Shown: positions 1 to 64,000 of the stretch, piece by piece
Numbering within the stretch: the stretch's first letter is position 1
Layout: each line of letters opens with the position of its first letter
Assembly (NCBI RefSeq): GCF_004010195.1
Contig: NC_057718.1
Span: 78,232,935 to 78,296,934 of the forward strand
Length of the DNA: 64,000 bases
Direction: 5' to 3'
Source: Chiloscyllium plagiosum
Lineage: Eukaryota
Notes under the pieces: model-generated
The model's database searches: none
The model's input: the letters and a program-made list of their open reading frames with translations, nothing else
What the model was told of the DNA's origin: nothing
Translations under genes and position numbers: made by a program

Positions 1-190
1 GGAAGTGGTGGAGGCTGGTACAATTGCAATATTTAAGAGGCATTTGGATGGGTTTATGAATAGGAAGGGTTTGGAGGGATATGGGCCAGGTGCTGGCAGG
101 TGGGACTAGATTGGGTTGGGATATCTGGTCGGCGTAGACGGGTTGGACCGAATGGGTCTGTTTCCATGCTGTCCATCTCTAAGACTCTGT
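1..190 (+). mobile_element. CR1/HER1-type LINE 3' end
   Basis: Same 3' UTR as other CR1 copies in the window (ggaagtggtggaggctggtacaatt...ctgtttccatgctgt). Confidence 0.8.
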
Positions 191-947
191 CTATTATATG
201 GTACTTCATCAATATCTTTTGAAAATCCTTACACACATCAACTATGTTAACCTCAGACTATTATATTACCTCAGAGCACAAAATCCAGTTAGTCAAATTT
301 GCTTTTAATAAATTTTCTCCACAGATACTTCCAGGTCGACTGAGTATCTCCAAGATTTTGTTTAGTACAAATTCTCTCCATCTACAGTATTTTACTTTTG
401 ACTTTATCAAATCTGTACTGTTTATTAGTCCAGAATTTTCTAAATGGAGATTAATTGACCTATAGATTATTGTTTTTAGATGACCAAATCAATGTTCAAA
501 ATGAATAATATTAAATTACAAATCTCATGTAAGTAAATAATCCTGAACACCCTCATACCTACACCCCTCAAACCTTAAACCCTTTCTTCAGCCTCCAACA
601 GATAACATAAGTGGTTACAACTTCCATAAAAAACACACTTACACATTTAAACAATTCAAGATTTATAGCTATTTTAATTAGCTTGTTCAGTTATATTATG
701 GGGCATACGGGATTTGGATATCTGGCCCAGATGTCAGGACACCATTACTGCATCAGAACATCCACTGCTGAGCCTTATAACCTGAATAATTGACAGTTCA
801 GTTACAATTAAATCCCAGCAAGGATCAGAAGCCTGAAGTGTTAAACAACTGAACCTTAGTAATCATGATTCAGAGATGCCGGTGTTGGACTGCGGTGTAC
901 AAAGTTAAAAATCACACAACACCAGGTTATAGGTTTAATTGGAGGCA

Positions 948-982
948 CACTAGCTTTCGGAGCGACGCTCCTTCATCAGGTG
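948..982 (-). ncRNA. Minimal type I hammerhead ribozyme motif (Penelope-associated)
   Basis: Minus strand reads cac-CUGAUGA-A-GGAGC-guc-GCUCC-GAAA-G-CUA-gug: intact core, perfect stem II, palindromic AGCU stem III, 3-bp stem I. Confidence 0.72.
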
Positions 983-1448
983 ATTGTGGAGGGCTCGATC
1001 GTAACACAGAATATATAGCAAAAATTTGCAGTGTGATGTAACATTACAGGTGATCACCATTACACTACACACACACACTCTCACATGCACACGGACACAG
1101 ATACACACACCCTTATAGACACACAGACTCCCACACATGCACCCCTTCACAGACTTAAGACACTCTGCACTCACTACACACACACACACNNNNNNNNNNN
1201 NNNNNNNNNNNNGGGGGCCAACACCTTCAACATATTGTCTAGCTATCACCATTGTTAACAGCTAACCCGAGAATGCAACTTTAAAAAAAAGGTTTTGTGA
1301 TTTACACATGAAAGAAGTGAAACTATCACTGTATTCTAACAGATGAAAGGCTTAACATACAATCAATTCTTCAATGTATAATTTCAGTTACATCACACTG
1401 CAAATTTTTGCTATAAATTCTGTGTGTTAGAATTGAGCCCTACACTAT

Positions 1449-1483
1449 CACCTGATGAAGGACCGTCGCTCTGAAAGCTAGTG
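1449..1483 (+). ncRNA. Minimal hammerhead motif with a degenerate stem II
   Basis: cac-CTGATGA-A-GGACC-gtc-GCTCT-GAAA-G-CTA-gtg. Confidence 0.6.
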
Positions 1484-1830
1484 TGCTTCCAATTAAACCT
1501 GTTGGACTATAACCTGGTGTTGTGTGATTTTTAACTTTGAACCTTAGTAATGGTGGCGTTCACTCAGGAAGCAGTAAGGCTAAAGAGAGAAAGCTCCCAC
1601 AAAGGCCCGATGTTGTCATATGATTAGTGTCTACGTGCCAATCCTCCATAGCTACACAAATACACAACAGTCACTCATCTCAAAACCTCAATAAACTTAT
1701 AGGCGATACGTGACAACGACGAAAGTCGTGATTTCCAGTAATGTAGCCGAACCTTCAGTAACGCCTGCCGCCCGCCGGATCACACGCGTAACTTCGTCGT
1801 GCCTGAGGCGTGGCCAAGCCCAGCCTCATT

Positions 1831-2119
1831 GTCATGTGACTAGGATGGGGCAGAACTCAGCCTCTCTGAACGATGTGACGACGATAGGGCTGAACCCAGA
1901 CTCGAAGAGTCACGTGAATAGGAGGAAGGGCGAGCACGGCCTCGCCGAATCATGTGACTAGGAGGAGAGGCTCATCCGGCATCGGCGCGTGATGTGACTA
2001 GGAGGTGGGGCTAACCCGGCCCCCCTGAGTCACGTGACCAGGAGGTGGGGCTAACCTGCCCCCGCTGAGTCTTGTGATCTCGGAGGTGGGGTTTACCCGG
2101 CTTCACTGAGTCATGTGAC
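1831..2119 (+). promoter_or_regulatory. Tandem array of eight ~40-bp units, each with a CLEAR/M-box (E-box)-type site followed by a G-rich box
   Basis: 10-mers at 1831 GTCATGTGAC, 1870 ACGATGTGAC, 1909 GTCACGTGAA, 1949 ATCATGTGAC, 1989 GTGATGTGAC, 2029 GTCACGTGAC, 2069 GTCTTGTGAT and 2110 GTCATGTGAC; unit consensus approx. GAGTCAYGTGACTAGGAGGTGGGGCTAACCCGGCCCCNCT. Confidence 0.88.
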
Positions 2120-2195
2120 GGGGGCCACAGGGTACCCGTTGCAGGAGCAGGCCTCGTTAGTATTGTCCGGTGGGAGTCTCTGTTAACGGGTGGAA

Positions 2196-2317
2196 ATGAT
2201 GGCCCGTGTAGTGCCGTTTGGGTCTCTCCGAGCGGTGAAGTGGTTGCTCCTTGCCGTTTGTTGTGTGTGGAGCGGTGCGCAGGCTGACGATGTTCGTGTT
2301 TACCCGGAGCTATGCGG
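2196..2317 (+). CDS. IGF2R: IGF2R coding exon 1: signal peptide and start of domain 1 (MMARVVPFGSLRAVKWLLLAVCCVWSGAQADDVRVYPELC-G)
   Basis: ATG ATG at 2196/2199 inside a CpG island; hydrophobic signal peptide ending in AQA; PELC matches mammalian IGF2R (FPELCSYTWEA); donor GG|GTGAGT at 2318, phase 2, joins exon 2 in frame. Confidence 0.93.
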
Positions 2318-3809
2318 GTGAGTCTGGCCCTGTCACCCCACTGCCCAAGCGGCTCAGCAGCTCCAACCTGCTCTGGAGCTGCTGGTCATTCAATCGCCGC
2401 TGCCTTCCGCTCGCTTTAACCGGGCATCGGGCCTGCTGCCAAGTGTCTGCGTGGAGCCCGGCCGGTACCAAACCAGGAACTGCCCCTGGCGCTGGCTGAT
2501 TAGGAAAAAACAAACTCCGGGAGAGAGCGAGGCGTGTTCGGCTGCTGCTTGGTCATCTTGAGGCGGGATGGGCTGAAAACTCTGTCGTTGAAATCAGTTT
2601 TAGTCAATAAATGGTTTCAGTGGTCAATTTCTCTGCTCTGGCGGGCCTCGTCGTACCTCAGTGAGGGCTATTGTTGGCCTTATCTTTGGGTCAGATGGTT
2701 GTGGGTTCAAAATATCGGTGACAGTTCCAGTGATTTGGCTAAGGTGCTGCCCCTACCCCTTCTCATGAGTGATCCTGTGAGTTGCTTTGAAGAGGATCAG
2801 GCGTGTCATGTGACTTGTCCACTATTTACCACTCACCTTATCGCTAAAATGGATGAGCTGGTCGTTGTCACCTTGTTTATTAGGCCTCGTGAATTGTCTG
2901 TACGTGAATTTGTTTGCTATGTTTGACAGTATAATGCTAACCAAATGCAAAAGCATTTTGTCTGCGAAATGCTGTGCGATGCTTTGCAATCGAGATGCAA
3001 TTATAATATAACTTTCTGACTAAATGCAATTTAGGTGATTTAAGCTGTGTGCTTCAAGTCAATTATAGAGTCCGTACTGTGTGGATGCAGGCCAGTTGAC
3101 CTGTAGAATTCACTCTGACCGTCAAAATGGCTAATCTGCCCAATTTGCACATTCCTGGGCATGATGGGCAATTGAGCATACCAATCCTGCACATCTTTGG
3201 ACTGTGAGGAAACTGGAGCACACAGATGTGTGCCCCCAAGTAAAACCACTCTGGTGGGCTAAATCTGAATAGTTCAATTTCTATAGATGTATAACTTCAA
3301 TTTGACAGATGACTTCCACTTCATCCTCCTCCATTTTTCACTGCCTGTTTCTGCCAACAATTCCTGTGTTATGCAAAAATCTAAAACTAGAGCATAACTA
3401 TTGAATGGTCATCTCTGAATACAGCAGGATCTTGATCATATTAGCCAATGTGCTGAGGAGTTGCAGATGGAGTTTAATTTAGATAAATGCTCTTCAAAAG
3501 GATTCTGGGTAATTAAGATGGAGGATGGGAAAAATGGCTGAGGCTGCTCCTTTTTATTGAGAGACTTTAGGTGTTGGATGCGATTTCTTCAAATTCCTGG
3601 AGCAGCAATTACTGTTTTGTATGCTGTTGTATTGTTTTGGAACTTTGGAAAAGTGGTGGGACCCAGGGAGACAGTGAGGAAAGAGCCTGGTGCAGTTGAA
3701 AAGAGAAGAGTCAAACAAGGACAAAGCAGAAAAGAAGGTAGGATTGATAAATTATTTAAATGCAAGAAGCCAACAAGGAAGCCAACTGGGATATCATAGC
3801 AATACAGAA

Positions 3810-6465
3810 ACATAGCTCAGGGATGGACAGGATTGGCAGCTTAATGTTCCAGGATACAAATGCTACAGGAAGGACAGAAAAGGAGGCAAGAGAGGAGGGA
3901 GAGTGGTGTTTTTGATAAGGGATAGCCTTACAGCTGTAATGAGGGAGGATATTCCTGAAAAGACATCCAGGGAAGTTATTTGGGTTGAATGGAGAAATGA
4001 GAGATGATCACCTTATTGGGATTGTATTTTAGACCCCCTAGAAATCAGAGGGAAATTGAGAAACAGATTTATAAGGAGATCTATTATCTGTAAGAATAAT
4101 AGGATGGTTATGGTAGTGGATTTTAACTTTCCAAACGTTGACTGGTACTGCCATAGTGTTAAGGGTTTAGATGGAGAGGAATTTAAGTGTACAAGAAAAT
4201 TTTCTGATTCAGTATGTGGATGTACATACAAGAGAAGGTGCAAAACCTGACCTACTCTTGGGCAGGTGACTGAGGTCAGTGGGGAGCACTTTGGGGCCAG
4301 CGACCATAATTCTATTAGCTTTAAAACAGTGATGGAAAAGGTTAGACCAACCAAAAAGTTGAAGTTCTAAGTTGGAGGTAGGTGAATTTTGATGGTATTA
4401 GCCAAAACTTTCAAAAGCTGTTTGGGGGCAGATGTTCGCAGGTAAAGGGATGGCTGGAAAATGGGAAGCCTTCAGAAATGAGATAATGAGAATCCAGAGA
4501 AAGTATATTCGTGTTAGGGTGAAAGGAAACGCTGTTAGGTGCAGGGAATGCTGGATGATTAAAGAAATTGAAGGTTTGGTTAAGAAAAAGGAAGCATATG
4601 TCAGGTATAGACAGGATAGATCAAGTGAATCCTTAGAGTATAATGGCAGTAGGAGTATACTTCAGAGGGAAATCAGGAGCACAAAAAGGAGACATGAGAT
4701 AGCTTTGGCAAATAGGGTTAAGGAGAATCCAAAGGGTTTTTACAAATACATTAAGGACAAAAGGGTAACTAGGGAGAGAATAGGGCTCCTCAAAGATCAG
4801 CAAGGCAGCCTTTGTGTGGAGCTGCAGGAGATGGGGGAGATAATAAATGAATATTTTGCATCAGTGTTTATTGTAGAATAGGGCTTGGAAGATGCGAAAT
4901 GTAGGGAGATAGATGGTGACATCTTGCAAACTGTCTATATTACAGAGGAGAAAGTGCTGGATGTCTTGAAACGCATAAAAATGGATAAATCCCCAGGATC
5001 TGATCAGATGTACCCTAGAACTCTGGGAAACTAAGGAAATGATTGCTGGGCCTCTTACTGAGATATTTGTGCCATCGATAGTCACAGGTGAGGTGCTGGA
5101 AGACTGGAGGTTGGCTAATGTGGTGCCACTGTTTAAGAAGGGTGGTGAGGACAAGCCAGGGAGCTATAGACTGGTGAGCCTAATGTCAGTGGTGGGCAAG
5201 TTGTTGGAGGGAATCCTCCGACAGGACGTACATGTATTTGGAAAGGCAAGGACTGATTCGGGATAGTCAACATGGCTTTGTGCATGGGAAAACTTGATTG
5301 TTTTTTGAAGAAGTAACAAAGAGGATTGAGGGCACAGCGGTGGACGTGGTCTATATGGACTTCAGTAAGGCGTTCAAAGTGGTTCCCCATGGGAGACTGG
5401 CTAGCAAGGTTAGATCTCATGGGATGGAGGGAGAACTAGCCATTTGGCTATAGAACTGGCTCAAAGGTAGGGTGGTGGAGGGTTGTTTTTCAGAATGGAG
5501 AATTGTGACCAGTGGAGTGCTACAAGGATCGGTGCTGGATCCACTACTTTGTTATTTATATCAACGATTTGGATGTGCGCATGAGGTATGGTTAGTAAGT
5601 TTGCAGATGACACCAAAATTGGGGGTGTAATGGACAGCAAAGAAGGTTACCTCGTTACAACAGATCTTGATCAGATGGGCCAATGGGCTGAGAAGTGGCA
5701 GATGGAGTTTAATTTAGATATATGCGCGCTGTTGCATTTTGGGAAAGAAAATCTTAAGGCTTATACACTTAACGGTAAGGTCCTAGGGAGTGTTGCTAAA
5801 CAGACACCTTGGAGTGCAGGTTTATAGGTCCTTGAAAGTGGAGTTGCAGGTAGATACGATAGTGAAGAAGGCATTTGTTATGCTTTCCTTTATTGGTCAG
5901 AGTATTGAGTACAGGGATTGGGAGGTCTTGTTGCGGCTGTACAGGATATTGGTTAGGCCATTTATGGAATATTCATGCAATTCTGGTATCCTTCCTGTTG
6001 GAAGGATGTTGTGAAACTTGAAAGGGTTCAGAAAACACAAAAAAGGATTTTGCCAGGGTTGGAGGGAGAGATTGAACAGGCTAGGGCTGTTTCTCCTGGA
6101 GAGTCGGAGACTGAGGGGTGACCTTATTGAGGTTTATAAAATCGTGAGTGGCATGGATGGGATAAATAGTCTCTTCCCTGGGGTGGGGGAGTCCAGAACT
6201 AAAGGGCATAGGTTTAGGGTGAGGGGGGGAAAGATTTAAAAGACACCAAAGGGCAACCTTTTTCATGCAGAGTGTAGTACGTGTATGGAATGAGATGCTA
6301 GATGAAGTGGATGGCATCATTTAAAAGGCATCTGGATGGGTATATGAACGAGAAGGTTTTGGAAGGATATGGGCCAGGTGCTAGGTGGGACTACGTTGGG
6401 TTGGGATATCTGGTCGGCATGGACAAGTTGGACCGAATGGTCTTTAGATGCTGTACATCTTTGGC
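3810..6465 (+). mobile_element. CR1/HER1 LINE, 5'-truncated, frameshifted ORF2 (endonuclease remnant, RT) plus 3' UTR
   Basis: ORF fragments DFNFPNVDW, KENPKGFYKYI, EDWRLANVVPLFKKG, SKFADDTKIGG, RLRGDLIEVYKI. Confidence 0.92.
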
Positions 6466-7160
6466 GCTCTCTCTGAGGTGGGTTCAAACTAATTCAGCAG
6501 GGTGGATGGAAACCCAAATTGTACTTCGAATGTACAGAGCTTGAGTCGTGAGGTCGTGAATAAGGTTTCAAGTTTGCAAGGGGGCACCGGCAAGGAAGAG
6601 TTTGGTTTGAAGTGTGTCTACTTCAATGTTAGGAGCATCCGGGATAAGATGCGTGAACTTGCAGCATGGGTTGGTACCTGGAATTTCGATGTTGTAGCCA
6701 TTTCGGAGGTATTGGTAGAGCGGGAACAGGATTGGTTGTTGCAGGTTCTGGGATTTAGATGTTTCGGGAAGAACAGAAGATTGTAAAAAGTAGGCGGGGG
6801 GACAGTTGGCATCGTTAGTCAAGGTCAGTATTACAGTTGCAGAAAGGATGTTTGAGGACTCATCTACTGTGGTAGTATGGGCTGAGGTTAGAAATGGGAA
6901 AGGAGAGATCACACTGGGAATTTTCTATAGGCCTACGAATAGTTGCACAGATGGAGCAAGTGTGATGGCAGTTATAGGGGACTTAACTTTCCAAATATTG
7001 ACTGGAAATACTATAGTTTGTGTTCTTTAGATGGGGCAGTTTTTGTCCAATGTGTGCAGGATGGTTTCCTGTCACAGTATGTAGTCAGGCCAGCAAGGGG
7101 CGAGGCCATATTATATTTGGTACAGGGTAATGAGCCCAGCCAGATGTTAAATTTTGAGTC

Positions 7161-7471
7161 TTAGATTAGATTACTTAGTGTGGAAACAGGCCCTTCGGCC
7201 CAACAAGTCCACACCGACCCGCCGAAGCGTAATCCACCCATTCCCCTACATTTACCCCTTTACCTAACACTACAGGCAATTTAGCATGGCCAATTCACCT
7301 GACCTGAACATCTTTGGAGTGTGGGTGGAAACCGGAGCACCCGGAGGAAACCCACGCAGACACGGGGAGAATGTGCAAACTCCACACAGTCAGTCGTCTG
7401 AGGCGGGAATTGAACCCGGGTCTCTGGCGCTGTGAGGCAGCAGTGCTAACTACTGTGCCAATGTGCCGCCC
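7161..7471 (-). mobile_element. Full-length HE1/V-SINE-type tRNA-derived SINE
   Basis: Minus strand: gggcggcac...gttagcactgctgcctcacagcgcc...ggttcaattccc head, V-core gtttgcacattctccccgtgtctgcgtgggtttcctccggg, CR1-like tail with (aatct)n. Confidence 0.9.
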
Positions 7472-7600
7472 TTGGTGATAGTGACCACAATTCAGTTATG
7501 TTTACTTTAGTGATGGAAAGAGATAGGTATACACTGCAAGGCAAGAGTTATGGCTGGTAGAAAGGCAATTACGATGCAATTAGGCAAGATTTAGGATATG

Positions 7601-7818
7601 CAGAGCTGGAAATGTGTTGCTGGAAAAGCGCAGCAGGTCAGGCAGCATCCAGGGAACAGGAGAATCGACGTTTCGGGCATAAGCCCTTCTTCAGGCCTGA
7701 AGAAGGGCTTATGCCCGAAACGTCGATTCTCCTGTTCCCTGGATGCTGCCTGACCTGCGCTTTTCCAGCAACACATTTCCAGCTCTGATCTCCAGCATCT
7801 GTAGACCTCACTTTCTCC
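7601..7818. mobile_element. Penelope-derived palindromic insertion with a 14-bp TSD
   Basis: Arms 7601-7695 and 7696-7787, no spacer; TTTAGGATATGCAG at 7590-7603 and 7819-7832. Confidence 0.88.
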
Positions 7819-8175
7819 TTTAGGATATGCAGCAAGGGGGTGGAAACTGCAGGGGATGGGCACAATTGAAATGTGGAGCTTATTCAAGGAAGAGAGCCTT
7901 TCATCCTTGGTGATGGCTAGCACAAGGGGGCATAGCTTCAAATTGAGTCATCTTGGACAGATGTCAGAGGTAGTTTCTTTGCTCAGTACTAAGAGGGTGG
8001 GGTGCACTGTCTGCAATAATAGTAGATTCGCCAACCTGAAAAGCATTTAAATAGTCATTAGATAAACATACGGATGAAAATGGAATAGTGTAACTGAAAG
8101 GGTTTCAGACTGGCTACACAGATCGGCGCAACATCAAGGGCCGAAGGTCCTGTACTGTGCTGTTATATTCTATGT

Positions 8176-8450
8176 TTAAGGTAAGAGGGCAAAGATACAC
8201 AAGGGATGTAAGGGGCAACGTTTTCATGCAGAAGATGGTGAGTGTATTGAATGAACTGCTGGAAAAAGTTAGAGGCTGATATAATTGCAATATTTAGAAG
8301 GCATCTGGATGGGAATATGAATGGGAAGGTTTAGAGGGATTGGGCCAAATGTTGGGAAATAGGACTAGATCAATTTGGGATATTTGGTCGGCATGGATGA
8401 GGTGGACCGAAGAGTCTGTTTCTGTGCTCTATATCTCTGACTGACTCTAT
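8176..8450 (+). mobile_element. CR1 3' end fragment
   Basis: Matches the CR1 3' UTR of other copies. Confidence 0.75.
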
Positions 8451-8495
8451 AACTATTGTAAATAATGCTATCCATTCCTGCGTTTAGAAAATTTG

Positions 8496-8641
8496 ACTGA
8501 AAAGTGATACTGGAAAAGCACAGCCGGTCAGGCAGCATCTCATGCTCAAAACGTTGACTGTCCTAATCCTCGGGCTGTGCTTCTCCAGCGTCACACTTTT
8601 TCATTCTGATCTCCAGCATCTGCCTTCTTCACTTTCTCCTA
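8496..8641. mobile_element. Older Penelope-derived inverted mini-insertion
   Basis: ctggaaaagcacagcc...ggctgtgcttctccag inverted pair; TSD-like tagaaaatttg (8485) / tagaatatttg (8642). Confidence 0.65.
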
Positions 8642-9779
8642 TAGAATATTTGGTCAATGTTCAGACCCTGGATAAGTGATAGATTACATTCATGCCATAT
8701 AAGTGCCAGGCAGCAACATGAAATTGTAATTGTGAACCCTTGATAAATTGAGGTATTGTCACTGCTAATGGCCTACCATCAACATCCTATAGGCTGCAAC
8801 TAACCAGAAATTTATCTGGAGTAACCATATATCACCGTGGCTAGGCGAATAGGCCAGAAGATGGGATCTCATCAACTGACTCTTCAAAAACAGTTCAGTG
8901 TCAAAAAAGCACAGGTCAGGTGTGCAATGGAATACTGCTCACTTAACTGAATAAGAGTAACTTGAGTAATAGAGGCATCCAAGACAGCCTGCTTGGTTGG
9001 CATTCCATTCGCTATCTTAATTCTTTCCCTTCACTGGAAAGCCATGGCAGTGCGTACAAGATGAATTAAAACAACTTTCAGGTTCCATTATCCTTAGTGC
9101 ACTCACTTCATAGTATTGCCAACATTTTCTGTTTTTAGTTTAGATATTCCTAACACTATGGTGTTTTCCTTCCTCTAAGTATTGCTAAATGTTCTGTGAT
9201 TGAGTTTTTGGATTGGAAAACCGAACAATCGGGTCTTTGAAAGTACAATTTAAAAAAAATTCTAGACACATTTCTAGTGTTGAATGATGTGGATTCATTT
9301 TCGTTGAGAATAAAGTGGTGCTCATAATGCATTTTACTTTATCTCAAATTTAAAGTTGAAATACAAACCAATCATAACTTGGGTTAAGTAAATTATTCAC
9401 CATTGTTCACACTACAGGCTGATATTGATAAGGGAGTTACAAGGTTCATGCCAATATTTAAATTCCACCTGAGTTTTGCTATTTTGCCCCCTTTTTTTTT
9501 TTTGCAAAATGACACAACCCAATAGCTTATGCAGTAATGATTTGGAATATTTTAGAATAATGCTTTGGATCCAAAAGTGAGCACATTGTTCCTGTTACAA
9601 TTATTTGCACTTGCATAGAGTGCTAAACATGCTCAAACCTCCAGGAGTTTTATTGAATAAGATTTGTCATTACAAAGAGGTTTTAAGGGACATCATAAGA
9701 GGTCAGTGAATTCAAAATTGTCGTATTCCGGAGCCTGGGACATAGGCAGCTGAAGACATTGTTAATGGTGAATTAACAC

Positions 9780-10590
9780 CAGGTTGTAGTCCATTGGGTT
9801 TACTTAAAATCACAAGCTTTTGGAGCACTGCTCTTTTCTCAGGTGAGGAGAGAGAAGCACAATTACAGGATTTATAGGCAGAGCATTCAAAAGATTATGC
9901 AAAATGGTGTGAGTGGGATGTCTATTAAGTCTCTGCAGGCTCGATGGTGAGAGTAATGTGTCAATAGGTGAATAACAAGTCAAGGGATGACCTAAATCCA
10001 ATTAAATGAGGCACAGACCATTAAAATATATATTGCTGGAGACAAACCAAATAACTCTAATAACGTGATAGGTATGAAGAGTCACATGCTGAGCGTCTAA
10101 CCAAAGTAATAAGTAATCAAAAACTGTACAAATTAAGGTAGACAGCATCCAGGGAACAGGAGATTCGACGTTTCGGGCACAGGCCCTTCTTCAGGAATGT
10201 GAAGAGTCACATGCTGAGCGTCTAACCAAAGTAATAAGTAATCAAAAACTGTACAAATTAAGGTAGAGAGATCATAACTTATCAAGATGATGGTGTTAAA
10301 ACAGGACAGGAAGGAATATTTTACAGAAGTGTGGTGGGGTCATTTAGCATGACATGAACCAACCTCAGTTGAGGCCATCTTCGTGGGTACTGAACTTGAC
10401 TATCCATTTCTGTTCGATGATTCTGCGCTGTGTATCTCAAAGGTCGCTTGGAGGGTGCTTACCTGAAGATTGGAAGCTGAATGTTCTTGACCACGGAAGT
10501 GTTCCCCAACTGGGAAGGAACATTCCTGTCTGGTGATTGTTGCGCAGTGTCTATTTATGCATTGTAGTGTCTGCATTGTCTCGTCAATGG
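9780..10590 (-). mobile_element. Penelope-like remnant (GIY-YIG endonuclease C-terminus and 3' end)
   Basis: Minus strand gives ETMQTL...PVGEHF...EQKWIVKFSTHEDGLN; degenerate hammerhead near 9811-9845. Confidence 0.7.
10163..10198 (-). ncRNA. Minimal hammerhead ribozyme motif within a 57-bp insert
   Basis: Minus strand: auuc-CUGAAGA-A-GGGC-cugu-GCCC-GAAA-C-GUC-gaau; all stems intact, GUC triplet. Confidence 0.75.
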
Positions 10591-10689
10591 TGAATTGGTT
10601 TAATAAAGAGGCCAGAATTAGTTGCAGTCAGAGGGTTGTAAGTTGGGAAGAAATTGTGAAAAGTATTCACAAATTAGGATGAAAATTTC

Positions 10690-12265
10690 TCAACAAAAAC
10701 CAAAAGAACTGGATGCTGTAAATCAGAGCTAAAAATATAAACTGCTGGAAATGCTCAGCAGGTCTGACAGCATCTGTGGAGAGAATCAGTTAACATTTCT
10801 GGTCAAGTGTCTCTTTCAGAACCGATGGTAGCTAGGATGGTTCGTTTATAAGCTAGGATCAAGGAGGAAATAAGGAGTCCACTATAGATGGGGATGGAGC
10901 CCAAAAAAGAGCAGTTGGACAGATAGAGGAGTAGATAATCTGGCAAGGAGGGTGAATCTCTGTTAATAGGGACTATGGCTAACAGTGGGTAGTGTGTAAT
11001 AGCAAACTGTGATAAGGCTTACCTGTGGGGAGCGGAGGGTAAGGACATGGGACAACTCAGGCCCCAAAAGTTAATGAACTTCATATTGAGTCTGGAAGGC
11101 TGCAGGGTCTCCAGGCAGAAAATGAGGTGCTGCTCTTCCAGCATATGAGCTTCGCTGGAGCAATGCAACAAGCCTGAGACCGATGTTGGCCAGAGTACAT
11201 GGTTTGTTAAAGTGGCAGGCAACAGGCAGCTCAGGATCATTTTGTTTTTTGAGCGGCGCACACTTGCACTTTATGCCAGTTTCAGAATTTCCAGTTTGCG
11301 GGCTGCAGCTGTTTTCTTTTTTAAACTACGGACATGCAATCCCTTTACATGTCCTTCACCCACAAGGATGGTCTCAGGACTCTCTGCTTCCTGAACTGTC
11401 TCCATCCACCACCAGTCTCCTCCATCTGCATGAGCTTATCCTCCCCTTGAGCAACTTTTAACTCATTTTCCTTCAGGTCAGAGGAGTGACCATGGGTATG
11501 CAGGTGAACATGTCTTTGGGGTACGTGGAACATTCCTTAGTACAGTCTAATTTCAGCCCACATCCACAACTCTTTCTCCGGTATATCGATAATACCATCG
11601 GTGTTGTCTCCCTCTCATCCAGAATTGGAAAAGTTTTATCGATTTTTGCTTCCAATTTTCACCATACTCTTATCTTCACCTGATCTATCTCTGACTCCGC
11701 CCTTCGCTTGACATCTGTTTCCAATTCGGGGGATAGACTGGCTACCAATATATGCTATAAACCCACAGACTCCTACAGTTAGCTGAACTGTACATTTTCT
11801 CACCCTGCTTCCAGTAAAAACTCTTTCATTTCCCCAGTTCTTCCGTCACCATAGCATTTGTTCCGATGACAATTTTGACAGGAAGCCTCCAAAATGTCAA
11901 CCTTCCTCAGCGAGGGATCCCCAGCATCTTTGTCGACAAGGCTCTCGACTGGGTCCGACCTATTTGCACTTCCACCTGCACCCTCTCCCTTCCTTCCCGC
12001 AACAGTGATAGGGGCTCCGTTGTCCTTGCCTACCATCCCACCAGCATCCTCATCCGGAGAATATTAACCACCTCCAACAAGATGCCACCACCATAGGCCA
12101 CATTTCACTCCCCTTCCTTGTCAGTTTTCCACAGGGACCATTCCCTCTGACGCAGCCTGCTCCATTCTGTCACTCCCAACAATAACAATAATCTCCACAC
12201 CCCCATAGATTCACGGCACCTATCGCTACTGCAGAAGGTGCAACACCTGTCCACTTCCTTCCTTC
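10690..12265. mobile_element. Penelope-like remnant: inverted 3' part (~10690-11260, -) joined to an RT part (~11340-12265, +)
   Basis: EEQHLIFCLETLQPSRLN on the - strand; GYVEHSL...PQLFLRYIDNTIG (YIDD-like motif) on the + strand. Confidence 0.75.
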
Positions 12266-12289
12266 ACCCACCCCCCCCCCCCCCCCCTG

Positions 12290-13680
12290 CAGGATCTGTG
12301 TTAGGTCCATTGCTTTTTATCATTTATATAAAATGATTTGGATGTGAATGTGGAAGGTATGGTTAGTAAGTTTCCAGATGACGACAAAATTGGTGTTGTG
12401 CACTGAAGCAGGTTATCTCTAATTACATCAGGACCTTGATCAGATGGGTCAATGGACTGAGGAGTGTCAGATTAGATTACTTAGTGTGGAAACAGACCCT
12501 TTGGCCCAACAAGTCCACACCGACCCGCTGAAGCACAACCCACCCAGACCCATTCCCCTAAATTCACCCATGCCCTTAACACTATGGGCAATTTAGCATG
12601 GCCAATTCACCTAACGTGCACATTTTTGGACTGTAGGAGGAAACCGGAGCACCCGGAGGAAACCCACGCAAACATGGGGCAAATGTGCAAACTCCACACA
12701 GTCAGTCGCCTGAGGTGGGAATTGAACCCAGGTCTCTGGCGCTGTGAGGCAGTAGTGCTAACCTCTGTGCCACCGTACTGCCCCTATGGGCCAATGGACT
12801 GAGTGGCAGATGGATTTTAATCTAGGTAAATCTGAGGTACATCTTTTTAATAGTAAGGTCCTGAGGAGTATTGTTGAACAAAGAGACCTTTGAGTGCTGT
12901 TACATAGTTCCTTGAAAGTGAAGTCACTGGTAGACAGGGTAGTGAAGGTGGCAGTTGATATGCTTGTCTTTATTGGTCAGAGTGTAGGAGTTGGGAGGTC
13001 ATGTTGCTGCTGTAGATGACATTGATTAAGCCACTTTTGGAATACTATGTTCAACTCTGATCTCTCAGTTGCAAGAAGGATATTAAACTTGAAAGGGTTC
13101 AGAAAAGATTTACAAGCATGTTGCTGGGGTTGGAAGGTTTGAGCTATTGGGAGAGACTGAAATAGGTGAGGGCTGTTTTCCCTGGAGTGTTGGAGGCTGA
13201 GGCATGACTTTGTCGAAGTTTATAAAATCATGAGGGGCATTGATAGGGTAAATTGATAAGCTCTTTTTCTTGGGGTGCGGGAGTCCTGAACTACAGGGCA
13301 TAGGTTAAAGTGAGACGGGAAAGATTTGAGATCTAAGGGGAAGATGGTGCTTGTATGGAATGGTCTGCCAGAGAAAGTGAGGACTGCAGATGCTGGGTGT
13401 CAATGTCAAAAAGTATGGTGCTGGGGAGGCACAGCAGGTCAGGCAGCATTGAGGAACAGGAGAATTGATTTTCTGGCATAAGCCCTTCAGGGAGTTGTGG
13501 AACCAGGTACAATTATAATATTTAAAGGTATCTGGCGGGTATGTGAAAACAAAGGGTTTAAAGGGATATGGGTCAAATTCTGGCAATTGGGACTAGATTA
13601 ATTTAGGATATCTGGTTGGCATAGATGAGTTGGTCCATCCAAAGGGTTTGTTTCCATGCTGTACATGGCTATGATTCTGA
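12290..13680 (+). mobile_element. CR1 RT and 3' end fragment hosting a SINE (12472-12784) and a Penelope end (13372-13490, -)
   Basis: SKF.DD.KIG region, DLDQMGQW, CR1 3' UTR. Confidence 0.85.
12472..12784 (-). mobile_element. HE1/V-SINE with a long imperfect flanking duplication
   Basis: SINE consensus as above; atgggtcaatggactgaggagtgtcagat (12444) recurs as atgggccaatggactgagtggcagat (12786). Confidence 0.88.
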
Positions 13681-16555
13681 GACCAGTCAAGATAGTATGG
13701 AGAGTAGAGTCCAGAAGTAATAAACATGGTTGAGGGTTTCAGCAAGTAGATCATGCAAATTTTGTGCTTCACTCAATCTTTCACCCATTCTTCACCCTTT
13801 AACTCTGTCTGTGCCTGTCTCCCTCATAGGCAATGTGTTCATTCTGAATTTCCTATTTGATTTACTGATTATCTTGTATGAATGACCAGCAATGTTTGTT
13901 TCCCACAAGTGGAAGTACTTTGTGTCTATTCTCTGAAAGCTCTTCATGATTTTAAAGGTTACCCCTCATCCTTCTCTTGAGATAAACCTGTTCAAATTTG
14001 TGTTTCAAAAACTTTTTAAAAGGTTCCCTGCATGTTGCATCCCTGAGCTTCATGTTGGAGCTCCTGAATAATGTGGAATGCATTTCTAAAACAAGAAATT
14101 TCAGTTTGGACGAGAGGAAAGCCACTTGCACTTAATCCTCTTGCTAACTGTAGAAAATGCTCATCCTGAGTTGGCAGTTCAACTTTCATGTAAAACTGGT
14201 TATTGCAGTAAATTGTCAATTTCATTTAGTTCATGAACAGTGTCTGAATCCTGAGACACTCAAAAGACCATTTGTGGAAGGGAGGATTCTGAGAGTTCAT
14301 AAAGTTCACATTGGTGAGCTGACTGACAATTTGAACAAAATTTATCTGCTACTGGAGCTTGCAATCAAGTCGTCTTAGTTTTCAGAACTGGAAGGTGTTT
14401 GGTCATCAAATTGGGAATGTTAGAATAGTCATAAAAACATTTGACTACTATATGGATTGGTTCAGAATTTGAGGACAGCATTGAGGACGAGCACTTCCTA
14501 TTCAATATGCTAACAACTGTCTTCTCATTTTGTGAGCCTGTTTGCAGCAACTAGTTGCATATGATTCACTTTCACTCTCTTCAGGGTCTGCATCATATAA
14601 GCAGGGTAAGCAACTGCAGAGCTGTTCACCCATCAGCTGTCCAATCCTCACTAAGTTGTATATCTGTAAATCATGGAGTACAAGTTTTTGATTTAAATTG
14701 TGTGCAGTGTGATATAGAAGGTGGGTCAAAGAATGTAGCTGTGGAAGAGTTTTTTAAAAAAAAACCTTGTGCAGTAATTCAATTCTATTCTTGTAAAATC
14801 ATTTTTAGGGTCAGAGGTCACTTGGCAATTTACTTTTTCAAAATAAACCTGTTTTGGCACATTCTGATGCATCAATGGCATGAAATCCTGAAAGAGGACT
14901 TGAAGTCAGACTTTTTTACCAAGTGGTGGCCACTACACTCCAAGACTCTTTGGCAATTAAGATTTTTTAAAAAACTTGCACTTAGAGTCCGAGAGATGTG
15001 CAGCATGGAAACAGACCCTTTGGTCCAACCCGTCCATGCCGACCAGATATCCCAAAGTTAACTATTGGGTAAACACACAACTTTGTACCCTTTTATTTAA
15101 TATCTGTGCCAAGTCCATTTTTGTGGAGGTAATGTGACGTAGCAATCTCAGAATTTCCAGTCTTAACTTTTGAACAATGCAATGAATGCAAAGTAATCTG
15201 ACTTATTCCTTAATGGTGAATTCATCACCAGAGTTCTCAATGCAAAATTCAAGCCAAGGAATAATTGTTTATGATTCTTTGCTCAAATATGATGCCATAA
15301 TGCTGTTGCTTAGATCACAACTTTGCCTCAGGACATTTTTCCGCTTATTGGCTTTTACAGAAATGAAATATGCAACTTGTTTTCAGTATGCATAGTTGCT
15401 GTAACTTTAAACTTGTTAGTAAATGTACATTTTTGCATTGTATGGTTGAGTATAACTAAGTAGAGGTTTTTACGTGGTTAAGTACTGTGCTTTCATGCCA
15501 TACTAGGGACTTGGGTACAGGGTTAGATTACTATAGTATTGAAAGGATATTGCATTGTTAGATGAGCTGTTAGGTGGAGGCCTTCAGTGCCTGTTCTGGT
15601 TCAGGCAGATGTTGTAATATCATAAATACAACTTGGAGAGCAGAAAGGTGTTGTGCCTTGGCCAATGACTTCAAAAATAGATCAACTTCTTTACCTCTAG
15701 TTGCTTGCAGAAGGCTTTCCGTTGGTTATCAGTGTAAGTTAGTGTACGAAGCAATTTGGGAATTCTATTGTTTTTAGCAAACAAGACTATATTGCTATAA
15801 TCTTTTTAACAAGGTATGTTATTCTGAGAATTGATGCTAGTTTTTAAAACTAGTTGGAATTTGCTAGTATGCAGTGAAGTTTTCTGTTGAATTGCACTTT
15901 TTTAATTTAGTAAATCTTCAGTGTTGCAATGGGCGATTGATATGAGCGCTGTAAAACTTTTCAGTCCTTGTGATTTGTGTACTGAGTTGCTGACTGGAAA
16001 CAACACAGGAATGGGTAAGACTCTTGCAGTGCAGCATCAGTGTAGACAAATAGTGTTCTTTATTCATGATGTTGAACAGGCGGGACCTTTTTTACTGGTT
16101 GATTGCACCCAGTCTTTTGACCAGTGGTTGATGTATAGCACTGAGGTTGAAAGGTGCCATGCCTAAAATGTTGATTTTTCCTGCTCCTTGGATGCTGCCT
16201 GACCTGCAGCGCCGCAGTGTTCAGAGTACAGCTGTACCTTCACTTCTGTTGAAGTATCAATTTCTGTCATAACTTCAGAGTTGGGTTGTGATCAGCTTTT
16301 AAGGGAGGTGATGAAGCTGTTTGTAGCATTACCCTTTGTACAATAAGGGTTTAACTTTGCTATGGTTCTGAACATTATTAAAAGCAAATGCCATTATCCA
16401 GAGACATTTCTGCCTTGAAAGAAGTCATGTAATTCACCTTTTTAATGTCTGACTGAAATATGAAGAACATCATGGTGAAATCTTGGTGTTTCATTCTTCA
16501 AAAGAGTGTCAAGATGCTAGAAGGATAAATTTAAAGACAAACCGTATGTAAGGGA

Positions 16556-16785
16556 ACTGAAAACATGAAATGTTGGAAATCGCAGCAGGTCAGGCAGCAT
16601 TTGTAGAGAGCAAGCCAGTGTTTCCAGTCTAGATGAAACTTTCTCAGAGCTTCATTCGGCTGTGAAGAGTCATCTAGAACTTCATGTTAGCTTGCTCTGT
16701 TCACGGATGCTGTCTCACCTGTGATTTCCAGCATTTATTGTTTCCAGTACAGATTCCAGTATCTGCAGTAATTTATTCCTTCCTA
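16556..16785. mobile_element. Old Penelope-derived inverted insertion (different subfamily)
   Basis: tgttggaaatc..caggtcaggcagcat...tctagatga / tcatctaga...atgctgtctcacctgtgatttccagca inverted arms. Confidence 0.6.
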
Positions 16786-18509
16786 GTATATAAGAGAAGT
16801 TTTGTACACTTTGAAATTAAATTGAGATGGGGCTAGCCCATCTTTATTGCGCAAGGTAATTTAGTTGCTGGCACGATGTAAATCTTGATTTTATTAATCT
16901 TGTGATTAGTGCGCAAGTGTGATAAAACATTAACAATAACTTTCAAGCTTGCTTGCTTTAGGCGATAAAGATTTCAATTTTTCTCCTCGCTTGGATTTTG
17001 TTTCTTCAGATTCTGAGCCTAATTTGAACTTTTGGTCATTCTACATCAGTCTAATGTAATTCATATCCGCTCATTGAAGAAAACAGTTTCTTAATTGTAA
17101 TCAATTTTTTTATTTAGCTGTCCTCTGGATACTGTGAAGCATGTTTTTCCTGACAATTTCGCTCCTCTGACTTAAATTGTTATCTATGCCTAAGCAGTGA
17201 GTCATCCTCCACAATGGAGAGAGAAAACACACTGGGTGATCACTTCATGGGACGCATCTGCTGTGTCTGTAAAAATGACATGTAGTGCCCTGTTGCTTGT
17301 CACTTGGCATCACTGGCTCTTACGCTTTGTCTTTTAGTCTGGGCACCGTCTCCATCTATTAGATGGCCCATCCACAGACCCTCACCCACCACGTTCGTAT
17401 AGTATGAACGCCAACCCTTCCCAGCTGTTTTCAGTTATGACGTCACTGGAATCAATGTTAACTTTATGGCTGCACAGATGCGGCCATTTCTCTTACACTT
17501 TGCTTTCATAAATGCTAGGGTGAAAAGAGATGTGAAATTACAGGACTTCAGCTATTTACTTGGCTTCACTTAAAAATCATCTGTCTGGGTGTTAGAGGAA
17601 TGTTTTGTTTGGTTTTCAGTTGATGGGAAGGAACAGGAGGAGAGAGCCTGAGGAATGGCTGTCCCGCCTGCCACTGCTCATTCTGAAACACCTTGAGTCC
17701 AAAGTGAAACCTGATTTCCAGATGCTTTCGATGAGGACAAAATTCTCAATGCTATTTTGAGTAAGCTGCGTATGTCGAATGACATGTCTATATGCCAAAT
17801 CGCCAATCATCTGAACTTTCCACAGCTTGTCTTTTTTTTTCCTTCAAAAGCTAATCATTATTAACTAAATGTTTTATTCAGAGCAAATCTCTGCAGAAAG
17901 AATATTGCTTTCCATTATCATGTGTTGGTTTGTTTTCTTGTAAATATTTATTTCATTATTCAGTTTTGCATCTTTGAATAAGTTTTATTACATAGTTAAT
18001 CTAGATAATGGACCTATTTATTCTAAATGTAATGTAGAGAAAGTATGTGATGTCATATTGAGAACTGGGTAAAACAATTTACGTTTGTGATCTGTACAGT
18101 GTGACAAGAGTGAGTGCACTCCGTGACCTTGTTTATGGAATGGGAACTTGTCACTTGGGAGGAGGAGGCAATTACTGGAATAAAGTGAACCCGAGCTTTT
18201 CCAATTCCTTCCCCAGGATTGTCAAATTCAATCTGATGGTAATTGGAATAATGAAGCTGACTCAGCATTCGCAAGGCTTGGGGGGTGGGTGGATGTGTGT
18301 AACTCTTCTCATATGGCTCAGTAACATTTATCTACTCTGCCATTTGTAAACTTATTTTTACAGGTGTCTCTTTAGGAATGATTTCTGCAATTACAACTTG
18401 GTTAGCGTTTAGAAGCATCAGTGCCATTTACAGGGAGGAAATAAAATACTGTCGAATACATTTTAATTGTGATTCTAAACTTGGCGCATCACCCAGTCAG
18501 TAATTTGAA

Positions 18510-19340
18510 GGGGTAGCATGGTGTCTCATTGCCTAGCACTGTCCCTCAATGCCAGGAACCTGGTTTTGATTCCAGCCTCTGGCCACTGTGTGGAGTTTGC
18601 ACATTATCTCAGTGTCTCTGTGAGTTTCCTCTGGGAGCTGCAGTTTCCTCCAACAGTTCAACGATGTGCAGGTTATCGAGTCAAGCTATACTGTATGGAA
18701 GCAGACTATTTGGTCCAACTCGTCCATGGTGACCACACATCCTGAATTAATCTAGTCCCATTTGTCATTATTTAGCACATATCCTTCCAAATCCTTACTA
18801 TTCATGCACCTATCCAGATGTCTTTTAAATCTTGTAGTTGTACCAGCCTCTTCCACTTCATCTGGCAGCTCAGTTCATACATGCACCAACTTCGGGTTGC
18901 CACTCAGGTCTCCTTTTTTTTAAAAAAAATCTTTTTTCCCCCTCACCATAACCTATGCCCTCTAGTTTTGGACTCCACTATCCTGGGGAAGACCTTCGCT
19001 ATTTAACCTATCTATGCCACTCATAGTCAGACTCCATTGCTCTATGGAGAACAGACTCACCATTTAACTCATCCTCCAATTCTGGCAGCATTGTAAGTCT
19101 TTTGAGCACTTTCAAGTTTCACAACTTCCTTTCTGTAGTAGGGAGAGTAGAACTGAATGCAGGAAGATGGATTGGTCCATGGTAAATTACCTATAGTGTC
19201 CAAGGATGTACAGGCTAGGTGCATTCGCCATGGGAAATGTGGAGTTGGAGAATTGGCTTGGGTGGGATACTGAGGCTTTGTGGACTGGATGGGTCAAATG
19301 TGGTGTTTCCGCACTGTAGGGGTTCTAAGATTATAATTCT
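18510..19340. mobile_element. Old SINE (+; ~18510-18672 and ~19170-19340) split by a CR1 3' fragment (-; ~18680-19160)
   Basis: SINE head and core, then antisense CR1 UTR, then SINE tail. Confidence 0.7.
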
Positions 19341-20159
19341 ATGAAAAATAGTCCAATATCTGCAATGTAGATTACTGTGGACTCTCCACTCAACGCTTGT
19401 TATATAATTACATCATATAAGTTTGAGAGGAGCTAAGAAAATTGCTTAATAAATGGTATGTCAGATAGGAAATAAGGTACAATAAGTAGGCAATGAATAA
19501 TGGAATGTTTATCTGAATACTATGACAAGCACCATCAAAATTGTTTCCAATCTCAAATCTATCTCTTCAGGGAAATACTAAATCACTTGTTGCCCTGGGA
19601 AAGTGTTGAACTTGTCAGATGCTGTGAAGTTGTAATTACATGAGTGACAGCATGCTTAAGAATCTGAAGTTGTAATTCTGTCCAATTTTTTGCATATATT
19701 GGTTATATTGATGTAATTGAAGACAATTCAAGGAAAAAATGCAGCAAATGTAGCTCTTATTCCTGGAGCAAAGCCATTAAGGTGAATTCAAGTAATCTGG
19801 TAGATACTAAAAGAATCACATTTGGGCAACGTATGATCACTTCTCTAAGACTTGAGGTTGAATTTCATAATTGTTTTATGTTGGATATTAGTTTTAAACA
19901 CTGATGTATAGTACATGTGTACTATACAGGAAATCCTTTTGAGGTACCTGCAATAGTTGCAGGGATTTGTTTCTTTATATTTGGTCCTGTGCGTTGATAA
20001 ACCATTTATTTAAACTTTGCAGCATAGCAATTAATAATTTAAAGTCACCACCTCTTTTAATAGGATTGTAATAGTGCATTTTGGGGCTTGAGGTACTTCC
20101 TCACTTCTGTTCAACATGATTTGATACATTCCTATGCCACTCCTTCGTAGCTTTTGTGA

Positions 20160-20570
20160 GACTGCTTTTGGCCTATTTCCCTCTAAACCTTTCCTATTAA
20201 TGTACGTCCAGATGCCTTTTAAATGTTGTAATTGTACCATCCTCCTCCTCTTCCTCTGGCAGCTCAATACATACACGTACCACCCTCTGCATGAAAAAGT
20301 TGCGCCTTAGGTCCCTTTTTTTAAAAATTTTCCTCCTCTCCCTAAACCTATGCTCAGTAGTTCTGGAAATCCCTCCCCCACCCAACCCCAGGGAAAATCT
20401 CTGTACCCTGCCCATGCCCCTCATGATCTTATAAACTTCTGCAAGATCACCCCTTAGCCTCCAATGCTCCAGGGGAAATAGCCTCAGCCTAATCAGTCTC
20501 TCCAACCCTGGCAACATCCTTGTAAATGTTTTCTGAACCCTTTCAGTATCTCAACATCCTTCCAATAGTG
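20160..20570 (-). mobile_element. CR1 3' fragment
   Basis: ORF 20197..20517 MLPGLE...RLRGDLAEVYKIMRGM. Confidence 0.85.
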
Positions 20571-20814
20571 GTTTGTGTCTAAAACTTTTGAATTATTTTC
20601 AATCATTTTGAATATTACTTAAACCTTTTGTAGAATCATTGCACAATAGAGCAACCTGAACCAATCGTTTAAGTCTACACCTTGGCAGCCCCAGTTTTGA
20701 AGTAGTATTCTAGAAATTCTAAGTTTTGAGGGAGGGTGGTAAATCCAATTTACTAATCATTAACTTTCCTCCCTCACTGTCCATTGCAACCCTTATTTCA
20801 ATTGATTTCTTTAA

Positions 20815-22138
20815 TATCATAGTCACAGGTGAGGTGCTGGAAGACTGGAGGTTGGCTAACGTGGTGCCACTGTTTAAGGACAAGACAGGGAACTATAGAC
20901 CAATGAGCCTGATGTTGGTGGTGGGCGATTTGTTGGAGGGAATCCTGAGAGACAAGATGTGCATGTATTTGGAAAGGCAAGGATTGATTAGGGATAGTCA
21001 ACGTGGCTTTGTGTAGGAAATCATGTCTCTCAAGCTTGTTTGAGGTTTTTGAAGTAACAAAGAGGATTGAGGGCAGAGCAGTAGATGTGATCATTCGACA
21101 AGGTTCCCCATGCGAGACAGGTGAGCAAGGTTAGATCCCATGGAATACAGGGAGAAGTAGCCATTTGGATACAAAACTGGCTCAAAGGTAGAAGGCAGAG
21201 GGTGGTGGAGGGTTGTTTTTCAGACTGGAGGCCTGTGACCAATGGAGCGCCACAAGGATCTGTGCTGGGTCCACTACTTCACATTCAAAACATTTATGTA
21301 AATGTAAGCATAAGACTTAGAGTTAGTAAGTTTGCAGACGACCCCACAATTGGAGGTGTAGTGGACAGTGAAGAAGGTTACCTCCAATTACAACGGGATC
21401 TTGATCAGATGGGCCAATGGGCTGAGAAGTGGCAGATGGAGTTTCATTTAGATAAATGTGAGGTACTGCATTTTGGGAAAGTGAATCTTAGCAGGACTTA
21501 TACACTGAATGGGAAGGTCCTAGGGAGTGTTGCTGAACAAAGAGACCTTGGAGTGCAGGTTCATAGCTCCCTGAAAGTGGAGTCGCAGGTAGATAGAATA
21601 GTGAAGGCGGCATTTGGTATGCTTTCCTTTATTGGTCAGAATATTGAGTACAGGAGTTGGGAGGTTATGTTGGTGCTGTACAGGACATTGGTTAGGCCTC
21701 TGTTAGAATATTGCATGCAATTCTGGTTTCCTTCCTATCATAAGGATGTTGTGAAACTTGAAAGGGTTCAGAAAAGATTTACAAGGATGTTGCCAGGGTT
21801 GGAGAATTTGAGCTATAGGGAGAGGTTGAATAGGCTGGGGCTGTTTTCCCTGGATCGTCTGAGGCTGAGGGGGTGACCTTATAGAGGTTTACAAAATTGA
21901 GGGGCATGGATAAGGTAAATAGGCAAAATCTTTTCCCTGGAGCCAGGCAGTCCAGAACTAGCGGGCATAAGTTTAGGGTGAAGGGGGAAAAGTTATGAGA
22001 CCTAAGGGGCAACCTTTTCATGCAGAGGGTGGTACGTGTATGGAATGAGCTGCCAGAGGAAGTGTTGGAGGCGAGTACATTTGCAACATTTTAAAAGGCA
22101 TCTGGATGGGTATATGAATAGGAACAGTTTGGAGGGAA
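20815..22138 (+). mobile_element. CR1 RT-to-3' UTR fragment
   Basis: ORF 21121..21876 GAPQGSVLGPLL, SKFADD, WQMEF, RPLLEYC. Confidence 0.92.
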
Positions 22139-22680
22139 CTCTGTATGAAAAGATTGCCCCTTAGGTCCCTTTGAAATCTTTCCCTTCGAAATCTTTCCCT
22201 TCATCCTAAACCTATGCCCTCTAGTTCTGCACTCGGCCACCCTCGAGAAAAGACCTTGTCTATTGACCCTATCCATGCCCCTCATGATTTTATAAATCTC
22301 TTGGGTAACCCCTCAACCTCCGCTCCAGGGAAAACAGCCCCAGCCTATTCAGCGTCTCCCTATAGCTCTCATCTTCCAAACCTGGTAATGTCCTTGTAAT
22401 CTTTTGAGCCCTTTCAAGTTTGACAACACCTTTCAATAGGAAGGAGACCAGAATTGCACCCCATATTCTAAAAGTGGCTAACCAATGTCCTGTACAGTCG
22501 CAACATGACGTCCCAACTCCTATACTCAAGACTCTGACCAATAAAGGAAAGCATGCTAAATGCCTCCTTCATATTCTGTCTACCTGTACCTCTACTTTCA
22601 AAGAACCATCGATCTATACTCCAAGGTCTCTTTGTTCAGCAACACTCCCTATATAAGTCCTGCTAAGATTTGCTTTATCT
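22139..22680 (-). mobile_element. CR1 3' fragment abutting the preceding copy in inverted orientation
   Basis: ORF 22290..22541 VVKLERAQK..RTLPGLEDESYRETLNRLGLFSLE. Confidence 0.88.
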
Positions 22681-23489
22681 AGAATCAAGGCAAGCAAGTA
22701 ATTGTTTCAGGGAATCAGTTGGAAGATTGAATATGCTGTTTGCAAAAATGTTTATATAAAGGTCTAATTTAAGACCTGCTCATTAACCGGAACAAAGATT
22801 TACCTAACTTCAGATTAGATCATGAATATATTCATGTATTAAATGCTTTGCAATGCAAGAACAAAATTCAAATTAGTTTACCATGCTGTTGATTTTATGT
22901 CATTTGTATCCTGCGCACTTCAAAGGTTTGTTCTTAAGCAGACCCTTCCATTTTTAGTCCTATTTTTGTATTCTGGATGTACCAAAGTACTTCAAAGCAA
23001 ATGAATTGCTTATTGACGTGTAGCCACCCTTTTGTAGATAAGTGTAGCAGACAATATGCGAACACAAGTTTGCAAGTTGTTTTGATGGTTCAGGGAAGAA
23101 TATAATCGAGGATGGCAGGGGAGTTACTTATTCTTTGTTTAAAAAAGTTAAGAAATTTTTGTATCCATCAAGGTTTACTCTTCTAAAAGATGGTAGCTCT
23201 TAATGCAGCATTATCTCAATACTGTACTGAAGTAGTAGCACAAATTATACACTGCTGGAATGGAGCTCAAGCTCTAAGTGGGGCAGTCAGTCTAGCTGAC
23301 ACCAAAACCATGTGACTGATCTTGTTTTGTAGTAAGCACTTTGGTTTTAATAGTGGTTTTAATTTAAGAAAGAAAATAGTATGTCTGGTTCCAATTAACT
23401 TTTTAACTCTTAAATGCAAAAGAACCTGGAGTAAAGCAATTCTTTGAAATGCCTTTTCTTTGAGTAATTGATTTTTTAATTTTGTTCAG

Positions 23490-23620
23490 GTACACTTGGG
23501 AGGCGATGGATTCACACAAAGGAATATATTACAAAATAAATCTATGTGCCCCTTTAAATTGTGGGGGTTTGAGTGCTATCTGTGCTTACAGTACTTCACA
23601 AAAAGCCAATCATTCAGTCG
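23490..23620 (+). CDS. IGF2R: IGF2R exon 2 (G-YTWEAMDSHKGIYYKINLCAPLNCGGLSAICAYSTSQKANHSV-G)
   Basis: Acceptor ttttgttcag|; donor |gtaagt at 23621; resembles human YTWEAVDTKNNVLYKINIC...SAVC...HSVG. Confidence 0.96.
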
Positions 23621-23998
23621 GTAAGTCTGTTTGTTTTATACCTGTATTTTAATATATTGTCCTGTTTGTCTTATGAACACAATTCTGAATGTTAGTGTAC
23701 TGAACTATTTCAGTTTAATGGGATAGAATATAGAATTGCTTCAGAATGCCAATCAATTCTATTTGAACACTATCAAATTTTCTTAGGTTCAAATATACTG
23801 TTATTGAGGGTTACATCTACAGTTCAATCTGCATGTTTTGATGACTAAAGAGACTACTTTAGTTGTAATTCTATACCCTACAATTTGAATAAATAAGTGC
23901 AAATGTTTATTATGTAAATTGGCAAATGCTTTAATACTGACAAATCCAAAATATGGGATGTATAAAGAAAAACGAAGTCATATTAGGACTTCATGAAT

Positions 23999-25244
23999 CC
24001 AACCCCAACCTCACCATTCCACTCCAACCCCAACCTCACTATTAGGACCTCTTCTCCTGCCTCCGCCATACTCCATCCACTTGGACACCCCGTGCTCATC
24101 TGTTACCCACCCTCAACCTCTTTATCGTCAATTGCCACTGTGACATTGACTGCTTCAGCCTGTTCACCCCTCTCACCCACTCCAACCCCTCACCCTTGCA
24201 ATGCGCAGCCATTCACTCCCTCTGCTCCAACCTCCAACTTCATCATTAAACCGTTGGACAAGGAGGGTTAGTGGTATTTTGGCACACCAACGTCTACATC
24301 ACTGAAGCCAGGTGCCAACTCATGGACACAACCTCCTGCTGCCTCGTTGACTAGTATCTCACCTCCCATCACCAAACCATCTCCCAACCTCATAGTCCTG
24401 GAACCCTGTACTGCCCACTTCTACCCCACTAATTTCTGGATGCAGTACATTATCCTCCATTTCTGCCACCTACAATCAGACCCCACAACCAGAGAGATCT
24501 TTCCCTCCCCACCCCTGTCTGTGCTCTGAAGAGGCTATTCCCTCATTAGGTCCACAACCGCTCCCCTCCACTCCCAGCACCTTCCCGTGCTGCCCAAGAG
24601 GTGCAAAATTTGCACTCACTCACCCTCCGTCTCCTCTGTCTCCGATTCTCCTGCACATCCAACCACCTCATCTGTGTCCATTGCTCTTGATGTAGTCTCC
24701 TCTACATTGGGGAGACAGGGCACCAACTCATGGAATGTTTCAGGGAACACCTCTGGGGGACATGCTCTAAACAACCCCACCATCATGTGGCTAACCACTT
24801 CAGCTCCCCCTCCCACTCTGCCAATGATATCCAAGTCCTGGGCCACCTCCAGCCAAATCCAAGTCACCAGACACATGGAGGAAGGACACCTCATCTGCCT
24901 TGGTACCCTCCACCCTCAAATATCAACTTACCAGTTTCCTCATCTTCCCCCACCTCTCTTTATCCAAGATCCAACTTTCCAACTTGGTACTGCCCTGTTG
25001 AACTATCCGATCTGCCCATCTTCCATCCCACCTATCCGCTTCACCCTCCCATCCGACTTATCACCATCATCTCCCTCCTGTATCTACCTAATACCTTCCC
25101 AGCTAGCTCACCCTCCCCTCCTATTTTATCTGTCATACCACCCCCTCGAACATTGCTGATGAAGGGTTTATGCTTGAAATGTCAGTCTCCTCCTAAGATG
25201 CTTGCCTGACCTCTTGTGCTTTTCCAGTGCTACACTTTTTGACT
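23999..25244 (+). mobile_element. Internally deleted Penelope-like element (RT scraps, GIY-YIG, hammerhead at ~25156-25183) with an 11-bp TSD
   Basis: IIKPLDKEG, LYIGETG, FREHL, VANHFSSPSHS; ACTTCATGAAT at 23988-23998 and 25245-25255. Confidence 0.82.
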
Positions 25245-28200
25245 ACTTCATGAATGGTGTCAGAATAGCTCAAAGCTCGTTCAGGAGGAGTATTTGGTAC
25301 TTGTAGAATTGCTACTTAACATTTCCAGTCCACAAAGCAAAGTTTAAGAATTGGGTGCAAGTCTGCCTCAGCTGTTCTGGTCAGATCAGTCCTTTGAACC
25401 TTTCAGATATGAATAGTTCAGAAGATAGAGACAGTATAAGAACTCCAGGTGACAGATTGTCTATGCCTGTGGGCTGAATTTAAGCTCTAGAAACTTTGGG
25501 TTTTTCAACTGGAGAAGAGTTGATAAATGATTTGCCTGTTTAATGTAGACAGTCTGAAACCTATTTCAAATTACGCTGTCATAAGCAAGTTTATGTGGCT
25601 TCAACTATTTGCCAGTATGTTTAGGTGATGTCAAGCTTTTTTACATTCATTTTCGAGGACATGTGGGTTTGATGCCACCTTTCATTACTGATTGAGAGAC
25701 TAATAGCTGGTAATTGGCTGGGCTAGATTTGTTTTGCTTTATATGCTGGGCAATTTTCTGGATTATGGGTATATGCCAATATTCGCACCAATCTTCAATA
25801 CTATCACTGGAATGTTGTCAGGACCCGTAACCTTTACATTATCCAGTGCCTCCAATTACATGGAGTGAAACAAATTGGCTGAAGACTGGTATCTATGATG
25901 GTAAAGACCATTGGAGGAGTCTGAGATGGATCATCTGATTGACATTTCTGCTAAAGATTGCTGTGAATACTTCAGCCTTATCTCTTACACTGTTGGGCTC
26001 ATCATTGAGAATGGGGATATTTGTGGAGCTGCCATCTCCAGTGAGTTGTTTACTTGTCCACTACTTTTCATGACTGGATGCATTAGGACTGCCAGAGCTT
26101 AGATCTGATCTGTTGGTTGTGGGATTGCATAGGTCTGTCTCTCGCTGTCTGGCATGCAAATAGTCCTGTTTAGTAGCTTCACCAGATGATACCTCATTTT
26201 TAGATATGCCTGGTGCTACTCCTGGCATGACCACTTGCACTGTGAACCAGGATTAATCCCCTGGCTTGATGGTAATGGTTGAGGGGTAATTTGCCAGGCC
26301 ACAATGTTGCGATTCTGCTGAAGTGAGTCTGCTTCTGTTGCTGGCTTACAATACCTCATGAATGCTCAGTATTGAGTTATTAGCTCTGTTAGCAATTTGT
26401 CCCATTTTAATACAGTGAAAACGCCGCACAACGTGGAAGGTGTTCACAATGTGAAGGCTGGACTTCATCTCCATAAGGACTGATCATAGGATAATGAACT
26501 GGCAGGAATGCAAATAATTGCAAGGTAAAGAAGTTTTGAACATCCAGAAGAATTGGAATGGAAAAGGCAAAAAGAATTTGAAAATGACAGGCAGACCACA
26601 AATGAAAAAGAAATGTGATTAAATAGGCATTGTCATTTTTTCTGAAAAAGAAAATCCTTTGCATTTTGGAACAGTGATTTGGCACTCTCCTTACAGGGGG
26701 CTACTGAAGGAAGGGAACACGAGTGTGCTGGGGGAAATGATATTTGAGCTAGAAGATTGCTTATTATAGCAACAATTTTTAAAAAATTATGTAACAGGCA
26801 TACAGATGAAAATCTTAGTTGAGATACAAGTCCAAGAATGTGTATTCAAGAGTGGGATACCATCTGGGCAAGGGAGAGAAGTTATTTTCAGTTTCCTAAA
26901 AAGTCCAATGACTTTCAACAATGCTTGTACTTGCTAGTACTATATGAATCGTTCCTTTCGAAGGAACAAAGCATCATTGGTAATATTAATTAGATGTTGG
27001 TCACAAAGGCAGTTGGGGAAGCTGGAGGGGAGGTTGGTTTATTTGTACAGAATGGATTGTGTTTGCGTCTGAAACACAGGCTGACCGGGACAACTTTTTT
27101 ATCTTGTCAATGCTGAGTTTTAAAGAGTGGTGAAGGTAATTGAGTTGAATGACCATACTATGCCGCCAGCCAAAGTTTTAAATATGAACTATAAGCCTTG
27201 CTTCCGCTGGAAAATTTCAGCATTTTATGTAGCATTGTGGTTGATGCCTCATTTTAACTGAAAGGAAGTGGAGGTTCTCTGAAGCAGTAGCATTTGAGAA
27301 CATCTGGTTGAAAATGATGAATTGATGATTGCAAGCGATGTAGACCTGTGTTCGAAGTGGAAGAAAAATGTTGGCAAACATTCAGCCAGTCATGCAGTGC
27401 TAGGACTAATTTCTAATCCAAAGCCATCAACACAAATTAACTATTGGAGTCTATCCACAGATGCTGTGTATTTGCCAGAATTCTGATTTCACTTCAGATT
27501 TCCTTCATTTGTAGTATTTTGCTCTTAGTGCCCTAGCTAATGGAATAGCAAAGGTTGTAGACAGGTCTTTAATGGGTGATTGAGAGGATTTGGGAATTAA
27601 AATTCAAAAGCAGCATAGCACAGTACTAAACATGCACAGATTAGCATTTCAGGTGAAGTGGGTTGGAACGTGACTTCAAAAATAATGAAGGTAAAAAGAC
27701 ACTAAGGTAATTCCTTAGGCACTGTATCTGAATGATACATAAATGCTGACCTCCTCCATTATCCATTCATATGATATTCACAGCTCTGTGTACTTGCCAG
27801 GTTGACTCCAGACCCCCACCCCACAACTTCCAATACTTTCAGTAAACCAATCACCAGTTCGTTTGTGGGTATATAGATATGGTATTTGCTTTTCTTGTCA
27901 ATTGGAAGTCTGTGTCTTTGTTTCTCACAGATTAGGTGGACTGTTTAGTACAATTAGAAATTTAATTTTGAAGCAAATGCCACTATGGAAGTGTTGCAAA
28001 GTGATCAAGATTGGGAGCTAAATATTCTAGAGTACTTGAAGGGATAGCCCTGATTTAATGTTGGTATAAAGGTAGTAGAAAAAGGATTTTAGCTCAAACT
28101 TGAGGTATAATTGAGTCTGAGCTAACAGCAAAGGGTAGAAAAAATTAAGAATTGTGACAAATCTCTCAGCTATAATTGTAGTGTAAAATCAGGAAGCTTA

Positions 28201-31200
28201 AAGGTACAGGTAGTGGACCACCTTGAATAGAAAAAACAGCTTTGTAATTGCGTCGAGTCAGTACATGAAATGAATGAGGTTTCTAGATCAGTATATCAAG
28301 GAGCTAACTAGAAATGTGTAATGAGAAAGTATTATTAAATACCCTCCATATAAAACATTCTTGAAGTGCTCAGTCTGTAAAATGTATATTGGTTGTGATT
28401 TATTTTGAAAAATGGGTCTTTAACTACCTTATCGCAGTTTACTTTTGTTATTGAGAAATTATATTAATATTTAAATTTGCTCCAAATAGGCATTCTTTTT
28501 AAGCCACAAACCCTTCACAATTTGACAAAATTGTGATTAATAAAGAACTAACGATATTAGGACAAAGCAAGAGACTTGGAATCTTGCCAGCAAGATTTTT
28601 CCAGGAGGTTTGAGTTCAGCAAAGTAGCACCAAGAAAATGGTAAGAAAAGCTGGATGAGGATATATCAGCAACATATGAAAAGACGTTGAATGTCTACAG
28701 AAACATTTACAATACGCTGGGATTAATGAAAGTTGATGTGGACCCAGTAAAGGCAGCTTTAGGTGAAATTATAATGGGGAAGTAGCAAACCAGATTGTAC
28801 AGGCTTGTCGCCCCTCTCCATTTTGGAAATAATTTATGGACCAGACCAAACCCCCTTCAAATGTGTCAAGGCTAACTTAAAAGCAAGTGTAAGGAGCTGT
28901 GTTTCAGATCTAATATGTTGGGTTACACTACTTTAAGCCAAACGCATTTTATTTTTGCTCGACAGTTAAAATTGAGAATTGGTACAACTTTTTGCCAACT
29001 TAAGAATTATTGGAACAGTTACTGCTTAGTAGTTACTTATAGTAAGCTTCCACAACCAACCTCCTAAGCCTCCATAGCTACTGAAAGCTAAGCTAAGGAT
29101 CAATACTTGGGCCTTGGCTCTATTATATTAAAGACAAAGATGAGACTGAGTATAATATGTCCAAGTTTGTTGACAACATAAAAGTTGAGCTAGTAAGTGT
29201 AAACATGATGCAGAAAGGCTGTAAAGGGGTAAAAGCAAATGGTGTTAGTTGGCAAAGGTATGGTCATTGGAATACAATGTGTGATGTCATGTTCCTTGTA
29301 AAATGATTTCTGAAAAGAATCTCCACAATTACCAACAGAAATGCTGAATAAGATTTCACATTTTAAAATGCTTATTTTAAACCAGTGAAAATTAACCTAA
29401 TGAAGAGATGAAAGATATTCCCAAAGAAAATGCCAATTCTGCTTTAATCAAGGAGTTAGTGCTTTCATTTTCCTGCAAAATATGGGGCCATTTTGCAATC
29501 CTCCCCCTCCCCAACCTAATGTCTCATCCCTTCCCCTCCTTCCTGGAGCTAGGATTGGTTTTTACTTGTCCTCACTTTGTACAAACTAGCCTTTCATTCA
29601 TTCATTGGATCATTCTCTAATTTCTGCCAATGCTGATGTGTCACTTGGACCCCCTCCCCAATCACTCAACTCTCCTGTTCCTATAGAATTTCATTTTTAA
29701 GGGTTAGGCAATGAAACTGAGCTGCTTTCAATTTGATATTACTTTAATTTTCTATCATTTCACTATGTAATATTGTTTTCTTTACATTTAGACCGTTGAA
29801 ATTTACAATGCAGTTGATTGTCCTTAAGTTTTCATCACTGCAAATGAGTCCAAATATAGATGTCCTCAGCTATTCCAAAATCTGGTTGAGGACATTGCTG
29901 TAAATACATCTTCTACCACTTTGCCATTTTGCTAAGACGTTTGTTTGCATACAAGTCAGCGCATTCCACACTTTCACTTGAGTAAGAAAAAGGATTTCAT
30001 TTGCCCCTCAAGTTCATGTTGTCATTCAAGATAATTTAATTATTTTTAATCAAAACAAACTGGAGAGCTAAGCCCAAACTGAAGACATTATTTTTACATG
30101 GAATATGAGAAATATTCAACAATCCTATTCAGTCAGCTTTCCTTGTACTTGTCATTCTGGTTTGTGATGTTACCCTGTCACTGATCTTGCCACAGGCAGG
30201 CCTCTTAATCTATGCTTTTTATCCTGTCGCACTTGCCTCTTGCTCTGGAGTGGAGAGAATCCTTAATTAAGGGTAAAATAATCTAATTTACTGGTAATAA
30301 AAGTTGTCTCCCACAACATATGCCGAGAAAATAGGAGATTGGAATAAATTCTTTTTTGAATTTGAGAGAAAGTGTGGTCAAAGCAGCTGAGTGTTTGTCG
30401 ATTTGTGTAGTTTACATTTGTTGATCTTTGTGGTTGATCTTGAGAACTTTATTTACATGTGTTTCTGTTTTTAAGGAAACTAAATTAGTAGTGAATTAAA
30501 ACTCCAGTATCCCTGGGGGTGTATCTATTGAATGGTGACACTTTTAAAGTTCCTTTCTAAATTAAAGGCCAGTATTGTTTGTTGGAGAGAAGCTTTTTCT
30601 GGTGGGATCTCTGGGGAAATATGAAATGTGGCATTATAAATGGGAGACATCCTAACGAGAGACTACATTTCAACACAAGGTGGTACAAGAATACATTAAT
30701 TGTTAATTTTGAGTTTGAGATTAATAGATTTCTGCTAACTGGAAGTACTAAGCGATGTGAGAAAGGGTGAGTACGTTGATCTCAGGCCCAGATCAACCAA
30801 GATCTCGTTGAAAGGTTAAATGGGCTATTTGTAATTCTGTGGTCACTTTAATTTATCCTTCAATGTCTTTTCATAGTCTAAAACATTAATGCATGGAAAA
30901 TTGTACTTCTCGCTTCAGTCCAACCTGCGAAGCATTTATTTCCCTGTAGCTCTTATCAACCCCCCTCCCCCCTCCTTTGCTGTAAGCTGAACTCTTGCTC
31001 CAGTATTGTTGGCCAGTATAGATTGTGGTCCTAATGATTCAAAGCCTCCGCCTTTTTCTTTTTCAACCCACAATTGGGTTCTGTGCACCATCTCCTGTGC
31101 ATCTCTAAATAATGTCTGTGTACACTATCCTTGTTTCTAGTTTGTCAATATTTGCTCAAAACCACTTCTCAAATGAGTCAGGGTTGGATCAGTTGCCTCC

Positions 31201-32479
31201 CTGTTGCTCAAAGGTAGGAACTCCTCCAGAGTGGAGCTGCCCCATTGTGTTTTGTTGCATCTGTTTAAATGGTTGCAATTAAATCCATCTCACAACTTGT
31301 CGATGATACCTGCTGTGCAATTATCATTTAAGTTATCCTTGAGGTATGACATTCTATGAAAACCTGAAGACTGGCATATGTTTCTGAGAGGCTTTTGCGA
31401 CAATGTGCTACTAAACCAGCCTTTGGTCCAACCTTGATTGATACAAACTTGATTTTTCTTTCAGTTTTTTTGTCTGAAAGTAACATGGCAGCATCATTAT
31501 CCTAACTCCATAAGTATGAAATTTAAGAGGTTCATTTTCAGTTCAACTGACAATGAAAAGATCATCTTTTTAACACCTATGGCTTGACTAAACGTAGAGT
31601 CAAATATGAGATGCATCAGTTCTGTTTTGGTGATGTGGGAGGTGCTATTTGTTTTCAGAGCCTTTGATGTGACCTGCTACTTTCCATTGTCTTCAAAAGT
31701 GCATCATGTGAATGTCATACCTTTTGCTTGAAGAGATACCACCATATCAGATGTTTTAAAGCCGTTCTTAATGTCAAAATCTTTTCTGATTCTAAAAGAC
31801 TTTGAAAAAACTGTCTACAATGTTGACTGCTTACTTACATAGTGGTGAATATATTGTTGCCTGAACTGCAAGTGTTGAACCTTTCTTCAGTGCTCAAGAG
31901 CCTTGGCATGCCTGCTTTCGAATTTAGTGAAAGTCTAACATTTGCCTCATTAACATTGAATTCTTATGCTGCTACTTTGTTGCAGTAGATTTCAGTAATT
32001 TCTATCATAAGTTTGACTGCTATTTGACTTGATATTTTCTATGCTAACGTTTAACATTTTAATTGTTAATCAAAATATTCCCATCTTTAGAATCACCTTT
32101 GCTCAGTTTGTGTGGGGGATCCGGTCAGTCAGTAAAGTAGGGTGGGTATGAAACCTAAAGGCATTTCCTTCCATTTTACACAATTTTAGAATTTATTTTA
32201 CTTTATTACTTTGAATGCAGTAAGTTTTAAACAAAACTTAGTTATTTCTTTGTGTTCTGACCATATTAATTAATTCTATAGAATCATAGAAAACTTACAG
32301 CACAGAAAGAGACCATTCAGCCCATTGGGAATGTGTCAGGTGAATAAACTAGCCACCCATTCAAATTCCACTTTCCGATCAGAGTCTGTAACCTTGCAAG
32401 CTATAGCACTTCATGTGCAGATCCAGATTATTTTTTAAATGAGTTGAATATTTCAGTCTCAACTACGGAACTAGGCAGA

Positions 32480-34470
32480 CACTCAACATTCTAGGTAAAT
32501 AAGACCATATTACATCATAAGTAGGCCGTTCTGCCCATCAAGTCTGTATTATTCAGCGAGTTCATGGCTGGTTTGACTGCTCAACTCCACTTGCCTTTTC
32601 TCTATAATTTCTCCATAATCCTGATCCCTTTACTGATTTTTGACTCTTCCAGCCTTGAATATACTTAACAACCCAACCTTGTAATCTCCCGGTGGCAAAG
32701 AAATTCACAATCTTTTACCCTCAGAAGAAACTCTTCCTTATTTGTCTTTAAATGGGTATCCCTTTACTCTGGCATTATGTCCTCTTGTCCTAAACACACA
32801 CACAAGGAAAAACCTCTTTTTGTCTACCCCTTCAAGTCCCTGAAGAATCTCTTTCAATAAGGTCTTCAGTCATTCATCTAAACCCCAGTGAATACATGCC
32901 CAACCTACTCAACTTCTCCACATAAGAAAATGCCTTCCTACCCAGGATTAACTTAATGAACCTTTTCTGGACTGCCCTGCAATGCGTTCTATCTTCCTTT
33001 AGGTAAGGGGACTAACTGCCTTGAAGGTCTGTTGTCACGAGACCTTCCTATTGTTACATTCTGTTTCCTTTGACATAAAGGACAATATTCCATTTGTCTT
33101 TTATCTGCTAAACGTCGATACTAGCTTTTTATGATTTAAAAATGAGGACACTTGAGTCCCCTTCTGCAGCTTTCTACAGTTTTTTCTCAACTTAAATAAT
33201 CAGCCCCTCAAACTGATCCTGTGACTCCACTAGTTTCAGGTTTTCATCCTGAAAATGCAACCCCCCAAATATATTGCATCTACTGATCATCCTTTGCTTG
33301 TTATCTCAAATAATTTGATTAATTTCTTTGTTATAATTTCACCTTCAAGCAGTGCTTACTCTGATTATATTGTTTCTAAATGCTCTGCTACTACGTCCTA
33401 CTCTAACATTTTTCCAATGGCACATGTTAAGCTGGTTGGCCTACAGTTTGTCTTTTTTAAATTACCTTTCTCCCTTTGGATAAGGGTGTTACATTGGCAA
33501 TTGTCCAATCACTGGGATTTCTTGAAAATCAGAGGATTATTGGAAAATGACTCAGTGCATTTTCAATCTCTGTAGTTAGTTACTTTAATACCTTAAGATG
33601 CATCCTGTCATGTCCAGGGTATGTATTAATGTTTAGCCTCATTAGTTTCCTAGTTTTTTTGCCTGTGATAGTTACTGTATTTATTTCCTCTTCATCTTTT
33701 ACCCCTTAAATTGGTGGTTTTTGGTGTCCTCTGCTGTCAAGAGGAATGTGAAATATTTACACACTACTTGGCTATGTCTACATTATTATTTCCCCAGTCT
33801 CATTCAGTACGGGGTCTCTATTCACTTAGGACTCTTCATTTTTAATATATTTGAAGGAGCTCTTTTGTCCATTCTTCTGTTAACAGCTTGTTTACCCTCA
33901 GTTTATTTTCTTCCTCTTTGTCATCTTTAGCTTTTAAGACTCTTACAATCCTCTGCACTACAATTCTTGTCACATCAAGAATTTTAAAAAAATTAACACT
34001 GTCCTTAACTTCAATGGTAAATCCCCTTCCTGAATCATCCTTCTTTACTGGGATACATCACTGCTGTGTGACATGTATTTTCTTAAGTCTTCCATTGTTC
34101 ATTCACTGCATTTTCTGCTAAACTCATTTCCCAGTCCATTCTAGATATCTCTGCCCTCATTAATTTGTGGCTACCCTTATTTGAATTTAGCTTAGTTGTT
34201 TCTGAGACAGGTTTCTCACTTCGAAACGGAGTGCTGAATTCTGTCATGTAACTGTCACTATACACGATTACATCTCTTACTGATACCATTTTTTAAACCT
34301 AGTTTATACACATTACCAGATTCAAAATAGCTTCCCATTCTATTTGGATCCATGTTTTGTTCTAGGGAACTGTCCTGAATAGTGTTCATAAATTCTTCCT
34401 TGTTGATGCCTCTGCCACTTTGATTTTTCCCAATTTTACAAGATCAAAGTCACCCATGATTAATATACAG
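32480..34470 (-). mobile_element. Old, heavily decayed CR1 LINE
   Basis: Antisense remnants of CR1 ORF2 (e.g. gttaagctggttggcctacagttt...taagggtgttacattggcaatt) and 3' UTR. Confidence 0.6.
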
Positions 34471-34491
34471 CCTTTTCATTTGCCTTCATAT

Positions 34492-34812
34492 GTGGCTCAG
34501 TGGCTAGCATTGCTGTCTCACAGCACCAGGGATCACAGGTACCTGGGATCAATTCCTGTTCTGGATGACTGTGCAACTCCACACAGACATTCTCCCCGAG
34601 ACTGCATGGGCTTCCGGGTGCTCCGGTTTCCTCCGCAATCTAAGTGTGCAGGTTAGGTGAATTGGCCGTGCTAAATTGCCCATAGTGTTAGGTGCCTTAG
34701 TAAATATACGGTAGAGGAATGCGTCTACGTGGGTTGCTGTTCGGAGGGTTAGTGTGGACTTGTTGGGCTGAAGGGCCTGTTTCCATACTGTAGGGCATCT
34801 AATGTAATCTAA
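34492..34812 (+). mobile_element. HE1/V-SINE
   Basis: SINE head, core and tail recognisable. Confidence 0.82.
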
Positions 34813-35501
34813 AATGTAACTGACATAACTGCACCTCTGTTTCCTTGGATTATGCCTCTATTTATGTGAAACCTTACTGAATGATGTCTGAAAATCCCTC
34901 GCATCTCATCAACATTTCCTCTATCCATTTAAGTATTCTTCAAAAATTGCTTGCATTTGCTAAAGACTACTGATTATCAAATATTACTGGATGTACTTAA
35001 TGAACCCATATTGCTCACGAATTTCATCTGTTTAAGAATGCTACAGTCTGATTTTCTATAACCAAAAGAATGACAATCCTGAGTTCAGACAACATTGCAA
35101 GACTGATGTGAGCCTCTGTTTTTCTTGTTATATGTATCTCTTGCTTTGTTCCGTGAAAGCAGTTTCTCCTCACTTAACTTTTTTGTTTAATCTTGTGTAT
35201 AAACAGTAAAAAGAACCGTTGTACAATATCTGGGCCACACAGTTGAATTACCTACCTAATGAAGCTGGAACTATTTACTTGAACTATTTACTTTAAAGCT
35301 GTCTTTTGTATTGATTCTCATTGAACACTCAAATGGGCGTATTTTAGATGAAATAAACTGAAGTGACCCCTGTGTTGAACCTTGCATCGGTGACCAAATT
35401 CATTTTTAATTTTCAAGATTCCAGGTAAATGGAAAGTAAGGTAGTAGCCGAATCTGTCCGACAGACTCCGTTTAGATAACATGTCTGTTCCCTCGTTTTA
35501 G

Positions 35502-35626
35502 GTGATTTTGCACTCCGGACTAGAGGAGTACATCATATTGAGTACAACACCACCCAGAAATGTACAAAACCGAACTCTAATCAGACTGTCCAAAGCAGCA
35601 TTAATTTTTTATGTGGAAAAACATTG
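35502..35626 (+). CDS. IGF2R: IGF2R exon 3 (G-DFALRTRGVHHIEYNTTQKCTKPNSNQTVQSSINFLCGKTL)
   Basis: Acceptor cctcgttttag|; donor |gtgagt at 35627; resembles human EFNTTVSC...VQSSIAFLCGKTL. Confidence 0.96.
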
Positions 35627-36024
35627 GTGAGTATGTTTGTTGTATCACCTTCATACTGGTTTAAAACATCAAGCAACATTCAAGTAGAATATTGAGGCTG
35701 ATACTTTAAAAATCTCAGATTATGTTTAACAATATCAGTATGTCATGTGAATTTTATATTGAACTTAAGAGCTAGTATTCAAACTGTTTATATCTTTTGT
35801 GAAAGCTACTTCAGTGTAGAAACAGTGGCAAGAAAGGTTAGCATGAAAAGTCTGCCTCTCCCACCCCCTCCTAATTAAGATGAATAGAGGTTGCTTAGCA
35901 CAGTTGGTAAGTGAACATTGTAGATGTGGATTTATACAATAGATCAATCTTTTGAATCTGTGCAATAAAAATCAAAGCACTATTCACATGAGACCTTATG
36001 CATTTCTGGCAGGTATTCAAAAAC

Positions 36025-36875
36025 ATAGTCATAGAGATGTACAGCATTGAGAGACCCTTCGGTCCAACCCCTCCATGCCGACCAGATATCCCAACCCAAT
36101 CTAGTCCCACCTGCCAGCACCCGGCCCATATCCCTGCAAACCCTTCCTATTCATATACCCATCCAAATGCCTCTTAAATGTTGCAATTGTACCAGCTTCC
36201 ACCACACCCGCTGGCAGCTCATTCCACGCACTCACCACTCTCTGCATGAAAAAGTTGCCCCTTAGATCTTTTATATCTTTCTCCTCTCACCCTAAACCTA
36301 TGCCCTCTAGTTCTGGACTCCCTGATCCCAGGGAGTTTGCCGATTTATTCTATCCATACCCCTCCTAATTTTGTAAACCTCTATAAGGTCACCCCTCAGC
36401 CTCCGAAGCTCCAGGCAAAACAGCCCCAGCCTGTTCAGCCTCTCCCTATAGCTCAAATCTTCCAACCCGGGCAGCGTCCTTGTAAATCTTTTCTGAACCC
36501 TTTCAAGTTTCACAGCATCTTTCCGATAGGAAGGAGACCAGAATTGCACGTAATATTCCAACAGTGAGCTAGTCAATGTTCTGTACAGCCGCAACATGAC
36601 CTCCCAACTCCTGTACTCAATACTCTGACCAATAAAGGAAAGCATACCAAATGCCTCCTTCACTATCCTATCTACCTACGACTCCACTTTCAAGGAGCTA
36701 TGAACCTGCACTCCAAGGTCTCTTTGTTCAGCANNNNNNNNNNNNNNNNACCACCCTCTGTCTTCTACCTTTGAGCCAGTTCTGTATCCAAATGGCTAGT
36801 TCTCCCTGTATTCCATGAGATCTAACCTTGCTAATCAGTCTCCCATGGGGAACCTTGTCGAATGCCTTACTGTCT
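36025..36875 (-). mobile_element. Young CR1 3' fragment containing an assembly gap (36734-36749)
   Basis: ORF 36307..36663 AFGMLSFIGQSIEYRSWEVMLRLYRTL...RLRGDLIEVYKI. Confidence 0.92.
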
Positions 36876-37404
36876 AAGGATTTGAAGTTCTGTACAGTTC
36901 AAGCAATTTCCTTTCTTGCAGGGCTAGTTTTAAGTGTGCACAGATGAAAAGATGATCTTTCTTCATTAGATTGCTGTAGAACTCTGCACATAATAAGACA
37001 AATATCAGTTATTGACTTATCATTGTTGCAGCCTCCATTGGTCTGCGATGGATGGTTGGAATGACAGAAATAGAAAAGGCTCTGGTTATGGCAACAATGA
37101 CATTAACTAAAAAAAAAATTCGTGACTGGTAGTACCACAGACTGAGAAATATATTTTTGTTCTGAAGAGTTGTAACAGATACTGGAGTCAAGGGGATAAT
37201 GTATCTAAATTGCTATTTAGTGTAGAGATCACTGTAGAATGCCACCTTAATCTGCACAAAAAGGATAGCATGGATTGGTATCCTTTTGTGATGTGGTGTG
37301 TGAAACCATTCGCACAGTAGTAAGAAATGGTGAGATTAGATATTGTCAGAATTTTACACCAGTGGTATCACTTGCAAATCTGACCTGTTGATGTTTTCAG
37401 TATA

Positions 37405-37622
37405 CAGTCAGTTCTTCCAGAACATGATAGTTGTGTTCCTGTGCGATCCCACGTTATACAAAAATCTCGCAATACACATAGCACATAGTGTTGGCGATGC
37501 AATCGCATTATAGCCAATGCATACTTTGAAAGTTCATGCTTTAGAAACAGCATTCCCTACTCACCCAATTGCGTCGCAACCAATTCGCATTAATCAAAGT
37601 CACATTACGGCAGAACTGACTA
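37405..37622. mobile_element. Probable non-autonomous DNA transposon (Tc1/mariner-Tigger-like MITE); a related, more decayed copy lies at ~38766-38922
   Basis: TA-CAGTCAGTTCT ... AGAACTGACT terminal inverted repeats; internal similarity between the two copies. Confidence 0.5.
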
Positions 37623-37760
37623 TTGAAATTTCAGTCTAAATGGAAATGACTTTCCGTTAAAACAGGTTTTCTTTTAAAGGATTCATTTTTTTCTAATAAA
37701 TTGTGCTCCTAACTTATTCAAACGTTTGTATTTTACTGAATCTGAGCCATTTTGAGGGTT

Positions 37761-37961
37761 GAAAAGTGAGGTGTTGGAAAAGCACAGCCGGTCAGGCAGC
37801 ATTCGAGAAGCAGGAGAGTCAACGTTTTGAGCATAAGCTTTCCTAATGAAGAGCTCATGCTCGAAAATTAGACTCTCCTCAGATATTGCCTGATCAGCTG
37901 TGCTTTATGAGCACCACACTTTTTGACTCCCCTCCAATATCTGCAATCCTTACTTTCTTCT
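37761..37961. mobile_element. Penelope-derived inverted insertion with a 13-bp TSD (1 mismatch)
   Basis: cattttgagggtt at 37748 and cattttcagggtt at 37962; inverted arms meet at a degenerate hammerhead (~37842). Confidence 0.75.
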
Positions 37962-38363
37962 CATTTTCAGGGTTATTTGGATTAAGATTGACTTTCGTTA
38001 ACTGGTTAAATATTTAGTATGTGGTCCCATCCTTGACAAACAGGTGCTTTGTCTGTGAAGTAGGTGGATCTGGTCCTGCAGAGTGCTGTTGTATAACAGG
38101 GTCAAAGGTTACAGATTTGTAGCTGCCTCTTCAAGAATACATGCTATTTGCAGACCAATTGTCATTCTTTAATTTATTAGCTGATTGGCTAGGCCTAAGT
38201 CTTGTTTGAGACATTTTTCTTTGTAAAATTCATTAGGTTTTCTGTTTTCACTCTCTGGGTGATGGGGAGTGGGCAAGGAGGGATTTGTTTGCTAACTTCA
38301 GATATTTCTGGCTGTACTGTTCTTGCTGGTCTGTAGCAACAGCAGGACACAGTGAGGTCTGCC

Positions 38364-38649
38364 GATCAGAGTTGTGTTGCTGGAAATTCTGATGAAGGGC
38401 TCTGGCTCGAAACATTGTTTTTATTTGCTCAGATACTGCCTGACCTGTGCTTTTCCAGCAACACACACAAGGAGAAAGTGAGGACTGCAGATGCTGGAGA
38501 TCAGAGGTGAAAATGTGTTGCTGGAAAAGCGCAGCAGGTCAGGCAGCATCCAAGGAACAGGAGGGCTGAAGAAGGGCTTATGCCCGAAACGTCGATTCTC
38601 CTGTTCCTTGGATGTTGCCTGACCTGCGCTTTTCCAGCAACACACACAA
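38364..38649. mobile_element. Two adjacent/nested Penelope-end insertions, each with a + strand hammerhead motif
   Basis: CTGATGA..GAAAC at 38389-38413 and CTGAAGA..GAAACGTC at 38566-38593; cttttccagcaacacacacaa repeated either side of the younger copy. Confidence 0.75.
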
Positions 38650-40299
38650 CACTAGCAACAGCAGCTCAATCAGTCTGAGATATTATCATTAGGCAGTTCT
38701 TAGACTCCTGGTGGTGTTCTCAATAATATAACATTCTCATACTCCAAAACAAATGTAATCTTGTGCAGTGTGTTCTGTTACAATATGATGGGTGTGTTCC
38801 TCTGCAACCACATGTTACAGAAAATTGCTATACCCTTTTTCCAAATAGCATCCAAACAATTAATCAGTCACATTATAGCCAATTTGTGGTGTTGAAATAG
38901 TTTTTACACTAGAACAACCTGTTCAGCATAATATGTAAAACACTTGCATTTCAGGTTGTGCAACTCTCCTGGTATTTTAGTAGTATCTGACTTCCATCCA
39001 GTTTATAGTGCAAAAAGGAAAATGTGGTCCCTTACAACAGTTTGAAGTTGATTATCATGCTGAAGGATGTATGGTTTGTGGGAGTAAGTGAATCAGTGTA
39101 ATGGATTTTACTTGATTTCTCCTCACCCTCCCCACCCTTGTGCAAGTCTATAATCGTAGCACTTCCAAAACTAGTAAAAGTCTGTTTTTGTTGGCTCCTG
39201 TACAAAACCTACCTGATATGAAATTTAGGGTTTTAAGTTTTGTCCAGCTTAGACATTGGAGTAAATCTATTGTGAGGCCTTGTACTTTTAAACCCATTTT
39301 CTGAAAATGAAAAGCAGCTGGGCATGAATGCATTGTTTCTCAGCAGTGGAGTATGTACTTGTGACTTTCACACTTCAAAATATGAAATAAAATAGGCTGT
39401 ACAGAACTCAAAGCATTTTAAAGGTAACTTGTTGCATTCTCAGCTGACTTTACTGTTTTCTGAAATGAGATGTTAAATTAAACATTACAGTCTTTGTACA
39501 TTTCCCTGAAGGTATTTGCTTTTCTCCATTCATTAACTTCATTAAATTTTGTGGAGCTTGCATGTATCTCTTCAAAAGCAGTTTTTCTGTGCATTTGTGA
39601 AGAAATAGAACTGTACAGCATTGAAGTTCAAAGTTTAATTTTAAGCTTTGAAGACCATCAAATTTAAATATATTTTCATTTGAGGTTTTGTAAAATATGC
39701 TATCACCACTGGATTTTTTTTAACCAAGGTAATGCACTAGCTCCTGATGGCTCTGGGTAAATGCACCACATCTGCCTGGTTTACACAACTCCGTGATATT
39801 TGGGATGTTTGATCTCAATTGTCCTGAGTGTTACACTTAGCACACCGGCGTGTATTTTTTTGATTAGGTGGGTGAAAACATGACAGGTAGAAATGTCCAT
39901 TTACATGCAGCTAGAAAGTACTAGTGGACATCAGTTGAGAGGGTCGTGCTTGATTGCGGTCTGTTTAGATACACATTGTAAGGATTGTGAAAGGGAGATG
40001 AGGTGAGATAGGCAAGTAATTCTCCATCTCTTAAGAATATTCTCTGAACCCCTCTTGTCCTGCTATCCCCTTCATTGGAGTCCAGAGGAGCTTTCAGTAC
40101 CATTCTCCTCTCTTTTCTCCCCCCCCCCCCCCCCCCTTTTATTCAGGTGCTAATGATATCAACTCTGCCTCTGTCTGCAAAAGATCAGCTCTATCTCCAT
40201 CTCCAAGGAGCAAAAGACTGATCCCTCAAAGGATGCCCCAGTCAGGCTGTTTCCTGCACCCTGCAGGGTTCAGGGGAAAATAAAGTACTAGGATTTTGG

Positions 40300-40705
40300 A
40301 ATGAAGGGTTGGAGTAACAATTAGGCGGGGACTTTCTTCACTGGAGCGTAGGTGGTTGAGAAGTGACCTTAAGTTTATAAAATCATGAGGGGCATAGATA
40401 AGTAAACAAAGATGTTTTCCCAAAATTGGGGGAATTCAATATTATGGGGCATGTTTTTAAGCTAGATTTAAACAGGGCATGAGGGGCAACTTTTTTTTAG
40501 TGGTTAGTGTGTGGAATGAACTGCCAGAGGAAGTGGTGGCTGCAGGTACAGTTGCAACATTTAAAAGACAATTGGATAAGTACATGAATAGGAAAGATTT
40601 GGAGGATATGGGCCAAACGCAGGCAGGTGGAACTAGTTTAGTTTGGGAACATAGTCCACACTGACCAGATGGGCCAAAAGGTCTGTTTCCATGCTATATG
40701 ACTGA
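40300..40705 (+). mobile_element. CR1 3' fragment
   Basis: RGNFF..VVSVWNELPEEVVAAGTVATFKRQLDKYM. Confidence 0.8.
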
Positions 40706-41678
40706 GTGGTGCTGTTTAGAAATGATAGACAAAGCCTTGTCTTTTACTGTCCTTCCAATCAAATGTAAAGTACAATTATTTTTTAATTTGAGCAACCAAT
40801 TGCTTCCATCAAGACTGAAATATAGGATCTCCAAGGCAGATAGTTTGACTATTACCTGAATGTAATTGTTCAACATGAAACTCTTCTAAAGAAAATCAGA
40901 ATGCTTGGGCTATACAGCAAGTTTGGCATTCTTTAAAAGAGAAGCAGAGCAAGTATTTCAAGTTGGTGATCTTGTTTATCCATGTTTCCTATTTTGAAGT
41001 TTCCAGAATCCATTTTGCCTTTAGTTAGGAAATTGTGCAAAAAATATCAACCTAATTTAAATGGGTATGAGTTCACAATGTACAATGCTTGTAATTTAAG
41101 TTGCTAATTAGCCTCCTGCAGAATCCATTAGAGCGTTTCGGCTGAGAAAGTTTGCATTTATTCAATAGATGAGTAAATGACCTGAACTTACCTGGGACTG
41201 TTTTGGCCTTGTACTGTGGTGTCATGTAACTGGGAAATAGTCTGTCCCAGTACTGAGATTCTCTAGACAAATAATTATAAATTGTAGTAACCATGTTGAC
41301 TAAATGACCTGAATCAAATTATTGAACTCGATATAGCAATTTTGTTTATAGTTCCTTTTAGCATGGAAAATGTTGAAACGAACTTCCCAGCTAGAGTGCA
41401 GATAATAACTAGATATAATTGAGCCAAAGAATATCTTCCCATGGAAGAATATTGTGAACTTGATTGGAAACTGTGCGCATGTTGGATTTTTAAAGTGGAG
41501 AGGTTTGCTACAGAACACCCCATTCACTTGAGAACTGTTCACACTTTGAAAGATTTGTTAATTTAATTTGTTTACTGTTTGCTTATTACTGATTTGTGTT
41601 TTAAATTTTGCTACCAAGGAAGCTACCAGTTCAACGTCATTCTGCTGGTTTTAGGTAATTCTTCTTTTCTTTAAACAG

Positions 41679-41777
41679 GGTAGCCCAGAATTTGTGGCGA
41701 CTTCTGAATGTGTGCATTACTTTGAATGGAAGACTTTTGTAGCCTGCAAGAAGAGCACCTTCAACCCCCAAAAAGAG
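41679..41777 (+). CDS. IGF2R: IGF2R exon 4 ([33 protein letters not shown])
   Basis: Acceptor cttttctttaaacag|; donor |gtaaat; 99 nt, phase 0-0; resembles human [25 protein letters not shown]. Confidence 0.97.
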
Positions 41778-44634
41778 GTAAATGCAAGTACCCCACGTGT
41801 TGGCATATTCTTGATCTGCTAAAATCTGAATTGGGGCTATAAGTAATGATGTAAAATTCACAGGGGAGTGAATGATGCTCCCTGAACTACTCATACTGGT
41901 GATAAGTATATGCGATTGAATTAAATGTGTTCCTATTTAATTCAGCATTATTTTTGAGTATTTTTGAACTAACAAAATCGCACTTTCAAGTTCATTGTGA
42001 AGTGGCTGAACCTGAATTGTGATAGTTCAGATAGCTATTGGACTTGAGCATCCTTCATTATTGCTAGTCACTTTTATTTCTCACTTCAGTTATCAGATAG
42101 AGGTTTAAGTGCCTAGCAGAGCAGTTACTATAGTTATTTTAAAATGTAACTTAATTTAAAATGTGCTTACTATATTCCAAAAGAATTACAAAAGTTGGAC
42201 ATGTAACTAGCTTTCAGCAAATGGAAAGTGGAGGGTAGCGATAAAGAACAAAGTAGAAGGTCTAGTTTGTGAAAGACTAAAGAATTAATAGTGCAAGTCC
42301 AAAGATAATGGGATAAGGAAAGAACTGAAGGATTTGGATAGAGGAACTTCGACAAGAATCATGAGTATCTGCTGGTGTTACAGGAAGCAGTGTGCAAAGA
42401 AATGTCACCAGATCATCACTTCCTTTTGGCCTTGAGTCAACACCTGTCATCTAATCCCCTTCTCCCCACCCTCCCCCTTCCCCTTTTTCATTTGCTCAAA
42501 ACCTTTTAGAACTGGGATAGGTTAGAAATTTTAACCTGAAATGCTAACAATTTCTCTTTCCTGAGATGCTGCTTGACTTGCTTGGGTTTTCCAGCATTTG
42601 CATTTGATCTTCTTTGGTCCATTGATTGGCTGAAGATTGTGCCCCATTTGTCCACTAGGTCCTATCTCATTCTGCTTCAGTCCCTGTGGCGATCTAATGG
42701 CTACAAGTCTCCTCAGATAAAGGATTGAGTTCTATAGGTGATAACCATCTAAATACAGAACTCTGCCTGCCTCTGAAATGATTAAAACGGTTCTGAAAAT
42801 AACCTTGAATGTTTGACTTTCCACATTATAAATTAAATTTTTTGTGTATCTAGTTTTTACCACAAGCAAAAATATGAACTTGTACATTTTACATTGACCT
42901 TGATTTTTCTCCTTTCATTCTCTTTTGTAATTATTGTCAATTGTATTGCAGAAACTGATTATTTCCTCTACCTTATACAGTCATCACTTGCAAAGAAATC
43001 AGAAGTACAGACCCTAAATTACATACAAACTCAGACTGCATAGCATTTCTCACTCAATTGTCATGATGCAACAAGGTGCCATTTGGCCCATGTCAGTATT
43101 GGCTCTTCAAATGAGCATAATTACCTAGTGCCAATCTACTTTCTCCCTGTACCCTTACATGTTTGTCATCATAATCATCTAATGCCCACTTGAACGCCTC
43201 AATTGAGCCAGTCTCTATCACATTTCCAGGCAGTGCATTCCATATCCTAACTACTCGCTGAGTTTTTTTTTTCTCTCATCACCTTAAACTATTCTTCTTG
43301 TTCTTTTATGTGTGGAAACAGGTTCTCCATATCCATTTGCATCATCATCAACCTGCTTGTGGCTTTGAAAAGCTTTATCACATTCTCTCAGCTGCCTTCT
43401 CTCCAAAGAGAACAGACCCAACTACTTCAATCTGTCTTCATTATTGCAGTTTCTATTCCTGCAACCACTTCAGTAGATCACTTCTCCACACTCTTCAATG
43501 CATTCATGTCTTTACTGCAATATGGTACTCAATTGTATACAATGCTCCATCTGACAAGTATCTTATACAACTTTGACATCACCCTCTTTGAGAATTTTTC
43601 TTTATTGTCCTATTTCTGATGTGGATGGGTAGCCATGTAGCTAGTACGGTGATCTATAAGCACACGATAATTAAAGATTTCCTCTCTGGTTTGTGCCACC
43701 TGTGAGCTTGCACTGTTCTAAGAGCCAGCTGTCAATCATCTCTACTTGATTGCTTGCTCTTTCCTTGTCTATTACTTTTATCAGAATTAGTCAGGAATAG
43801 TTTTTTATTTAGTCACATCCATAGAAACAAGTTAGTTTGCAAATATGACTACATACAATGCTTCATTCAATGTAGTTGGACCTTGAATATTGTATCCACC
43901 CAGGCATGGCCATCAGGCAGCAGTCTCTTTCTGTTCAAATTCTGGGGTGTGTGCTTTCTCTGCTCCTACCTCTGAGATCCAAAGTGATGCATCTAATTTG
44001 AAAAAAAGGTTTTGGCCCTGTCAGACATTTTACTCCATCACTTGCACAGCCATGAGTAGTGTTGTGGGTGACACTCCAGTGGCTAATTGAGCTTGCAAGT
44101 TGTAATTGTTTTTGTAATGGTTCAGAAAGCAAACCACCTCACTTCACTAAGGTTGTTCGCTGTTAATAGTTCATGTTCACTAGGCTTCAATTGATCCTTT
44201 TAAGAAGTATTAGTAAATTGAAGTGGACAGATCTGCAAAAGTGATTTCCAACAAACTGTTTTGAAGCAAATTCTTTAAATTGCTCACTGAATAAGCCTTT
44301 TAAGTAACTCAATTTTTTTAAAAATTGCCATATTAAGAGCATATTCTCAAATGTATTTTGGGACAGTCAGTCTGAATATCTAAGGCAAACTCCCCTCATT
44401 TTCTATCCATTGCTTTTCAATAGATGGGAAAGCATAGCAACTAAGCATCAGTTCTCAGAACGAAGCTAATGAATTAGGATCGTACAGGAAATGTGCATTC
44501 ATCAAATTATTATTCGTTTGTTTTTATGATAATTCGGGTTTTAATTAAGATATTTATTCTTGATGTGACAGATGTTCCTTGATTGAACTTTAAAAGCATG
44601 TTTATTCATGTTCACTTAAAATTAACTCTTTAAG

Positions 44635-44764
44635 GTTCCTTGTTACGTCATTGATGAAGTTGGAAAGAAACGTGATTTGAATCCACTCATAAAGATGTCG
44701 GGAGGCTATTTGGTTGATTCTCCTGATGATGATGATTTGTATATCAACATTTGTAGAGATATAG
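44635..44764 (+). CDS. IGF2R: IGF2R exon 5 ([43 protein letters not shown])
   Basis: Acceptor ctctttaag|; donor G|gttagt; resembles human [29 protein letters not shown]...FINVCRDI. Confidence 0.97.
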
Positions 44765-47700
44765 GTTAGTTACCTTTTCTCAACTGATCACTTTCTCTAA
44801 TTTGCATTGAGTTCATGAACTTTGTATCCTATTTGCTTTACCAACTTATCAATGTCACTCATTACTGCTCCCTTTATGAAATCAAAGAATGAAACCATTT
44901 AACATTTTCTAAACAAAAATTGACTAATCAAACTTAAAGCTAAAATTGATAGTTCAGATGGATTGCATCTGTGTATTTTGGGGGTTAGGGAAGAGATCTA
45001 AAAAGCTAATATAGAAATGTAAGATTTCATTTGAAACAAATATTGCCCCCAAACCAACCTACCAGAGTTCTCTGAAGAATTATTAAAGGGTAGGCAAGAT
45101 CATATTTTGATTTCCAACATATCTTTTGAAGAAATCGCATGCACTGAAGCCAAGGTGGAGTTGGGGCAAGAAGCTGTTAACAAAATGGGGTTGGGGGGGA
45201 TGGGGTGGATGAGTGGGTGGGGAAGCGGTTAAAGAACTTTCTCAGGTTGGCAAGTGCTGTTCCATAGGTTCAGTTCTGATTTTTTGCCTGCTGTTTTATA
45301 TAAATGAGTCTGAATTTGGATGTATTTTTGCAAATTGAGGATGATGTCTCATTGGAGCGCAAGTTAGTATAGAAGAGAGCTGGCATAAAATACAGAAAAA
45401 CATTATTAAACTTGGGGGTAAATGGGTAAGTCAGCTTTAACATTGAGGTATATTTTAGTGCCCACTGACTCCTCAGTTATTGGCTAATGAGTAGTGGAAC
45501 TGAAGATTTGGAATATAGATGTAGTTATCATTAAAAGTAGATATTCAGGCACTAAGTTTGCAAAAATGATCATTTGAAATGATATAGAAGTGAAAGGCTA
45601 TATCTATCAGAAGAATTGAACACACTGGAACTGTTTTCCTTAATAGAAGGCTCGTGCATGGCTTAATAGAGGCCTTTTATATTTTCAAAGAAATTGGATA
45701 GTGTAGATCTCCAATTCTAGAAGACACTAAAACTAGAGAGAAATGCTCATCAGTAATGCAACTCCTGGACAAACTGTGTCTGGTGGATAGATGTAATGTG
45801 GAAATCTGTCAGAAGAGAGTTGAGAATTTTTCTTTATGGGATGTGGGTGAGTTTGGCCATTTCTGATTTGCCCTTGTATTGAGTGGCTTTCTAGGTCATT
45901 TTCCAAGGAATTGAGTTGCATGTGGGCCAAAGCAGGTAAGGTTTGCTTCCATAAATATGATAGTTTCATAGTTATCACGACAAAGATTGGCTTTTAATTC
46001 TGGCTTTAATTGATTTTTAAACTCATCCACCTGTTATTTTGGCATTGAAACTGTATCCCCAGGGCTTTTGACTGCACCTGTGGATAACTGGTCTAAAAGC
46101 ATTATCACTGTCTCAACTCCTCCCCACAAAAATGTGGATTTAAGGGAAGCTGGATACATGAGAGAAAGGACTAGAAAGACTATTAGGTTGAGCATGAGCA
46201 TTGGTATGGATTGAAAAAACGATGCAGGGTATAGCAATTCAGACAGCATTGGTGAGAGTTAATGTTTTGGACTTACATTTTCAACTGAACTGGATAGTCG
46301 AATGTACACCAGAATCTGTTTTAAACAAGTGAAAAAGGGAGTGTGGGATTAAGAACAAAAAAATCTCAGGATTGAGAAGAAGAGATTCAACATTTGAAAA
46401 GTTTGGTGCAAGGTCAAAGGAGGTGGTTAGGAGATGAGTAGGAAACATTAGATGTGGCTGGAGGTGGTGTGAATGACATTTAACAGCTTAGTTTCAAAAG
46501 CAAATGGAGAAAGACATGATTAAAACCAAAACTGGTAAACCAGTGGGGATAAAGGTCACTGTTTGAAATTGTTGAACTGTGTACCGAATCTGGAGGTCTA
46601 ATAGAAAGATGTGGTACAGCTAAGTTTGCATTGAACTTGATTGAAACACTCCATGAGTCAGCACAATGGTCAATGTGAGAGAAAGCTAGACTATTAAAAA
46701 TGATATCATTATGCTTGTCACCAATCTGTTTGATTTCCTGGTGTAGAGTAGACACCATATGAGTAGTATTCTAGATTTAAAAACAGTACCCATAAGTAGT
46801 TGGTTCTCCTGGTAAGTGCATTAATCTTGAAAAAGATGTGGAAAGAGTGGTTGTATCTCTTTACTTTCAATAACATTTTTTCATGTAAGCAAAGAGGAGT
46901 ATTGTAGATTCGGTATAATAAAACAAACAGCTGTTTTTGAAATGAAGGGAATGGGTGGGGAAGGTGTTTGGAATTCCACTTCGTGGTTGAAATGGTGGAG
47001 CTGTGACTCCGGAAGCTGTGCAAAGTGAGGACCTAAGGAATGCTATCCTTGAAAGGGAGGGTAGATGGTGAGAACAGAACTGCAGAAAATAAGATAGAGG
47101 ACTCCAACCACTGAGGGAGTTTCCAGTTGAGGAAAGAGGAAGGCTGCATCATTAGAACAGATGTGACAGACTGGGAAACTCCAAATGGATTGGAATCTTT
47201 TCAGAAGTGAAGAATAGAGATATATAGTTGCAGAGGAGCCAGCGGGTGTAAATATTTAACCATCCCCAATGAATTGGGGGGAAAAAAGATTTGACCTGAA
47301 TATTTGCATTGCTTTCGCATGGGGGCCATCTCTAACACTTAATTTCTGCGGATAGATTAGGTTGAGGTTGTTAAGTGTCAAGATGGTCCATGTGAAAGTA
47401 ATGTTTCCATTTGGGCTGAGAAGGAAACAATACCAATGCAATCCTTAATACTTTTCTTAAAAAAAAAAAAGGGGGTGCCTCAGTAAGACTGGGACAAGGA
47501 AAGTTCATACAACCCACAAAAAACAGGCATAATTTGAAACAATGCACACAAAGGTGTTTTATCTGGAGAAAATGAGTAGGGTTGAAGTTCTTCAGTATAA
47601 GATCAAATGCAACCATGTGGAAGAATCTGGTCCTTTGAGAAAGAAGCTAACAGTTCCATTGGATGTACAGCATGGAAACAGAGTATGTTGTTATGCAGAG

Positions 47701-49230
47701 AGACTGAAATGTGAAGAGTAGTGATGGTGGCAGTTGGGTGGTTGTTGGTGATGGTAGGTGTAGAAACTGAGGAAGCGTTCAGTTCATTCACGCAGTGTAG
47801 TCTGAAACACTTGGTATACCAGGGCAATCCTGTTGATAGATTTTGGAAATGAGATTTAAAGCTGACTGTTTGAGGTTAGACAAGAGGAAACTCCACATGG
47901 AATTTAACAAATATTCTGTGCCTGGTTTTGGCAGGTTTTTGATTTAATAATTTTTCTTGGCTTTGGAAAGCAGGTTTTTGTCATTCTGCTATTTGCATTG
48001 CTCTTCAGCATGTATTTTGCTTTACTTGTTCCTTTACCACTGCCTTTGGCCTTGCATCACCTGCTCTTGTAATTTAATCTCTCCTGTCTTGCAATCTTTC
48101 CTCTTGTTTTCATATTCTCACCACTTCGCTTAGAATATAGAACATAGAACAGTACAGCCCCTTCAGCCTTCAATGTTATGCCGGCTGTTTATCCTACTCT
48201 AAGATCAGACTGTCCTATATACCCTTGCACTAACTTCCATGTGCCTATCCAAGAGTCGCTTAAATATCCATAATGTATCTGACTACTACACTTCTGGCAG
48301 TGGATTTCACATGCCCTCCACTCTGAGTGACAAACCTACCTCTGACACTTCCCCAAACCTCCTTCCAATGACCTTAAAATAATGCCCCCTCATTGACATT
48401 TCTGCCATGGGGAAAAGTCTCTGGCTATTCACTCTATCTATGCCTCTCAATATCATGTACACCACCTATCAAGTCACCCCTTGTCCTCCTTCACTCCATT
48501 GCAAAAAACCCTTATACTTCCTGTCTAACTTTTCCTGGTTTCTATGAAAGAAAGTTGACTTCTACATTTAACTCTCTACAGCTGTCAGTTGACCTGTGCA
48601 TTTGCAGCATGTCCTGTTGCTATTTCAGACTCCAAATTCTCAGGACTTTGCTCTATAGCACAAGTTGACATTGCTGGGAAAACATTACAAATTTAACTGA
48701 TTTTAAATTTGTTAATGTAATTTCTAGCACACTTGTAACTTTTTAATAACATGTTTGCAAAACTCGAACATTTAGTACTTTGAGTACTGTGAACAGTCAG
48801 AAGTACATGGTGTTTGATTTAATCAGTCATTGGCATACGGGACATAAGTATCTGGCATTGCAAAAACACTAAAATTCCTATATCCTATTTTTCATTATGT
48901 CAACCTAATAATGCGCCTCACTTGTTTGAAACCGCATATATTTGTATGCAGGGTGGAAAGGAACATGTCGAGGCATGTAAATGAAGTAGAGTAGTATTGG
49001 GATGCACACTCTGACCAATCAATTGACTAAAAGCAATTGACATCTTTTGCTTTATTACAAATCATTGATCCCTTTTGAAATTTTGCATTTTTGTTCTGAT
49101 TGCAAGATAATTTTTAACAAGTATATGGTTGTGTCCCTTTTGTGCTGTAATTTGCAATGCTTTTTATGAAGTAAGGAAATAGCATAAGTTTTGATTCTAG
49201 TATTAATAGTATTATTTGTTTAATTGCTAG

Positions 49231-49348
49231 CTCCTTCAGGCAAGACGTCTGCATGTAAATCTAGCAGCAGTGCCTGTTTGTTGAAAGGATCCACTGCATT
49301 TGATGTTGGACAACCAACAGATGCTTTAAAACTAATTGACAAAGACAG
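49231..49348 (+). CDS. IGF2R: IGF2R exon 6 (A-PSGKTSACKSSSSACLLKGSTAFDVGQPTDALKLIDKD-R)
   Basis: Acceptor taattgctag| (a second in-frame AG lies 9 nt downstream); donor AG|gtagga; resembles human [27 protein letters not shown]. Confidence 0.93.
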
Positions 49349-50028
49349 GTAGGAAATGTCACTGAAATTTCAAGGGTCACACTTGATTTACCAGAACACA
49401 AATTTTAAATGTAGAGCTTACACTGTAATTACATTGAAGTTATTTGCATATAATTTCCATTTTAACCTGAATTCAGATTCTTTTTATAAATTGAACGTTC
49501 TTCATGTATAGTCAAGAACTACAGTATTTAATGTTTATATCAGTTAATATCTTGAGGTTAGATGTTCAACTAACTGGTATTGGTTCATGTTTTAATATCC
49601 CTTCTGAGACTGCAATTTCTGATGTAATTCTGAAACTTTTACTCAGTTACTTTACAATTTTTATGGTCTAAGCAGCATTTTATTATTTGATTCATCTGCT
49701 ATATTCAGTGTATTTAACTACATTAGAGCAAAAGGCTCCAGAGCATTCTATTCTCTTTTTCCCTTCAAGTATAACTCATTTGTAGTAGTGCTTTTGTCCC
49801 AGAATCTTGTCTCTTTCTAAAAAGAGAATGAATGTGTTCTGTTGTTTGGAGATATTTAGACATATTTATTGGCTGACTTGACTTATTTAAAATCTGAAAA
49901 ATGTGGCATGTAATTGGTCATCTTGGTAACTGAAATTTTTTTAACTGTAGTAACCTGTGGCCTAGTGAGCCAGATTATGACTCACTCCTCCAGCCTGTTG
50001 CATCATTAGCATCTGGAGACACTTGTTA

Positions 50029-50322
50029 GGGTGGCACGGTGACTCAGTGGTTATCACTGCTGCCTCACAGCGCCAGGGTTCAATTCCCTGGGCAACTGTC
50101 TGAATGGAGTTTGCACATTCTCCCCATGTCTGCGTGGGTTTCCTCCGGGTGCTCCAGTTTCTTCCCACAGTCCAAAGCTGTGCAGATTAGGTGAATTGGC
50201 CATGCTAAATTGCCCGTAGTGTTAGGTGGATTAGTCGGGTAAATATAGGGAGGGTGGGTTTCTCTTCAGAGAGTCGGTGTGGACTTGTTGGGCCAAAGGG
50301 CCTGTTTCCGCACGGTAATCTA
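50029..50322 (+). mobile_element. HE1/V-SINE
   Basis: Full head, core and tail. Confidence 0.88.
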
Positions 50323-51240
50323 TCCTTGTGATGTAGATGAGCACCAGATTGCGCAGGGCTTGATATAGCCGGACGCTTACTGTTAAATCTTGATCCTTCC
50401 TTTGATTTTATCAACAAGGCTTTGGAAAGTTGGTATCCCAAGAAAAAGAAACAAAAGAATTGTTAGATTTGCAAATCAAGGTCAAAAGTGCTTATATTAG
50501 TTTCTTTAATAATTGCTTTGGTCTTCATGTAAGAGCCTTTTAGCCAATTTCATTTTGTGTTCTGTTTTAGGCTGGTTATTATATCACCGTGCTTTCACCA
50601 GTGCATGCTGCCGCGTGCCCCCCCCCCCCCCATTATTGCCCTTCCATAATTGCTCTGGAGGAGGTGGTAAGCAAAAAGGGTAGTGAAGGATCAGTGAGTG
50701 ATATCGTTCCACGTCAGGATGATGGGAGACTTGGAGGGAAATGGTGATTCCACACATCCATACTATCACCCCACTCACCACTCCCAAAAAACCCCACCTG
50801 AGTAGAGGTTGAGCATTTGGAAGGTACTATTGGAAGACTTCTGGTCAGCTCCCACTCTGTGAGTGAATTGTGAAAGTGGGTTGATGGGGTGCAAATCAAA
50901 AAGGCAGCATTCTTTTGGATTGTGTCAAACATGGAGTATTGGCAAGTGTAGGGGGAGGCAATTGCTTGCCACAGATTTCTTGGCCTTGGGTCTGCTCTTG
51001 TAGCCAGAGTCTGCCTGGTCCAGTTTAGTTTCTGGTCAACAGTAATCCCCAGGATGATTTGAGTGGTGGAAATGCCTTATTTAACAACTTTTGTACCTAA
51101 ATGCACGCAGTTTTCTGAATACAGTTGAGCTGACGGCACAGAGATAAATGTGTACAACCTGGTGGAGATTATTGAAATGCAGTGACAGGGAGGTCAGGGC
51201 TGGAAGTTAAATATCCAAGGATACTCAAAATTCCAAAAAG

Positions 51241-51930
51241 ATGTACTTTGCCCTTCACCTTCCTGCTCACCATCCAAGGGCTGAAAGAATGCTTCCAGAT
51301 GAAGCAGCATTTCACCTCTGGGTGCAGCAAATACAATACACAAGAACAATGTGGTCTACCCTACATTGGAGAAATCAAACAGATTGGGTGGCCACTTTGC
51401 ACCTATGGTCTGTGCGCAAACATGACCCCGGCCTTCCTGAAGTCTGTCACTGTAATGTAGTGTACTGCTTGCATGCTTGTGTGTGTCCTCTTGTGTTGCA
51501 GTGGATCACAGCGCAAACTGGATGAACAACATCTCATTTTCAGACTAGGCACGTCACCGCTTTCTTGACTTAATATTCAGTTTAACACCTTTTTATAAAT
51601 TGTGAACCATTTTTTCCCTTTTCAGCTTGTTACGTTCAGTTGTCCTTTCACACCCCCCACCCCCACATCCCAGTGGAACTGACTGAACTTTCAAGTCTGG
51701 CAGGATCTGCACCATTGGATGGGAGTATGACAGAACAATCACTTAATATGAACTATGAACATCTTTTCTTGACCAGCACCCAACACCCATACCCCTCATT
51801 AGAGCATAAAACCTGTCCCCACCACACTTCACTTCAGCTCTGATAAGTCATCTGGACTTAAATGATTGGCTTATACTCTCTCCAGGGATGCTGTCTGACT
51901 TAGTGATCTTCAGTATTCATTATTTTTAGC
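51241..51930 (+). mobile_element. Old Penelope-like 3' remnant
   Basis: QCGLPYIGEIK (GIY-YIG), EQHLIFRLG-like segment, terminal repeat remnant. Confidence 0.62.
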
Positions 51931-52239
51931 TGGAAGTGGAGTTGCTTTATTGGTTAAGGATGCCATCAAGGCTGTATTAACAAATGATGGCCGCACTAGG
52001 GACCACAATGTTGATAGTGGATGGAAATGAAAAGCAAGGGAAGAAATGCCTTTGTAGGTCCCCAAACAGGACTTCTGAAGTAGGGCATCATATAAACCAG
52101 GAGATAATGAGGGCTTGAGAGAGGCTTACTGGTGATTGCAGATGATTTAAATATGCATATTGACTAATCAACTTGGGAATAGTCACCTAGTAGAAAGGTA
52201 TACAGTGTATAAAGGATTAGGGTGAAGCCAGAGGTTCTT

Positions 52240-55200
52240 GAACTATATTAAAGGAAAAAGATTAACCAGAGAGAATAGGACGTCTCGAGGATCAAAGAGG
52301 TATATTACTCAGTGGTTAGCACTGCTGTCTAACAGCGCCTGACACCCAGGTTTGATTCCAGCCTGTGGTAATTCTGTGTGGAGTTTGCATTATTCTCCCT
52401 GTGTCTACATGGGTTTTCTTCGGGTATTCTGGCTTCCTCCCACAGTCCAAGGAGTGCAAGCCAGGTGAATTGGTCATGCTCGATGCATTAGTCTGGGTGG
52501 GTTACTCTTGGAGGGTCTGTGTGGACTTGTTGGGCCGAAGGGCCTGTTCCCACACTATAGGGAATCTAATCTTAAAAACTGCAGGAGATGGGTGAGGTCC
52601 TTAATGAATATTTCTCCTCTGTTTAACAAGGAGAAAGATATGAAGACTTTGGGAACTTGGGGAAGTTGGTCATATCTTGGGGGCAGACTATATCACGTAG
52701 GGGGTGGCTAAATCTCCTGATCCTGACCAGATATATTGAAGAACACTAAAAGGCTAGAGCAGAAATGACAAGGACCCTAACTATTTTTGCATCATTGTTA
52801 ACCACAAGTGAAGTCCTGGAAGACTGGAAGGTAGTGAATATTGTGCCCTTAAGAAAAGCTGCAAGGAAAAACCTGGGACCTATAGACCAGTAAGCCTAAC
52901 ATCTGGGACCTATAGACCAGTAAGCCTAACATTCAGGATTCCTGAAGAAGGGCTTATGCCTGAAACGTCGATTCTCCTGTTCCTTGGATGCTGCCTGACC
53001 TGCGCTTTTCCAGCAACACATTTTCAGCTCTGATCTCCAGCATCTGCAGCCCTCACTTTCTCTCAAAGATTGCGAGATAAGATAGATGCATTTGGAAAGA
53101 CAGGATTTGATTTGGAGCAGTCAGCATGGCGTTGTGTGCAGGAGATTGTGCACCTCAAATTTGTTAGAGTTCTTTGAAGTGACCAAGATGGTTGACTAGG
53201 GCAGGGTGGTAGATGTAGTCTATATGGATATCAGTAAGGCCTTTAAGGTTCCACGTGGTATGCTGCTCTGGAAGTGAGATCACATGGAATCCAGGAGGTT
53301 GCTGGCAAATTGCTTCCTACCATCAAACCAAATTTTGTATCCAGAGGGTCATAGTGGAAGGATGCTTGTCGGACTGGAGGCCTGAGACTAGTGGAGTGCC
53401 TCGGGTCAATGCTGGGCCATTGCTGTTTCTCTATATCAGTGATTTTTGAGAATGTACAAGGCATGATTAAGTTTGCAGATGACACTAAAATAGGAGGAAT
53501 CGTGGACAGTGAGGAAGGTTGTCAGAAATTGCAGCAGGACCTTGATCAACTGGAAAAGTGGGTTGAGGTGTCAAATGGAGTTTAATATAGATAAGTGTGA
53601 GGTCTTGCATTTTGGAAGTCAAGTCAAGGTAGGAGTTTCATGGTGAGTGGTGGGGCCATAAGTATAGTGGAACTGAAGACCTTGGAGTTCAGGTGCATAG
53701 TTCTGTGCACTGGAGTTACTGGTAGAGCAATGAAGAAGGCTTTTGGCATATTGGCCGCCTTCATTGAGGTATTTAGGATAGAAGTGGAAAGTTATGTTGG
53801 TGAGGCTGCACTTGGGGTATTGTGTTCAGTTTTGGTCACCTTGCTGTTGGACAGGTGGTATTACTGAACTGGCAAGAGTGCAGAAGAAATTTACAAGGAT
53901 GTTGCCAGGACTCCATGCTCTGAGTTAGAGGGTGGACAAGCTAGGACTTCTTTCTTTAGACACGCCACTGCAGCAGGCCACTGTGCCTGCTTGTTTCAAG
54001 AGGGCCGACATCATCCCTGCGCTGAAGATGGCTCATTCAGCATGTCTGACTATCACCCAGTGACCCTAACTTCGGTGGTCATGAAGTGCTTTGAAAGGCT
54101 GATCATGGCATTAATCAACTCCAGCCTCCCCACTCCTCTTGACCCACTCCAATTTGCCTATCTGACCAGCAGGTCTATGTCAGGTGCCAATCACATGCCC
54201 TTCACTCCTCCCTAGAATATCTTGATACTAAGAACAGCTATGTAAGAACCCTACTCATTGACTACAGTTCAGCCTTCAACACTACAATATGAGACTGTTT
54301 ACTAAACTTAGGGATCTCTGACTAAGCCCCACTCTGCAACTGGATCCTCAGTTTCCTGAAGCCACAATCAGTTTGGGGACAGTATTTCATCCTCACCAAC
54401 ACTCCCCTGCAGCTCCCCCCCCCAGGGGTGTGTACTCAGCCCCCGACTGTACTCACTGTATACCCATGACTGTGTCGCCAAATACCAGACTAATGCTATT
54501 TACAAGTTCGTTGATGAAACCACCATAGTTGGTCAAATCTCAGATGGCGATGAAACAAACTACAGATGGGAAGTGAAGACCTGGAAAAATGGTGCACTGA
54601 GAGAACGACCTAACTCTGAATGCTAGCAAAACTAAAGAACTCATTATTGACTTTGGGTGGGATGTTATTCATGCCCACCTACGTATTAATATCACAGGTG
54701 GAATGAATGGGGAGTGTCAAGTTCCTGTGAGTGGTCATCAACAACAAGCTTTCTGGGACTTTGTGGATGCATTGGTTACAAAGGCCCAACAACATCTCCT
54801 CTTCCTCAGGCAGCTGAGGAAATTTGGCATGACGGCGAATACCCTTGCCAACTTTTATAGGTGTGCCATTGAGAGCATTCTGTCTGGATGTATCGCTACC
54901 TGGTATGGCAACTGTACCATTCAAGATTGGAGATGGTTACAGAGGGTGGTGAACTCATCCCGGGCAATCACAAAAGCCAATCTCCCATCTATAGAATCAA
55001 TCTATCAGGCCTGCTGTCAAGGAAAGGCCCCCAGCATTCTCAAAGATCCATCCCACCCTGGCAATGTTTTCCGACAACCTCTACCATCTGGGAGATGGCA
55101 CAGAAGCCTGAATACACGCGCTGGTTGGTTTCGTAACAGTTTCTACTCTATTGTTGTTAGAATACTGAATGGATTGTCAAACTCTTAACATTCCCTGTAC

Positions 55201-55695
55201 CTGTTTTTGCCACTGTTTCCCTATTATTTACTATCTATACTACTAAGTCTCGCGAGCAATACAGGCAGATCATAAAGCTTTTCACCATGCCTGGGTACAC
55301 ATGACAATAACATTCAATTCAATGGAGTGTAGGAGACTGAGGGAGAAACCTTATGGAAATGTGTAAGATCATGAGGCATGGAGAGGGTGACTGCACTCAG
55401 TTTTTTTTTCCCATGACTGAGGAATCGAGGACTAGAGTGCATCAGTTTAAGGGTAGTGGGGAAAGAATGAAATGGAACCTGAGGCACAACTTTTTAGAGG
55501 GTAGCGCACATCTGGAATGAGCTGTGGTGGAAGTTGAGTTTAAATGGCATTTGGATAAATATGTGGATAGGAAAGGTTTAGAAGGGCGGGGCCCAAATTG
55601 CAGGGAAATGGGGTTAGTGTGGATGGATGTTTTGGTGGGCACAGACTACTTTTGGCCAATGGGCCTGTCTCCCTGCTGTAGGACTCTGACTCTCT
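52240..55695 (+). mobile_element. CR1 fragment hosting nested SINE (52308-52572), Penelope end (52932-53064) and Rex1-type LINE (53961-55320)
   Basis: KFADDTKIGGIVDSEEGCQKLQQDLD; the CR1 sequence resumes after each insert. Confidence 0.82.
53961..55320 (+). mobile_element. Rex1/Babar-type LINE 3' portion (RT and C-terminus)
   Basis: DYHPVTLTSVVMKCFERL..LDPLQFAY; KAQQHLLFLRQLRKFG..FYRCAIESILSGCIATWYGN..DPSHP..LPSGR; (attca)n tail. Confidence 0.82.
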
Positions 55696-55849
55696 TTGTA
55701 AAGACAAAAAGTAGTGCATATCATACAGTAAAAGCTGGTGGCATTCTGGAGGATTGGGGGGGGGACTCTAAACCTCAGTGAAAGGTTGTTAAAAACAAAT
55801 CAAAAGAGCTAAGATGAATGGAAGCCAGCAGAAAACATAAGCACTGATA

Positions 55850-57510
55850 TCATTGGCTTAAATATATAAAAATGAAGAAAATTGTGAAAATAAATGTCAG
55901 TCCTTTAGAGGATGACAGTGGTGAGGTAATAATGGGAAACTCAAATCAGAGGCACCAAACCAATATTTTCTCTCTGCGTCACAGTAGAAGATAATCTCTT
56001 CCCAAAAACTGCAGTTACTACAGAGGATCTTGGTGAAATTACTGTAACTAAGGAGAAGGTACTAAGTAAACTTGCAGGATTAAAGGCAGGTAAGTCACTG
56101 GGGCTTGATGGCCTGCATCCTCGAGTATTAAACATGGTGGCAGCAGAGACAATAGATGCATTAGTTAGATATTTCAGAATTCACTGGATTCTCAAAAAGG
56201 TGTCCATGGATGGAAAGGTGCTGACGTGACACCCCTGTTCCAGAGAGGAGATAAGCAAAAGTAGAAAACTACAGAGGTCAAACTGTTTTATGCTGGGGAA
56301 GTTGCTGCAGTCTGGAGGAGATAACTAAACACTTGGAACAACAAAGCACATTTCACCAGTGTCAGCATGATTTCACGAGGGCAAGTTGTGCTTGGCAAAC
56401 GTGCTGGATGTTTTGAGGATGTAACCAGTCATGTGGATAATAGGGATCCAGTGGATGTATTATCTAGACTTCCAAGAGGCATTTGATAAGGTGCTGCATA
56501 GTAGTCTGATCCAGAAGGTTAGATCTCAGGGGGTTAAGGATAGCATATTGGCTTGGATAGGGGATTGCCTGACTAACAGCATATAGTTGGGGCAGATGGG
56601 TCCTCGCTTGGATGGCAACCTATAACTAGTGGGTGCTGCAGCATTCAGTTGTCGCTCCTCAACTATTGCTATCTATATAAATGATTTACAAACAGGAACG
56701 GAGTGTAACATAGCAAAATTTGCTGTTGATACAAAATAAGTGGGGAAGTCGGATGTGATAGAGAATTTGCAGATATTAATAGCTTGGGAAAATGGACCAG
56801 AAACTGACAGATGAATTTAATGTGGATAAGTGTGAGGCTGTCTATTTTGTCCAGAAAAAAAGCTTAGCAAATTGTTATTTAAATGGGAAGCAGATTCTAA
56901 GTGTCAGTGCAGAGGGATCTGGGTGTCTTTGTGCATGAATTGCAGAAAGTGGGTTTGCAGATACAGCATGTAATAAAAGTGAATGGAATCCTGGCAATTA
57001 TTGCAAAAGGACTGGAATATTAAGGTAAAAAAGTGATGTTACAATTAGATAATACTTTGAGACCATACCTAGAGTATTATCAAGTTTTGGTCTCCTTACT
57101 TAAGGATGTGGTGGCATTGGAGGCAGTTCCGAGGAGGTTCACCAGTTGCTTCCAAGAATGAAAGGGCTGTTGTACAAGGATTGTTGAATAGCTTGGGCTT
57201 ATACTCACTGGAGTTCAGTAAAATGATGGAGGATCTGATTGAGGTATGTGAAATACCAAAGGAGATTGATAAGATTCCTCTTGTGGGACAGTCTCAAATA
57301 AGAAGTCCTAGATAGATTGAGAGAAGGTAGGTTGGTTTAAAACTGAAAGGAAAAAAAACTACTTGAGGGTTGTGAATCTGTGGAAATCTCTGCCTCTCAA
57401 TGCAATGGAGGCAGTCTGTCAACAAATCCAAGGAAGAAATGGAGGTTCCTTAAAGTGAGAGAGAGAAAGAGCTCTGGGGAAAAAACAGGAATGTGGATTG
57501 AGGTTCTTTA
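55850..57510 (+). mobile_element. Older CR1 ORF2/3' fragment
   Basis: KSLGLDGLHPRVLN-like segment, YLDFQEAFDKVLH, IAKFA.DTK, LGLYSLEF. Confidence 0.75.
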
Positions 57511-58424
57511 ATATGAAGTTGAGACTTTGTCTCTGAAAGGACTGTAGTAGTTGCTTTGATCAATACTGTGTGGACAGATGCATCTGTGGAAGGTACATTG
57601 AGACCTGCTTGGCTCCCTTCCCACCCTTTGCGACTTATTCTACTAGTTATGTCCTCTTGGGATTCTGCCAACTCTGTCATATCGATAACTAGTCACTCTT
57701 GATGGTGAACATTTGAAATCTCCCACCCAAATTGTGCAAAGCCCTTTCCACCTTTTGGGCTTTTTGAAGTCATGTTCAACTTTTACTAATTCCTCACTGA
57801 GGGCAGTGGGTGTGTCGTAATCAGGAGGAACTTGCCTGTTTTGATTTAATAGCAATACACACAGGATAACTCCTTTCTGTTTATATTGCACTGTGCCGTC
57901 TTAAGTGGGTTGTCCTATCAATGGGGTAGATATTGATGGTGATTTATAAGACAGTCATATTTACCAGCATCTCCAAATCATTACAGAATCATACCTTTAC
58001 AGACTAGCCAAGCAATAGCCTGTCAGTGCAGGACAGCTTTTTCTATTTTTGAAACAAACCCCAGATATTGTAGCGAATTCTTTGCAGTGTCTTCAATATT
58101 GTGCTTGAAGGTGTACTTTCTGGTGCTTAGGTTTAATGCCAGGTGCTGCGTCCAGTTTTATTCCTTTGTTCTGATTTTGTAGCTATTTGATCAAACTGAG
58201 TGGTTTGCTCATTCCTTTTCAGAGGACAGTTGAAAATCTGGAGTTGCAGGTGCCGAGTAAGGGTGACAGATTTCTTTTCCAAAGGACATCAGTAAACAAG
58301 ATGGCTTTTATGAAGTTTGTTACATAGTCACATTTTGCTAGCTATGAATTTTCCCCATCTGACGGTGGAATTTTTAAGCCAGTGTTCCCATACATTAGTT
58401 TAAGAGTTCTGGATTATTAGTCCA

Positions 58425-58855
58425 GTGATACTTGTTTGTAGGTCAAATTTTGAAGCCTGATTTTTTTTTAAAATCTGAAATTAGAGATCGACTTCTCCAT
58501 GAGGTATTGTTTGAGGGATGAATATTTATCGACAAAATAGATAAAATGGGAAATTTACCTTCCCAGCAGCCGCCTGGTTCGGGAAGGTTCTCTAGTGTTT
58601 GGGCAGCGGTAACTGAAACAGACTCCGCGGATATGGCAGTTGCCCCGTACTGTTGTATTATTACAGTAACTCAGAAAACCTGGAGTGGAGTGAGACAGCT
58701 GGCAGGCTGGAAAGTCAGTGGAGCGCAGCGGGCAGGCATGTAAAGGTTGCTTGTAACTGAAGAACTAGGATGGACTTTTCCATGAGCTATATGAAAAATA
58801 CAAGATTTTTGGGCCAAAATAAGGGGTTGACTTATACATTGACCTATATACAGTA
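58425..58855. mobile_element. Possible decayed Tc2/pogo-like non-autonomous DNA transposon just upstream of exon 7
   Basis: End ggggttgacttatacattgacctatatacagta resembles Tc2-type termini; left end degenerate. Confidence 0.35.
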
Positions 58856-58907
58856 TTTTCACTCTGCTCTGTGCACTTTTTAACATATCCTTCAATTTGT
58901 GTTTCAG

Positions 58908-59022
58908 ATTAAAACTTCACTATGCGAAAGAATATAAGGAGAGTGAAAAGCCACCAGCGTTTTGTGGCAATCATAAACCTGCTGTCACCATTACTTTAAT
59001 CTGTCCTTCTGGAAGGAGAGAG
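58908..59022 (+). CDS. IGF2R: IGF2R exon 7 (R-LKLHYAKEYKESEKPPAFCGNHKPAVTITLICPSGRRE)
   Basis: Acceptor ttgtgtttcag|; donor GAG|gtttgt; resembles human [21 protein letters not shown]; lies inside ORF 58897..59151. Confidence 0.95.
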
Positions 59023-59248
59023 GTTTGTAAACAGGCTGAAAATGTACTGAAGTGGAAAACTGACAGTTTGAGTGGAATGGGTCTGGGTGGGTTACTCTTC
59101 GGAGGATCAATGTGGACTTGTTGGGACAAAGGGCCTGTTTCCACACTGTAGGGAATCTCTTCAGTTAAATCTCCTCAGTTGCAAGAGTTTTTAAGCCATA
59201 GATATTTAATAATTGCTGTTTTTATTATAGCAATTTGATACCTGTTTA

Positions 59249-59552
59249 TGGGCAGTACAGTGATTAGCACTGCTGCCTCACCGTGCCAGAGACATGGGTT
59301 CAATTCCCGCCTCGGGCAACTGTGTGGAGTTTGTACATTCTCCCAGTGTCTGTGTGGGTTTCCTCCAGGTGCTCCGGTTTCCTCCCACGGTCCAAAAATG
59401 TGCAGCTTGGGTGAATTGGCCATGCTAAATTGCCCATAGTGTTAGGTGCATTAGTCAGAGGGAAATGGGTCTGGGTGGGTTACTCTTCGGAGGATCAATG
59501 TGGACTTGTTGGGACAAAGGGCCTGTTTCCACACTGTAGGGAATCTAATAAT
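59249..59552 (+). mobile_element. HE1/V-SINE; extra tail-only copies at 59076-59158 and ~59695-59817
   Basis: Full head, core and tail. Confidence 0.88.
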
Positions 59553-60184
59553 AAAAGTGTTTAGTTATCTCCTCCAGCAACGTACCCAGTATAAAACAGT
59601 TTGAACTCTGTAGTTTTTTACTTTTTGCTTATCTCCTTTCTGGAATAGGGGTGTCACATTAGCACCTTTCCATCCATGGACACCTTTTTACCTCTTGTTA
59701 GGTGAAGGGGTAAATGTATGGGAATGGGTCTGGGTGGGTTGCTCTTCAGAGGCTCGGCGTGGACTTGTTGGGCTGAAAGGCCTGTTTCCACACTGTAAAT
59801 CATGTAATCTAATCTAATTCTGCTCCTTAGAACATCTTTTTAAAAAATTTCATCAATACATATCTCCATCATTGTTTAGTGGCCTTACCTTTGAGAGCTT
59901 TGGAATTAGTGTTGACCAGGTAGTATTGTAATAAGATTTGAGTACGGTAGGAGTCCCAGAAGTTAACCATTTGTCCTTTCGAGCCTGCTGTTGCCATTCA
60001 ATGTGATCATGAATGATCTTCTACGCCATTCTGCTTTGTCAGTTCGCCAAATTCTTTAACTGTCTGAGACTCAAAATCTGTTGGAGCATTGAATACTTTG
60101 AGCCTCATTGGGGAGAAGTTTCCAAAGATGTACTTAGCTTTTGAAGAAATTTTTCCTCCGTTCGGTCTGAATTGTTCAAGACTT

Positions 60185-60492
60185 AAGATTAGATTCCCTA
60201 CAGTGTGGAAACAGGCCCTTTGGCCCAACATGTCCACACCGGCCCTCCGAAGAGTAACCCACCCAGACCCATTTCCCTCTGATTAATGCACCTAACACTA
60301 TGGACAATTTAGCATGGCTAATCCACCTAAACTGCACATCTTTGGACTGTGGGAGGAAACTGGAGCACCTGGAGGAAACGCACGCAGACACTGAGGGAAT
60401 GTGCAAACTCCACACAGACAGTTGCCTCAGTCTGGAATTGAACCCAGGTCCCTGACGCTGTGAGGCAGCAGTGCTAGCCACAGTGCCACCCC
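60185..60492 (-). mobile_element. HE1/V-SINE
   Basis: Full-length antisense copy. Confidence 0.88.
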
Positions 60493-61829
60493 TTAGCCTG
60501 AAGTTATCTGTATTCTAAATTCCCCAAACAAAGGACCTTTCGGCATTCGCCTTGTTGATTTTCCTTCAGAATTTTGTTTATTTCAACAAAATCACCTCCC
60601 ATTTGTCATTCTTCTAAATTCCAGGAAGGGAAGACTTAATTTACTGAGCCTGTCATTAGGGGCTAAACCCATCCATTTCAGGCAATGTCTCATGAAGCTG
60701 CTCTATGCTGCTTCAAAGCAAGCGTGTTCTTCCTTACAACCGTACACAATTTTTCTCTCTATAGAAGTGCAGTCTTAAAGTGCTATACAGCTATGAGCGA
60801 GAGTTCCTTATGCTTGTACTCCAGTGCCCTTTCTTTAAAAGACCATGTGCCATTTGACCAACTAAATCATTGCTGTGTTTCTTGTAAGGGGGCACAATTT
60901 TTCAACATCAACATTTGAAGGGTTTAAGTCTTTGAAATATTTTGTTACTGTCCTCAATGAGAATCTCTTAAATTCACATGATACCTGCCTTATTGCTCAT
61001 TTTCTGACGCTACCTTTATTTTTGCAGCCTCTGTGGTCTTACAATTTACATTCCCATCAGCTTTCTTTACTTCTGTTACTACGTTATATTGTATCAAAGT
61101 TTCTTTAGAAGCTGAGATTTCCTGTCGTTTCATCCCCTAAAATTTAAATTTGTTTACACTTTATTTGTATTTTCTGTTTCTCTGGAACATGACTTCTGTT
61201 TAGTTAAATAAGTTATTCTTAAAATTGAAAAAGGACAGACTTTATGCATGTAACATGCAATTCTGGTATTAATAATTTGCAATTTGAATTCTAGATTATT
61301 CATTCAAAAGCACGACACTGCATTTAGCTGTGACAGTGTGGCTGAGAAAGAAGAACATTTGCTTAAATTGCTAATGTCATTTTAATGCTTGCCAAAAAAT
61401 GAAGTTTCTGTTCTTAATTTAAGGATGGAAGTTGCGATACAGTGTAGCCTTGATCTCCCAGCAATTTTTTACTATCTCCTCAAAGTCCCTTTCTTGGCAA
61501 GCATAAGGACAGCTTAACATATTGCTATGGATTCCATGCAATGTTTTGTTCAATTTCTTGACTTTTAGATCTTGGAATCCTCGATGTTCATTACTAAGTT
61601 TTGCCATATTTCTGAATTTGAGAAAATAAGATTCGTAATCCATTACATTGAACTAGGTAAATAGGCATGTTTAATTTTATTTTGGAACCAGCGTAAGTTG
61701 GTTTGCAGTTACTGTACATGAAACAATTTTCACAAATTCAGCGATTTCAGGCATTGCGAAACTTTTAGAATTTGCATTTTTGATTTTATGATCTTGACTT
61801 ACTGATGCAAATATGTTTGTTTTTAATAG

Positions 61830-61989
61830 GGTACAGATCCCAAGTTAATAGCTAGTACTAACTGTCGCTTTGAAGTTGAATGGGTCACTGAATATGCCTG
61901 CCCCAGAGATTACTTAGAAAGTCATAACTGCAAGCTTGTAAGTGACCAGCATGACCTCTCCATTGATCTGACTCCCCTCACATTGCCTG
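61830..61989 (+). CDS. IGF2R: IGF2R exon 8 ([54 protein letters not shown]); gene continues past the window
   Basis: Acceptor gtttttaatag|; donor G|gtaagt; resembles human [31 protein letters not shown]..CSL...DVSIDLTPL. Confidence 0.97.
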
Positions 61990-62104
61990 GTAAGTATACT
62001 GTTACAAAATAATAAATGCATAATCACACCTGCAATAACTTAGATAACTACAGGCGTCTCGAGTAGTTAAATAAATGGTACAAATGCAGATTAAATTTTC
62101 TCCT

Positions 62105-62439
62105 AGAATCCCAGTGTGGAAACTGGCCCTTTGGCCCCACAAGTCCACACCTACCCTTAGAGTAACCCACCCAGACCCATTTCTCTGCCCTTTTTTATCC
62201 TATATTTACCCCTGACTAACATACCTAACCTACACATTCCTGAGCACTTTGGGCAATTTAGTGTGGCCAATTCACCTAACCTGCACATCTTTGTGGATTG
62301 TGGGAGAAAACCAGAGCACCTGAAGGAAGCCCACGCAGACATTGAGAATGTGCAAACTCCACAGTTGCACAAGGCTGGAATTCAACACACATCCCTGGCA
62401 CTGAGGCAACAGTGCTAACCACTAAGTTGCCGTGTCATC
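62105..62439 (-). mobile_element. HE1/V-SINE
   Basis: Antisense copy starting ~115 nt after the exon 8 donor. Confidence 0.85.
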
Positions 62440-64000
62440 CTAATTCTCTTGGTTTTAGTATCAATTTTCACATTTTAAAGAGCCCATATTTCACTGAAGT
62501 CTTTGTATACATTTTTTTCTATAATTACCCAAGATTGTAGCTTGATTTTCTCTTCTTGCTTTCAACCCCAAAGTTTTATCTGATTTGTAGATACATTTTA
62601 AAAAAAAAAACATTTTCAGGAATAGTACCAATTTAAATGAGATTAACAAATCTGCATGAGGCTAGCGAAGGGAATACATTCCCTGTTGATGTGGTTGTCA
62701 CCTTTCCGTGCTTTTAAGGAAGTGTCCATGATTTATGTACATCTTAAGTGAGTGCTGTGATATTAGATGGGCTGTTGATAAAGGAAAGGTAAAATCACCA
62801 TAGTCCCAGGGTAGCTCAGTCATTAAAGAGAGGGGACTGGTGGTAGATTTTAATGACTTGGGCAAGAGTTGAGACGCCAGTACAGGAAATGAACTTGTGC
62901 TGTTGGCATTACTCTCTCATCCAGCAAACTGTGTATACCAGCCCCTTCAAGCTGCTTGTTGATATCTCCATATGCAGATGCTGAAAGAGTAGAATCTGTT
63001 AGGTTTCTTTTCAGAAATTAGATTGGGAGCTCTCCTGGCCTACAATGCACTTCCTTGTGAAAGCTTAGGGAAGCTCCATTTTTGTCTAACTTACTGAAAT
63101 GTCTGTCATTAAGGTAAATTTTCAGTGTACTTCTAAATTGAAACTAGAATGAAGTGACTTTAAAAACTAAATACAAATTGAAAGATCTAGGGACGGTCTG
63201 CATTCTGAGTTCAGTACTTAGGAAAAGTTTTTTTGTGGGATACCTGTTAGCATGACAGGAAAAGGATGCATTTGAGCTGAGTGGGACCATATCTTAATGG
63301 AAAAAGTATATCATGAGGTGACAAAGGCTTTAATAAACCCCTTGAAGGGGTTTGCAGGGGACACCGTGAAACAAGAGGAGAGACCATTGACCATATTAAA
63401 CTAAGGAAGGCTACAAATTAATACTTGTAGAAAACAGAAGCACAAAACATTGGATACAAATAAGGTGAGGAGCAGCTGTTTTAAGAACTGGATTAGATTC
63501 TGTTCAGAGATGTCTCATGTCTCCAAGAAAATAGGTGGACTGGTGAGTAATATCTTGAGAAACCAGGCAATGTCGGGATTGCGGAGGCATGACTCTGGGG
63601 AAAAATCATTTAAGAATTCAATGTTAGACTCTAATCTATTTAGAAAGAGAGAAGATAAAGCAGTTGCATTTAGAGACAGCAAATTAGAAAACGGTAAACA
63701 GTAAAAATAGAATGCAAAAGGACAGGCTTAATAGATTTATTAACAAGTCAGTTGGTTCAACTAGGATTAGTCTGCAAAACACCTAATAAGAAAAGTGGGA
63801 TGAAAAAAAGTGAACAACTGGGGAGATGAATCAAAGCATTGAACAATCATGTGGAGCATGTTCCTGCCTCAGCAAGGAAACTGGGTTCAAGTCCCAAACT
63901 TTAGTTACCTGGAATGATTAACCAAAAGTTGGGGAAAGGAGAGAAGGGAATGATGTTGCCGCAATCTTTGCAGGGCTCTTGCATATTGGGTTTAGTAAGC

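Follow-up and report, generated by a model that had tools for sequence, protein, structure and literature searches.

The stretch of DNA analysed here (the window, 64,000 nucleotides) raises the question of whether a row of regularly spaced E-box-like motifs, lying immediately upstream of a shark gene for IGF2R, the receptor that carries enzymes to lysosomes, acts as a promoter element multiplied by tandem duplication. The original prediction, made from the letters alone, described eight phased CLEAR/M-box cassettes forming a lysosomal switch that copy number might tune.

The gene is, as had been proposed, a shark IGF2R/CI-MPR; it is closest to that of the whale shark. Both downstream exons searched returned CI-MPR chains as their top Protein Data Bank matches (E values of 1e-41 and 2.5e-9), while the Pfam CIMR domain exceeded the cut-off in 1 of 7 pieces and was present at lower scores in 2 others; the exon 1 and exon 2 pieces gave no Pfam match. 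In a protein comparison that took in proteins of up to 2000 residues, one CI-MPR exon is 94% identical to a CI-MPR-like protein of the whale shark, the other 28 matches lying at 63-77%; the source is probably a carpet shark. Four of the 24 listed sequencing runs were compared (X1, X6, X19 and X21), and contigs of X19 (8292 nt) and of X6 (8209 nt; organism B, RNA by guess) contain the exon 1-exon 2 splice, leaving the genomic sequence at the donor that follows 2317 and resuming with exon 2 letters at 23492, where the acceptor AG ends at 23489. Because these contigs splice it to exon 2, the plus-strand exon at 2196-2317, which encodes a signal-peptide-like MMARVV...YPELCG and is followed by a GT donor at 2318, is the first coding exon. 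Intron 1 measures roughly 21 kb, and the 64 kb of the window take the receptor no further than about residue 350. Many frames in the IGF2R introns (2318-64000) resemble decayed LINE reverse transcriptase.

Upstream of this exon the array is present where it had been placed. Eight GTCAYGTGAC-like 10-mers start at 1831 (GTCATGTGAC), 1870 (ACGATGTGAC), 1909 (GTCACGTGAA), 1949 (ATCATGTGAC), 1989 (GTGATGTGAC), 2029 (GTCACGTGAC), 2069 (GTCTTGTGAT) and 2110 (GTCATGTGAC), at spacings of 39, 39, 40, 40, 40, 40 and 41 bp, and the last of them ends at 2119, which leaves the predicted 76 nt before the ATG at 2196. Five of the eight motif-bearing units retain an intact TCAYGTGA, two as CACGTG (one of them the perfect CLEAR palindrome) and three as CATGTG, exactly as had been read; the invariance claimed for TGA within the motif holds and in fact extends to the longer GTGA, kept in 8 of 8. 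The intact 8-mer occurs 5 times within 1601-2400, whereas 5000 dinucleotide shuffles average 0.05 copies and never exceed 2. At lag 40 the autocorrelation reaches 0.51; the highest value among 1000 shuffles was 0.38. Tandem Repeats Finder, proposed as a check, called a period-40 repeat over the inner part of the array only (1907-2119, 5.3 copies, 74% matches), while an HMM built from units 1-7 recovered all seven at full length together with a 17-nt match to unit 8; across the 64-kb window it found no further copy and nothing else with E < 0.6. Since an X1 contig, which is DNA of the window's own organism label (organism A), spans the array gap-free, the array is probably no assembly artefact.

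The units derive from one another by tandem duplication, because their spacers are homologous even when the motif is left out. Spacers 1 and 2 resemble spacers 3-7 on motif-free comparison (p at most 0.0013), and the units are pairwise 46-78% alike (22-54% different), so that both the description of the spacers as homologous but diverged and the multiplication of a motif unit by duplication are borne out. The same comparison extends the array upstream, where a 28-base spacer (1803-1830) matches spacers 1-7 with p about 0.002 and alignment places a decayed motif at 1794-1803. The first reading had defined units by their motif and therefore missed this motif-less ninth unit (unit 0). Downstream of unit 8 no likeness to the spacers was found (p 0.42). 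The full array is 1794-2119, nine head-to-tail units with a period of 37-41 bp, which is minisatellite-sized.

All nine units lie on the plus strand. Unit 0 (1794-1830), delimited by spacer match, alignment and motif scan, joins the decayed motif to a spacer with a GC-box-like GGCGTGG at 1807. Units 1-5, delimited by motif scan and HMM, comprise an intact M-box and its spacer (unit 1, 1831-1869), a broken E-box that retains its right half (unit 2, 1870-1908), an intact TCACGTGA (unit 3, 1909-1948), a second intact M-box (unit 4, 1949-1988) and a second broken E-box (unit 5, 1989-2028). Unit 6 (2029-2068) carries the sole perfect CLEAR palindrome, unit 7 (2069-2109) has a broken E-box and lies in the probable transcription-start zone, and unit 8 (2110-2119) consists of the motif alone, an intact M-box at which the array ends. 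GT boxes (GGTGGGG) occupy the G-rich spacers of units 5, 6 and 7 (at 2004, 2044 and 2085), and AP-1-type TGAGTCA sequences overlap the motifs of unit 6 (at 2026) and unit 8 (at 2107). With unit 0 counted, intact sites are present in 5 of 9 units (TCACGTGA in two, the M-box 8-mer TCATGTGA in three), all five with 5'T and 3'A flanks, and 4 of 9 units lack a usable site. What had been called eight CLEAR cassettes is thus one perfect CLEAR palindrome and five usable sites among nine units.

Another perfect GTCATGTGAC lies alone on the plus strand of intron 1 (2805-2814), outside the array and not a member of it; its first base reads A in X1. A 272-nt X1 contig from elsewhere matches 2840-2875, with a loose end that resembles 2811-2840, and this intronic M-box may border a dispersed repeat. 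A 20-letter unit pattern had no matches among metagenome contigs, and Rfam over 1200-3300 gave no match near threshold, a single mir-27 hit being at chance level (18.5 bits against 48.5). The folding of 1824-2198 as RNA yields a z of -2.96, which was put down to the tandem palindromes pairing among themselves. Two further structures were considered and set aside: a three-unit higher-order repeat, proposed from the shared CACGTG of units 3 and 6 and the shared GATGTG of units 2 and 5, is unsupported by pairwise identities or trees (adjacent units usually group together in the trees, at low support), and a motif scan found no antioxidant-response-type TGAC/GnnnGC site.

The surroundings of the array are those of a CpG island (1601-2600, around the array and exon 1), in which the CpG observed/expected ratio is 0.55-1.52 against 0-0.61 upstream and GC content is 0.47-0.62; a motif scan of 1561-2330 found no TATA box. 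The spliced X19 contig starts at 2104, so that unit 8 falls inside its 5' end, and depth in the raw RNA of X21 (12 reads in all) begins in the bin 2050-2100 with nothing before it. Judged from this one contig end and these few raw reads, no start site being listed, transcription is likely to begin on the plus strand within units 6-8 (about 2058-2113, a zone and not a mapped start), with most of the array upstream. Given where the X19 contig starts, the array is most probably the proximal promoter of IGF2R, set in its CpG island. This assignment is weakened by contigs of X6 that run over the array and upstream of it (1745-2319 at a depth of 29 and 1501-1773 at a depth of 17, compared with 90 in the mRNA body, 5.5 in intron 1 and none past 2740). 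These contigs are strandless, and the upstream signal may come from transcripts that start farther upstream, from divergent (antisense) transcription or from DNA.

Between 1615 and 1815 the flank contains CATATG at 1617, TACGTG at 1632 and 1707 (hypoxia-element-like), CCAAT at 1638 and GC boxes at 1768 and 1807. Farther upstream, two inverted arms (897-1042 and 1387-1542, 86-97% complementary) surround CA-rich sequence with an N gap. This element (850-1551) is edged by a perfect 14-bp direct repeat (850-863/1538-1551) that resembles a target-site duplication, and ends about 250 bp before the array; it may represent a shark repeat present twice in inverted orientation, or else sequence joined at the gap.

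Two parts of the original prediction, phasing and copy-number tuning, concern the geometry of the array. The spacing is regular at 39-41 bp, and in that sense the array is phased; but the sites do not share a helical face, the phase concentration R at 10.5 bp per turn being 0.17 for all eight motifs and 0.05 for the five intact ones. At 10.2 bp per turn R is 0.38, and it is high (0.91) only at exactly 10.0; same-face helical phasing was rejected. Tandem duplication yields regular spacing for free. With regard to copy number, a single X1 contig, gap-free and with 9 substitutions, covers the stretch, and X6 keeps every unit, its three array substitutions all falling in the spacer of unit 5. The two X1 substitutions within the array lie at 2038 and 2059, where the depth is 2.8, so that either may be an error; the former, a T at the last base of the unit 6 palindrome, keeps TCACGTGA intact. 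Outside the array, one X6 contig has a 7-base deletion at 1767, beside the GC box, and X21 reads have a 3-base insertion at 2571. Neither X1 nor X6, the small sample of further sequences covering the array, has more or fewer units, contigs being such that rare variants are dropped. The low likeness of the units argues against an active VNTR and, since units differ by 22-54% whereas the organisms are about 99% alike, the expansion is much older than the split between A and B. The reading of the array as a copy-number dial is unsupported. It is plausible, as the core of the prediction holds, that duplication multiplied a bHLH-ZIP site at this promoter; the claims of eight cassettes, of phasing and of tuning by copy number go too far.

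Our preferred explanation is that the array is the product of an old tandem duplication, a homotypic cluster of E-boxes and M-boxes, together with GT boxes, that would be read by MiT/TFE and USF factors, and we consider this moderately probable. The chief alternative is that the array is mostly a neutral relic, in which one or two working E-boxes (for example those of units 6 and 8) were caught up in a minisatellite expansion and the extra copies are decaying at the background rate, five sites then being intact because the genome evolves slowly and little time has passed since the expansion. The broken motifs in 4 of 9 units and the want of helical phase among the sites fit such a history. Comparison of motif with spacer bears on both explanations. 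Among eight units, pairwise identity is 0.80-0.83 in the motif against 0.60 in the spacer (permutation p 0.004-0.006; Fisher p 0.014), but when unit 0 is included the permutation p becomes 0.049 and the Fisher p 0.14, and in units 3-7 alone the motif (44 of 50 cells) does not differ clearly from the spacer (124 of 150 cells; p 0.26). The predicted excess of motif over spacer conservation thus stands for eight units and fades in the other sets, and the two tests with p 0.14-0.26 favour decay. The conservation is also lopsided. Among eight units the right half-site is retained in 39 of 40 cells, the left in 32 of 40 and the spacer in 165 of 215, so that the left half is kept no better than spacer, as expected of a relic; an E-box requires both half-sites. 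Retention of the right-half GTGA in 35 of 36 cells across nine units counts, conversely, against decay at the background rate.

Neutral simulation gives a similarly divided answer. On spacer-derived trees 0.6-2.6 intact sites are expected, and 0.6-3.4 across all settings, so that the five observed exceed the neutral mean in every one. The probability of at least five is 0.004-0.064 on the spacer tree and 0.027-0.155 on the all-column tree for eight units. For nine units, with the spacer-less unit 8 attached next to unit 7, it is 0.026-0.15, rising to 0.13-0.28 with branches scaled to 0.7; a neutral origin can draw on the rate-varied runs (P 0.06-0.28). Against it, none of the five substitutions within 1831-2119 in X1 and X6 changes an 8-bp core, a result with P 0.29 under uniform mutation, organism B being about 99% alike here and too close for a conservation test. 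Taken as a whole, the comparisons suggest that the array E-box sites may have been under selection, and we regard the neutral relic as possible though rather unlikely.

A second alternative shifts the selected element away from the palindrome, to the GTGAC half-site and its neighbours or to a GT box or AP-1-type site (which we assign to Sp/KLF and bZIP factors, respectively), with E-box binding secondary. The best-conserved 10-column window consists of GTGAC and the next five bases, off the palindrome (0.87 against 0.80), and GGTGGGG in three spacers and TGAGTCA at units 6 and 8 offer candidate sites; but that window was picked post hoc, and TGAGTCA (2 of 9 units) and GGTGGGG (3 of 9) are both rarer than the five intact E-boxes. 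We consider this reading improbable.

The motif can also be read as a start-stop pair, ATG-TGA in units 1, 2, 4, 5 and 8, ACG-TGA in units 3 and 6 and TTG-TGA in unit 7, and the array contains a 38-codon uORF (1845-1961) that shares the frame of the IGF2R start but stops at 1961. A dual code may be imagined in which a cooperative MiT/TFE-USF cluster would govern transcription from a start at the 3' end of the array while the ATG-TGA uORFs would act as a brake on an upstream-initiated transcript. Such a code would explain both the lopsided conservation and the upstream X6 contigs and, if true, would mean that one 8-mer is selected both as binding site and as ribosome brake; we judge it quite improbable. 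Very improbable in our estimate is an effect at the RNA level, with upstream-started transcripts carrying a row of mini-uORFs that dampen translation: ATGTGA in five units (two of them with a broken E-box) suits the lopsided conservation, the X6 contigs over 1501-2319 (at depths of 17-29, where intron 1 has 5.5 and the sequence past 2740 has none) could be such transcripts and the ATG-TGA of unit 8 lies inside the X19 contig, but ATGTGA is necessarily part of every TCATGTGA, units 3 and 6 retain the E-box without an ATG, X19 and X21 have no coverage before the bin 2050-2100, and the strandless X6 signal may be divergent antisense transcript or DNA.

Under the preferred reading, that of a multiplied E-box cluster, an ancestral unit made up of an M-box and a GT-box spacer would have been multiplied long before the A/B split, and the array would by now be too diverged for ready expansion or contraction, with its outer and some inner units decaying. 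The five intact sites would be occupied by USF dimers and by dimers of the MiT/TFE factors (TFEB, TFE3 and MITF). It is fairly probable, we believe, that binding of both kinds at these sites would give basal plus inducible expression, USF driving housekeeping expression and MiT/TFE inducing it when lysosome demand rises. Clustering would lift bHLH-ZIP occupancy, possibly above additive by analogy with paired MITF sites, and the spacing would be a by-product of duplication, neither a helical phasing device nor a copy-number dial.

Published data on mammalian systems are consistent with several of these steps. According to PMC7427332, sites of the MITF type are flanked by a 5'T and/or a 3'A, which sets MITF targets apart from those of MYC, and double 8-bp sites have a median MITF ChIP height of 152 compared with 51 for single sites, for which its authors raise possible cooperativity. 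For MITF binding, values of 2.6, 1.5 and 0.9 nM are given for M-, E- and CLEAR boxes, respectively (PMC6355916); IGF2R is absent from the supplements of that paper. PMC12314853 reports TFEB ChIP occupancy at mammalian Igf2r promoters and induction of Igf2r by FGF18 via TFEB/TFE3 in mammalian cells, and PMC9780427 cites IGF2R among the genes on which USF acts through E-boxes. The lysosomal-switch reading is tempered by the human data, because MITF peaks assigned to IGF2R (listed without positions) go no higher than the 61-70 bin, well short of the 171-190 of LAMP1 and HEXA (PMC7427332, Table S1 as available). The available parts of PMC3826467 and PMC12828906 contain nothing on the IGF2R promoter, and none of the full-text matches listed, a set that leaves subscription journals mostly outside, describes the promoter of IGF2R in a shark.

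The array is a real feature, a tidy version of an established promoter design and not a new type of switch. It shares with CLEAR/M-box promoters controlled by MiT/TFE factors a TCAYGTGA with T/A flanks, here near the probable start of a lysosomal-pathway gene, and differs from them in that its sites are putative binding sites, lie in a nine-unit repeat with homologous spacers and are mostly the weaker CATGTG.

Another counterpart concerns the same gene. The mouse IGF2R promoter is reported to have four E-boxes in two direct repeats, each about 54 bp long, and the shark array, by comparison with these, has more units and a shorter period. If the mouse promoter is indeed built in this way, a repeated multi-E-box IGF2R promoter has already been described in mammals. 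E-boxes in the mammalian IGF2R proximal promoter were reportedly the subject of work by Liu, Mittanck, Kim and Rotwein in 1995 (PMID 8584025) and by Szentirmay et al. in 2003 (PMID 12857727), and USF-type E-box control of the mammalian promoter is also noted, as a citation, in PMC9780427. Many lysosomal genes have one or more CLEAR motifs (PMC10452791).

Finally, a promoter repeat of similar construction is found at an unrelated gene, the TYMS enhancer region (TSER), which consists of 28-bp tandem repeats with USF1 E-boxes (PMC7712088). The TSER resembles the shark array in being a 5'-end tandem repeat with an E-box in some of its units, in which single-base changes abolish the site, but TSER copy number varies between alleles, whereas the number of shark units, which are 46-78% alike, is unchanged in both of the sequences that span them. 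Multi-E-box promoters, TFEB control of Igf2r and E-box promoter repeats are all known and, because all of its ingredients have precedents, the shark array is neat rather than surprising.
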